Below are positions 1 through 64,000 of a stretch of 64,000 nucleotides of DNA, piece after piece. The translations under genes and the position numbers were made by a program. The DNA is from TPA_inf: Saccharomyces (Eukaryota). The DNA lies in contig BK006941.2 of NCBI GenBank assembly GCA_000146045.2, positions 224,001 through 288,000 of the forward strand. Direction: 5' to 3'. Position 1 is the stretch's first letter. Each line of letters opens with the position of its first letter. The notes under the pieces were generated by a model that had not been told where the DNA came from, did not search any database, and saw only the letters and a program-made list of their open reading frames with translations.

Positions 1-10716: not shown

Positions 10717-11958
10717 TCAGTTACTCTCCAATAATTCTTTTGCCCGTTCGGTGCTATCATATTTAGACATTGCCTCAATAACTTCGTCCAATCGTTCTCC
10801 AGATAACACACCTGGCAGGTCCAACAATGTGAACCCGCACCTATGATCAGTGATTCTGTTCTGTGGAAAATTGTATGTTCTAATTTTATCAGACCTATTG
10901 GTGCTAGAAACCTGACTCTTTCTTGCTTTTCTTTCTTTTTCCTCCTTTTCCAGCCTTTCCTTCTCTGCAAGTCTCGCTCTTAAGATCGTAAATGCTTTAG
11001 CCTTATTCTTGTGTTGAGATCTTTCATCTTGCATGGAAACAACAATTCCAGAGGGGATATGGGTTAATCTGACAGCAGAGTCTGTCGTATTCACATGTTG
11101 ACCACCTTTCCCGCTTGCACGCATGATGTCAACTCTGATTTCACCAGGTTTAAATGTTCTTTCATAAGCGTCAATAGATTTAGCAGATTCGTCACCAATT
11201 TGAGGTAACACAACCACGGCAGCAGTGGATGTGTGCGTCCTTCCTTTAGTCTCCGTACTAGGAATTCTCTGCACCCTGTGAACGCCTGCTTCAAACCTCA
11301 AACGATCGTAAGATCCGGCTTCTTCAATGCTCAGAATGGCATCGATAATGCCTGACCCACTTTCGTTTTCATTTTTCGATATAATTCGATACTTCCATTT
11401 TCTATAGTTGGCATAGCCAATATACATATCCAATAGATTCTGGGTAAAAATCATGGCTTCAATGCCACCTACACCCGGTCGAAGCTCTAGTAAGCTAGGT
11501 TTATCTGCGAACGGATGCGGTGGAAGAAGTTTATTTACCAATCTTGAGGAGGTCGTTTCATATTGGGGGACCAGTTCTGCATATTCTTGTTCAGCCTCCG
11601 CCCTTAATGATGGATCAGATACAATCATTTCTTGTAAACTTTTCAATTCATTTAGTTTTTCCTTATACTCAATAAATGTATCAGTGAGCGCTGATAATTT
11701 AGCATAATGTTTCTGCTTATTCACGTCAAAATGAATGCCGCAAGAAAGGTCTTTGTCAAGATCTTTTAGTTCAGCTTCATACTTTTCCGCTTGCTTAACA
11801 AGTAACGGAGAGAGTTCTGTGTATTGTGTTGGGATGCTGCCGTTGCTCTTAGAGTTAGTCGTTGTTGATGTCAGTCGCACTAGTAACGGCAACTTGTGAC
11901 CCAAAAAAACACCCTTAAAGATGGACCTCGAGGGGAACTGGAACTTTGAAAGCCACAT
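10717..11958 (-). CDS. MRF1: mitochondrial peptide chain release factor 1 (413 aa)
   Basis: ORF 10717..11958 - has the class-I release-factor GGQ motif ([23 protein letters not shown]) and a PxT-type codon-recognition region. Matches YGL143C. Confidence 0.93.
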
Positions 11959-12268
11959 GCTTGCACCAATGAAATATATTGTTCTGCTCTACGAACTTTT
12001 CATTCCTGAGATATTATAAAACATATGATACGCACTATTAACGCTCTGTATTTATCCTCCGAGCGAGCAAATCCTCCTAACAAGTATATGAAATACACAA
12101 TTACTCAGCCTAGTACAGATGGCACAACGAGAAGTAACACATATATTTTCTGAGAGGCCTTATTGCATAATTATACACATATATTAATATCATGTAGTAA
12201 ATAAATCACTAATAATTAAAGGCTTTTTCGCGAAATGAAGTAAACTGATAAGTGAAGAATACACAAAT

Positions 12269-14119
12269 TTAAATATCTGCCGCTGGAATATCGCTATAAT
12301 CGAATGGTAATTTATAATAAATTATTATGTCTCCTGATCTTCTTGAATCCCAGTGCGCAAGAGAGTTGAAGAATCTATTGTATTCAATGTATGATGAATC
12401 TTTCAGGAAATCCTTTAGAAATGCGTTTTCCATGTGCTCGAAAACAACCAAATATGTTGGCCATTCGTGGCTGTATGTTTTACCTGGACTCCTTAGATCC
12501 TTACGAAAAGGCGGTGGGAAATTTTTGTAAATGAATGCCGATATATCGTCATACAAATGGTCACTTTCATCCATGTAGGTCTCTAGTTTGGAGTAAGCCT
12601 CTGGGTCTCCAAGTAAATGCAATGGAGGGTTACAAGTAATCGACCACAGATCTTGAATGTCACTGCGGTGTAAATAGCTTTGACCAGGTGTCGAATGACA
12701 GGGCATTATGAATCCCAAACTATCTATTTCTGGCTCTTCATGTAAAAATTTCATAACTTCGATAGATCCAGATTCGTGGAATGTGTCCAAAAGTAATGCG
12801 ATGAACACCGACACGAATGGAACAAGCCAGAGTAAAGATTTTAGGCCAGATAGTCTTTTCCAATAATCTCTATCAAGTCTCAAAAGGCCAAATGATGATA
12901 TTAATATGAAAAGTGGCTGTAATGGGAAGATGAACCTAAATTCCTTATGAGGTAACGTAGAGTACACCAACAGATTCAACAAGATAGTGAGTTTCACTTG
13001 GAAAAACGGGTTTAAATACTTCTTTGGGAAACTCCTTTTGCTTAGTGGAAAAAATAATCCAAATGCAAAAGCGGGAATACTTGCACCTAATACGATAGGT
13101 AAGCTTTGAAAGAAATGAAAATGCCAAGGAGCTACCCCATAAAACTTTGATAATGGTGTTGTGAAATTGAATTTTAGAAATCGGAAAAAGGGAAACGTTA
13201 CTTTTTCATAAAAATACATGTCGATAATTGCATTTGCAGTAAATACCAGAAAAAAAGACCGTAAAACTTTGGAAAATGTGATGAAAAGTAAATGATACTG
13301 CTTTTTGCCTACCAAGTTTAATATTAGGGAAATGCTGGGAATTACCCAAATAAGTCCACTGCTGGGTCTTTGCAAACATGCCAGAAATGCAAAAATAAGC
13401 GACTTAGTAAAAGATGACTCTTTTATCATTTGTCCGCCTGTCCAGTCCCAGTAGTAGAGGGCAATAGAAGTTAAAATCATTTCAAAAGAGTTGATGAACG
13501 TTCTTGTAATAAAAAAGCAATTAAAAAAATTAGTTAAACTTAAAAGCAGTGCAAACTTCGTAATCTCGGATAAACCGCTGCGTCTCTCCTCTTCCTCCTT
13601 CTCGTTTCTCTTATCAAGTGTAAGTAAATAGAGCTTTTGAACAAATCTTACGATATAATATTCCCCTATGGAAGCTAGTACTGCCATAACTATTTTTGGC
13701 GCATATATCACACCATAATATTCGAACGACCGTGTGACATCAAAAGGAAGCCTCTTCAAGTCTTCAGCGACTTGCCAACTTAACTCATATTTCGGCAGTA
13801 GTAAAATTAATAAATCAGACCCTATCGTTGAGAGAAGAAGAAGTGCATAGTGAAGAAGGATTGACGATAGAGAAACCAATCTATAAGTCAGCTCAAAAAT
13901 CATCGGAAATAAATAGCTACGAACTCCGAATTTCCATTCCCAAGTCAGTTCACCATACTTGAAAGCCTTCCAATGTGCCGGCTCCAATGCTTGCCAAAAC
14001 TCATCAGCCTGAAAGAAGGTTCTCGTCAGAACTGCATTCAGTACTCTAAAGGCTAGAAAAACCCAAAATATTTGGGTCCGTCCTAGTTTAGGTTTTATTC
14101 TATGAACCTCGTGAGCCAT
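12269..14119 (-). CDS. GPI10: GPI mannosyltransferase III (PIG-B homolog), multi-pass membrane protein, 616 aa
   Basis: ORF 12269..14119 -, strongly hydrophobic polytopic protein. Length and position match YGL142C. Confidence 0.9.
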   Translation of the reverse strand: MAHEVHRIKPKLGRTQIFWVFLAFRVLNAVLTRTFFQADEFWQALEPAHWKAFKYGELTWEWKFGVRSYLFPMIFELTYRLVSLSSILLHYALLLLSTIGSDLLILLLPKYELSWQVAEDLKRLPFDVTRSFEYYGVIYAPKIVMAVLASIGEYYIVRFVQKLYLLTLDKRNEKEEEERRSGLSEITKFALLLSLTNFFNCFFITRTFINSFEMILTSIALYYWDWTGGQMIKESSFTKSLIFAFLACLQRPSSGLIWVIPSISLILNLVGKKQYHLLFITFSKVLRSFFLVFTANAIIDMYFYEKVTFPFFRFLKFNFTTPLSKFYGVAPWHFHFFQSLPIVLGASIPAFAFGLFFPLSKRSFPKKYLNPFFQVKLTILLNLLVYSTLPHKEFRFIFPLQPLFILISSFGLLRLDRDYWKRLSGLKSLLWLVPFVSVFIALLLDTFHESGSIEVMKFLHEEPEIDSLGFIMPCHSTPGQSYLHRSDIQDLWSITCNPPLHLLGDPEAYSKLETYMDESDHLYDDISAFIYKNFPPPFRKDLRSPGKTYSHEWPTYLVVFEHMENAFLKDFLKDSSYIEYNRFFNSLAHWDSRRSGDIIIYYKLPFDYSDIPAADI

Positions 14120-14352
14120 TGAAAGTTAGATATTATGTTGGATTACACAATCCTACACTATCTTAATGCCTTTTATCTTTTTCCGTTCCTCATGGTGTGA
14201 ATGGCTTGAATTTCTTTTACCTTAAAAGTTCGCCTTTTCCGCACTATAACGATCTCACTTAAACTTTTAAGGATGACTCGCCTATAACTTCATTCGAGTG
14301 GCAAAGCGTTATAATTTATCTCAAGCAGCATTTCAAAGGATTCTGACTTAAA

Positions 14353-17085
14353 ATGTTAAACTTCACCGGTCAAACAAGGAGAAGAAATGTCAATTTAGGG
14401 AATAGGACTCGAAATTCAAAGAAGGATTTACTGGAAAAGGCCAAAAGGGAACGTGAAAGGAGAGCACAAGATAAGCTCAAAGAAGACGCCAGTAAAACCA
14501 TTCAAAAAAGCATCAGAAGACATTTTTCAAATGTGAGACTCTTCAAAAACACATTTACTAGTTCGCAACTTGTTCATATGATACCAGCTTACGGGGGCAA
14601 ATTAATCTATTACATTTCTCAATATGATCTGCAGCAACTGCTAAAATTATCTCATAATTTTTTGAGTTCTTATCCTAATTCTTTAGGCAACAGACAGCTA
14701 TTGAGCTTGTTGAAGCTATATCAAGATGATGCACTGGTGGCTGAAACTCTAAGCGATCTTAACATGGACTGCCCTACAGTTGACGAATTTTTAGATAGTC
14801 TATCCGTTTATCTCTGTCGGGCTTCCTTTTTGAGTTATTCCTCAGCTTCTAAGCTAGCTGATGTCATAGAAGCATGGGAAGTAATGCATAGCAGTGCCTC
14901 CATTAGTATTTTTTCGATATCGATAGGATCTTACGAAAAACGGCCATTTGCACTACAGTTTTATTGCATACTTGCCGAAAGAAACCTTTTGCCCCAACTT
15001 ATCAACACAAATCCGATATTATGGGATAACATGGCAAAGACATATTCACACTGTAGTAAAGGTGGCCAAAAAAATATCGCCAAGCTACTCATACCAAACT
15101 TCAACAATCATATTGCTCCATCAGTCTTGCGTAGTGATAACGACTATGTCTTGAAATTTTATGAAAAGGCATTTATAGACGAAGTTATTGCTACTACTGC
15201 AAATTACGTTTCTGATGAAGATCACGTGAAGAATTTGATGTGCTACATTGCAAGCTCTCCCAATCAAAGCTGTAAGAATTCTGTCCTTATTACCTTACTG
15301 TCTAACAAAGACTTCGTGAGAAGGCTCTCATGGGAATTCTTTCACACTAAATTCAACGCCAGCAAGACTGAGGCTCACCCCCTGTTTTCAGTTTTGGCAC
15401 AGCTTATCGACATGCACCTTTTAATATCGACAGATCGGGAGTTATTAGACTACAACTCTGTGATACCTATCGAAGAACTAAAGAAATTTACATCCACGTT
15501 AAAAGATTTTACTTTCCGACAATATTGGGAACTACCTAAAAGTGAAAGGAACCCTATGTTAAAGGAAGCAGTACCACTTTTGAGCAAAGTCTACGAAAGG
15601 GACTCAAGATTGCACTTTCTATCCACGGAGAATAATCCAACCTATTGGGAAAACTCTGAAAAGCAATTTTTAAATTTGAGATTTTACGAAGAATTACAGG
15701 AGTACGAAGATCTGTATAGAGAACACTTAGAAGAGGAAAGTGATGAGGATATGGAAAAGGAAATAGATCTTGATAAAGAAAGGCCTCCTTTGAAGTCTTT
15801 ATTATTGAACAAAATGAAAAAGAGATTAAAGTCATCATTACGTTTCCGAAAGTTGGAAATACTTTTGGAATTACCATTTTTTATTCCTTTTGAAGAAAGG
15901 GTGGACTTATTTTATATGTTCATCGCACTGGACAAGAAGCGATTATCTTTAGATGACGATCACAACTTGATCAATATGTTTACCCCCTGGGCCTCCACCG
16001 GTATGAGGAAGCAATCCGCTATCATCTCTAGGGATAATGTCTTAGAAGATGCTTTCAACGCATTTAACTCTATAGGAGAAAGGTTCAAAGCTTCATTAGA
16101 TGTTACTTTTATTAATGAATTTGGTGAAGAAGCTGGTATTGATGGGGGCGGCATTACCAAGGAATTTTTAACTACTGTGTCTGATGAAGGATTTAAAGAT
16201 CCAAAGCACGAGTTATTTCGGACGAATGATCGCTACGAATTATATCCTTCTGTTGTTTATGACGCTACGAAACTTAAGTATATATGGTTTCTGGGAAAGG
16301 TTGTAGGCAAATGTCTATATGAGCATGTTTTGATAGATGTATCTTTTGCTGATTTCTTTTTGAAAAAATTATTGAATTACTCGAACGGGTTTTTATCTTC
16401 TTTTTCTGATCTGGGAAGCTATGATTCGGTGTTGTATAATAATTTGATCAAATTATTGAACATGACCACTGACGAGATCAAGTCTTTAGATTTAACCTTT
16501 GAAATAGATGAGCCTGAAAGTTCCGCAAAAGTTGTTGACTTAATTCCGAATGGTTCAAAAACGTACGTGACGAAGGATAATGTGTTGCTCTACGTTACTA
16601 AAGTAACGGATTACAAATTAAACAAAAGATGCTTCAAACCAGTTTCGGCATTCCATGGAGGGCTCAGTGTTATCATTGCCCCACATTGGATGGAGATGTT
16701 TAACTCTATAGAACTACAAATGTTAATATCAGGTGAGAGAGATAATATCGATTTAGACGATCTGAAATCTAACACAGAATACGGGGGTTATAAAGAAGAA
16801 GATCAGACAATTGTTGATTTTTGGGAGGTTTTGAATGAGTTTAAGTTTGAAGAGAAATTGAATTTTTTGAAATTTGTCACGTCCGTTCCGCAAGCTCCTC
16901 TGCAAGGCTTCAAGGCATTAGATCCAAAATTTGGTATCAGAAATGCAGGGACAGAGAAATACAGGCTGCCTACGGCATCTACCTGTGTTAATTTATTAAA
17001 ATTGCCAGATTATAGAAACAAAACAATTTTGAGAGAGAAATTATTATATGCAATAAACTCAGGCGCCAGGTTTGACTTATCATAA
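14353..17085 (+). CDS. HUL5: HECT-domain E3/E4 ubiquitin ligase (910 aa)
   Basis: ORF 14353..17085 +. C-terminal HECT domain with the catalytic Cys in LPTASTCVNLLKLPDY close to the C-terminus. Matches YGL141W. Confidence 0.93.
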   Translation: MLNFTGQTRRRNVNLGNRTRNSKKDLLEKAKRERERRAQDKLKEDASKTIQKSIRRHFSNVRLFKNTFTSSQLVHMIPAYGGKLIYYISQYDLQQLLKLSHNFLSSYPNSLGNRQLLSLLKLYQDDALVAETLSDLNMDCPTVDEFLDSLSVYLCRASFLSYSSASKLADVIEAWEVMHSSASISIFSISIGSYEKRPFALQFYCILAERNLLPQLINTNPILWDNMAKTYSHCSKGGQKNIAKLLIPNFNNHIAPSVLRSDNDYVLKFYEKAFIDEVIATTANYVSDEDHVKNLMCYIASSPNQSCKNSVLITLLSNKDFVRRLSWEFFHTKFNASKTEAHPLFSVLAQLIDMHLLISTDRELLDYNSVIPIEELKKFTSTLKDFTFRQYWELPKSERNPMLKEAVPLLSKVYERDSRLHFLSTENNPTYWENSEKQFLNLRFYEELQEYEDLYREHLEEESDEDMEKEIDLDKERPPLKSLLLNKMKKRLKSSLRFRKLEILLELPFFIPFEERVDLFYMFIALDKKRLSLDDDHNLINMFTPWASTGMRKQSAIISRDNVLEDAFNAFNSIGERFKASLDVTFINEFGEEAGIDGGGITKEFLTTVSDEGFKDPKHELFRTNDRYELYPSVVYDATKLKYIWFLGKVVGKCLYEHVLIDVSFADFFLKKLLNYSNGFLSSFSDLGSYDSVLYNNLIKLLNMTTDEIKSLDLTFEIDEPESSAKVVDLIPNGSKTYVTKDNVLLYVTKVTDYKLNKRCFKPVSAFHGGLSVIIAPHWMEMFNSIELQMLISGERDNIDLDDLKSNTEYGGYKEEDQTIVDFWEVLNEFKFEEKLNFLKFVTSVPQAPLQGFKALDPKFGIRNAGTEKYRLPTASTCVNLLKLPDYRNKTILREKLLYAINSGARFDLS

Positions 17086-17352
17086 TTCCCAGAAGATTAG
17101 GGAGGTAATTAATTAATAGGCAGATTTCTAGTTCTTATATATTACTATAGATAAGGAAATTATACGCTTGTATGCAGAGATAATTTAAGTTTTGCTTTGT
17201 TCGCCACCATTCTAGTTATGACCTTTATCTATCATTCTATTTTTTATTGGAAAGGCTTTACAAAAAACAAACAGTAAAAATTCTTTAAGCGAAGTGAAAT
17301 CGACAATGAATATGAAATTGGTAATTATCTTACATTAGGACTTTTCAATATC

Positions 17353-20300
17353 TTAGTCCTTCTTTTCTTTCATGTGACTTAGCACCATTTTCAAAGCTAA
17401 TGGCAAATCATCATCAGAGCTTTCATCATCATCGTTCAGATAATTAGGATCCGCATTACCAAGGGTGCTGTGTCTGCTTAAGCTTGAAAGTTGGCCGGAG
17501 GTAGAAGTAATGGAAAATGCTCTATTTCTAAATGTCTTTGGTAAGCCATCCGCGTTTTGGCCTGCTTTATGAGAAGCAATCCGTAATAAATTCAACGCTG
17601 CCGGATTATCATTTTTTTCGTATGCCACTGGACATTCCGGCTCATAACTTCTTGTGGAATCAGGAGAAATTTGAGATTCATTAGAATTTGTACTTTGTAA
17701 ACTTTCATTTCCTTCGGAAATGATGGAAGTACCATCAAATGGGGTCCGATTGCGCCGTGTATTCATAGGATTGCTTTTCCCGTTAATGAAATTATCAAAT
17801 CCTGTTACTGCCTCTGCAGCCCAGTCCTCGTAAAGTGGACGCGATAAAAACCCGTATTTAAACTCATTTACACCGACCAGAATTTTAGTTAAATTCAACA
17901 GCTCTTCAATATACTCAATTATTTCTTCCGATGCAGCACTAGATGCGTTCCAACTTAAAAATTTTTCTTTTAAAACATATTCATGAGGATTAGCTGTTGT
18001 GTTGGCCTGTCCCCTTCTATTCATTTTCATTACCAAACCTTCGTTATCATCGTCATCTTCATCCTTGCCGTCAGCGTAATCTCCTTCATTTGGCTTTCTT
18101 GCTTTATCACTTAAATTTGAAATCTGCCCAGGATATCTTATTCGCAGAGTTTGGCGCACTTTATTAATCAGCCTTCTATGTGCAATTCTTGCGCTGGGCA
18201 AAAATTGCGGTAACGGGGTCTTATTTATAAATGCCTCTTGAAGTGCTCTCATTAGGCAAGAAATACTTCCAACCATTTGGCGTCGATATGGATATACAAC
18301 ACTGTTAAATTCTTCAATAACCGCACTTCCATTTTGCTTTCTCAGCAAGGAAATTGTATCTATCCTCTCTATTATTTGCTTCTGAATAAATATAACTTGA
18401 GTGAAAACATTTTCCAACTCGGTATATTCACCCTTTAATCTCGGCTCTTGTCTGGTTAGTCCTTTATAGGCCGTAGCACGGGCTAACGCCTCTTTAGCAC
18501 TTTTTGATATCTTTTCGATTTTTTTGTATTTCTCTTCACTCATACTACTTGCGACTTGCTCTCCTTCCAGTCCGGTGGCGTAGAGAAGTTCCATTTCCGA
18601 TATACAGCCACAGACAAAAGAAATCTCTTCATTTAATTGTTCCCGTGCCTTCAATGGAAAGAAAAAGACTTGAACTATTAATGCTACCCCTCCACCATAG
18701 CCGACAGCTAAACATCTCTTGGCGAAACTAGTCAATATATCATCTTGGGAGGGAAGTATTGCTGCAAGCATAACAATATAAATACTAATAATTTCAATAA
18801 TTGCAGCCTTCACATAGGGTGTGCCTAATAAATAGTAAAACCCAGGAATGGCTCCAAAAACTGTGATGACTGTCTCCAAATATGGATTGGTTTGGTTGAC
18901 AGCAGCAACATAGGAAAGATAACCCCAGGCTGCTCCAAAAATAACCCCCACAGCACGCAAAAAGAAGACCCAGAACGTACCTCCTACGGAAGGTTCCAAA
19001 CAAAGTATGCACACGAAACCAATCCAGGTACCACGATAGTCTATGTACCACTGCCTTGTCTTTGGAATAAACATCGGAAATGAAGCCAGCATTAATGCAA
19101 TGGCTACCTGAAATCCAAATCTAAAGTGAGGATGTGACACTTCACAAAACTTATCAATTGAAATAAGCATGGACATAAAAGAAAATCTGCCTTGCCTCCT
19201 GGAAGTTCTATTAGTTCCGAACGTAGTTGTTTTCGTTAACGTTAATGGCGACGAAGAAGTGTCAGAGGTAGAAGATGAATTTCCTTTGGGTTCACTTGTC
19301 ATTGGCAGATCTAGCGATGCATCATCTTTTACAATGTTCTTATTCGATGAAACTTTTTGAGATAAAAGTTCATTCTCTTCATAATCAGGCCTTCTAATAA
19401 CTGTGTCATGAGCAAAACCATTAGTATTACCATTGAACGTACCCTTTAATGTATCATTTTCAGTCACTGAGTTCCTATCGCCTTTTAACCAGATAGAAAA
19501 TGTCTCGTAGTTGGTCAACACTAAAAACCAAAGTCTTTTGCCTCTCAGCCAGCCCTTCTTCTCTTGTATTTGACGTTTGACTAAAATGTCCTTGACGGAC
19601 TCCATAATTACCAAAGTTGAATCTGCAGTTTGCCTAAAATTTAGTAGAAAGCTAGACAACAAAAACATTTCATCACTAGGACTCATAATATCAATATCAA
19701 AACTTAACATTTCTGACTTGAATTTTGCTTTACATTCTTCTAACGCCTGCTTCAGGTCATTGATCTTGTTCTGGATGTCAACATCATTGGGCAGATTATT
19801 GGCGTTATTACTGAATGTTGGGAAGTTACCATCTTTGAACATTGAGCAGGAATGAACCCTTGAAACTTTCACATCAAATGCATGAGCAAGTACCAACTTT
19901 GCTATGTACATGCATTCACTCATTGTCCGGTGTAGACTATAAATCACTGGATGCAACTTGTCAATAACTTTCAACAACTTCTCAGCATTTGCAAAGCTGA
20001 TTTCTTTGTTCTTTGGCAGTGTCAAAGCTGCGACATCATCAGGCCTGAGCTTGTTATCATGTCTTGCCAATAAAATAAATTCTAATTGGCATGTATTAAC
20101 TAATCCATTAATGAAGACTGTCAAATTTTCCAAAGTAGATATGATTGGCTTTAGTTTAGTTGGCGAAACATAAGCGTAAGTAAACTCATAAATGCACTCG
20201 TGAAGTACTACTCGACAGTTGTTAACTTTAGAAGAAATCAGTGACTTCATCTTCAATAGCTTGCCTAACGAAACAGGATCTCTACTGTACAACTGGCTAC

Positions 20301-21018
20301 TATTGTGCGGGTCAACTGCAATGAAGAAATTTATCGAATAGTCAATGGACTTATGGAGCTCATTCATAGCATCAATAGTCGTATTACCCAAATATGTGGT
20401 ACCCCACTCAGGAAACAACACAAGATTCCAGAAAATCGACATTGCAATACCCAGGTAGAAAGGCGTACTATAAGCTTTAGCAATAGTGCCTGCTGTTTCA
20501 TTCAAAGGATCCATAAATGCGAAATGAACCACGACAAAAAGTGGGAAAACAATACCAAAGTAATAGTGTGATACAGATCTCATCCAACCATGAAAAAAAA
20601 GCATAATTACTTCGAAAACAGCCAAAATTGCTAATCCCGCTTCATATCTTTTATAGTGCAATACGTGCTGCTGTGCCTCTGTTAGCTCATGCCAAGAACT
20701 CCCTAAACATCGCTGCGCAAGGAACCGGCCGAAGATTGCGTAAGCTAGGCCAAATATCAATCCAGTTATGCAATAGATAGCACCATGGATAGTACCCCCG
20801 ACCCTTCTTCCAGGGTGAACAATAACAGAAATCATTGGCAGCATCGCAGGAGCTGCTCCCAAATGCGCAGTTATCTTAGGTATCAAGCAAAATATGAAAG
20901 CTACCGTAGTATTAACAGTCGATTTACATATTCTCTTCGCGAGGATTCTGTCACAGGGGAAATAATACAGCCATAACTTCTGAATCTTAGTCAACTTTGA
21001 TTTAAGCGACATGGACAA
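17353..21018 (-). CDS. uncharacterised large polytopic membrane protein (1221 aa) with two separated clusters of TM helices
   Basis: ORF 17353..21018 -. Hydrophobic blocks at about aa 30-210 and aa 640-790, separated and followed by long hydrophilic regions. Corresponds to YGL140C by position. Confidence 0.85.
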
Positions 21019-21641
21019 ATAATGAAGTCAAGCAATTGATGCAAAGGATAAGGAAGATTTTCTCGCTTGAAAATATGTTCTCTTCGAACTCCAGGATAGG
21101 ATAGGAATAAAGTAAAAATAGTGTATGATACGTAGTTAGGCCACAACCACAATTATAACCTCTCGATAGCAGGTGTTAATAGAGATGAAGGTAGATCCTG
21201 GATTTCTCTTTTCTTTCTTTAGACATCAAACTGGTAGTTCTTATCAGTCTCAGCCTTTTGAAGACCTATCAATTTTATGAGGAGGGTAATGGTTGCTTCC
21301 TTTTCCCTAGCAGCGGCCCATCGCTTTAGCTTCAAATAGTTGATTCCTTTAACTGTTGACTATGAAAAGGTAGTCTTCGTTGGGATTGGGGATAAAAGAA
21401 TATCTGAATACTGTTGCTGTCCGTGCCATTTACTAGCTTACGGACGCTATCAAATTAACTCAAAAACGCTTCTGTTCATCCGCTTTCCAGAAGATCAACG
21501 CTCAAAAGACAACAAAACAATTCGAAGACGTCATTCGTTATAGAGTGCCAATCAACATTGGTGGGTACTAGAAAACTTCTTTGCAAAGTATAGCTAAGAA
21601 AGGTCTTTTTATTTACGAGCGGGCCATAAATAAAAAAATTT

Positions 21642-21642
21642 C

Positions 21643-21680
<38 letters not shown>
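21642..21680 (+). repeat. (CAA)13 trinucleotide microsatellite, 36 bp upstream of the FLC3 start codon
   Basis: Uninterrupted caacaacaa... run 21642..21680. Likely inside the FLC3 5'UTR or core promoter. Confidence 0.95.
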
Positions 21681-21715
21681 ATAGTGGAGACTAGAAAAGT
21701 ATACCCCTCACAGGC

Positions 21716-24124
21716 ATGAGATTTCTTCAGGTTTATAAATCATCGGCATTAATTGGACTAATAATATTGTTAGCCAGTAAAGTAAATCTTGCAGAGGCAA
21801 AAAGGAAGCTGGTAGCCACATCATTGGTCACATGTATGGAAAACTCGCAGCTGTCAGCAAATAGTTTTGACGTTGTTTTCAATCCAGACGACAGGTCATT
21901 ACATTATGATCTTGATATGTCAACTCAAATTGATTCATATATTTTTGCTGATATTGATGTCTACGCATATGGTTTCAAGATCATTACTAAAAATGTCGAT
22001 CTTTGTTCAATCAACTGGAAACAGTTTTGCCCGGTTCACCCAGGTAATATTCAGATCGACTCTATTGAATACATCTCCAGTGAGTACGTAAATGAAATTC
22101 CTGGTATTGCATACCAAGTCCCCGATATCGACGCATATGCCAGGGTCAAGATCACCAACAATGTGAGCGAGTACCTAGCATGTATCCAAATATACTTCTC
22201 AAACGGTAAAACAGTTTCTCAGATTGGTGTAAAATGGGCAACTGCAGTGGTAGCGGGAATTGGTCTTTTACTATCTGCCATCTTATCCACTTTTGGGAAC
22301 TCTACCGCAGCCTCACATATTTCTGCCAACACAATGTCACTTTTCTTATACTTCCAATCTGTTGTCGTGGTTGCCATGCAACATGTTCATCGAGTTCCGC
22401 CTATTGCAGCCGCCTGGGCGGAAAACTTGGTTTGGTCAATGGGGTTAATTAGAATCTCATTCATGCAAAGGATTTTCCGGTGGTATGTGCAATCCACTGG
22501 TGGTACGCCTAGCTTATATCTGACTTCAACATCTATGTCTGTTTTGGCTCAAAGAAGTTGGCAATATTTGATGGAGCTCCCATTAATCAAAAGAGCTACC
22601 AATGTTTTGTATGGTAATGCAAATACATTAATTTTTAGAGGAATCAAAAGGCTAGGCTATAAAATGGGAATCGAAAATACGTCCATCGTTTGTACCGGTT
22701 TTACTTTCTTCGTCTTATGTGGATATGTGTTGGCTGGATTTATCATAGTATTCAAATGCTGTGTGGAGTTAGCCACCCGGTTAGGATGGATCCAAAAGGC
22801 AAGGTTTTGGGAATTCAGGAAACAATGGAGAATGATCTTAAAAGGTGCTCTTTTAAGATATATTTACATCGGTTTCGTTCAGTTAACAATTCTCAGTTTT
22901 TGGGAATTTACTGAAAGAGATTCACCTGCTGTTATCGTCATCGCATGCCTTTTTATTCTTTTGTCATGTGGGTTAATGCTTTGGGCTGCATGGAGGACTG
23001 TTTTTTTCGCAAGAAGATCTGTTGCATTGTACAACAACCCAGCAGCCTTATTGTATGGAGATGAATATGTCTTACACAAATACGGATTTTTCTATACAAT
23101 GTTCAATGCCAATCATTACTGGTGGAACATTGTTCTTTTATCCTACATTTTTGTAAAATCATTATTGGTTGGATTTGCTCAGGCTTCTGGTCAAACACAA
23201 GTTCTTTTCATGTTCATATTGGATTTGTTTTACTTCGTTGCTATTATCTACTATAAGCCCTATCTGGACCGTCCAACAAACATAATGAATATTTTAATTG
23301 CTACTGTTACTGTAGTTAATTCCTTTCTATTCATGTTTTTTTCGGACTTGTTTAACCAAAGCTACAAAGTGGCTGCTATTATGGGATGGATATTTTTCAT
23401 TATGAACGCTGCATTTTCGTTCATTTTACTAATGATGATATTGGCATTCGCTGGTATGATGCTTTTCTCAAAGAACCCCGATCTAAGATTTAAACCTGCT
23501 AAGGACGATAGAACTTCTTTCCAAAGGAACACTATGAAACCAGAAGGTACTGTTAATAGATCAGTAGCGAACGAGTTGCTTGCGTTGGGCAATGTGGCAA
23601 AAGACCATGACGACAATTCAGATTACGAATCAAATGATACTGGTGTGAATGATGAGCTAAAGCAAGCACAGGATGAAACCACTCCCACAACCGTAACATC
23701 AAGTGATGATAACAAGCCTACGTTTTCAGAGAAAATATTAAGTAAATTCTCTAGGCCTAAGAATGAAAACGCAAGCACAGATGCTCTGAGAGTTGAAGCT
23801 CCAAAACAACAAACGTTTCCTCACAACTTAACGAATCTTTCACGAGAAAACCTATCAACATTAGGCTCTAAACCTTATCCAGGACACACAAGATCACAGT
23901 CTGATGCGCATAATGGACTGATCAATTCCTTTGAAGAGGAAGATACAAGTTCAAATACCGATCCATTTCACGACTCCACTGAAGGAGACCTTTTAGATAC
24001 CTCAAGTTCGGACGGAGGATTTAGGTCGCAAAACTATGTTCGAGATGACAGCATAAATAGTTTGGGAAACAATAAACAACCACTGAGGAAACCCCCTGGA
24101 TTCTTCGATGAAGGATTTATGTGA
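21716..24124 (+). CDS. FLC3: Flc family flavin-carrier / TRP-like ER membrane protein (802 aa)
   Basis: ORF 21716..24124 +. N-terminal signal sequence, a luminal Cys-containing domain, then a multi-TM TRP-like region and a Ser/Asp-rich tail. Matches YGL139W. Confidence 0.9.
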   Translation: MRFLQVYKSSALIGLIILLASKVNLAEAKRKLVATSLVTCMENSQLSANSFDVVFNPDDRSLHYDLDMSTQIDSYIFADIDVYAYGFKIITKNVDLCSINWKQFCPVHPGNIQIDSIEYISSEYVNEIPGIAYQVPDIDAYARVKITNNVSEYLACIQIYFSNGKTVSQIGVKWATAVVAGIGLLLSAILSTFGNSTAASHISANTMSLFLYFQSVVVVAMQHVHRVPPIAAAWAENLVWSMGLIRISFMQRIFRWYVQSTGGTPSLYLTSTSMSVLAQRSWQYLMELPLIKRATNVLYGNANTLIFRGIKRLGYKMGIENTSIVCTGFTFFVLCGYVLAGFIIVFKCCVELATRLGWIQKARFWEFRKQWRMILKGALLRYIYIGFVQLTILSFWEFTERDSPAVIVIACLFILLSCGLMLWAAWRTVFFARRSVALYNNPAALLYGDEYVLHKYGFFYTMFNANHYWWNIVLLSYIFVKSLLVGFAQASGQTQVLFMFILDLFYFVAIIYYKPYLDRPTNIMNILIATVTVVNSFLFMFFSDLFNQSYKVAAIMGWIFFIMNAAFSFILLMMILAFAGMMLFSKNPDLRFKPAKDDRTSFQRNTMKPEGTVNRSVANELLALGNVAKDHDDNSDYESNDTGVNDELKQAQDETTPTTVTSSDDNKPTFSEKILSKFSRPKNENASTDALRVEAPKQQTFPHNLTNLSRENLSTLGSKPYPGHTRSQSDAHNGLINSFEEEDTSSNTDPFHDSTEGDLLDTSSSDGGFRSQNYVRDDSINSLGNNKQPLRKPPGFFDEGFM

Positions 24125-24493
24125 GTCTTTACGATATACAAAAGTTCTGCTCCTATCATAAAAATTTTTAATTTTACAGGTTTTTCTCATTCTCCTTCTA
24201 ACCTTCTAAATTCTGTTTTTGTCAGAAGTTTCCCAAGTTTTCTTTTTCATTAATAACGTTAAAACACTTTGTACCAGTTTGCTTAATATGAATTTTTTTA
24301 AAATAGATAGCTTTTGTTATCTTTGTTTCTATGTTGTAATATCCCAGTTTGTCATATTTTTAATACTCCTCGTGTAACAACAAATTAAAAAAAAATAAAT
24401 ACTTAAATTAATCAAGTTAAATAAACTAATCGAATCAAACAAACAATTTATTATAAAATTATGTTTTTTCATGAATAGGAATGTGTAAGTTGT

Positions 24494-25531
24494 TCAGTTC
24501 TTAAGAGGTATCTTATTTTTTAACATCTTTGAGATCTTCCTCCTCAAATATTTCCTTCTTGTAATATTTCCACTATTAGAGTTTCTATTATGTGCGGCTA
24601 TCGCTCTTATTAGTGCATCATGAGGCCTTTCTATGTTTTGCGCAATCCGATTTATTGTACGGTCTAGTTTTTCATGAAAATTCGGGACATTTTCATTCCC
24701 AGAGCTATCATATTGCTCCATAGGATTTATTTCGTTTATCCAAGACATTTCTTTGTTTTTAAACTTTCTTAAGTTTTTATAGCTCTTCCAAAACTCCGAA
24801 GTTAAGGATTTATATTCCAATTCGTTTGATATGTTCTTATCTGAATGGATGAGCATCTCATATTTGGACATAGGAATACTTAACGAATGTAGATAAGGTA
24901 CCACCTTGGTGATTCTTCCTTTAATTGACCAAGATATTTTGTAATCTCTAATATCATCAGAAATAATAGGCGTTAATGGAATAGTTTCAAAATTGTTCTG
25001 AGTGGGGGGATGCGTCTTTGAAGAATTGCAAACAAATACGAATCCAACAAATTTATTAGGAAAGTAAAGGGTTACATTACGCTGTGTATATTTCTGCACC
25101 CTTGCAAACTTGAAACATACTGAGCTGTTTTGGGAGATAGTATCATCCTCCTGGGCTGGAATGCATAGTGGTTCTGCCCAATCTAAATCCTTTTGAAAGG
25201 GTAGAATATGATTCCAAATTGGCTTTCCTCCTTTACAAAAGGTCACTTGAAGAAAATTATTGATTTGCAAGGGCGCTACCTGGTATTCATATTGTTTTTC
25301 AATTACAAAGCCTGTGTACAAAGTACTTTGTTTTTTGTATTGTTCGTACTCCTGCTTCAAGTTCTGTAACTTGTCACCTTTAAGAACATTTAAGAAGAAC
25401 TCTGTCTGGAAATTTTGGTCTTCGAACTTACACACATCATGTCCAGGAAATGAACTTTTTCCTTGAACGAAAGTGCTCTTAAATAAGGTGTACGTTATAA
25501 AAAAGAAGAAAAATTCTAAAAAGTTGTACAT
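24494..25531 (-). CDS. uncharacterised protein (345 aa) with N-terminal hydrophobic signal-like segment
   Basis: ORF 24494..25531 -. N-terminus MYNFLEFFFFFITYTLFKSTFVQG, several N-x-S/T sites and a basic C-terminal tail. Corresponds to YGL138C by position. Confidence 0.8.
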   Translation of the reverse strand: MYNFLEFFFFFITYTLFKSTFVQGKSSFPGHDVCKFEDQNFQTEFFLNVLKGDKLQNLKQEYEQYKKQSTLYTGFVIEKQYEYQVAPLQINNFLQVTFCKGGKPIWNHILPFQKDLDWAEPLCIPAQEDDTISQNSSVCFKFARVQKYTQRNVTLYFPNKFVGFVFVCNSSKTHPPTQNNFETIPLTPIISDDIRDYKISWSIKGRITKVVPYLHSLSIPMSKYEMLIHSDKNISNELEYKSLTSEFWKSYKNLRKFKNKEMSWINEINPMEQYDSSGNENVPNFHEKLDRTINRIAQNIERPHDALIRAIAAHNRNSNSGNITRRKYLRRKISKMLKNKIPLKN

Positions 25532-25868
25532 TCATCCGAGGAGCACTTTGGATATTATAATCTATTTTTAGTTTTGTTGCTTTGTATTGAGCTGTATAAA
25601 AATCATTAGATCCACATTACTAATTATTGAATATGGACAATAATATCAAATATATTATTATCAAATTGATTATTTTGTGACGCGGCGTCAAATTTTAATC
25701 GCGTCTGACGAATGAGCGGGTAATAAACTGTCTTTTTTTCATGAATGAATCGAGCTGGCATTAGGAACATGTCGTGTAAGATTTGGGAGTAAATAACAGA
25801 AAGCTGCAATAAATGGTAGCTTGTAATGGTGAATTAAGACACCCAATCGAAACAATTATACGGACACG

Positions 25869-28738
25869 ATGAAGTTGGATATAAAGGTATGTTACCAGAG
25901 CGCGTTTTGCCAATGCAATTGCGAACAAGCTCCGACAACTCCTATGATTAGGAAATGATCTCGTTCGCGAAGAATACAAAGCCTGCAAAAAGCAAACATT
26001 AAGATTAGTTACTAACAGGAAGATTTTTGAAATAAATGCATTTGCTCTTGGCATTTCCTTTATTTGACACTGTACATTTATGATAGAAAACTTTTAGTAA
26101 TAGATCCGATCGAGTTAAAGGTATCGATTTCCATCCTACTGAGCCATGGGTTTTGACTACCTTGTACTCTGGTCGTGTTGAGCTTTGGAATTACGAAACA
26201 CAAGTTGAAGTTAGATCCATCCAAGTTACGGAAACTCCTGTTAGAGCAGGTAAATTCATTGCAAGAAAGAATTGGATAATTGTTGGGAGTGATGATTTCA
26301 GGATCAGAGTCTTCAACTACAATACAGGTGAAAAAGTTGTTGATTTCGAAGCTCATCCAGACTATATCCGTTCCATTGCTGTACATCCAACAAAGCCTTA
26401 TGTTTTATCCGGCAGTGATGATTTGACAGTCAAACTATGGAATTGGGAAAATAACTGGGCCTTAGAACAAACTTTTGAAGGTCACGAACACTTTGTCATG
26501 TGCGTCGCATTCAATCCAAAGGATCCTAGTACGTTTGCATCTGGGTGTTTGGACCGAACCGTTAAAGTTTGGTCATTGGGACAATCGACACCAAATTTCA
26601 CGTTAACCACAGGACAAGAAAGAGGTGTGAATTATGTTGATTATTACCCGCTACCTGACAAGCCTTATATGATTACTGCGTCGGACGACTTAACCATCAA
26701 AATTTGGGATTACCAAACGAAGTCATGTGTAGCCACTCTAGAAGGTCACATGTCCAATGTTTCTTTTGCTGTTTTCCATCCAACTTTACCCATTATAATT
26801 TCTGGTTCCGAAGATGGCACTTTAAAGATATGGAATTCTTCCACTTACAAGGTAGAAAAGACTTTAAACGTTGGTTTAGAAAGAAGTTGGTGTATCGCTA
26901 CCCATCCAACAGGACGTAAAAACTACATTGCATCCGGGTTTGATAATGGGTTTACCGTACTTTCCTTGGGAAATGATGAACCAACTTTATCACTTGACCC
27001 TGTCGGTAAGCTAGTATGGTCAGGTGGCAAAAATGCCGCAGCTTCAGACATTTTCACTGCCGTCATAAGAGGTAACGAAGAAGTTGAACAAGATGAACCA
27101 TTATCTTTACAAACTAAGGAGCTGGGTTCCGTTGATGTTTTCCCTCAATCTTTAGCCCATTCTCCAAATGGTAGGTTTGTTACAGTTGTTGGGGATGGTG
27201 AATACGTTATTTATACGGCGTTGGCTTGGAGAAACAAAGCCTTCGGTAAATGTCAAGACTTTGTTTGGGGCCCCGACTCCAATAGTTATGCTTTAATTGA
27301 TGAAACTGGGCAAATTAAATACTACAAAAACTTTAAAGAAGTCACATCATGGTCTGTCCCAATGCATTCTGCTATTGATAGATTATTTTCAGGTGCCTTG
27401 TTGGGTGTGAAGTCTGATGGCTTCGTCTATTTCTTCGATTGGGACAACGGTACGCTAGTTAGAAGAATTGATGTTAATGCTAAGGATGTCATTTGGTCCG
27501 ATAACGGTGAGCTGGTGATGATTGTCAACACCAATAGTAATGGTGATGAAGCAAGTGGTTACACATTATTATTCAACAAGGATGCTTACCTTGAAGCAGC
27601 AAATAATGGCAATATCGACGATTCAGAAGGTGTTGATGAGGCTTTTGACGTATTGTATGAACTAAGTGAATCCATTACATCAGGCAAATGGGTTGGTGAT
27701 GTCTTTATCTTTACCACAGCAACTAACAGGCTGAACTACTTCGTAGGTGGAAAGACTTATAATTTAGCCCATTACACAAAGGAAATGTATCTATTGGGCT
27801 ATCTAGCACGTGATAATAAAGTATATTTAGCTGACAGAGAGGTCCATGTTTATGGTTACGAAATATCTCTAGAGGTGCTGGAGTTCCAAACATTGACTTT
27901 AAGAGGGGAAATTGAAGAAGCCATTGAAAATGTACTCCCAAATGTTGAGGGTAAGGACTCTTTAACAAAAATTGCTAGATTTCTGGAAGGTCAAGAGTAT
28001 TATGAAGAAGCACTGAATATTTCCCCTGATCAAGATCAAAAATTTGAGCTAGCCTTAAAAGTCGGCCAACTTACGCTTGCTCGCGATTTGTTGACAGATG
28101 AAAGCGCCGAAATGAAATGGAGAGCCTTGGGTGATGCTTCCTTACAAAGGTTCAATTTTAAACTTGCTGTTGAAGCTTTCACAAATGCACATGATCTAGA
28201 ATCTTTATTTCTATTGCACTCATCTTTTAATAACAAGGAGGGGTTGGTCACTTTAGCTAAAGATGCTGAAAGGGCCGGTAAATTCAATTTGGCTTTTAAT
28301 GCATATTGGATCGCTGGCGATATACAAGGCGCTAAAGATCTTTTAATCAAGTCTCAAAGGTTTTCCGAAGCCGCTTTCCTTGGATCAACATACGGTTTAG
28401 GAGATGATGCAGTCAACGATATTGTTACAAAATGGAAGGAAAATTTGATACTCAACGGTAAGAATACTGTATCAGAAAGAGTTTGTGGGGCCGAAGGTTT
28501 ACCAGGCTCTTCGAGTTCAGGAGATGCCCAACCACTCATTGACTTAGATTCCACTCCAGCCCCAGAACAAGCTGACGAAAACAAAGAAGCTGAAGTTGAG
28601 GACAGCGAGTTTAAAGAATCCAACTCAGAGGCAGTTGAAGCCGAAAAAAAAGAAGAGGAAGCTCCCCAGCAACAACAATCAGAACAACAGCCGGAGCAAG
28701 GAGAGGCAGTGCCGGAGCCTGTGGAAGAAGAGAGTTAA
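25869..28738 (+). CDS. SEC27: coatomer beta-prime subunit (889 aa), spliced: join(25869..25886, 26087..28738)
   Basis: Exon 1 ATGAAGTTGGATATAAAG (MKLDIK) is followed by GTATGT. Branchpoint TACTAAC at 26009..26015. The 3' splice site TGATAG ends at 26086. Exon 2 continues [31 protein letters not shown]... in frame with ORF 26153..28738, with N-terminal WD40 repeats. The ORF track starts only at the internal Met at 26153. Confidence 0.92.
25887..26086 (+). other. SEC27: spliceosomal intron of SEC27 (200 nt)
   Basis: Canonical yeast signals: 5'SS GTATGT (25887-25892), branchpoint TACTAAC (26009-26015), 3'SS AG at 26085-26086. Splicing restores the known N-terminus [12 protein letters not shown]. 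Confidence 0.88.
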
Positions 28739-28896
28739 CCACCTCATAGAAAGACAAATAAAGAACTAATCAACGAATGAGAAAACATCTTTAATGGATG
28801 GTAAACATATATATATACAGATGTACACTTTTTATTTTTATTGCGATAGGTGTGAAAATGAACGTGACTTGAAACTTTGCGCGCAAACAAATCATA

Positions 28897-29859
28897 TTAT
28901 GAATTACTAAACACGTCCAGTTTATCTACATTTCTTTTCTTCTTTAATCCGATATAATAGGTCTCCTTTGATTCGTCTCTAGAAGCGTCAGGCTTGAACT
29001 TATGAACGTTAGTGAAAACTGCCTGCATTCTTTTTTTAAATAGGTTTTCTTCTTCGCCGGTGTATAGTTTACAAACAAACGAACCTAATGGCCGTAATAA
29101 ATCTATAGCCGTAACTAAGGCTGCGTCACATAAATCAATAGATTGGTAATGGTCTCTTATACTGACACCAGATGTATTAGCCATCCTAAAATAAGCTTGA
29201 TTAGTAATGTTGTTCCAAAAACCGGTTGTTTGGGGCCAGGGTTCATACATATCACTTATAATCACATCAACTGGGAATTTTTCTCGTTCTATTAGGGTAC
29301 TATTCGTATTCGGAGTTTCATAAATGTCATCAGAGGTGAAAATTTCACGGTACAATTCAGTATCTTTCACATGGGTTAGCTCCTCCTCGAGCATGTTCTG
29401 GAAATAGCCATGGTCCTTATGCAAATCATCGTGTCTGTTCAATTGGAAATGCTTAGAAAAAAAGAGCCGTATAAGATCATGAGTTCTTTTGGCCAATATA
29501 TTAGCTTGAATAGAGTTCACACCATGCGGAGGTTCACAAGGGAGAATGTCAACGCCCAGTATCATTGAATTAGGTGAACTTCTTTGCCGTGCTACTTGGG
29601 ACCAAGCCCCAGGGGCATACCCAAGATCTAGAATTCTCTGATCGGTCCTGTTTTTGCTAAAAAGCCGATATTTATCATCAATCTGCATAAGCTTGAATGC
29701 GGCTCTAGACCTCAGATTTTGGACCTTGGCCTCTTTTGTGTAGGGATCCTTCAGTTGTCTATTCAGCCATCTGTTTTGTGAGTTAGAATTATACCGTACA
29801 TGTATTCGACCTAAAGAAGACGATATTATACTCCTGATACGATTGTACACTAAAATCAT
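28897..29859 (-). CDS. MRM2: mitochondrial 21S rRNA 2'-O-ribose methyltransferase, FtsJ/RrmJ family (320 aa)
   Basis: ORF 28897..29859 - with the SAM-binding motif ILDLGYAPGAWSQVA and an FtsJ-like fold. Matches YGL136C. Confidence 0.9.
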   Translation of the reverse strand: MILVYNRIRSIISSSLGRIHVRYNSNSQNRWLNRQLKDPYTKEAKVQNLRSRAAFKLMQIDDKYRLFSKNRTDQRILDLGYAPGAWSQVARQRSSPNSMILGVDILPCEPPHGVNSIQANILAKRTHDLIRLFFSKHFQLNRHDDLHKDHGYFQNMLEEELTHVKDTELYREIFTSDDIYETPNTNSTLIEREKFPVDVIISDMYEPWPQTTGFWNNITNQAYFRMANTSGVSIRDHYQSIDLCDAALVTAIDLLRPLGSFVCKLYTGEEENLFKKRMQAVFTNVHKFKPDASRDESKETYYIGLKKKRNVDKLDVFSNS

Positions 29860-30328
29860 GCTGTAATTTTCCCGTCAGTATGTGTAGTCATTACTTCAAA
29901 CCTCGGATAAGCCCATCTTGATGGCTACGACTTCCATCTATATCAGAGGCTGACATTTTTCTCTCATTGACGGAGACGCCCTTTAACCGGACCTGATCAT
30001 TTTTAAAAGAACGCCAGTAAAAGAGATCTTACAAATACCAGAGAAACGGTATTGAACCTTCTTCTTTGATTAGAACAAATTACTTGATCTTCTTTTTTAA
30101 AAAAGAACTGAAAAATCAAAAACGATACATGAAGATGGTATGTAAGTTAGCTAAATAACTTGCTTAATTTCAAGAAAGGGGACTGTAAAAAATTCAGTTT
30201 ACTCTACCATTATCTCCATTAACATATCAACTTTTAGATCGCAATGAAGAAGACTGCGTTCATAAACCTTACCTCATAAGGCCAAACAGCTATCAGCTTT
30301 TGGCAAAAGTTGAATACGGACATTTTTG

Positions 30329-30404
30329 AACCCATACATCTTTCAATATGCACGGGTGCAACCTCAAATATTTAAAGTTTTTTTTTCCTGAAACTTTTTT
30401 TTCG
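30329..30404 (+). promoter_or_regulatory. RPL1B promoter: two Rap1-like sites (ACCCATACATC at 30329-30340; inverted ATGCACGGGTGCAA at 30348-30362) followed by T-rich tract 30376-30404
   Basis: Matches the Rap1 consensus ACACCCRYACAYM with 1-2 mismatches each. Pairing, spacing and position ~280-310 bp upstream of the ATG, and the downstream T-rich element, are the canonical ribosomal-protein-gene promoter layout. Confidence 0.55.
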
Positions 30405-30640
30405 CACACAATAATGCCATAGACATCTTTTGGCCTCAGATTGGAAAGTCCGAGGAAGAAAGACGCAATCAATGGGAAGAGTGTTGTATTTGGATTAAGA
30501 TATGTAAGTACATCTTCGCAGCACTTCTTGAGCATTACGTTATTTGGTAACCTCTTGAAGTTTCAGGAAAGACTCCATAGAACTAGTCGCAAGCCTCACG
30601 GACCACCAAATACTTTGGAAGACTAATTACATATCATAAA

Positions 30641-31294
30641 ATGTCTAAGATCACCTCTTCTCAAGTCAGAGAACACGTCAAGGAATTGTTGAAGTATTCC
30701 AACGAAACCAAGAAGAGAAACTTCTTGGAAACCGTCGAACTACAAGTCGGTTTGAAGAACTATGACCCTCAAAGAGACAAGCGTTTCTCTGGTTCTTTGA
30801 AGTTGCCAAACTGTCCAAGACCAAACATGTCCATCTGTATCTTCGGTGATGCTTTCGATGTTGACAGAGCTAAGTCTTGCGGTGTTGACGCTATGTCCGT
30901 CGATGACTTGAAGAAGTTGAACAAGAACAAGAAGTTAATCAAGAAGTTGTCTAAGAAGTACAACGCTTTCATTGCTTCCGAAGTTTTGATCAAGCAAGTT
31001 CCAAGACTATTGGGTCCTCAATTGTCCAAGGCTGGTAAGTTCCCAACCCCAGTTTCTCACAACGATGACTTGTACGGTAAGGTCACTGATGTCAGATCTA
31101 CCATCAAGTTCCAATTGAAGAAGGTCTTGTGTTTGGCTGTTGCCGTTGGTAACGTTGAAATGGAAGAAGACGTTTTGGTTAACCAAATCTTGATGTCTGT
31201 TAACTTCTTTGTTTCTTTGTTGAAGAAGAACTGGCAAAATGTTGGTTCCTTGGTTGTTAAGTCCTCCATGGGTCCAGCTTTCAGATTGTACTAA
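30641..31294 (+). CDS. RPL1B: 60S ribosomal protein L1 (uL1), 217 aa
   Basis: ORF 30641..31294 + starts [51 protein letters not shown], an uL1 family protein. Strong codon bias. Confidence 0.95.
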
Positions 31295-31662
31295 TCACTT
31301 CCGAGCGATTAATACATATCTCCATCTTTTTAAATACCTTTTTTAATACGTATGACTCTAAGTAGTAAAAGTATTATGCATAGTTTTAGCCAGATATTTT
31401 TGGGCCCGGAATATATCTTTTCGGGAAGCTCGGAGTATATTGCACCGATCCGATTCTTACTCCATATCATGCCATTTTTCTTTCCTTTCTCAGCGATGTT
31501 TTGTAGGAAATCACTTAGAACTTGCCTTACTTTAAAAGCATGTTGAGTGAATTTCACAGATCGATATGCTTTGGTGTTCAATCAGTTCAACCATACCTGC
31601 TATTATATAATCTTCGACTCGCATAATATAGGTATTCCATGCGCAAATAGATTACTTGCAAA

Positions 31663-32964
31663 ATGGACATGACTAAAAACCACACCACTGACACAGAGGA
31701 GTTTGATGATGGTGATATACGTCCAGTCAGTTTGGGAATTGTGGACGATTATAACGCTTCGTTCGAATTACCTTTGAAACCAAAGTTTTTACAGAGTGAG
31801 AATTTCTCAGATTTAACAAGTGAATGGGACCAGTCTAGATCAAATACGCCTGGTCTTGCAGAAGGCAAGACTGAGAAAGCACAGCCATGCGGTACAACAG
31901 ATAGTTCAAAAAATAGAATACATGTAGAGCAACTGTTGGAATCCGCTAATGAAATGAATAATTATTTGGCGCAGAATATAGAGAACATAAACAATTTTCA
32001 GGTGGGGCTATTGAATGGAGGGAAAGGATTATATAGTTCCATGGGTGATGATTCGAGCGCGTGTATTAATGGCACTAATTTTAGCTCAACGTCCAATTTT
32101 GAACTAAGTGATGATGAGCTAGAGGATACCACGGGTTGCACAAGTTCTATTTTTGATAAAGATCTTTTCCATCAACAAAACGGGCTAAGCATACCTCGCC
32201 GTAGATCACCACTCTTCAAATCTCCAACTGCCAGTTTCGAAATTGGCGATGCTACGGATGTGGAGGAGCAAGATATTGATGACTCCATTTTTTCTGAATG
32301 TAGCAGCATTACAAGCTTTGATATGGGAGGGTTGCATATCAGTCTACCACACGATGAAGAAGAAGATCAAGAAAAAACTAAGTCCGAAAGTGAAAACCCG
32401 TTGCTACATGGCATACCGGTTGATGTAGAAGTGCCCCACATATCGGTTGATGAAGCTCTGGCGAATTTCAAGGAAACCATAGAACTACTACTAAAACTTA
32501 GTGGCAATAGAAAGTGTACCGGTTTCAATACTAGAGTGGAGAAAAAAGAATACTCGAATTTCTACATGAAAAGTAAACCCACCTTATCATCAGCAGATTT
32601 TCTCAAGAGAATCCAAGACAAATGTGAGTACCAGCCAACTGTTTACCTTGTGGCAACATTTTTAATTGACACGTTGTTTTTAACAAGGGATGGCAATAAC
32701 ATTTTGCAGTTGAAGTTAAACTTACAGGAAAAGGAGGTCCATCGAATGATAATAGCAGCGGTTAGATTGAGCACGAAATTATTGGAAGATTTCGTTCACT
32801 CACATGAATATTTTAGTAAAGTATGCGGTATTTCGAAACGGCTTTTGACTAAATTAGAAGTCAGTCTATTGATCTGTGTGTGCAATACTAAATTAATGGT
32901 CAGTAACAGGAAATTAGCCGCCTCCAAATTACTTTTGAATGAACTACGGTCCTTCTGTGTATAG
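31663..32964 (+). CDS. PCL10: Pho85 cyclin, Pcl8/Pcl10 subfamily (433 aa), cyclin box in C-terminal third
   Basis: ORF 31663..32964 +. Acidic/Ser-rich N-terminal region and a C-terminal cyclin fold (KPTLSSADFLKRIQDKCEYQPTVYLVATFLIDTLF...). Matches YGL134W. Confidence 0.88.
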   Translation: MDMTKNHTTDTEEFDDGDIRPVSLGIVDDYNASFELPLKPKFLQSENFSDLTSEWDQSRSNTPGLAEGKTEKAQPCGTTDSSKNRIHVEQLLESANEMNNYLAQNIENINNFQVGLLNGGKGLYSSMGDDSSACINGTNFSSTSNFELSDDELEDTTGCTSSIFDKDLFHQQNGLSIPRRRSPLFKSPTASFEIGDATDVEEQDIDDSIFSECSSITSFDMGGLHISLPHDEEEDQEKTKSESENPLLHGIPVDVEVPHISVDEALANFKETIELLLKLSGNRKCTGFNTRVEKKEYSNFYMKSKPTLSSADFLKRIQDKCEYQPTVYLVATFLIDTLFLTRDGNNILQLKLNLQEKEVHRMIIAAVRLSTKLLEDFVHSHEYFSKVCGISKRLLTKLEVSLLICVCNTKLMVSNRKLAASKLLLNELRSFCV

Positions 32965-33706
32965 TTGATACAAGTATTTTAGATAATTATTTTAACGAAC
33001 GTAACGAATGCTTTCCAGTCAATAGCGGCACTGGTAATATGATACAAACAATTTCTCAATAAAACAACGACAAACTTAGTCTGTTTATATTTCCGTGCAA
33101 TGGTGGAAACCTGTACTCGATATTGGAGAAAACTTCAGAGCTTCCCAACAGTTATCCCGGATTCTTAATTGATGCTCTCGAAACGCACATAAAAATGTGA
33201 TTTTTTTACTCGCATTAAATTACTGTTGAATCTATGGTTCAAACAAATGTATATTTGCCTACACATCTTTCTCTGTCCCTTCTGTATTGTCTAACCTTAA
33301 AATAGAAATATTTCATGGTTTTATTTCTTTTAAGTTTATTATCCATTTTTAACGTGGTGAGAAAACCCGAAATGAAAAATAATAAAGGAAAATTATAGAG
33401 GAAAAAAAGTGTAGAAATAGAAAAAAAATAAAAAGGATAATACCGATCAGAAAAATCCTCTTTCTTGCTCTTCTTCTTTTCTTTGTATTTCTCCTGAAAA
33501 AATTCAGAAAAACATATATTGGGTTAAATACATAACTATTTAAAAGGCTGTAAACAATTCAACTGACATTAGATACATCACACTCAATTACTGTTGGAAA
33601 TAGGCAGATATATCCAGATTTTTACAATTACTATAGCACTTCCATTGAAGATATATAAAAAAAGAAAATAACAATAGGAGGAAGTAAAGAAAGCCGTTAA
33701 TAAACA

Positions 33707-36700
33707 ATGGTGTTATATAAAAGGAAACCTATATTACTTCCTGATCCAAAACCTTTACCATTGGATTTGAATGTACAAGTATGGCATATTGAAGAGACTG
33801 GAGAATGGTTTTCTAGTTACGAAGAATTTTTAGAAAGGTTTGATTTCTACACACGCCACCATTTTACATGCGAAATCACTGGTACTTCTTGCCTGACTTT
33901 TTTCCAAGCTCTGGATAGTGAGGAGACACAATTCAAATACGTCGAAGACAGATTCCCATTAAAGTTGAGAGAACCAGTTGCAAGATTTTTACATTTTAAC
34001 GGAATAAGAAGGTTAGATGCATTGGTGGAGAAAGTTTACGCAAGATTTAAAAATGACTTTTTCCCAGGAGAAGTTGTTTATCTACGTAAACAGAAAGACT
34101 CTTCTACCACAAGCTCTAATTCCCAACAAAGTACTCCTCAACCTGATGATATGGTCGAAATCAACAGTGTTGGTAATCCTGGCTTACCGCAGTACCAATA
34201 CCAAAGACGTTATGTTATCAAAGAAAAGGTCCAATTTAACGCAACGATAAATCCAGAGAGCAGGGAAATTGTGATGCCCGCTCATACTAAATACATGCTG
34301 ATAGAAGAAGCAGCTTCCAGTAATAAATCCTTCATTGTTGATCAAGGACAAATTTACAGGGACCGTTCCACTTTCACTAAGCACTTAATCAAATGTTTTT
34401 TCAAGATTACTTTACAGAGGGCATCTTCGAAAATGGGTGCACCTTGGTGTGTCAAACCGGAATATTTAGCGATGTATGGTTTAACGATGGAATGGCCAAA
34501 AGATATGTTAAAATATAAAGAAGATGAACCTGTCGTAGCAAGACGTTCCAACAGTGCCAATGTTTCATCCCCAGAAAGTGAAAAGAATAAACGTCAAAGT
34601 AAATCATCGGGTAAAAGTAACACCTCAAACGATGCTTCTAACAAAAAAGAAACCAAGAAAAAAAGAAAGCCAACCGAAGTAAATGATTCTGAGAATAATT
34701 CTTCGGAAGAAGACAAGAAGAAGGGTCAAAATGTCACATCAGAAACACATTCTAAAAAAAGGAAAAAGGAAGCCAATGAGGAACCGAACACGGAAAACGT
34801 CGAAAGCGTTCCTACACCAGCTAATGCGGAGCCTCAGGCTGTAACAATAACGAGCATAATGGATGACCTAGCTTTGCCATATCAACATCCACCGAACATC
34901 TTTCCAAACTTAACGTATTATAATGAAAAATTAGAATGTATTTCATTAGGTTCTACAAAACTTTCCAGACCTTTTGATTCTTTTGGAAAGCTATTACAAG
35001 CCTATCAGTTTCTGAATACGTTTGGTTCGAAAATTTGTCTCTCTCATTTTAGCCTTGACCAATTCATTACTTCTTTGAAATGTACAGACCCATATGAGTT
35101 AAAGGGCGAAGTTGTTTTAGTGAACATAAGAACGCAAACGTCTAAAGAACAAGAAATTGAAAATAACGGCCTGCCGATGAAAAACAAAGCAGAGACTACT
35201 ACTGAGGAAGACTCTGAAAACCCAAGTGACTGGCAAAGAAATTCATTTATTCGTGATATGATAATGAAAAGAAATTCCGACAAGGTTGAGTACAAGATTG
35301 TTCACGATGACCCAGCATCCGATGATATACTTGATAATATCAATCATAATGGGTCTGCTCTTCTCATTGAAGTTTTTACTGCGCTCTTACGTTTGTTCAT
35401 CAACGAAGAAGGCGATTGGAGTTGCATCGTCGTTGAAAACTGGATAATAGACGACAAGGGAGTCCTTATGGAGAGAAAAGATGAAAGAGGGGAGGGGGAG
35501 GCGAAGCAAAAACGAAATGCTCACGGATACTTTTTACAAGATAAGGAAAAGATCGACAACCTAAAGGACACATTAAAGGAAAACGCAACAGAAGTTCAAA
35601 AAGAATCAGACGCTAAAAACGAAACAAATTCAGAATCTGATTCTAAATCTGATTCTGACAGTGAAGAACGAGATCCTAAATTAGAAAAGTGTTTGAACTA
35701 CCGCAATGTTAACTGGATAGAACGCTTGACGAAAAGGCAATTTAATAACAGTTACTGGCTAATAATTTTACTGGGAGTCTTAGAAGATTGTAGACATCTT
35801 CCCATGTATACAGAGTTTATTGATTCTTTCATAGAAAAGATCATACCCAAAGATATATCAGCTACTCAATTGCCCAAACAGCTTTGGAGAAATTTCTGTC
35901 GAAAGCTGTCGTTCAGTGACAAAGTCAATGCGCTGTGGATACTTGTAGATCTCGTATCGCATTTTTCTCCAGATATCAAAGCTGCTGTAGATGATTCCAT
36001 GGAACTATGTGGTCAAATTCGTAGCGAAAGATTCAAAGTTGCGAGAGAGTTGAAAACGGAGGCAGCCGTCTTAAGTAATCTTCAAGGCGACCTGCAGGCA
36101 ATTCAAGAGAAGTTAAATAAAACAGATGAAAACACACCATCAGCCGATGGTGCCGATAAAAAAGATGATTCCGAATCAAATAGTGAACCAATTGATCTTA
36201 TTATCATTGAGAAAAAGCAAAAGTTAATTGAAGAGCAGGATAAAAAGGTACAAGCTTTACAATCAGATAAAAATTTCCTCGATAATTGTCTATTTGAAAA
36301 CGATCTACAAAGATTAAAGCCGTTGGGATTGGATCGATACGGGAACAGGTATTTTTGGCTGGATCACAATGGTGTTCCATTTCCTCAATATCCTGCTGGT
36401 ATGAATGAGACGCCGAAAAGTAACAATAGTTTGAGTTATCACTCCGGTCGTTTATTAATTCAGGGACCTAAAGCATCATCGGCGAAATTCTTTTTGAACG
36501 TCAGTGATGAGCAATTGAGCAATTGGCAAAAAATCAGAAATTCCGAAGGAATATCCGAGGCAACTAGGGAAGTATTTGGTATCTCCAAAACTAGTTCCGG
36601 ATCTTATAATTACGTAGAAAATGGAATAGAGGTCGAACTATTGGACAGTAATGATCGCGTAAACCCACTTATAGAGCTGACACCTATTCAAAAGAAAATT

Positions 36701-37501
36701 ATGGATGAAACACCTTCAAGGTTGCTACTATCACCAGATCAATGGTATTGCATTGACAAGTTAGAGGACTTGTCAAGAATAATGGACTGGTTAGATAATT
36801 GGGGTCGCAAAGAGCATGATCTCTTGAGGCAAATCAGACCCATAATGGAACGAATTAAAAGTTCCCTTAGCTTGCGCGACCATGCGCTGTCACTGACAGC
36901 ATTCACCAAAAATGAAGAAAAGTTGCTAAAGGAGTTAGAAAATAATGAATTTACCGAAAACGAATTGAACGTTGATAGTATGGATGTTGATGATAAAAAT
37001 AGCGGTGTTAAAAGTGAGGTTGATGTACAGGTTGATGCCGAAGAGAAGAGAGAAGCTGTGATAGACGAAAAGTTGGAGGTGATTGCAGACGAACTCATGA
37101 AGCTAGATGATAGCTCGAAAACACGCAATGTTCTTAATAGAATACAAGAATTAGAAGATCAGAGAGATGAACTCTTGGAACAGAAAAAATCCATAATAAA
37201 TTCGCAGAGGCCAGGCGCGAGGATTTTAGCCCGTTCAGAAAGGAAAAGAACCAAAATCTCCCGTGGTAATAAGGTGAATAAGCAGATTGAAATATTGACT
37301 GACTTAGTCAATTATAGACATTTTAAAGCTATGGAAGATGTGATAGCTTGGAAAAACGTTTTAGCAAATTCGATATGGGGTTCCTCACTTCGCAAAAATG
37401 CATCTGGTAATAAAAGGAGTGGTGTCATTGAAACAGTAGACGATAAATTAAAAGATATAGTGGGCCAAACCTCAAGAACAGTAACACCTGCCCCAAATTA
37501 A
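33707..37501 (+). CDS. ITC1: Isw2 chromatin-remodelling complex subunit (WAC/DDT-domain protein), 1264 aa
   Basis: ORF 33707..37501 +. N-terminal WAC-like region and long charged K/E/S-rich linkers. Matches YGL133W. Confidence 0.9.
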   Translation: MVLYKRKPILLPDPKPLPLDLNVQVWHIEETGEWFSSYEEFLERFDFYTRHHFTCEITGTSCLTFFQALDSEETQFKYVEDRFPLKLREPVARFLHFNGIRRLDALVEKVYARFKNDFFPGEVVYLRKQKDSSTTSSNSQQSTPQPDDMVEINSVGNPGLPQYQYQRRYVIKEKVQFNATINPESREIVMPAHTKYMLIEEAASSNKSFIVDQGQIYRDRSTFTKHLIKCFFKITLQRASSKMGAPWCVKPEYLAMYGLTMEWPKDMLKYKEDEPVVARRSNSANVSSPESEKNKRQSKSSGKSNTSNDASNKKETKKKRKPTEVNDSENNSSEEDKKKGQNVTSETHSKKRKKEANEEPNTENVESVPTPANAEPQAVTITSIMDDLALPYQHPPNIFPNLTYYNEKLECISLGSTKLSRPFDSFGKLLQAYQFLNTFGSKICLSHFSLDQFITSLKCTDPYELKGEVVLVNIRTQTSKEQEIENNGLPMKNKAETTTEEDSENPSDWQRNSFIRDMIMKRNSDKVEYKIVHDDPASDDILDNINHNGSALLIEVFTALLRLFINEEGDWSCIVVENWIIDDKGVLMERKDERGEGEAKQKRNAHGYFLQDKEKIDNLKDTLKENATEVQKESDAKNETNSESDSKSDSDSEERDPKLEKCLNYRNVNWIERLTKRQFNNSYWLIILLGVLEDCRHLPMYTEFIDSFIEKIIPKDISATQLPKQLWRNFCRKLSFSDKVNALWILVDLVSHFSPDIKAAVDDSMELCGQIRSERFKVARELKTEAAVLSNLQGDLQAIQEKLNKTDENTPSADGADKKDDSESNSEPIDLIIIEKKQKLIEEQDKKVQALQSDKNFLDNCLFENDLQRLKPLGLDRYGNRYFWLDHNGVPFPQYPAGMNETPKSNNSLSYHSGRLLIQGPKASSAKFFLNVSDEQLSNWQKIRNSEGISEATREVFGISKTSSGSYNYVENGIEVELLDSNDRVNPLIELTPIQKKIMDETPSRLLLSPDQWYCIDKLEDLSRIMDWLDNWGRKEHDLLRQIRPIMERIKSSLSLRDHALSLTAFTKNEEKLLKELENNEFTENELNVDSMDVDDKNSGVKSEVDVQVDAEEKREAVIDEKLEVIADELMKLDDSSKTRNVLNRIQELEDQRDELLEQKKSIINSQRPGARILARSERKRTKISRGNKVNKQIEILTDLVNYRHFKAMEDVIAWKNVLANSIWGSSLRKNASGNKRSGVIETVDDKLKDIVGQTSRTVTPAPN

Positions 37502-37647
37502 TATATAAAAAACTTCCTTTGTAACTGATGGTAAATTGTAGTATTCATAAATAGGATAAGATTATTCATTGTAAGCATAATGGAAAAAAATAACACAACA
37601 AAGCCGCGCAAGATTGGACCATACTTTCTATCTAAGGTAACTATCAC

Positions 37648-40600
37648 TTACTGGCTTGATGGATGCGTATTTTTGTCGGTACCAGCTTCTGAAATATCGA
37701 TATCAAACATAGCTGGCTCAATTCCTTCCATCAATTGCTGGGTAATTTCGACTGGTAAACCGTTATCGTTAGAGATATTAGCAGATGCGCTATCAAAATC
37801 GAGTTCTTGGGCACCTGATCTCAAATTGCAAGAATGGCAAATAATATCTTCATACCAGTATAAACTTTTGTTTGTACCACAATGTGGGCAAGTCCTTTCG
37901 AAAGGAAGTACGTAAATTTTGGGTTTAATAGCAGAGTCGTGTGAGTTTCCTGGCATTTCGCCGTGTCGCAGTCTAAGCTGTTCAAAATATCTCAACTCCA
38001 CTAGACTATGGTCAGATTCGCACTTATAATATCTGCAGTATTGTTCTATGTATGACAGAGTATGTTGAGGCTTGTACGATAATGGATAAAGTTCGTTTCC
38101 TTCTAAGCTGATATCGTGTCTATCGCATATTAGTATAGGTCTCAAAGTGTATGTATCGTTAAGCTTGACATCCTTTATGCACGGTAGAGTGGTGTCTACA
38201 GACATATTTTTCTTTTCAAACATAAGCTTAAAATTGGAGCTGTTCTGTGCACATGTAATATGATACCTATATTGGCATTTGTTACACTTCACTAACCCAC
38301 CTCCATTTATCCTGCACACACCACATGTAAATCTACTATGTTTAATAAGCACAGCAGTGGTATTAAGGGCAGGTTGCATTGATTGTCCGTTTCCATATTT
38401 GATATCTTCATTGAAAAGTGAGCAAACCAAATGCACCCATGTCCCTAAGCTCGTGCATTTCAATGCGTCTGGACATATTTTAAATGATTGGCTCCTATAT
38501 CTATCATAGTCATAGTCCTTCGTAGGACACATACTACATTGGTAGGTCGTTGATATTATAGGATTGAGGTCATTTGAACAAGGGTCACATAACCATTTAA
38601 ATGTCTTAAGGTTAGTGTTTTTCTTCATATCTTTCGGCAGTTTAATAGCATAACAGAAGTAGTGTACTGTAAGTCCACAATTACCACATACTACCTCATA
38701 GTTGTCATTGTCGTTAAATTTTTCTTTGCAGACACTACAAAAAGTCCTTGCGCTATTATTTGCCCATGCTGTATCAGGATTTTTTGGTTTATTCTTAGTG
38801 TGTTTCAAAATCATGTCTTTCTCTAACATTTTGCTCGGTTTATTACCATCATGGTATTTTTCAAGGGCGACAGAAGTTTCCTTAGAATGTGAAATAACTG
38901 TATAATTGTACGATGCCCCGTTTGGTTCGTTTAACGGATTACTTAACGCTATGTCATTGATCATTTTGATCTTCTTCGTTGAAGGTTCATTATATTTTGG
39001 CAGCTTATTATTCACTAACTTTAAGCTATTCCGTAATCGCTGAAATGTTTTGTTATCAAATTTGACAAATTTAAAACCTTTATCTACAGACACTGAACCA
39101 GAAGAACTGCCGCCTGTTTTAATTGAAATTTCTATCAAATCATTCGAAGCATTAGTGATTTTAGGAATATTGTTATTACTAGCCTTCTCGATAAATACAT
39201 CGTTGCACTTGCGATTTCGGCTTGTATCACTTGTTTTGATAGTACCAGGTGATTGTCGAATTATGTTCACGGGAAATTCGTCCTTTGTGTTTTTCGCTCT
39301 TTCTGGCTTTTGTTCAGGGATGGCTTTTCTTACCTCTTTGTTGTCCTCTATAAATAGCTCAAGATCTCGTTGCATCGTCTCCGGGTGAAACTCATTCTTT
39401 CGATATGATCTCACAGCCATTTTGTAGAGTTGCGTGTGGAATGTCATGGAATACCGCTTCATTTTCACAAATGAATTTGGGTTCTTGTAAACTTTCATTC
39501 TTTGCCTGATAATTAGCTCTGAATCCTGAACAAGTTCCCATTCTAGTAGTTTATTATGAGCTTGAAAGGGAGATAACGTAAACTTGTTTGTGTTATTCTC
39601 CTCTATAATCCCTTCTATCGCTGAATAAAAACTATTCTGACAGGTTCCCGTTATTTTTCTCAATGTTTCAAGCGGTGGTACCCACTTAATTGCGTATCTT
39701 CGCCACATACGAGCACAACGAATGCAAAGAGCGCCAAGTTTTTCATTCTTTTTGCTATGGGCAGGCGATTTCTCTGAAATTTCTGTTTTTTCGTTGACTC
39801 CTGTCTGCATTCTTATCTTGATCTTTTCATCATCTGAACCTCCAGTAACTCTATACCACATCGGGGAGTAATCTGTTTTACAAAACATGCATTGGAAGGA
39901 GGATTCTGCTAAAGAGAGTTTCTCAGTATCAAAAGAAGAATCATCTATATACTTTGTCTCTACGTCATTTTCATGATTAGCGATTTCTTTTTTTCTTTTA
40001 TTCTTTGATAACTTACTCAATTTCCCTCTCACGGTAAGGCCTCTTTCAGTCTTTTTCCAATTGTAATAAAATCTAACAATCATCGACATAGGTTGAGTGC
40101 CCACATACTCACACACTGGGCGTAATTCACTCCCAAATTTCTCGACAGCTTCCTCAAACTTTCGGATCTCCACGGCGGTAAAACTTGGCTCTTTCAAAAA
40201 TTTTCTGGAAAGCTCCCTTTTACATTTTTTAAATGCCTCTGCTGTATCATAATTTGTAAATAATAAATTCTTTAGGACTACATCAATGAAATTACAAGTC
40301 TCACCTCTCACATTGAGAATAGGGCATATTTCGCTTTTGCATTGTTCAATATATTCACTCAATTTTCGAGTAGTAATTTTTGATGCATCAAGTACCCATG
40401 CTAGTTCCGAAGTTTTCGTTGAGCCTCGCTCTTCTTCTGAATTTGCACTTATATACGAGTTCCGCCTCCAGGGCACATTATGATTACATCCGTTCCATTG
40501 ATACTTCACTCCTACCCTAGAGGGTTTGAAAGGATATGGAAAAAACATAGAATCATTTAATGCGTCACCAATATGAGAAATGGAATATATTCCTAAGTAT

Positions 40601-41859
40601 TGAAACCAGCAATTTTCGGTATTATAACCAACATTCTCTTTGATAGCTTTGCTAGAAATTTCTTCAATTTTTTGTCTTACAGAGCGAATAAAATCCAGTT
40701 CCAGTGCTTGTTCTTCTAGAAACCTAACATGCGAGTCCTTAGTACCTTGTTGTTTCTGTAAGCAACTGAAGCAGGTCCAAACGACGTCTTTGTTCGGCTT
40801 CCTGTCAAGTGGCGGATCCATACAGTATAGATGTGCACAAACGCCGCATTCATCACATGAAAGGCTCTCCTTTTGGATACACCATTCTTTACAGAACTGA
40901 CATCTTTTATCCCATTGGTAGTCTGCAGGACTTAATTCGTTTACCTCTAGTTCATGGAAAACGTATTTCTTCAAAACGTTCTCCAATGGATACTTCGGTT
41001 CTGTATAGATATAACGAAATCTCCTATTCAAAACATAAAGAAATGGCGACTTACTGTTCCATTTATTTAATATTTTATCCGTGCTGTAAACTTTGTAATA
41101 TTTCAAAGTATATCTGTCAAAAAGTTCATCAAAGTAAAAGATATTGGGTCGTATAATGCATTCCTTCTCATTAGGAAGAACATCAAAAACTTCGTCTTTA
41201 TGAAATATACTACATTTTCCCCTGTATGATGAAATAGGACATATGTCCTGGTGTAATGATGCATACACCAACCTTGGGTTAAAAGTATTTACGTGCTCTT
41301 GAATATCCCTAGGACGATAAAACCAATTCATTCTAACTTGAAAAAATTTAGCAGGGAAGACCGATGTTGTCTTTATAGCTTCATGAATAGTGTTAGAAAA
41401 TTCTGGTTTACTAACAAAATTTACAACTCTGCCAACATAATAAGGCTCGCCAGCAGGCTCTGATATCATATAAATAGTGTCGTTCGCAGATAAAAGGACA
41501 GATTCTGTATTGAAAAGAGACATCTTTTTCAAGTCAATCATGGCATCATCTAGATCAAGTATGTTAGAGAATCTGCTATTCTTTCTGAACGAAGGGGGTA
41601 ATGTAGGGATAAAGTTCCAGCAAGTATTCTTATCATGAAGGAATTTTTGGTACTTGAATTTCTCGTTTCTACTAGCTGGATTGCTTGTCCTTTTACAATT
41701 CCTGGGAGTTTGGCTATTGCTACCCTTGGTCTTAGCACCACTTTTTTCCGCTATTTGTATTTGTTGAACTAATTTAGTATCTATTTCCATTTCATTATAA
41801 TTCACGTTTTTAGCAGCCTCTCTTCTTCTAGGTAATTGGAAATCTTCTTCTTTAGGCAT
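37648..41859 (-). CDS. SNT2: BAH/PHD/SANT-domain chromatin protein and E3 ubiquitin ligase (1403 aa)
   Basis: ORF 37648..41859 -. Multiple C4HC3 PHD fingers are visible, for example CQFCKEWCIQKESLSCDECGVCAHLYCMDPPL...WTCFSC and CSVCKEKF...VVCGNCGLTVHYFCY. Matches YGL131C. Confidence 0.92.
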   Translation of the reverse strand: MPKEEDFQLPRRREAAKNVNYNEMEIDTKLVQQIQIAEKSGAKTKGSNSQTPRNCKRTSNPASRNEKFKYQKFLHDKNTCWNFIPTLPPSFRKNSRFSNILDLDDAMIDLKKMSLFNTESVLLSANDTIYMISEPAGEPYYVGRVVNFVSKPEFSNTIHEAIKTTSVFPAKFFQVRMNWFYRPRDIQEHVNTFNPRLVYASLHQDICPISSYRGKCSIFHKDEVFDVLPNEKECIIRPNIFYFDELFDRYTLKYYKVYSTDKILNKWNSKSPFLYVLNRRFRYIYTEPKYPLENVLKKYVFHELEVNELSPADYQWDKRCQFCKEWCIQKESLSCDECGVCAHLYCMDPPLDRKPNKDVVWTCFSCLQKQQGTKDSHVRFLEEQALELDFIRSVRQKIEEISSKAIKENVGYNTENCWFQYLGIYSISHIGDALNDSMFFPYPFKPSRVGVKYQWNGCNHNVPWRRNSYISANSEEERGSTKTSELAWVLDASKITTRKLSEYIEQCKSEICPILNVRGETCNFIDVVLKNLLFTNYDTAEAFKKCKRELSRKFLKEPSFTAVEIRKFEEAVEKFGSELRPVCEYVGTQPMSMIVRFYYNWKKTERGLTVRGKLSKLSKNKRKKEIANHENDVETKYIDDSSFDTEKLSLAESSFQCMFCKTDYSPMWYRVTGGSDDEKIKIRMQTGVNEKTEISEKSPAHSKKNEKLGALCIRCARMWRRYAIKWVPPLETLRKITGTCQNSFYSAIEGIIEENNTNKFTLSPFQAHNKLLEWELVQDSELIIRQRMKVYKNPNSFVKMKRYSMTFHTQLYKMAVRSYRKNEFHPETMQRDLELFIEDNKEVRKAIPEQKPERAKNTKDEFPVNIIRQSPGTIKTSDTSRNRKCNDVFIEKASNNNIPKITNASNDLIEISIKTGGSSSGSVSVDKGFKFVKFDNKTFQRLRNSLKLVNNKLPKYNEPSTKKIKMINDIALSNPLNEPNGASYNYTVISHSKETSVALEKYHDGNKPSKMLEKDMILKHTKNKPKNPDTAWANNSARTFCSVCKEKFNDNDNYEVVCGNCGLTVHYFCYAIKLPKDMKKNTNLKTFKWLCDPCSNDLNPIISTTYQCSMCPTKDYDYDRYRSQSFKICPDALKCTSLGTWVHLVCSLFNEDIKYGNGQSMQPALNTTAVLIKHSRFTCGVCRINGGGLVKCNKCQYRYHITCAQNSSNFKLMFEKKNMSVDTTLPCIKDVKLNDTYTLRPILICDRHDISLEGNELYPLSYKPQHTLSYIEQYCRYYKCESDHSLVELRYFEQLRLRHGEMPGNSHDSAIKPKIYVLPFERTCPHCGTNKSLYWYEDIICHSCNLRSGAQELDFDSASANISNDNGLPVEITQQLMEGIEPAMFDIDISEAGTDKNTHPSSQ

Positions 41860-42144
41860 AGCGTGACCAGCTGAAAGGCAGATGATCTCAATATGTCCCG
41901 ATAGGCCAATTTTGCCACCAGATAGTTCGATGGCATTTTATTTTTAGTCCTTTTGAAAGCAATATCATAAAATATATATAGTTCTCCATGATGTTCGGGT
42001 CAGTCGCTCCGAAGCGTAACCTAGTATAATAAATAGTTCATTGCAGAAAATAACGAAAGAAATGGTGGAATACGATCTGTTATATCTAAACTAAAGCTAA
42101 CTAACGGAATAAGCAAATACGAATCGACCGCTAATTTAACAAAT

Positions 42145-43524
42145 ATGGTTTTAGCAATGGAAAGTAGAGTGGCACCGGAAATTCCTGGGCTCATTCAACC
42201 TGGGAATGTCACGCAAGACTTGAAGATGATGGTCTGTAAATTATTGAATTCCCCAAAACCTACGAAAACATTCCCTGGTTCCCAGCCTGTGTCCTTTCAG
42301 CATTCTGATGTGGAAGAGAAGCTGCTTGCGCATGATTACTACGTTTGTGAGAAAACAGATGGTCTGCGGGTGTTGATGTTTATAGTGATAAATCCTGTGA
42401 CGGGTGAGCAAGGATGCTTTATGATTGATAGGGAAAATAACTATTATCTGGTTAATGGATTTAGGTTTCCCAGATTACCCCAAAAGAAGAAAGAAGAGCT
42501 GCTAGAGACTCTTCAAGATGGCACCTTATTAGATGGTGAACTTGTCATACAAACTAACCCAATGACAAAATTACAAGAGTTGCGTTATTTAATGTTCGAT
42601 TGTCTTGCTATCAATGGTAGATGTCTCACACAATCACCAACAAGTTCTAGACTAGCCCACCTTGGAAAAGAATTTTTTAAACCATACTTCGATTTAAGAG
42701 CAGCGTACCCTAATCGTTGTACTACTTTTCCGTTCAAAATTTCCATGAAACATATGGATTTCAGTTACCAATTAGTAAAAGTTGCTAAAAGTTTAGATAA
42801 ACTACCACATCTTTCTGATGGTCTGATATTTACTCCTGTGAAGGCACCTTACACTGCCGGCGGAAAAGATTCATTGTTATTAAAATGGAAGCCAGAACAA
42901 GAAAACACCGTGGACTTCAAATTGATTTTAGATATCCCAATGGTGGAGGATCCTTCTTTGCCTAAAGATGATCGGAACAGGTGGTATTACAATTATGACG
43001 TTAAGCCAGTTTTCAGCTTATATGTCTGGCAAGGCGGAGCTGATGTCAATTCACGTTTAAAACATTTCGACCAGCCTTTCGATAGGAAGGAATTTGAAAT
43101 ATTAGAAAGAACATACAGAAAATTTGCAGAGTTGAGCGTTTCAGATGAGGAATGGCAAAATTTGAAGAACCTAGAACAGCCATTAAATGGTAGAATAGTA
43201 GAGTGCGCAAAAAACCAAGAGACTGGGGCGTGGGAAATGTTAAGATTCAGGGATGATAAGTTAAATGGTAATCATACATCGGTGGTCCAGAAAGTTTTGG
43301 AGAGTATCAACGATTCAGTTTCATTGGAGGACCTCGAGGAAATTGTTGGTGATATTAAAAGGTGCTGGGACGAGAGAAGAGCAAATATGGCTGGTGGTAG
43401 TGGGAGACCACTACCGTCTCAAAGTCAAAATGCGACATTATCTACCTCTAAGCCAGTCCATTCACAGCCCCCAAGTAATGATAAGGAGCCAAAATATGTA
43501 GACGAGGATGATTGGTCGGATTAG
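42145..43524 (+). CDS. CEG1: mRNA capping enzyme guanylyltransferase alpha subunit (459 aa)
   Basis: ORF 42145..43524 +. Nucleotidyltransferase motif I KxDG with the active-site lysine (YYVCEKTDGLRVLM) and the downstream covalent nucleotidyltransferase motifs. Confidence 0.95.
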   Translation: MVLAMESRVAPEIPGLIQPGNVTQDLKMMVCKLLNSPKPTKTFPGSQPVSFQHSDVEEKLLAHDYYVCEKTDGLRVLMFIVINPVTGEQGCFMIDRENNYYLVNGFRFPRLPQKKKEELLETLQDGTLLDGELVIQTNPMTKLQELRYLMFDCLAINGRCLTQSPTSSRLAHLGKEFFKPYFDLRAAYPNRCTTFPFKISMKHMDFSYQLVKVAKSLDKLPHLSDGLIFTPVKAPYTAGGKDSLLLKWKPEQENTVDFKLILDIPMVEDPSLPKDDRNRWYYNYDVKPVFSLYVWQGGADVNSRLKHFDQPFDRKEFEILERTYRKFAELSVSDEEWQNLKNLEQPLNGRIVECAKNQETGAWEMLRFRDDKLNGNHTSVVQKVLESINDSVSLEDLEEIVGDIKRCWDERRANMAGGSGRPLPSQSQNATLSTSKPVHSQPPSNDKEPKYVDEDDWSD

Positions 43525-43722
43525 GCTAAGAAGTGTTCGTATCGACATATATCGGTGTAAGAATTTTGTGTATGAATAAGATAGAAAAGCAAAAGCAATT
43601 GCTTTTGCTAAATTAATTCAGTTAGTTATCTATTTATATGTACATGAGAAATGGGAGAATTTTGAGAAGCGAGGGTGAAAGTGTTATATACGCATATACA
43701 TGTATATATATGCGCATGCTTA

Positions 43723-45117
<1,395 letters not shown>

Positions 45118-45292
45118 TTAATGTTTTCCCTCGAAGTATAGAAGTTGATGTATATATACAATATACATATATATATATTCTTGTACATAGTACTTGCTGA
45201 GTTTCCTTTTCTTTTTCTTCCGTTTTGTAAGAAAGCCCCGGAAAATATAGTGTTCCATAGGATAAAGAAAAACAGGCATACATATGTGCAAG

Positions 45293-46144
45293 CTAGTCGA
45301 GTAGGATAGGTTCATTAGAGACCAGTCTTGCAATATCGTCATTCAGTTCCGTCTCCAAATTAAAATCAGAGTAGTAATGTAGCGGGATCAAGGGCGAAAT
45401 ATCCTTGACCGTGGGTATGAGGTTCCCACTTGACCAGTTTCGGAATACGTGCTGCGCTGTGATGGGAGTATCGAATACAGTATATATGATGATTGAATCA
45501 TCCTTCGAGTAGTTGTTTCTTTCAGAGAAGTAGATGTCGTAGATTTCATTAGCACTTAGCGTGATGAATACTTGATTGCGCAAATGAGATAAGCAGTTTG
45601 ATTTATTATTTGATTGCAGGAAGTTGTCAAGGACAATTCTCAAAGTAGAGCAATCGTAATACGGATGTTGCGAAGCATTTTCTTGGTCTTGTGTGTTGAG
45701 ATGTTTCCAGTCACCATAGGGCAAGTTGAAATGTTTTAGTTTCCTGAGTAGCTCGCCGTGGCGTTGGATTTGCAATAAATCAGGATGTGGTGTGGTGGTG
45801 GGTATCGTACTCGATTCAGATTCTTCCAGCTTTTGTATAAGTTTATTTCTTTCAATGTCGTTTGTTTTCCGTAGGAACTCAATTAACCAGCGGTCGTAAT
45901 GGGGTCTCACGTCTGCATTGGTGAGGATATTAGTTGCGGTCGATAATAAGTGGAATTTGTGTATAATTGATGGATTGTCCGGGTGTTTGTCAGGATGATA
46001 CTTCAGGGCAAGGGTCCTGTATTTGCGTTTAATTTGGGGCAAATCATCGTAGATGGTATGGACGTCCAGGGGGGTCGGTAATTCTAATACATCATATAGG
46101 TTCAAACGTTGATTTATTACGTCTTCCAATTCGTGTCCTGGCAT
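45293..46144 (-). CDS. CWC23: J-domain spliceosomal protein (283 aa)
   Basis: J domain with HPD motif (YDVLELP...ALKYHPDKHPDN). The true start is the Met at 46144 (MPGHELEDVINQ...). The longer track ORF to 46336 reads through an upstream TA/TG microsatellite (MNIYTHTHIYISHIYIYICIYIC) and is an artefact. Confidence 0.88.
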   Translation of the reverse strand: MPGHELEDVINQRLNLYDVLELPTPLDVHTIYDDLPQIKRKYRTLALKYHPDKHPDNPSIIHKFHLLSTATNILTNADVRPHYDRWLIEFLRKTNDIERNKLIQKLEESESSTIPTTTPHPDLLQIQRHGELLRKLKHFNLPYGDWKHLNTQDQENASQHPYYDCSTLRIVLDNFLQSNNKSNCLSHLRNQVFITLSANEIYDIYFSERNNYSKDDSIIIYTVFDTPITAQHVFRNWSSGNLIPTVKDISPLIPLHYYSDFNLETELNDDIARLVSNEPILLD

Positions 46145-46268
46145 AGTCGTGGCGAGGCTTGTAGTACGGCGATGGACTTGCTTTTTGATTTTGCTTTCAT
46201 CTTCTAATGTCTTGCGAGATAATATGCAAGGAAAACAAAGGAAAGAAAATACAAAGTAATGCGGCTTG

Positions 46269-46332
46269 CATATATATATACATATATATATGTATATATG
46301 TGATATATATATGTGTGTGTGTGTATATATAT
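46269..46332 (+). repeat. compound (TA)n/(TG)7 microsatellite between CWC23 start and SOH1 stop
   Basis: tatatatatacatatatatatgtatatatgtgatatatatatgtgtgtgtgtgtatatatat read directly. Confidence 0.9.
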
Positions 46333-46391
46333 TCATGAGTGTATAAAATAGATATATGAATGCGTGCGAATGTAGTTATAATTAGGTGTGT

Positions 46392-46775
46392 TCAGTTGGC
46401 CCATCTTTCTACCATTTCATTCATCCATTGCGGGCCTTGTAATTGAATGATCTTGGGCAGCTCGTCTAGCCCTTCCAGCAGGCCATCTTCATTAACGATC
46501 GCCGACTCCATGAACCCGTTCAACAGCTTTAAAATGAAGAGACAGTTTGGATACACAATGCATTGCGAATAAGGGGGGTTGCACCAGTACTCCAGGTATT
46601 TCAAGTAGTTTTTGAAGTTAGGAGACTTCCAGATCTGCTGTTGAGTGAGTAAGTACGTTACGTATTGGATGTTTGCCAGTGACTGGATAAATTCGAGCTC
46701 CACTTCGAACCTCGTGGGGAGAGGATTTTGATCCGAGGAAGGTGTCGCTGGTGCGTTTCCATTAGTGCTTGACAT
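46392..46775 (-). CDS. SOH1: Mediator subunit Med31 (127 aa)
   Basis: ORF 46392..46775 - MSSTNGNAPATPSSDQNPLPTRFEVELEFIQSLANIQYVTYL... is the conserved Med31/Soh1 fold. Confidence 0.93.
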   Translation of the reverse strand: MSSTNGNAPATPSSDQNPLPTRFEVELEFIQSLANIQYVTYLLTQQQIWKSPNFKNYLKYLEYWCNPPYSQCIVYPNCLFILKLLNGFMESAIVNEDGLLEGLDELPKIIQLQGPQWMNEMVERWAN

Positions 46776-46996
46776 CCTGGGTGGAGCTTGGGGGAACTTT
46801 GCCGTCTTATGAGTGCTATAAGTTTTGGCTTACTTTGCCTCATTTTTCCTGCATTTCTTTTTCTTTTTCATCCTTTAAGAACACGTTAGCGGGAAAACCG
46901 TGAAATAAAATACAAAACGAACTGTTCGAAAAAAGCCAAAGGGGAAACGCCTAAAACTCCACTGAAACCAGCTATAAAGCACGGCATATTACAACA

Positions 46997-48139
46997 ATGT
47001 CTAGCAAATGGTTTAATGCTATACACCTACTGGTGTGCCCGTTGACGGTACTGGTAGGATATCTCATGAACGCGTATGGCTACGGTGCGGCGCTGCAAGC
47101 AACCCTGAATAAGGATGGTCTGGTAAATGCTATGTTGGTAAAGAAAGGGTGGTTTTGGACTTCCTTGGTCGGATGGTGGTGTATTATACGCTACCGTGCG
47201 GTGCCGGGGGCAACCGGCAGAGACCGAAGACACATTGTCCAGTCATTCAAAAGGTATGCCATACTGACAGTGTGGTGGTACGTATTCACGCAAGGTATAT
47301 GGTTTGGCGTAGGCCCCATCATGGACTTGGTATTCGTATATACGGGTGGCCATTGTCACTATGACGTCTTCGATGATGCAGGTCACGTGAACGAAGACTT
47401 CCAGGGTTCTGTCACCCGGACTAATCGCGCGTTGGCGCTCATTCACAATGTCCTCACTTTGCACGGACACCACCAAGAACACCGTCAGCAACAACTCTGG
47501 GACCGCTCCATAGGGTCGATCCAGGGCGCCCTGCAGGCGACGCAACCGAAAACCCCAAAAAACGTAACGGCCAGCGCTGCCGCTGCCATCAATACTTTTA
47601 TTCATGACCAGATGCACAGGTGGCAAGGTCCGTTAACCACCTCGGCACAGTGCAGACGTTTTGGAGGCCATTGGGCTGGAGGACACGATCCATCCGGGCA
47701 CGTGTTCTTGGCCACCTTGATGTGCATGTTTCTTCTAGGTGAGCTACGTGTGTTTGGGCGTCGTGCACTGGCTCACTTGTACGCGCAGAAATGGCAGCTT
47801 GTACGATTGGTGACCCGCCTTTTCGACACTGGACCGCTATGGACGTGGCGGCGGTGTGGCGGCGGCTCAATGACCTGTGGCGCCCGTTTGTGGCGTGCGA
47901 TAGTCGAGCCGCCTGTCACGTGCGCGGCCGCCCTGCTCCGTTTGACGCGATGCATAGCATGCGACCACCCAGTAATCATACTGCTGACGCTATTGGTCAC
48001 GTGGTTATGGCAGCTGCTGTTGACTGCGGTGGCGTCCCGTTTCCACACCGTACGTGAGCACATGTCTGGATTGCTAGCTGCGTACATAGTGACAGGCCTT
48101 GTCTACGCTCGCGACGCAGCCGCGCTACGTCCAGTATGA
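46997..48139 (+). CDS. SCS3: FIT-family (fat storage-inducing transmembrane) ER membrane protein, 380 aa
   Basis: ORF 46997..48139 +. Multi-TM protein rich in W/R/A/G. The gene is unusually GC-rich for yeast (see findings). Matches YGL126W. Confidence 0.88.
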   Translation: MSSKWFNAIHLLVCPLTVLVGYLMNAYGYGAALQATLNKDGLVNAMLVKKGWFWTSLVGWWCIIRYRAVPGATGRDRRHIVQSFKRYAILTVWWYVFTQGIWFGVGPIMDLVFVYTGGHCHYDVFDDAGHVNEDFQGSVTRTNRALALIHNVLTLHGHHQEHRQQQLWDRSIGSIQGALQATQPKTPKNVTASAAAAINTFIHDQMHRWQGPLTTSAQCRRFGGHWAGGHDPSGHVFLATLMCMFLLGELRVFGRRALAHLYAQKWQLVRLVTRLFDTGPLWTWRRCGGGSMTCGARLWRAIVEPPVTCAAALLRLTRCIACDHPVIILLTLLVTWLWQLLLTAVASRFHTVREHMSGLLAAYIVTGLVYARDAAALRPV

Positions 48140-48291
48140 CTCAGGAAAAGTTGGCGATAGACCACGAGCGACTGAAAAAATAACAGCGACTTTTCTCCCG
48201 GTAGCGGGCCGTCGTTTAGTCATTCTATCCCTCGGATTATAGACTGTGAATATTGCATATGCAACTTTGACTCAAATTTTTCCAAAATTTG

Positions 48292-48356
48292 ATATATATA
48301 TATATATATATATGTTTGTATGTATATATATATATACGTATATATATCATATATAC
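48292..48356 (+). repeat. (TA)n dinucleotide microsatellite cluster in the SCS3-MET13 intergenic region (MET13 promoter)
   Basis: (AT)11 at 48292-48313, (TA)7 at 48323-48336, and more TA-rich sequence to 48356. Confidence 0.9.
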
Positions 48357-48519
48357 GAAAAGTAGAAAAAAAAAGGTGATATTTCGCTCGTGGAAAAGCT
48401 AATGCCACAGCTTGTGTTTCGTGTAGTTTGCCTTGCTCCCCTTGATTGAAATAGTCTCCCTAAACTAAAGTTATCAGCAAACAGAACCACCACAGTTACT
48501 ACTACAACCACATCGCAAT

Positions 48520-50322
48520 ATGAAGATCACAGAAAAATTAGAGCAACATAGACAGACCTCTGGCAAGCCCACTTACTCATTCGAGTACTTCGTCCCGAAG
48601 ACTACACAAGGTGTACAGAACCTGTATGACCGGATGGACCGGATGTACGAGGCTTCTTTGCCCCAATTTATTGACATCACCTGGAATGCAGGCGGTGGAC
48701 GGTTGTCACATCTGTCCACGGACTTGGTTGCGACAGCGCAGTCTGTGCTTGGTTTGGAAACGTGCATGCACCTTACCTGCACCAATATGCCCATTTCGAT
48801 GATTGACGACGCTTTAGAAAACGCTTATCACTCCGGTTGCCAGAACATCCTAGCGCTGAGAGGAGATCCTCCTAGGGACGCAGAAAACTGGACTCCCGTT
48901 GAAGGTGGCTTCCAGTATGCCAAGGACTTGATTAAGTATATCAAGTCCAAGTACGGTGACCATTTCGCTATCGGCGTTGCCGGCTACCCGGAGTGCCATC
49001 CGGAGTTGCCTAACAAAGACGTGAAGCTTGATCTCGAGTATTTGAAGCAGAAGATCGACGCCGGCGGCGACTTCATCATCACTCAGATGTTTTACGATGT
49101 TGATAATTTCATCAACTGGTGTTCCCAAGTTAGAGCTGCGGGCATGGACGTGCCCATTATTCCCGGGATCATGCCGATCACTACCTACGCGGCCTTCTTG
49201 AGAAGGGCCCAATGGGGCCAAATCTCCATCCCTCAACATTTCTCGTCCCGATTGGATCCTATCAAGGACGATGACGAGTTGGTCCGTGATATCGGAACTA
49301 ACTTGATCGTGGAAATGTGTCAAAAATTGCTCGACAGTGGTTACGTTTCTCACTTGCACATCTACACCATGAACTTGGAAAAAGCGCCTCTCATGATTCT
49401 GGAAAGATTGAACATTCTACCTACGGAATCAGAGTTCAATGCACATCCATTGGCCGTGTTGCCATGGAGAAAATCTTTGAATCCAAAGCGTAAAAACGAG
49501 GAAGTCAGACCTATCTTCTGGAAGAGAAGACCTTACTCCTATGTCGCAAGAACCTCTCAATGGGCCGTGGACGAATTCCCCAACGGTAGATTCGGTGATT
49601 CGTCTTCTCCTGCGTTCGGTGACTTGGATCTGTGTGGTTCAGACTTGATCAGGCAATCAGCGAACAAATGTCTCGAATTATGGTCCACCCCTACTTCCAT
49701 CAACGACGTCGCCTTCTTGGTCATCAACTACTTGAATGGAAACTTGAAGTGTTTACCTTGGAGTGATATCCCCATCAATGATGAAATAAATCCAATCAAA
49801 GCACACTTGATTGAGCTGAACCAGCATTCTATCATCACTATAAACTCTCAACCTCAAGTCAACGGCATTAGGTCCAATGACAAAATTCATGGTTGGGGAC
49901 CCAAGGATGGTTACGTTTACCAGAAGCAATATTTGGAATTTATGTTGCCCAAGACTAAGTTGCCCAAGTTGATTGACACCTTGAAAAACAATGAGTTCTT
50001 GACCTACTTCGCCATCGACTCTCAAGGTGACCTGCTAAGTAATCATCCAGACAACTCCAAGTCCAACGCTGTGACTTGGGGTATTTTCCCCGGCAGAGAA
50101 ATTCTTCAACCTACCATTGTCGAGAAAATTTCGTTCTTAGCGTGGAAGGAGGAGTTCTATCATATCTTGAATGAATGGAAACTAAACATGAATAAATACG
50201 ATAAACCGCATAGTGCCCAATTCATTCAGTCCTTGATTGACGATTACTGCTTGGTCAATATTGTTGACAATGACTACATTTCTCCAGATGATCAAATCCA
50301 TTCCATCCTACTAAGCCTATAA
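48520..50322 (+). CDS. MET13: methylenetetrahydrofolate reductase (600 aa): N-terminal catalytic TIM-barrel plus C-terminal regulatory domain
   Basis: ORF 48520..50322 + starts MKITEKLEQHRQTSGKPTYSFEYFVPKT..., a MTHFR catalytic domain. Matches YGL125W. Confidence 0.93.
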   Translation: MKITEKLEQHRQTSGKPTYSFEYFVPKTTQGVQNLYDRMDRMYEASLPQFIDITWNAGGGRLSHLSTDLVATAQSVLGLETCMHLTCTNMPISMIDDALENAYHSGCQNILALRGDPPRDAENWTPVEGGFQYAKDLIKYIKSKYGDHFAIGVAGYPECHPELPNKDVKLDLEYLKQKIDAGGDFIITQMFYDVDNFINWCSQVRAAGMDVPIIPGIMPITTYAAFLRRAQWGQISIPQHFSSRLDPIKDDDELVRDIGTNLIVEMCQKLLDSGYVSHLHIYTMNLEKAPLMILERLNILPTESEFNAHPLAVLPWRKSLNPKRKNEEVRPIFWKRRPYSYVARTSQWAVDEFPNGRFGDSSSPAFGDLDLCGSDLIRQSANKCLELWSTPTSINDVAFLVINYLNGNLKCLPWSDIPINDEINPIKAHLIELNQHSIITINSQPQVNGIRSNDKIHGWGPKDGYVYQKQYLEFMLPKTKLPKLIDTLKNNEFLTYFAIDSQGDLLSNHPDNSKSNAVTWGIFPGREILQPTIVEKISFLAWKEEFYHILNEWKLNMNKYDKPHSAQFIQSLIDDYCLVNIVDNDYISPDDQIHSILLSL

Positions 50323-50779
50323 TAACACAGACAACGATAACAGTTCTTTAACAGAATTGTCAACCCCCCCTCTTTGCATTACATTCAACATTACATTGCA
50401 TTTTTTTTTTTTTATTCACTATTATTATGGTTCTTCTTTTTTACCAGATTTTGCTCCTTCCTTTTCCATTGTTTTACCATTCTTTTTTAACTAGCATTTC
50501 AACATGTGTTTGGTTAACACCCCTTCTTTTTTTTCAGGAAAATCCTTTCATTTCTTCTCATACTTTCAACAAAGTTTTTTAAAGGTACTTTAAAATAGTT
50601 CAACACCCTCTTCCTTCATTTATTTATTCTCTTCATATTCAACATACTCGAAAAGGAAGAACACTAAAAGTACTTACATTTTCACATGTATGTATACCTA
50701 TATATATATATATATATACTCTTATAGATATATTTACAAATTAAAGGAAAAAATAATAAAATAACCTCCCTGTCACAAG

Positions 50780-52714
50780 TTAAAACACGGCCCCATCACT
50801 TATAAATAGTCTCGACTCGTGTTTTTGACACCAATTAGCTACTTTTCTCGCACTCTTGAATAAAACCCTTTTGTCAACAATCCCATTATTTCCAATCAGA
50901 TACAATTCAAAAGTGGGCGTCACCCACGCCATTCCTACCATATTAACCGATTCTTGTTTGAATGATGAATTTCCAATAATGTACTCATCCAATTCAGAAA
51001 AATCCATTTGTGTTTCGTCCATCGCCAAGTCCTCATTGTCTTTGGAACTCCATCTAACAAAATTTAACATAGACCTACTTAACAAATTGCCATTATCTCT
51101 CACTACCGTGCCATGTAACTGTTGGTAGTATGTCTTCAATTTCAATTCATATTCTAGCCCCTGTGAAGAATCCAGTGCGATGTTACTGTTGACTTCGAAG
51201 TGCGGCATAACATATTGAACGTTTTGCTTCGATTTATATATGAAATGATGAACCATTGGTGCTGGTATATCGCTAAGCTTGAACCCTTTTGAAGTATTTA
51301 TCTTTTTCAATAGCTTCTCTTCTTCGAGTTTAATAATCAACTCGTCACTAAACGACTTCAATGAAAAGAATGCATCCTTTTGTGCACTTATTAATACTAG
51401 TGCCGATTTCTCATTGCTGTGAGTATCATTAGGTAGAAACTTAATATAACAATAAAGAAAACCACTCGAATTGAACTTGGGAAAACAAATGGGTACCCAA
51501 AGTTCCTGAGTTTCGTCTAAATTTTGAAATTGATGAGATATTAGGCAAAATAGAAGATGTAAATCTGTAGTGTGTAAAGTATGGCCTCTGGGTCGAAGAA
51601 CACAGCACAATTTATTCTGAGGCGCAATTATCAAGCCGTACAGTAAGGTCCCCCTGGGAATGTCCTGCCTTTTCTCCAGTTGCTGTAAAACCACATTCTG
51701 CAACTTTAATCTTGAAGAATGGTTAAATGGTAAGCATTGTAAAGAGTTCAATAGTAAATCCGGGAACATTCTGTTACAGATTAGTGAACATATTTCGTCT
51801 AAATTTTCAAAATCTGTGCTTTCTAGATAATTTCTCAGGTCGAAATTTTCTCTTTTGGAAAATAACCTAAGTAATTGGCGTTCACTTAAAGACGAAAGAA
51901 TATACGAATATAAAAAATCCAACTGATTCAACAATTCGTTCGAGGACTCGCCTCTTTCGGATTGAGCCATTAGTAATATAGGTGATTTATCCAAAAAAGT
52001 AAGCCTTTTACCAGAAGTTAAAGTGGATATAGTTTTCAATTCCGATGGTCCATTGACTTGGAAGTAGCTTATTACCGTATTAACGAGCCCTGTATATGAC
52101 ATGATCTGTTCATCTTTGCCGTGCATGCAATAGATCGGTTTACCCGCTGACGTGAATATGAAGAAATTTTTGTCACAGAGAGTCTGGCTCTCATTTAACT
52201 TGCAGTTACTATTGAACTTCGAAAACTTGAATACATTAGGAATTTCGTTACTTACGTACGGCCGTCTCTGTAGTTCCGATCCTCTTATAGATGTTTCCAT
52301 AGAATATATGCTTTCGGCCAAGCGACTCCTGATGTCATTCTCGCTGTCCAAATAAGGACCGAAATCCTTTTTTGGACTGTTTAGTGCTCTCGTTGTATCA
52401 TCATTGCTCTTTGCCAAATCTGCTGACAATAAATTATTTTTAGCTTGCAATTTTTTTGTTTGCAAAGGAGATCTTCTGGATGCCAAAGATGTTGTATTCA
52501 AAGAATTTACAGAGGTAGATTTACTAACAGAATGATCATCGCATATTGGCATTGCTATAGGCGCCTTCTTGAAGAATGTTTCATCTAGATTAACCGATGT
52601 CGTTGGTTCTGAAGTCGTTGCCACGATTGGAATACCCTCAAAATTCCCACTTTTACTATGCTTCAATTGACCCTTCGGTATCTCAGCATCTAGGTAGCTT
52701 TCATTGAGATTCAT
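50780..52714 (-). CDS. MON1: Mon1, subunit of the Mon1-Ccz1 Rab7/Ypt7 GEF (644 aa)
   Basis: ORF 50780..52714 -. Ser-rich N-terminus followed by longin-domain region. Matches YGL124C. Confidence 0.9.
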   Translation of the reverse strand: MNLNESYLDAEIPKGQLKHSKSGNFEGIPIVATTSEPTTSVNLDETFFKKAPIAMPICDDHSVSKSTSVNSLNTTSLASRRSPLQTKKLQAKNNLLSADLAKSNDDTTRALNSPKKDFGPYLDSENDIRSRLAESIYSMETSIRGSELQRRPYVSNEIPNVFKFSKFNSNCKLNESQTLCDKNFFIFTSAGKPIYCMHGKDEQIMSYTGLVNTVISYFQVNGPSELKTISTLTSGKRLTFLDKSPILLMAQSERGESSNELLNQLDFLYSYILSSLSERQLLRLFSKRENFDLRNYLESTDFENLDEICSLICNRMFPDLLLNSLQCLPFNHSSRLKLQNVVLQQLEKRQDIPRGTLLYGLIIAPQNKLCCVLRPRGHTLHTTDLHLLFCLISHQFQNLDETQELWVPICFPKFNSSGFLYCYIKFLPNDTHSNEKSALVLISAQKDAFFSLKSFSDELIIKLEEEKLLKKINTSKGFKLSDIPAPMVHHFIYKSKQNVQYVMPHFEVNSNIALDSSQGLEYELKLKTYYQQLHGTVVRDNGNLLSRSMLNFVRWSSKDNEDLAMDETQMDFSELDEYIIGNSSFKQESVNMVGMAWVTPTFELYLIGNNGIVDKRVLFKSARKVANWCQKHESRLFISDGAVF

Positions 52715-53210
52715 AGTTCCGATGTACTGATTCTACGTTTGTGTACTTTGATAGACTTTTTTATTCAATTCGTATTCACTACTATCTTTGTCTCGTACCG
52801 CGGTTTTTATCCTTTATTTCAGCCCTACGAGATAGAACGATGGAGCCTAGTAATACCATTTTATGTAAGCAAAATAAGAAGAAAGACTAAAAGAATTAGG
52901 ATATGTTGTTAATCAGGGATAAAGGTACGCATACTAGCCTTACTACGTAAATATAAGGTTACGGTTTACGATCACTATTGCAAGATACTATTGTTTAGCA
53001 TTGGCAAAGACTTGACGGGAAATCTTTGATTGGGCCCAACCATATTCATTAAAGATCCGGGATGTGAGCTTGAACTGCTTTTCGACGCGAAGAAGGTTTA
53101 CACGTATTTTAGTAATTGGCTTATTCACTAAGGATTCTTAAGGTTTTCTTAATAGTTTTCTACGTCGGCATGCGATTGTTTGGTTTAGAAGACTGCTTTC
53201 TAAATATGGT

Positions 53211-53240
53211 TGGGTGTATTTAAGCTAGACCCATACACCC
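53211..53240 (+). promoter_or_regulatory. RPS2 promoter: pair of Rap1-like sites (TGGGTGTATTT inverted, and ACCCATACACC)
   Basis: ACACCC-type cores on opposite strands about 10 bp apart, ~380-400 bp upstream of the RPS2 ATG. Confidence 0.5.
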
Positions 53241-53616
53241 GCTCTATGGGATTATTTACTTGTTTGAATTTTAAGATTTGTGATAATGGAACTGGACGCA
53301 AACATTTGATGGAAAACGCATGTCATCATTAACGAGGTAACGTAGGTATCTGTCCTGCCTTAGTATTGCACGCAGCTTCCCAGGACGCCTAGCTATTTTT
53401 TCATCTATTCCCCTCTGTAGTAACGTAAGAGTTTTCAAGTTTTTAATTCAGACTTTCTCTTCCTTTGTTTCCAATTTCCTTCCTTACTGCTTGATACCTT
53501 TTCAATCCCAAAGAAACCGTGTTCTTTATATATTGTCGATTGAAAGTTACCTACATCAACTTTCCGTGTTCCATTCCGACTATAACAAACAACCAATAAG
53601 CTCAACTAATTAAGTA

Positions 53617-54381
53617 ATGTCTGCTCCAGAAGCTCAACAACAAAAGAGAGGTGGTTTCGGTGGCCGTAACAGAGGCCGTCCAAACAGAAGAGGACCAAGA
53701 AACACTGAAGAAAAGGGATGGGTTCCAGTTACCAAACTAGGTAGATTAGTCAAGGCTGGTAAGATTACCACCATTGAAGAAATCTTCTTGCACTCTTTGC
53801 CAGTCAAGGAATTCCAAATCATTGACACTTTGTTGCCAGGTTTGCAAGACGAAGTCATGAACATCAAGCCAGTTCAAAAGCAAACCAGAGCCGGTCAAAG
53901 AACCAGATTTAAGGCTGTTGTCGTTGTTGGTGACTCTAACGGTCACGTTGGTTTGGGTATCAAGACCGCCAAGGAAGTTGCTGGTGCCATCAGAGCTGGT
54001 ATCATTATTGCCAAGTTGTCCGTTATCCCAATCAGAAGAGGTTACTGGGGTACCAACTTGGGTCAACCACATTCTTTGGCCACCAAGACCACTGGTAAGT
54101 GTGGTTCCGTCACTGTTAGATTGATCCCAGCCCCAAGAGGTTCTGGTATCGTCGCTTCTCCAGCTGTCAAAAAGTTGTTGCAATTGGCTGGTGTTGAAGA
54201 TGTCTACACCCAATCTAACGGTAAGACTAGAACTTTGGAAAACACCTTGAAGGCTGCTTTCGTTGCTATTGGTAACACATACGGTTTCTTGACTCCAAAC
54301 TTGTGGGCCGAACAACCATTGCCAGTTTCTCCATTGGACATCTACTCCGATGAAGCTTCTGCTCAAAAGAAGAGATTCTAA
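53617..54381 (+). CDS. RPS2: 40S ribosomal protein S2 (uS5), 254 aa
   Basis: ORF 53617..54381 +. RGG-rich N-terminus [28 protein letters not shown], then a uS5 dsRBD-like domain. Long antisense ORF 53746..54366 arises from codon bias. Confidence 0.95.
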
Positions 54382-54778
54382 GCTTGTTGTCTACAAATTA
54401 TAAAATAGTTTTTTATAATCAACCATTAAATAATTTTGTACACTTATAATAACACTTTATTTCTCGTTCCAATTATGCGATGCATGTGCCTTCCGTTTAG
54501 AGTGAGCATTATCAAATATAAAGTCAAATCCTTTTGGCATTTATTTTGATTGAAACCCAGTCTGTCCTTAACTCTTTTGCCTATCAAACGCTGTAGGTCA
54601 CTCTTGGTACGGTACAGCGGATAGCGCTATTTATTCAGCAAGAGAAGCAAGATTAGGCGACTACAATAGATCAAAATTTTACAAGTAAAACAAGTAGGAA
54701 CAATCACTTATGCAAATGATTAATGCTGATATGTTTATTTACATCACAGTGCCCTTATGATCAGGAACTGTTTAAAAA

Positions 54779-54779
<1 letters not shown>

Positions 54780-54805
<26 letters not shown>
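54780..54805 (+). repeat. homopolymeric poly(dT)26 / poly(dA:dT) tract in the RPS2-NAB2 convergent intergenic region
   Basis: 26 consecutive T residues counted directly. Confidence 0.95.
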
Positions 54806-54810
<5 letters not shown>

Positions 54811-54945
54811 CTAAATATGTTGCTTGAATTATAAATACAATAACGGGAAAACATATGATGTGTCATGTTCAAAAAGCTTTGAATAGGTGTCTTCCATCAA
54901 AAGGGTCACAGGAACATGAATTTCGTTCCGTGATTTTAATAGTAA

Positions 54946-56523
54946 TCAGTTCATTTCCGTATCTTGTTCTTGGTGCGTAAAACTGGTTTGCGGAGGAGCA
55001 TTTTCAATTATTGCGTTTTCTGGCAATGCAAATGGCCTTTCATTGGTAGGAACGTTTGAATTGGGTGCAGCGCCTTTCTTTTCCGGAAGTACTCTGCCTG
55101 GAGGATGTCTGAATAGACAGTAAATATTCTTACAATTGACACCAAATCTACAATCTTCATTAATTGGATGGCCAAATAAACAATCAATTCTAGTACAGTT
55201 TGCTCCTTCACGGCACATAATATGAGAACGAGCATGTCTATATTTGCAACGTTTATTGGTGCAGTGCGTACCGAACTTACATTGTTCTAAGGACTTTTCA
55301 ACCGGAGGTGGAGCTGCTTTCTTCTGGCTTATTGGTTTTACTTCCTTGATCTTCGACAATGAAGAGTGGGCCTTTCTACACTCAGGATTATCACATGTCA
55401 AATTCTTGTCACACCACATTAGATCAATGACTTTCGCATCTTCATTTGCTGGTGTTGGATGACCAAATGGGCATGATGGATTGGAACACAGAGCCCCAAA
55501 TTTACACAGAACGATACCAGTTTGTACCGGTTTCCTTTTTGCCGCCAATAAATCAGCTTTTCTTTTTTGAAATTCTTCACGAGTTCTTTCCATTTCCTTC
55601 ATCAACTCTTCATCTTCATTTGGATGTAAAAACTCACAAGTTCCGGGAGGCTTTGGACAATTTGGATATTCATTACATACCTTAGTTGGGTGTGCATGTG
55701 GGCATGATCTACCAAGAGGACAGTGAGGAAACAATCTGCAACGCCCCTCTTTCTTGGTTGGAGTGAAGTTCATATTACTCTCACCCGCCATTCCAAGTGC
55801 TTTTGCTAACGGATTAAAACGTGTGGAATTATTGTTGCGTCCTCCACGGTTCCCACCGCGACCACCTCTACGATTCTTTCCAACGGCGCCTCCGCCACGT
55901 TGAGTGAACCTTTGGCTGTTATCTACAGGCGCAAACTGAGGGGGAGCTGCAGCGTTAACAACGCCGGAAAAGGCTGATATGGGGGATGGAGTTGCAGGAG
56001 CATCTGTCTGCATTGCATTCTGGGTCCCTAGTTGTGGCTGAAGTGGTTGAAGTTGAGGTTGCTGTTGAGGTTGCTGTTGAGGTTGCTGTTGAGGTTGCTG
56101 TTGAGGTTGCTGTTGAGGTTGCTGTTGAGGTTGCTGTTGAGGTTGCTGTTGAGGTTGCTGTTGCGCGATGTCTGGTTGCTGTTGTTGTTGTTGCTGTTGT
56201 TGCTGTTGTGCGATATCCGATTGTCCCAAGCTTTGCGCATTCATCATTCTAATTTTGGAAACAATATTTTCAGCACTTTCTCCCTGTTGCAGAGCTTCTA
56301 ATGCGAAAAAGGCTGTTTGAACAACATTTGCAAGCGTATCTCTCGAAACACTATCAAACAAACTAGCCAGCTCGTCTACGACAGATTCAACAGTACCACC
56401 GTTAACGATCAATAAGACAATATACTCCGCAACATACTTGATATCTTCGTTAAAGTTTGGTATACCAGCCAGTTTTTCGGCAACGATAACCTTCAAGTTT
56501 TCTGTGTACTGTTCTTGAGACAT
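54946..56523 (-). CDS. NAB2: nuclear poly(A)-binding protein with seven tandem CCCH zinc fingers, QQQP repeat and RGG region (525 aa)
   Basis: ORF 54946..56523 -. The N-terminal PWI-like domain, then Q10 + (QQQP)9, then RGG box (GGGAVGKNRRGGRGGNRGGRNN), then C-terminal CX5CX4-6CX3H fingers. Confidence 0.95.
   Translation of the reverse strand: MSQEQYTENLKVIVAEKLAGIPNFNEDIKYVAEYIVLLIVNGGTVESVVDELASLFDSVSRDTLANVVQTAFFALEALQQGESAENIVSKIRMMNAQSLGQSDIAQQQQQQQQQQQPDIAQQQPQQQPQQQPQQQPQQQPQQQPQQQPQQQPQQQPQLQPLQPQLGTQNAMQTDAPATPSPISAFSGVVNAAAPPQFAPVDNSQRFTQRGGGAVGKNRRGGRGGNRGGRNNNSTRFNPLAKALGMAGESNMNFTPTKKEGRCRLFPHCPLGRSCPHAHPTKVCNEYPNCPKPPGTCEFLHPNEDEELMKEMERTREEFQKRKADLLAAKRKPVQTGIVLCKFGALCSNPSCPFGHPTPANEDAKVIDLMWCDKNLTCDNPECRKAHSSLSKIKEVKPISQKKAAPPPVEKSLEQCKFGTHCTNKRCKYRHARSHIMCREGANCTRIDCLFGHPINEDCRFGVNCKNIYCLFRHPPGRVLPEKKGAAPNSNVPTNERPFALPENAIIENAPPQTSFTHQEQDTEMN
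56052..56159 (-). repeat. NAB2: perfect 12-bp tandem repeat (plus-strand GTTGAGGTTGCT) x9 inside NAB2, encoding (QQQP)9; followed at 56175-56215 by a CAA/CAG tract encoding Q10
   Basis: Nine identical 12-bp units counted directly at 56052..56159, with degenerate units on both flanks. Confidence 0.95.
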
Positions 56524-56776
56524 TTCTGATGTACTTCCACTTCCTTATGATCAGAGATAATTAGAAACCACTATATTTAGATGTTTTATGGAAGTATTTG
56601 GAAGAAAGATGTGTAAAATTTTGTATTTTTCCCATTTGCCACCAGCGAAGCGAATATCACTATTTCCCCGCTTCGTATTTTGTGTAACGATGTACGAGAA
56701 TACAACAATGTTTATATAATTGTATATGAATGTTCTCTTCACATTAAACTCTGTGTATAAGGTCGCGTTGAGCAAG

Positions 56777-57157
56777 CTAGTGATAGAACCTTCTCCTAGG
56801 ATACATAGAAAGAGTGTCATCAGTTCTTGTTAGCTCTTCTTGTAACTGTGTGAACAAATCGTCGATGTCCCAGTCCAGTTCTGACATTTTCATTGAAAGC
56901 ACATCCCTATATAAACGTCTCGCCTGGTTCCTTTTTTCTAGCAAAAGTGCTAACAAAGATGGCAGTGTTGTGGCAGTAACTTCCCTTGATTCAGGCTCAA
57001 TTTTGTAATGAACCACACGATCGGTAAGTGTGTGCAACTCTCCGACAACGGTGACGAGGTTTTCTTGAGTATTGGAGAATAACAAAACTTCCCAGAAATT
57101 ATAAGTTGGTTCAGCCCCAGCCGAGGCTTCTTCCTCGATGTCACTTAGATAAAACAT
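56777..57157 (-). CDS. GPG1: small protein (126 aa) proposed G-gamma-like partner of Gpa2
   Basis: ORF 56777..57157 -. Position and length match YGL121C. No sequence features I can verify beyond that. Confidence 0.7.
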   Translation of the reverse strand: MFYLSDIEEEASAGAEPTYNFWEVLLFSNTQENLVTVVGELHTLTDRVVHYKIEPESREVTATTLPSLLALLLEKRNQARRLYRDVLSMKMSELDWDIDDLFTQLQEELTRTDDTLSMYPRRRFYH

Positions 57158-57633
57158 GATTGCTACTTAAAAGATTTCTTATCTTCTCTGTAGTTCAAAT
57201 TAGATAGTGGAAAATAAGTTTTCTTAATATACAGATATATGCGGTTTACCCCAAAACTACTTTGATGGGAAGCCAACATCCTCGTTGAAATTGAGTGATT
57301 AATTTCGTTGCAAGAGTAAGATGCTCGTTTTAAGCATCGTTAAAGGAGTAATTTACCTTTACGGTAATCTTTGCCATTTTTAAGGGAACTTCCTCACACC
57401 GCGGTTTGTTTCTTTATTTGTTCTTGTAAAAACACCTCGAAGGGAATATAGGATGTGCTCTATATAGACATACCCAACAAAAGAAAAAAGCTTCTTTTTG
57501 ATACAGGGCGCTATGATTTTAGTACAAGCAGCTTTAGGTTACGTGTACCTATTTCTAGTTGAATTTTCTCTCTATGAAATAGTCCTATAAATTTATATAA
57601 ATCTATTTTTTTTTTTTTTTCGACACAAAATGT

Positions 57634-59985
<2,352 letters not shown>

Positions 59986-60441
59986 CTATCGTTACTCAAT
60001 CGCATCCCCGTAAACGTGTTAAATATTACAATTGAATAAGTTTCTTTTCACCTCATCTCGCATTTGAAAATTTTTCAGAGGCACCGAAAAAAAAGAAAAA
60101 GAAATAAAAAAGGACTTGTGTATAAGATCGCTAGATCAATAAAAAGCAATCTGGTAGATTTATGGGACTCCGAAATGATACTGTCAGTTGAAACAGCAAA
60201 CGAATACAGAGCGTAAAACTAAACGACCTTAGTTTGGAAAATGATGAAATTTGTCCATAACTATATACTATCAGTCAGCAAACTATGATCCGGGTAATAT
60301 TCATTTGTAAAGCTTTAGATCTGTAATAGTACCCAGTACTTTTTTAGATGATCTTAATTAGTTAAGATCTTTCTGGTACTGTACTCAGTACGCTTCCTTG
60401 GCATCCTTATTGGGACCTGTTCGGCTAAGATATCGTTCGAT

Positions 60442-61947
60442 ATGGTTACAAATATGGTGAAATTGAGGAATTTAAGGAGATTGTATTGTTCATCCCGTCT
60501 CTTAAGAACTATACAGAACGGGAGAATTTCTTCTGTTTCTTCAATATCGTTGAGTAAGAAATATACTACAAAATCTGCCAAAGAAGGTGAAGAAAACGTA
60601 GAAAGGAAGCATGAGGAGGAAAAAAAGGATACATTAAAAAGTTCCAGTGTACCAACTTCACGAATATCGAGATTGTTCCATTATGGCTCACTGGCAGCAG
60701 GGGTGGGCATGAATGCCGCAGCAAAAGGCATATCGGAAGTTGCAAAGGGCAATTCTCCCACTTGGAAATCTTTGATTCTATCAGATTCGAATATTGACAG
60801 AATTACCAATAAATTTTCTAAAATGAGAGGTGTTGCCCTTAAAATAGGGCAACTATTGTCTTTTCAGGATGAGAAAGTGTTGCCAAAGGAATTATACGAA
60901 ATTTTATCAAGGGTACAGAATAGTGCAAATCATATGCCTCAAAGGCAATTGGAAAAGGTTATGGCCAAGGAATTAGGTGCTAATTGGAAGACAAAGTTTT
61001 CCAAATTTGACAAGATACCTATGGCAGCTGCTAGTATCGGACAGGTACATGCGGCAGAGTTGCCCAGTGGTCAAAGAGTGGTTGTCAAAATTCAATATCC
61101 TGGGGTTAAAGAATCCATTGATTCGGATTTGAATAGTTTACTAATGTTACTTACAGCCTCAAGTTTATTACCGAAGGGATTATTTTTGGATAAGACAATT
61201 GCCAACGCTAGAACTGAGTTAAAATGGGAATGTGATTACAACAGAGAGGCTAGAGCTCTACAAAAGTTTGAGGCGTTGCTAAAGGATGACCCAGCGTTTG
61301 AGGTTCCTCATGTGTTTCCTGAATATACAACCGATAATATTATAACTATGACACGTATGGAGGGAACTGAAATAATGAAATTGCCCAAGGCATCACAAGA
61401 AACCAAAAATTTTATTTCGGAGAATATCATGAGACTATGTCTGGAAGAAATTGCCACTTTCAAGTATATGCAAACGGATCCTAATTGGGCAAATTTCCTC
61501 TATAACGGTAGGACAAAGAAAATTGAATTATTGGATTTCGGTGCCTCCAGACCTTTTGCAGAAGATTTTATTCTAAAATATAGAAAACTTTTAACTTACG
61601 CCACATTGAGAGATAGGAAAGGGGCGTACGAAATGTCTGTACAACTGGGCTATCTCACAGGCTTAGAATCGCAGTCCATGAAAGACGCGCACGTCGATAG
61701 TGTACTTACACTTGGTGAACCTTTTAGGGGTGATGTAGATAAATCTTTCGATTTCAAGGATCAAACAGTCTCAGACAGGATTAGAGGTAATATCGGGTTA
61801 ATGTTGAATGAAAGACTATGTCCGCCACCAGAGGAAACATACTCGTTACATAGAAAATTTAGTGGCATTTTTCTTTTGTGTGCAAGAATGGGTGCGTCTG
61901 TTCATTGTGCAAAGCTTTTTAAAGAGATTTTTGCCTATAAAGTTTAA
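60442..61947 (+). CDS. COQ8: mitochondrial atypical kinase / UbiB-ADCK family protein required for coenzyme Q biosynthesis (501 aa)
   Basis: ORF 60442..61947 +. N-terminal mitochondrial presequence, the UbiB-specific KxGQ motif (ALKIGQLLSFQD), and the kinase-like lysine/AAAS(I)GQVH region. Confidence 0.93.
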   Translation: MVTNMVKLRNLRRLYCSSRLLRTIQNGRISSVSSISLSKKYTTKSAKEGEENVERKHEEEKKDTLKSSSVPTSRISRLFHYGSLAAGVGMNAAAKGISEVAKGNSPTWKSLILSDSNIDRITNKFSKMRGVALKIGQLLSFQDEKVLPKELYEILSRVQNSANHMPQRQLEKVMAKELGANWKTKFSKFDKIPMAAASIGQVHAAELPSGQRVVVKIQYPGVKESIDSDLNSLLMLLTASSLLPKGLFLDKTIANARTELKWECDYNREARALQKFEALLKDDPAFEVPHVFPEYTTDNIITMTRMEGTEIMKLPKASQETKNFISENIMRLCLEEIATFKYMQTDPNWANFLYNGRTKKIELLDFGASRPFAEDFILKYRKLLTYATLRDRKGAYEMSVQLGYLTGLESQSMKDAHVDSVLTLGEPFRGDVDKSFDFKDQTVSDRIRGNIGLMLNERLCPPPEETYSLHRKFSGIFLLCARMGASVHCAKLFKEIFAYKV

Positions 61948-63339
61948 AATACTTCCCCGCTATTTGTATATATGCATATCTTTATATTATGAAAGATATT
62001 TTTTTATTTACTTTTAGTCCGTATACTTTTATTTTGTTTTGTTAGACAATCTCGAAGAACAAAAAAAAAAGATAAAACAGAAAGATAAATGTGCACTCTT
62101 TTGTACCTCGTTCTGCTATAGTACTTCCAACCAGATCGACTGAAAGATTACTAGTATATACGTCATGTTTTTAAATAGTAGTTCCCATTCTGCTTCAGTG
62201 AATTAGATATTTTTTTCCAATCATTCTCTTTAAACCCTCTGCGATAGTGATCCAACATTTTCTTAGCAACGCTAATCCTTCTGCCAATAGCTTCTCAAAA
62301 TATACACCATTAACTTTACAACATTACATAATATGACATTCCACAGAACCTCTCTATTCCATTTTACCCCATTTCAAATTACTTTTTAGTCTTTGAATTG
62401 GGTCGCTTCCTAATTATAGAATTATTTTTCTCTGTAAAGTCCCAGCCTTGTTACAATACAATTGTACATCATTCATGAGAGATGAATATAATCTGCATTT
62501 CTTGTTCTAAATTGAATATGTATCTTTGAAAATACTCTGTATGCAGGCAACTTCTTTACCAATATTTACTTTATGAAACACGCCAGCTTTAAGACAATAC
62601 CTTCGGGTCAGAAATATAGTTTAGTTTGTTAACTACAGCAGTTTCTTACAGAAAATTTTGAACTTCGACATTAGTGCATTTATCTCAGGATATAATGATC
62701 CCGTTATCCAATCGATATAGCTTCCTCAGGTTTCCATTCAGTCATAAATGTTAAATTAACGTTGTGCCTAGGGGGCAGATAAGCCTATGACATTGTTTCG
62801 TGCTCATCAAAACACTAATGTAATGGATGGCAACTGTTGCACCTATTCAGGCTGCAAAAAAAGAAGTATCATTTAAATCAAAAGGAATATGAACTGATAT
62901 AAAAAGAACATATTCATACGGGCGAATTTGGCTAGTAACCATTACGAGATAGGATAGAATATACGTATGAGATTAGAATAATTAACATAAAATATGATAA
63001 TATCGCTTTGCATTGCAATTAGCATACGTAACCTCACACAAATTTTATACTAATTGTCTAGGCATTTCATACAAGAATAACATTAGCGATCATTAGATCA
63101 GCTAAAGTTCTACATAAATGCTGCTGAACATAATAACATAGGTCCGCTTAGCAATATCAAGACATTATTACCGCTGTCAACATTTCTTGTCCGTCAGTGG
63201 ACTTACAAGAATTGAACCGAAAAAAAAAAGAATAGAAAAGGTACAATAAAAAGCAATCGGTAAACGCGACAGCAGAGACGCCCCTGCACATTTAGTACAC
63301 CGTTTCCTTCATTTAACCATCCTTAAATTATCACTTGCA

Positions 63340-63349
63340 GTATAAAAAA
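63340..63349 (-). terminator. RNA polymerase III terminator (oligo-dT on coding strand)
   Basis: The plus strand reads tataaaaaat directly 3' of the tRNA end, which is TTTTTT on the tRNA coding strand. Confidence 0.7.
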
Positions 63350-63455
63350 TGAAACGGACAGGAATTGAACCTGCAACCCTTCGATTGCAATCTTATTCCG
63401 TGGAATTTCCAAGATTTAATTGGAGTCGAAAGCTCTACCATTGAGCCACCGCTTC
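63350..63455 (-). tRNA. tW(CCA): tRNA-Trp (anticodon CCA) with a 34-nt intron; exons 63420..63455 and 63350..63385, intron 63386..63419
   Basis: Minus-strand read GAAGCGGTGGCTCAATGGTAGAGCTTTCGACTCCAA[TTAAATCTTGGAAATTCCACGGAATAAGATTGCA]ATCGAAGGGTTGCAGGTTCAATTCCTGTCCGTTTCA matches yeast tRNA-Trp with the intron 3' of the anticodon. A-box-like (TGGCTCAATGG) and B-box (GGTTCAATTCC) are present. A T6 run lies immediately downstream on the minus strand. Confidence 0.93.
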
Positions 63456-64000
63456 ATCTTGAAATATCCAAGAATTAAATTCTTACTTGTCTCCCCGAAA
63501 GCTGTATCTTTAAAACGGCTCCTAGTTATCGTCAGTTTTGATAATTAGTAACTAGAATATAGTATCACCAAGAACAGGCCAGGTAATATACTAGAAGTTG
63601 TGTATAACTACTAATATTTTTATACATATAGATGCCAAGTCAAGGTCCAATTAGTAGATTTTTCACTCTACCTTGCATTATTACCTGAAAGATCGTTTGT
63701 GTTTCCTTAAATTCGCCAGAGGTGCAAACGAATGTAAATATCTACATCAATTTACGGTTTCACGCCCGTTTCGTTTCTAATGGCAACTCATGTAAACTGT
63801 GATAAACCCGTTATTTCAGTTTTATTTTCTGCTAGTATAAAGGATGATAGTAGCCATTTCGCTGGAATATGTATCGGGTTTAAAAGATGGCATAGTTCGA
63901 AACATTTTCGCACAAGATTCTAACTGTCTTCGAACGTCGTAGAAACCGCAACGCAAGAAATGACAGCGCAATAAAATTTATTTTACTAACTGATAGAACA

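Follow-up and report, generated by a model that had tools for sequence, protein, structure and literature searches.

Regional peaks of GC content at third codon positions (GC3) are an established feature of Saccharomyces genomes (Sharp & Lloyd 1993; Bradnam et al. 1999; Lynch et al. 2010, PMC2997560). Silent-site GC is raised in adjacent genes on either strand, the position of the peaks is conserved within the genus, and they stand highest in the S. bayanus/eubayanus lineage and lower in S. cerevisiae and S. mikatae; GC3 in the most GC-rich genes of S. bayanus is ~90%, compared with ~67% in S. cerevisiae (PMC2997560). The locus described here, in a 64,000-nt stretch of S. cerevisiae DNA (the window, to which all coordinates refer), shares these properties. 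No essential difference from the published peaks can be seen, although this one, with four genes in ~5 kb, is narrow and its height (0.87 in S. eubayanus, 0.60 in S. cerevisiae) comes close to the published extreme. The island is an ordinary yeast feature of a kind already on record. A literature search on the locus (systematic names with hotspot; SCS3 with GC-rich) found no paper treating this peak individually.

GC-biased gene conversion (gBGC) at promoter hotspots is a second system for comparison (Birdsell 2002; Mancera 2008; PMC3020949; bioRxiv 10.1101/023176). Both the position and the strength of hotspots at promoters are conserved across Saccharomyces (Lam & Keeney, bioRxiv 10.1101/023176), and in the model of Marsolier-Kergoat 2011 (PMC3020949) conversion tracts end with a probability of ~0.001 per bp. 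The present locus is alike in that the top GC3 is found in a short gene between two promoters, that GC3 falls toward a promoterless convergent spacer, perhaps on a scale of ~1 kb, in S. cerevisiae and S. kudriavzevii (S. eubayanus being nearly flat), and that the peak is long-lived, as conserved hotspots predict. It differs in that recent S. cerevisiae substitutions run AT-ward and that the hotspots here are candidates only. Compositionally foreign islands, which arise by horizontal transfer or as introgressed arms such as Lachancea kluyveri chromosome C-left, resemble the locus in their sharp compositional discontinuity. However, the present island measures 5 kb and not hundreds of kb, its gene order is ancestral, and protein similarity tracks the species tree.

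Extent and composition of the GC-rich island

The mean G+C content of the window is 38.4%. Among 1-kb windows (mean 0.384, SD 0.036) the top value is 0.550 at 47001-48000 (z 4.6), and among 500-bp windows it is 0.59 at 47501-48000 (z 4.8). SCS3 (46997..48139, + strand), a gene for a FIT-family acyl-CoA diphosphatase (Pfam FIT, 1e-59), forms the island core with 55.3% GC, which is 4.7 SD above the mean of the genes of the window. The GC-rich island over SCS3 and MET13 that had been proposed in a sequence-only reading of this DNA does exist. The same reading had placed a continuous island of 2.7 kb and two genes at 46997-49700. Enrichment within these limits is confirmed (49.7% GC), but the continuity and the extent are not. 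The MET13 promoter spacer between the two genes (48140..48519) is an AT-rich gap with 35.8% GC, falling to 28.5% at 48201-48400, so that the island is discontinuous and broken by AT-rich promoters. The GC3 peak, in turn, is wider, and takes in four adjacent genes, beginning with CWC23 and reaching the end of MET13 (~45.3-50.3 kb, ~5 kb), with abrupt borders at RSM23 and MON1. The 60-nt stretch at 47881-47940 is GC-rich as described and contains the quoted string, with 44 G/C (73%) and not 43 (72%).

Third-position GC is raised in adjacent genes on both strands. GC3 is 0.594 in SOH1 (-), 0.604 in SCS3 (+), 0.577 in MET13 (+) and 0.45 in CWC23, compared with a mean of 0.40 (SD 0.07) in the other ORFs, and 4-fold sites have a GC content of 0.51-0.60 in the island versus 0.26-0.36 in the flanks. 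The island is a native silent-site GC peak of four genes and not a 2.7-kb two-gene oddity. The spacers within it show only mild GC enrichment, a point that was counted against gBGC. No RNA genes were found in the island by tRNA and Rfam scans.

The left shoulder of the peak is CWC23 (45293..46144, - strand), which encodes a DnaJ protein (Pfam DnaJ; the 283-aa gene model was taken from strain annotations); its GC3 of 0.45 in S. cerevisiae rises to 0.50-0.64 in sister species. Next to it, SOH1/MED31 (46392..46775, - strand; Pfam Med31) lies inside the peak, and its GC3 is 0.63 in S. mikatae, 0.72 in S. kudriavzevii and 0.73 in S. eubayanus. The divergent SOH1/SCS3 promoter spacer (46776..46996) has 40.7% GC, and 0.43-0.49 in sister species. 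SCS3 itself is GC-rich at every codon position (GC1 0.58, GC2 0.475, GC3 0.604). MET13 (48520..50322, + strand), the methylenetetrahydrofolate reductase gene (Pfam MTHFR and MTHFR_C), is enriched at silent sites only, with ordinary GC1 (0.449) and GC2 (0.351) and a GC3 z of 2.6. Its total GC is 45.9%, and the suggested restriction of its enrichment to the first ~1.2 kb holds for total GC (48.9% there, 40.0% in the remainder) but fails for GC3, which has its top of 0.74 near codon 175 and stays at 0.48-0.68 nearly to the gene end, the last window being 0.44. The drop of total GC in the 3' half is due to codon positions 1 and 2, not 3. The right border is the convergent MET13/MON1 spacer (50323..50779; 28.0% GC, 0.29-0.31 in sister species), beyond which the GC3 of MON1 is down to 0.3-0.5 within ~100 codons in every species compared.

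The GC maximum of the island is located at 47855..48004 (+ strand), near the 3' end of SCS3, and 47801-48000 has 62.5% GC. This segment, 520-660 bp upstream of MET13, contains the Met31/32-type motif TGTGGC three times and the Cbf1-type motif TCACGTG twice. Five Saccharomyces species largely share these motifs, which are missing from SCS3 in other genera; of the two TCACGTG sites, that at 47917 persists in S. cerevisiae and S. eubayanus alone. The MET13 promoter spacer holds a further Met31/32-type core, GCCACAG, at 48404. It is conceivable, though doubtful, that 47855..48004 acts as a Met4-regulon enhancer inside the coding sequence of a neighbour, perhaps opening chromatin and seeding island-building recombination; with the amino-acid sequence held fixed, the enrichment of TGTGGC is not significant (P = 0.19).

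Conservation and origin of the peak

The four-gene peak is found with identical borders in S. mikatae, S. kudriavzevii, S. arboricola and S. eubayanus. GC3 of SCS3/MET13 is 0.60/0.58 in S. mikatae, 0.78/0.74 in S. kudriavzevii, 0.72/0.66 in S. arboricola and 0.87/0.81 in S. eubayanus, so the peak is equal to that of S. cerevisiae in S. mikatae and much higher in the three other sister species. The flanking genes RSM23 and MON1 stay at 0.35-0.44 across the Saccharomyces species compared. Its position is therefore conserved in five species of the genus, with the top amplitude in S. eubayanus. Outside Saccharomyces, N. dairenensis, N. glabratus and L. fermentati have no such peak; SOH1 and SCS3 have remained adjacent in all three, and SCS3 has 33-42% GC. 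The GC3 of SCS3 is 0.32-0.46 in these three other genera, and that of MET13 is 0.29 in N. dairenensis; the value of 0.63 for SCS3 in T. globosa stands on a local background of ~0.52. The orthologue comparison that the earlier reading had called for shows GC3 of the two genes elevated in the five Saccharomyces species, and low for SCS3 in Naumovozyma, Nakaseomyces and Lachancea and for MET13 in N. dairenensis. Presence in all five Saccharomyces species and absence from three other genera show that the island is native and arose in the Saccharomyces stem.

Codon and amino-acid usage

The Fop of SCS3 (0.41) is below the background of 0.48, and optimal codons do not account for the peak in this gene; for MET13 (Fop 0.61) they account for it partly. 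Of the 28 arginine codons of SCS3, 23 are CGN, and GCG, ACG, CTG and CCG are also in excess. The extra GC lies in non-optimal GC-ending codons and is therefore not expression-linked codon bias. Translational codon bias as the main cause was rejected, with Fop of SCS3 under the background and the enriched GC-ending codons being the rare ones.

The composition of the Scs3 protein has shifted as well. GARP residues make up 29-33% of Scs3 in Saccharomyces versus 14-25% in ten other species of Saccharomycetaceae, and FYMINK residues show 17 losses and 5 gains at well-polarised sites. Shifts of this kind driven by gBGC, with GARP up and FYMINK down, were reportedly described in Saccharomyces by Harrison & Charlesworth in 2011 and are said to be known in mammals too. 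Scs3 is alike in that GC-coded residues were gained and AT-coded residues lost with silent sites moving likewise, and differs in that its overall rate is not accelerated relative to other post-duplication yeasts: no faster protein evolution of Scs3 was found in Saccharomyces, with unique changes of 43 vs 39 and 35 vs 42. The richness in W, R, A and G that had been ascribed to the FIT protein divides into two parts. Tryptophan makes up 3-5.5% of every Scs3 orthologue and so characterises the family as a whole, and the richness in alanine, glycine and arginine is confined to Saccharomyces. The proposal that amino-acid usage of the FIT protein caused the island must be abandoned, because orthologues outside Saccharomyces are of ordinary composition and the bias is common to silent sites and neighbour genes. 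The alanine, glycine and arginine richness of Scs3 is a consequence of the island, not its cause.

Overlapping open reading frames

All nine overlapping ORFs listed in the sequence-only reading are present. Six lie inside SCS3, within 47027..48087 (47027..47233-, 47149..47364+, 47243..47626-, 47598..47870-, 47773..48087-, 47791..48057+), and the others are 48573..48794-, 48611..48802+ and the longest, 48850..49359-, with 169 aa from GTG and 129 aa from the first ATG. Their accumulation is not, as had been stated, unique to the island: the island has 10 non-gene ORFs of 60 aa or more where the median is 4 per 2.7 kb, but the regions at 1-3.2 kb and 54.5-57.7 kb have 11-12 and 10, respectively. 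The warning that these frames invite over-calling was justified. In eight of the nine, stops interrupt the frame in one or more of the four sister species, all eight being broken in S. mikatae, including five of the six inside SCS3; the 71-aa sense out-of-frame ORF 47149..47364+ is the sole one open in all five species. The frame of 48850..49359- has two stops in S. mikatae, two in S. arboricola and one in S. eubayanus. Frame conservation as expected of genuine overlapping genes was thus not found, nor was protein-family similarity, with no Pfam match for the three longest antisense ORFs (48850..49359- and two inside SCS3). A run of 60 codons without a stop is expected by chance with a probability of 0.09 at 55% GC and 0.017 at 38%, and the many overlapping stop-free frames exist because the A/T-rich stop codons are scarce. 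The longest ORF and the six inside SCS3 are compositional by-products; long overlapping frames at this locus are composition artefacts that should not be called genes.

Direction of substitution

At third positions of the island, parsimony, which is unreliable at this divergence, gives 94 S>W versus 20 W>S changes on the S. cerevisiae branch, and at 4-fold sites 28 versus 1. The corresponding GC* at third positions, with the same unreliability of parsimony, is 0.50 in the island vs 0.40 in the flank for S. cerevisiae, 0.52 vs 0.36 for S. mikatae and 0.71 vs 0.48 for S. kudriavzevii; at 4-fold sites of the S. cerevisiae branch it is 0.18 vs 0.32, the island value resting on a single W>S change. 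The equilibrium GC3 for S. cerevisiae thus varies from 0.18 to 0.50 with the site class and is drawn from small counts. By parsimony, net flux is AT-ward in both S. cerevisiae and S. mikatae. The AT-ward substitutions of S. cerevisiae, with no current GC-ward drive visible there, were also counted against gBGC. Five S. cerevisiae strains contain 60 segregating sites; polarised changes in the island numbered 12 for S>W and 6 for W>S, which is not enough for a test of fixation bias. Judged from these alignments, the island appears to be eroding on the S. cerevisiae branch. Island and flanks have diverged to the same degree at 4-fold sites (0.389 and 0.385), and a mutation hotspot was rejected on this ground.

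Formation of the peak

Long-term recombination-linked GC bias, in the form of GC-biased gene conversion at conserved promoter hotspots, probably built the island. We infer both that recombination with biased repair was the cause and that these promoters are hotspots. Meiotic breaks would occur at three clustered promoters, namely those of CWC23, the divergent pair SOH1/SCS3, and MET13; the SOH1/SCS3 spacer, following the general rule that yeast hotspots lie at promoters, and the MET13 promoter spacer are candidate initiation sites. From such breaks, gene-conversion tracts of ~1 kb would sweep the coding sequences, and a slight repair bias toward G/C over long-lived, promoter-anchored hotspots would raise GC wherever selection allowed. 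The well-constrained MET13 and SOH1 would change at silent sites alone, and in the loosely constrained membrane protein Scs3 AT-coded residues would be replaced by alanine, glycine, arginine and similar ones. SCS3, situated between two promoters, would be hit hardest, and the promoterless convergent MET13/MON1 spacer would form the right border. In the lineages of S. cerevisiae and S. mikatae, the GC-ward push may have become weaker, and the peak would decay under the usual AT-biased mutation.

Gene conversion or a hotspot had been one of three alternatives offered in the earlier reading, and it fits best, as the bias is regional, strand-independent, present at silent sites and in non-optimal codons, and constant in position genus-wide; the AT-ward substitutions of S. 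cerevisiae do not agree with it. In its favour, the met13-B marker shows 5.8% non-Mendelian segregation, where 7 of 9 other markers in the cross show 1.4-3.3% (PMC10232913, Table S4). Along MET13, GC3 falls from 0.74 to 0.44 in S. cerevisiae and from 0.90 to 0.58 in S. kudriavzevii, and the drop from the middle of the gene to its promoterless 3' end would fit the tract-stopping rate of ~0.001 per bp (PMC3020949). The nearly flat profile of S. eubayanus, at 0.70-0.90 over all 1.8 kb, is more block-like than simple promoter decay and counts against it.

The causal order may also be reversed, with some other process, such as selection for a certain nucleosome or chromatin organisation or for a loop/axis layout favouring breaks, creating or keeping the high GC, and high GC promoting recombination. 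In yeast, the causality between GC content and recombination is disputed and recent substitutions fit gBGC poorly, according to the introduction of PMC2997560, and the passages of that paper that summarise Gerton 2000, Petes & Merker 2002 and Marsolier-Kergoat & Yeramian 2009 treat reversal as an open alternative. The sharp borders matching gene ends, the block-like S. eubayanus profile and the S. cerevisiae branch, where no GC-ward substitution bias is visible, agree with it. Selected GC, however, should not erode freely in two lineages, nor should amplitude differ by ~0.27 GC3 between species with the same genes and order. We know of no selected function for silent-site GC across four unrelated genes, and the reversed order is considered unlikely. 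A local mutational bias independent of meiosis, from transcription, replication timing or repair at the nuclear-pore-associated 'MET transcriptional hotspot', is more improbable still. Reporter assays show the five-gene RSM23-MET13 stretch, roughly coincident with the island, to act as one regional unit (PMC5417705; PMC11441978); yet RSM23 belongs to the reporter hotspot and lies outside the GC peak, 4-fold divergence is the same in island and flanks, and the per-site W>S rate on the S. cerevisiae branch is not elevated.

Gene-specific selection, by which FIT would need membrane segments rich in alanine, glycine, arginine and tryptophan and a well-expressed MET13 would use C-ending optimal codons, is already contradicted as the main cause and is given very little credence. 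The high Fop of MET13 against the background, its numerous TTG, TCC, ACC and GTC codons, and the tryptophan found throughout the Scs3 orthologues speak for it. On the other side are the low Fop of SCS3 with its rare GC-ending codons, the GC1/GC2 of 0.34-0.44 and low GARP content of orthologues outside Saccharomyces, and RPS2, whose Fop of 0.94 goes with a GC3 of just 0.43. The bias also extends to SOH1, CWC23 and non-optimal MET13 codons (GCG 9/30, GAG 14/30, CCC 12/37). Least credible of all is the replacement of the locus by a GC-rich donor segment, foreign or introgressed, in the Saccharomyces ancestor, suggested by the atypical composition with sharp borders and by the missing peak in the nearest other genera. 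The ancestral gene order is not broken in four other genera: SOH1 and SCS3 are neighbours in unchanged orientation in Torulaspora, Naumovozyma, Nakaseomyces and Lachancea, and in three of the four MET13 follows downstream in the same orientation. Pairwise identities for MET13, SOH1 and SCS3 do not conflict with the species tree; in S. eubayanus, N. dairenensis, T. globosa and L. fermentati they are 94, 77, 76 and 70% for MET13 and 91, 82, 76 and 77% for SOH1, and the best non-Saccharomyces matches of Scs3 are all Saccharomycetaceae. Moreover, amplitude graded among species indicates a process and not a single event. The earlier suggestion of a 'foreign or ancient origin' is thus contradicted by conserved gene order and identities as to foreign, and is retained as to ancient only in the sense of predating the Saccharomyces radiation.

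Implications

The current understanding of yeast GC3 peaks is unchanged by this locus, which provides a clean, small-scale illustration of it. A silent-site GC peak can hold its place across a whole genus and yet vary in height from one species to the next. It can shift the amino-acid composition of a weakly constrained protein such as Scs3, leaving the constrained Met13 untouched, and it decays once the driving force weakens.

Composition and borders of the GC-rich island

The window derives from Saccharomyces cerevisiae chromosome VII and has a GC content of 38.4%. Its richest 1-kb window (47001-48000, 55.0%, z 4.6) and 500-bp window (47501-48000, 59%, z 4.8) both lie in SCS3 (46997-48139), and the GC content of this gene, 55.3%, is 4.7 SD above that of 26 other long ORFs. 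These outliers indicate that the GC-rich island over SCS3 and MET13, noticed earlier from the sequence alone, is real and far beyond chance, although a 60-mer said to hold 43 G/C has 44 on recounting. The gene names proposed there were borne out by Pfam: SCS3 encodes a FIT-family protein, and MET13 (48520-50322) a methylenetetrahydrofolate reductase with a regulatory domain. SOH1/MED31 (46392-46775, minus strand), CWC23 (DnaJ protein) and RSM23 (DAP3 protein) lie to the left of SCS3, and MON1 (50780-52714, minus strand) to the right of MET13. The 380-aa product of 46997-48139 is identical residue for residue on chromosome-sized S. cerevisiae records, with the same flanking genes.

The extent of the island differs from the continuous stretch of 46997-49700 first described. 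The enrichment was confirmed but the continuity was not, as the MET13 promoter spacer has 35.8% GC and positions 48201-48400 only 28.5%. Judged by GC at third codon positions (GC3), the peak extends further left than SCS3: GC3 is 0.594 in SOH1, 0.604 in SCS3, 0.577 in MET13 and an intermediate 0.45 in CWC23, compared to a mean of 0.40 +/- 0.07 in other ORFs. The peak is also not limited to the 5' half of MET13. Total GC of this gene (45.9%) falls from 48.9% in the first 1.2 kb to 40.0% in the remainder, but the fall is due to codon positions 1 and 2, and a GC3 of 0.48-0.68 persists almost to the stop codon. Since positions 1 and 2 of MET13 have ordinary values (0.449 and 0.351), its enrichment is confined to silent sites. 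SCS3 is high at all three positions (0.58, 0.475 and 0.604).

Two other local GC rises can be seen in the window. A 376-aa ORF (2399-3529) forms the second peak, with 47.7% GC raised at all three codon positions. The third is a 525-aa ORF (54946-56523, minus strand), NAB2 by position, with 43.7% GC overall. Its GC1 is 0.56 and its GC3 only 0.33, so its GC content reflects amino acid composition rather than silent sites, making it a useful contrast to the island. In the first 2 kb of the window the two strands differ strongly in composition (AT skew about -0.3, GC skew down to -0.28), probably because of a low-complexity coding region in a minus-strand gene that runs off the start. An Rfam tRNA match at 63350-63455 (minus strand, 56 bits, 106 nt), not reported by ARAGORN, is probably an intron-containing tRNA gene.

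Overlapping reading frames

At 55% GC, a random stretch of 60 codons is free of stops with a chance of 0.09, compared to 0.017 at 38% GC. Non-gene ORFs that reach 60 aa number 10 in the island, whereas the median for 2.7 kb is 4. Such a pile-up had been thought to occur only here; however, comparable numbers exist at 1-3.2 kb (11-12) and 54.5-57.7 kb (10). The densest pile-up is that in the first 2 kb of the window, and the NAB2-position ORF has 10 per 2.7 kb. When nine overlapping ORFs of the island were projected onto codon alignments of four sister species, eight carried stop codons in at least one species, S. mikatae in every case. Three species have stops in the 169-aa antisense ORF of MET13, and only the 71-aa sense out-of-frame ORF at 47149-47364 was open in all five. 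No Pfam match was found for the three longest antisense ORFs. The overlapping ORFs are by-products of composition, which supports the earlier warning against over-calling genes here. GC richness has also inflated gene models. The mechanical ORF of CWC23 (45293-46336, minus strand) has 347 aa, compared to 283 aa in strain annotations; SOH1 is annotated with 197 aa in S. eubayanus (locus L007, 9368-9961) and 123-131 aa elsewhere; and one S. cerevisiae assembly (L003, 1293-2779) has SOH1 and CWC23 fused into a single 426-aa model.

Comparison across species

Orthologous 21-kb loci of S. mikatae, S. kudriavzevii, S. arboricola and S. eubayanus were compared, together with outgroup loci of Torulaspora globosa, Naumovozyma dairenensis, Nakaseomyces glabratus and Lachancea fermentati. 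Neither the gene order nor the position and borders of the GC3 peak vary among the Saccharomyces species; its height does, three of the four sister species having a much stronger peak than S. cerevisiae. GC3 of SCS3 and MET13 is 0.60 and 0.58 in both S. cerevisiae and S. mikatae, 0.72 and 0.66 in S. arboricola, 0.78 and 0.74 in S. kudriavzevii, and 0.87 and 0.81 in S. eubayanus. Sister species have 0.63-0.73 in SOH1 and 0.50-0.64 in CWC23, with 0.35-0.44 in the flanking RSM23 and MON1. In sliding profiles of every species, GC3 drops within about 100 codons of the convergent MET13/MON1 spacer. The comparison of ortholog GC3 therefore shows a peak common to five Saccharomyces species and absent from the four outgroup loci. 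SCS3 has 33% GC in N. dairenensis (MET13 GC3 0.29), 36% in N. glabratus and 42% in L. fermentati, and in T. globosa it is only slightly above a GC-richer background. On this distribution, the peak arose on the stem of the genus Saccharomyces.

The divergent SOH1/SCS3 adjacency is kept in all eight other species, and in three of the four outgroups SCS3 is followed downstream by MET13 on the same strand. Among the species compared, only Saccharomyces has SCS3 directly next to MET13, so the close spacing of three promoters seen together with the peak is genus-specific. In N. dairenensis (L010), an aldo-keto reductase gene lies between the two genes; in T. globosa (L008) and L. fermentati (L012) the gap holds four genes (about 9 kb), and N. 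glabratus has no MET13 within 10 kb.

Possible causes of the peak

A foreign origin, one of three first proposed, is rejected on the conserved neighbours and on protein identities to S. cerevisiae, which fall with distance as expected: for MET13 94% in S. eubayanus, 77% in N. dairenensis, 76% in T. globosa and 70% in L. fermentati, and for SOH1 91%, 82%, 76% and 77%, respectively. The segment is therefore native, and a peak arising on the genus stem agrees with this. Translational selection could account for part of MET13, whose optimal-codon fraction (Fop) of 0.61 indicates a moderate bias, so that part of its C-ending codons may reflect expression. However, GCG, GAG, CCC and GGC are over-used there too, and the GC-ending codons of SCS3 are mostly those normally avoided by yeast (GCG 14/39 Ala, ACG 10/28 Thr, CTG 13/46 Leu, CCG 6/12 Pro; CGN in 23 of 28 Arg codons, against a window background of 73% AGR). 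Fop of SCS3 (0.41) is below the background (0.48), and GC3 is no higher than 0.43 in RPS2, 94% of whose codons are optimal. Translational selection thus does not explain the island. A mutation hotspot is rejected as well, because divergence at 4-fold sites is the same in the island and its flanks (0.389 and 0.385).

Unusual amino acid usage in the FIT protein was also proposed. Trp makes up 3-5.5% of Scs3 in all species compared, so Trp richness alone is a family trait. The Ala, Gly and Arg excess is a consequence of nucleotide composition, not its cause: Gly+Ala+Arg+Pro reach 29-33% in six Saccharomyces species versus 14-25% in ten other Saccharomycetaceae, and Phe+Tyr+Met+Ile+Asn+Lys 15-19% versus 21-41%. 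At sites polarised by a clear outgroup majority and agreement of all Saccharomyces, AT-coded residues were lost 17 times and gained 5 times, and GC-coded residues gained 8 times and lost 3 times. Scs3 evolves fast in every lineage (35-47% identity between genera), and relative-rate counts (43 vs 39, 35 vs 42) gave no faster evolution in Saccharomyces. This weakly constrained membrane protein yielded to nucleotide pressure, while the constrained enzyme Met13 did not.

Direction of recent substitutions

Third-position changes were polarised by parsimony, requiring agreement of three other species. The S. cerevisiae island had 94 G/C to A/T and 20 reverse changes (implied equilibrium GC3 0.50), and its six flanking genes 108 and 187 (0.40; Fisher P = 2e-17); the island had 88 and 20 in S. 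mikatae (0.52, flank 0.36) and 53 and 33 in S. kudriavzevii (0.71, flank 0.48), the sign of the flux being robust and the equilibrium values not, as parsimony is error-prone at such divergence and counts are small. At 4-fold sites, the counts were 28 and 1 in the S. cerevisiae island, and 14 and 12 in S. kudriavzevii (equilibrium 0.74). In both the S. cerevisiae and the S. mikatae lineage the island is being eroded, whereas S. kudriavzevii maintains it better.

Candidate regulatory motifs and the MET hotspot

A conserved cluster of Cbf1- and Met31/32-type motifs sits at the GC maximum inside SCS3. The coding sequence has four copies of CACGTG (47384, 47699, 47917, 47998), three of which take the extended Cbf1 form TCACGTG, and three copies of TGTGGC, the Met31/32 core, at 47855-47894. 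Nearly all five Saccharomyces species retain the TGTGGC sites and all but one of the E-boxes; no CACGTG was found in SCS3 of the four outgroups. With the protein sequence fixed, only the Cbf1-type count is unusual (P = 0.002; for TGTGGC, P = 0.19). Part of this pattern is due to protein constraint, because conserved Gly-His-Val motifs are encoded at two of the E-boxes. The MET13 promoter spacer lacks CACGTG and has CCACAG twice: at 48490-48495, and within GCCACAG (reverse complement of the core CTGTGGC) at 48404-48410, 116 bp before the start codon. ChIP-seq placed a Met4/Met32/Met28/Cbf1 co-binding peak 'near MET13' (PMC11441978), and in reporter screens the consecutive genes RSM23, CWC23, SOH1, SCS3 and MET13 formed a 'MET transcriptional hotspot' that requires MET13 and Met4 condensates (PMC5417705, PMC11441978). 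This hotspot (43723-50322, RSM23 to MET13) nearly coincides with the GC3 peak (CWC23 to MET13).

Recombination and known GC3 peaks

Lynch et al. found that positions of GC3 peaks are conserved among Saccharomyces species while values shift systematically, highest in S. bayanus and lowest in S. mikatae, with the largest differences at peaks; GC3 of the richest genes is as high as about 90% in S. bayanus, compared to about 67% in their S. cerevisiae orthologues (PMC2997560). The SCS3/MET13 locus behaves likewise, in conserved position and species-shifted values. Lynch et al. ascribe the peaks to GC-biased gene conversion at position-conserved recombination hotspots, while pointing to a dispute over whether GC content or recombination is the cause, and to a poor fit of recent substitutions (PMC2997560). 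According to Lam and Keeney, Spo11 hotspots lie in promoter nucleosome-free regions, convergent spacers are cold, and hotspots keep their position and strength across the species from S. cerevisiae to S. kudriavzevii (bioRxiv 10.1101/023176). In the model of Marsolier-Kergoat, breaks form at gene ends and GC3 decays away from them, the stopping rate of conversion tracts being about 0.001 per bp (PMC3020949). The local anatomy is consistent with these studies: three promoter spacers are packed into 2.4 kb, SCS3, flanked by two of them, is the richest gene, and GC3 of MET13 declines toward the promoterless convergent spacer (28% GC) that forms the island border. Non-Mendelian segregation in an SK1 cross was 5.8% for the met13-B marker; among nine other markers, it was 1.4-3.3% for seven, 6.3% for LEU2 and 7.8% for CUP2 (PMC10232913, Table S4). 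GC-biased gene conversion or a recombination hotspot is the best supported of the explanations first proposed, and we infer that the promoter spacers of the island are hotspots. The island is a typical, if strong, case of a phenomenon mapped genome-wide decades ago, and its own features (a beginning on the genus stem, the erosion seen in S. cerevisiae and the compositional drag on Scs3) add illustration rather than novelty.
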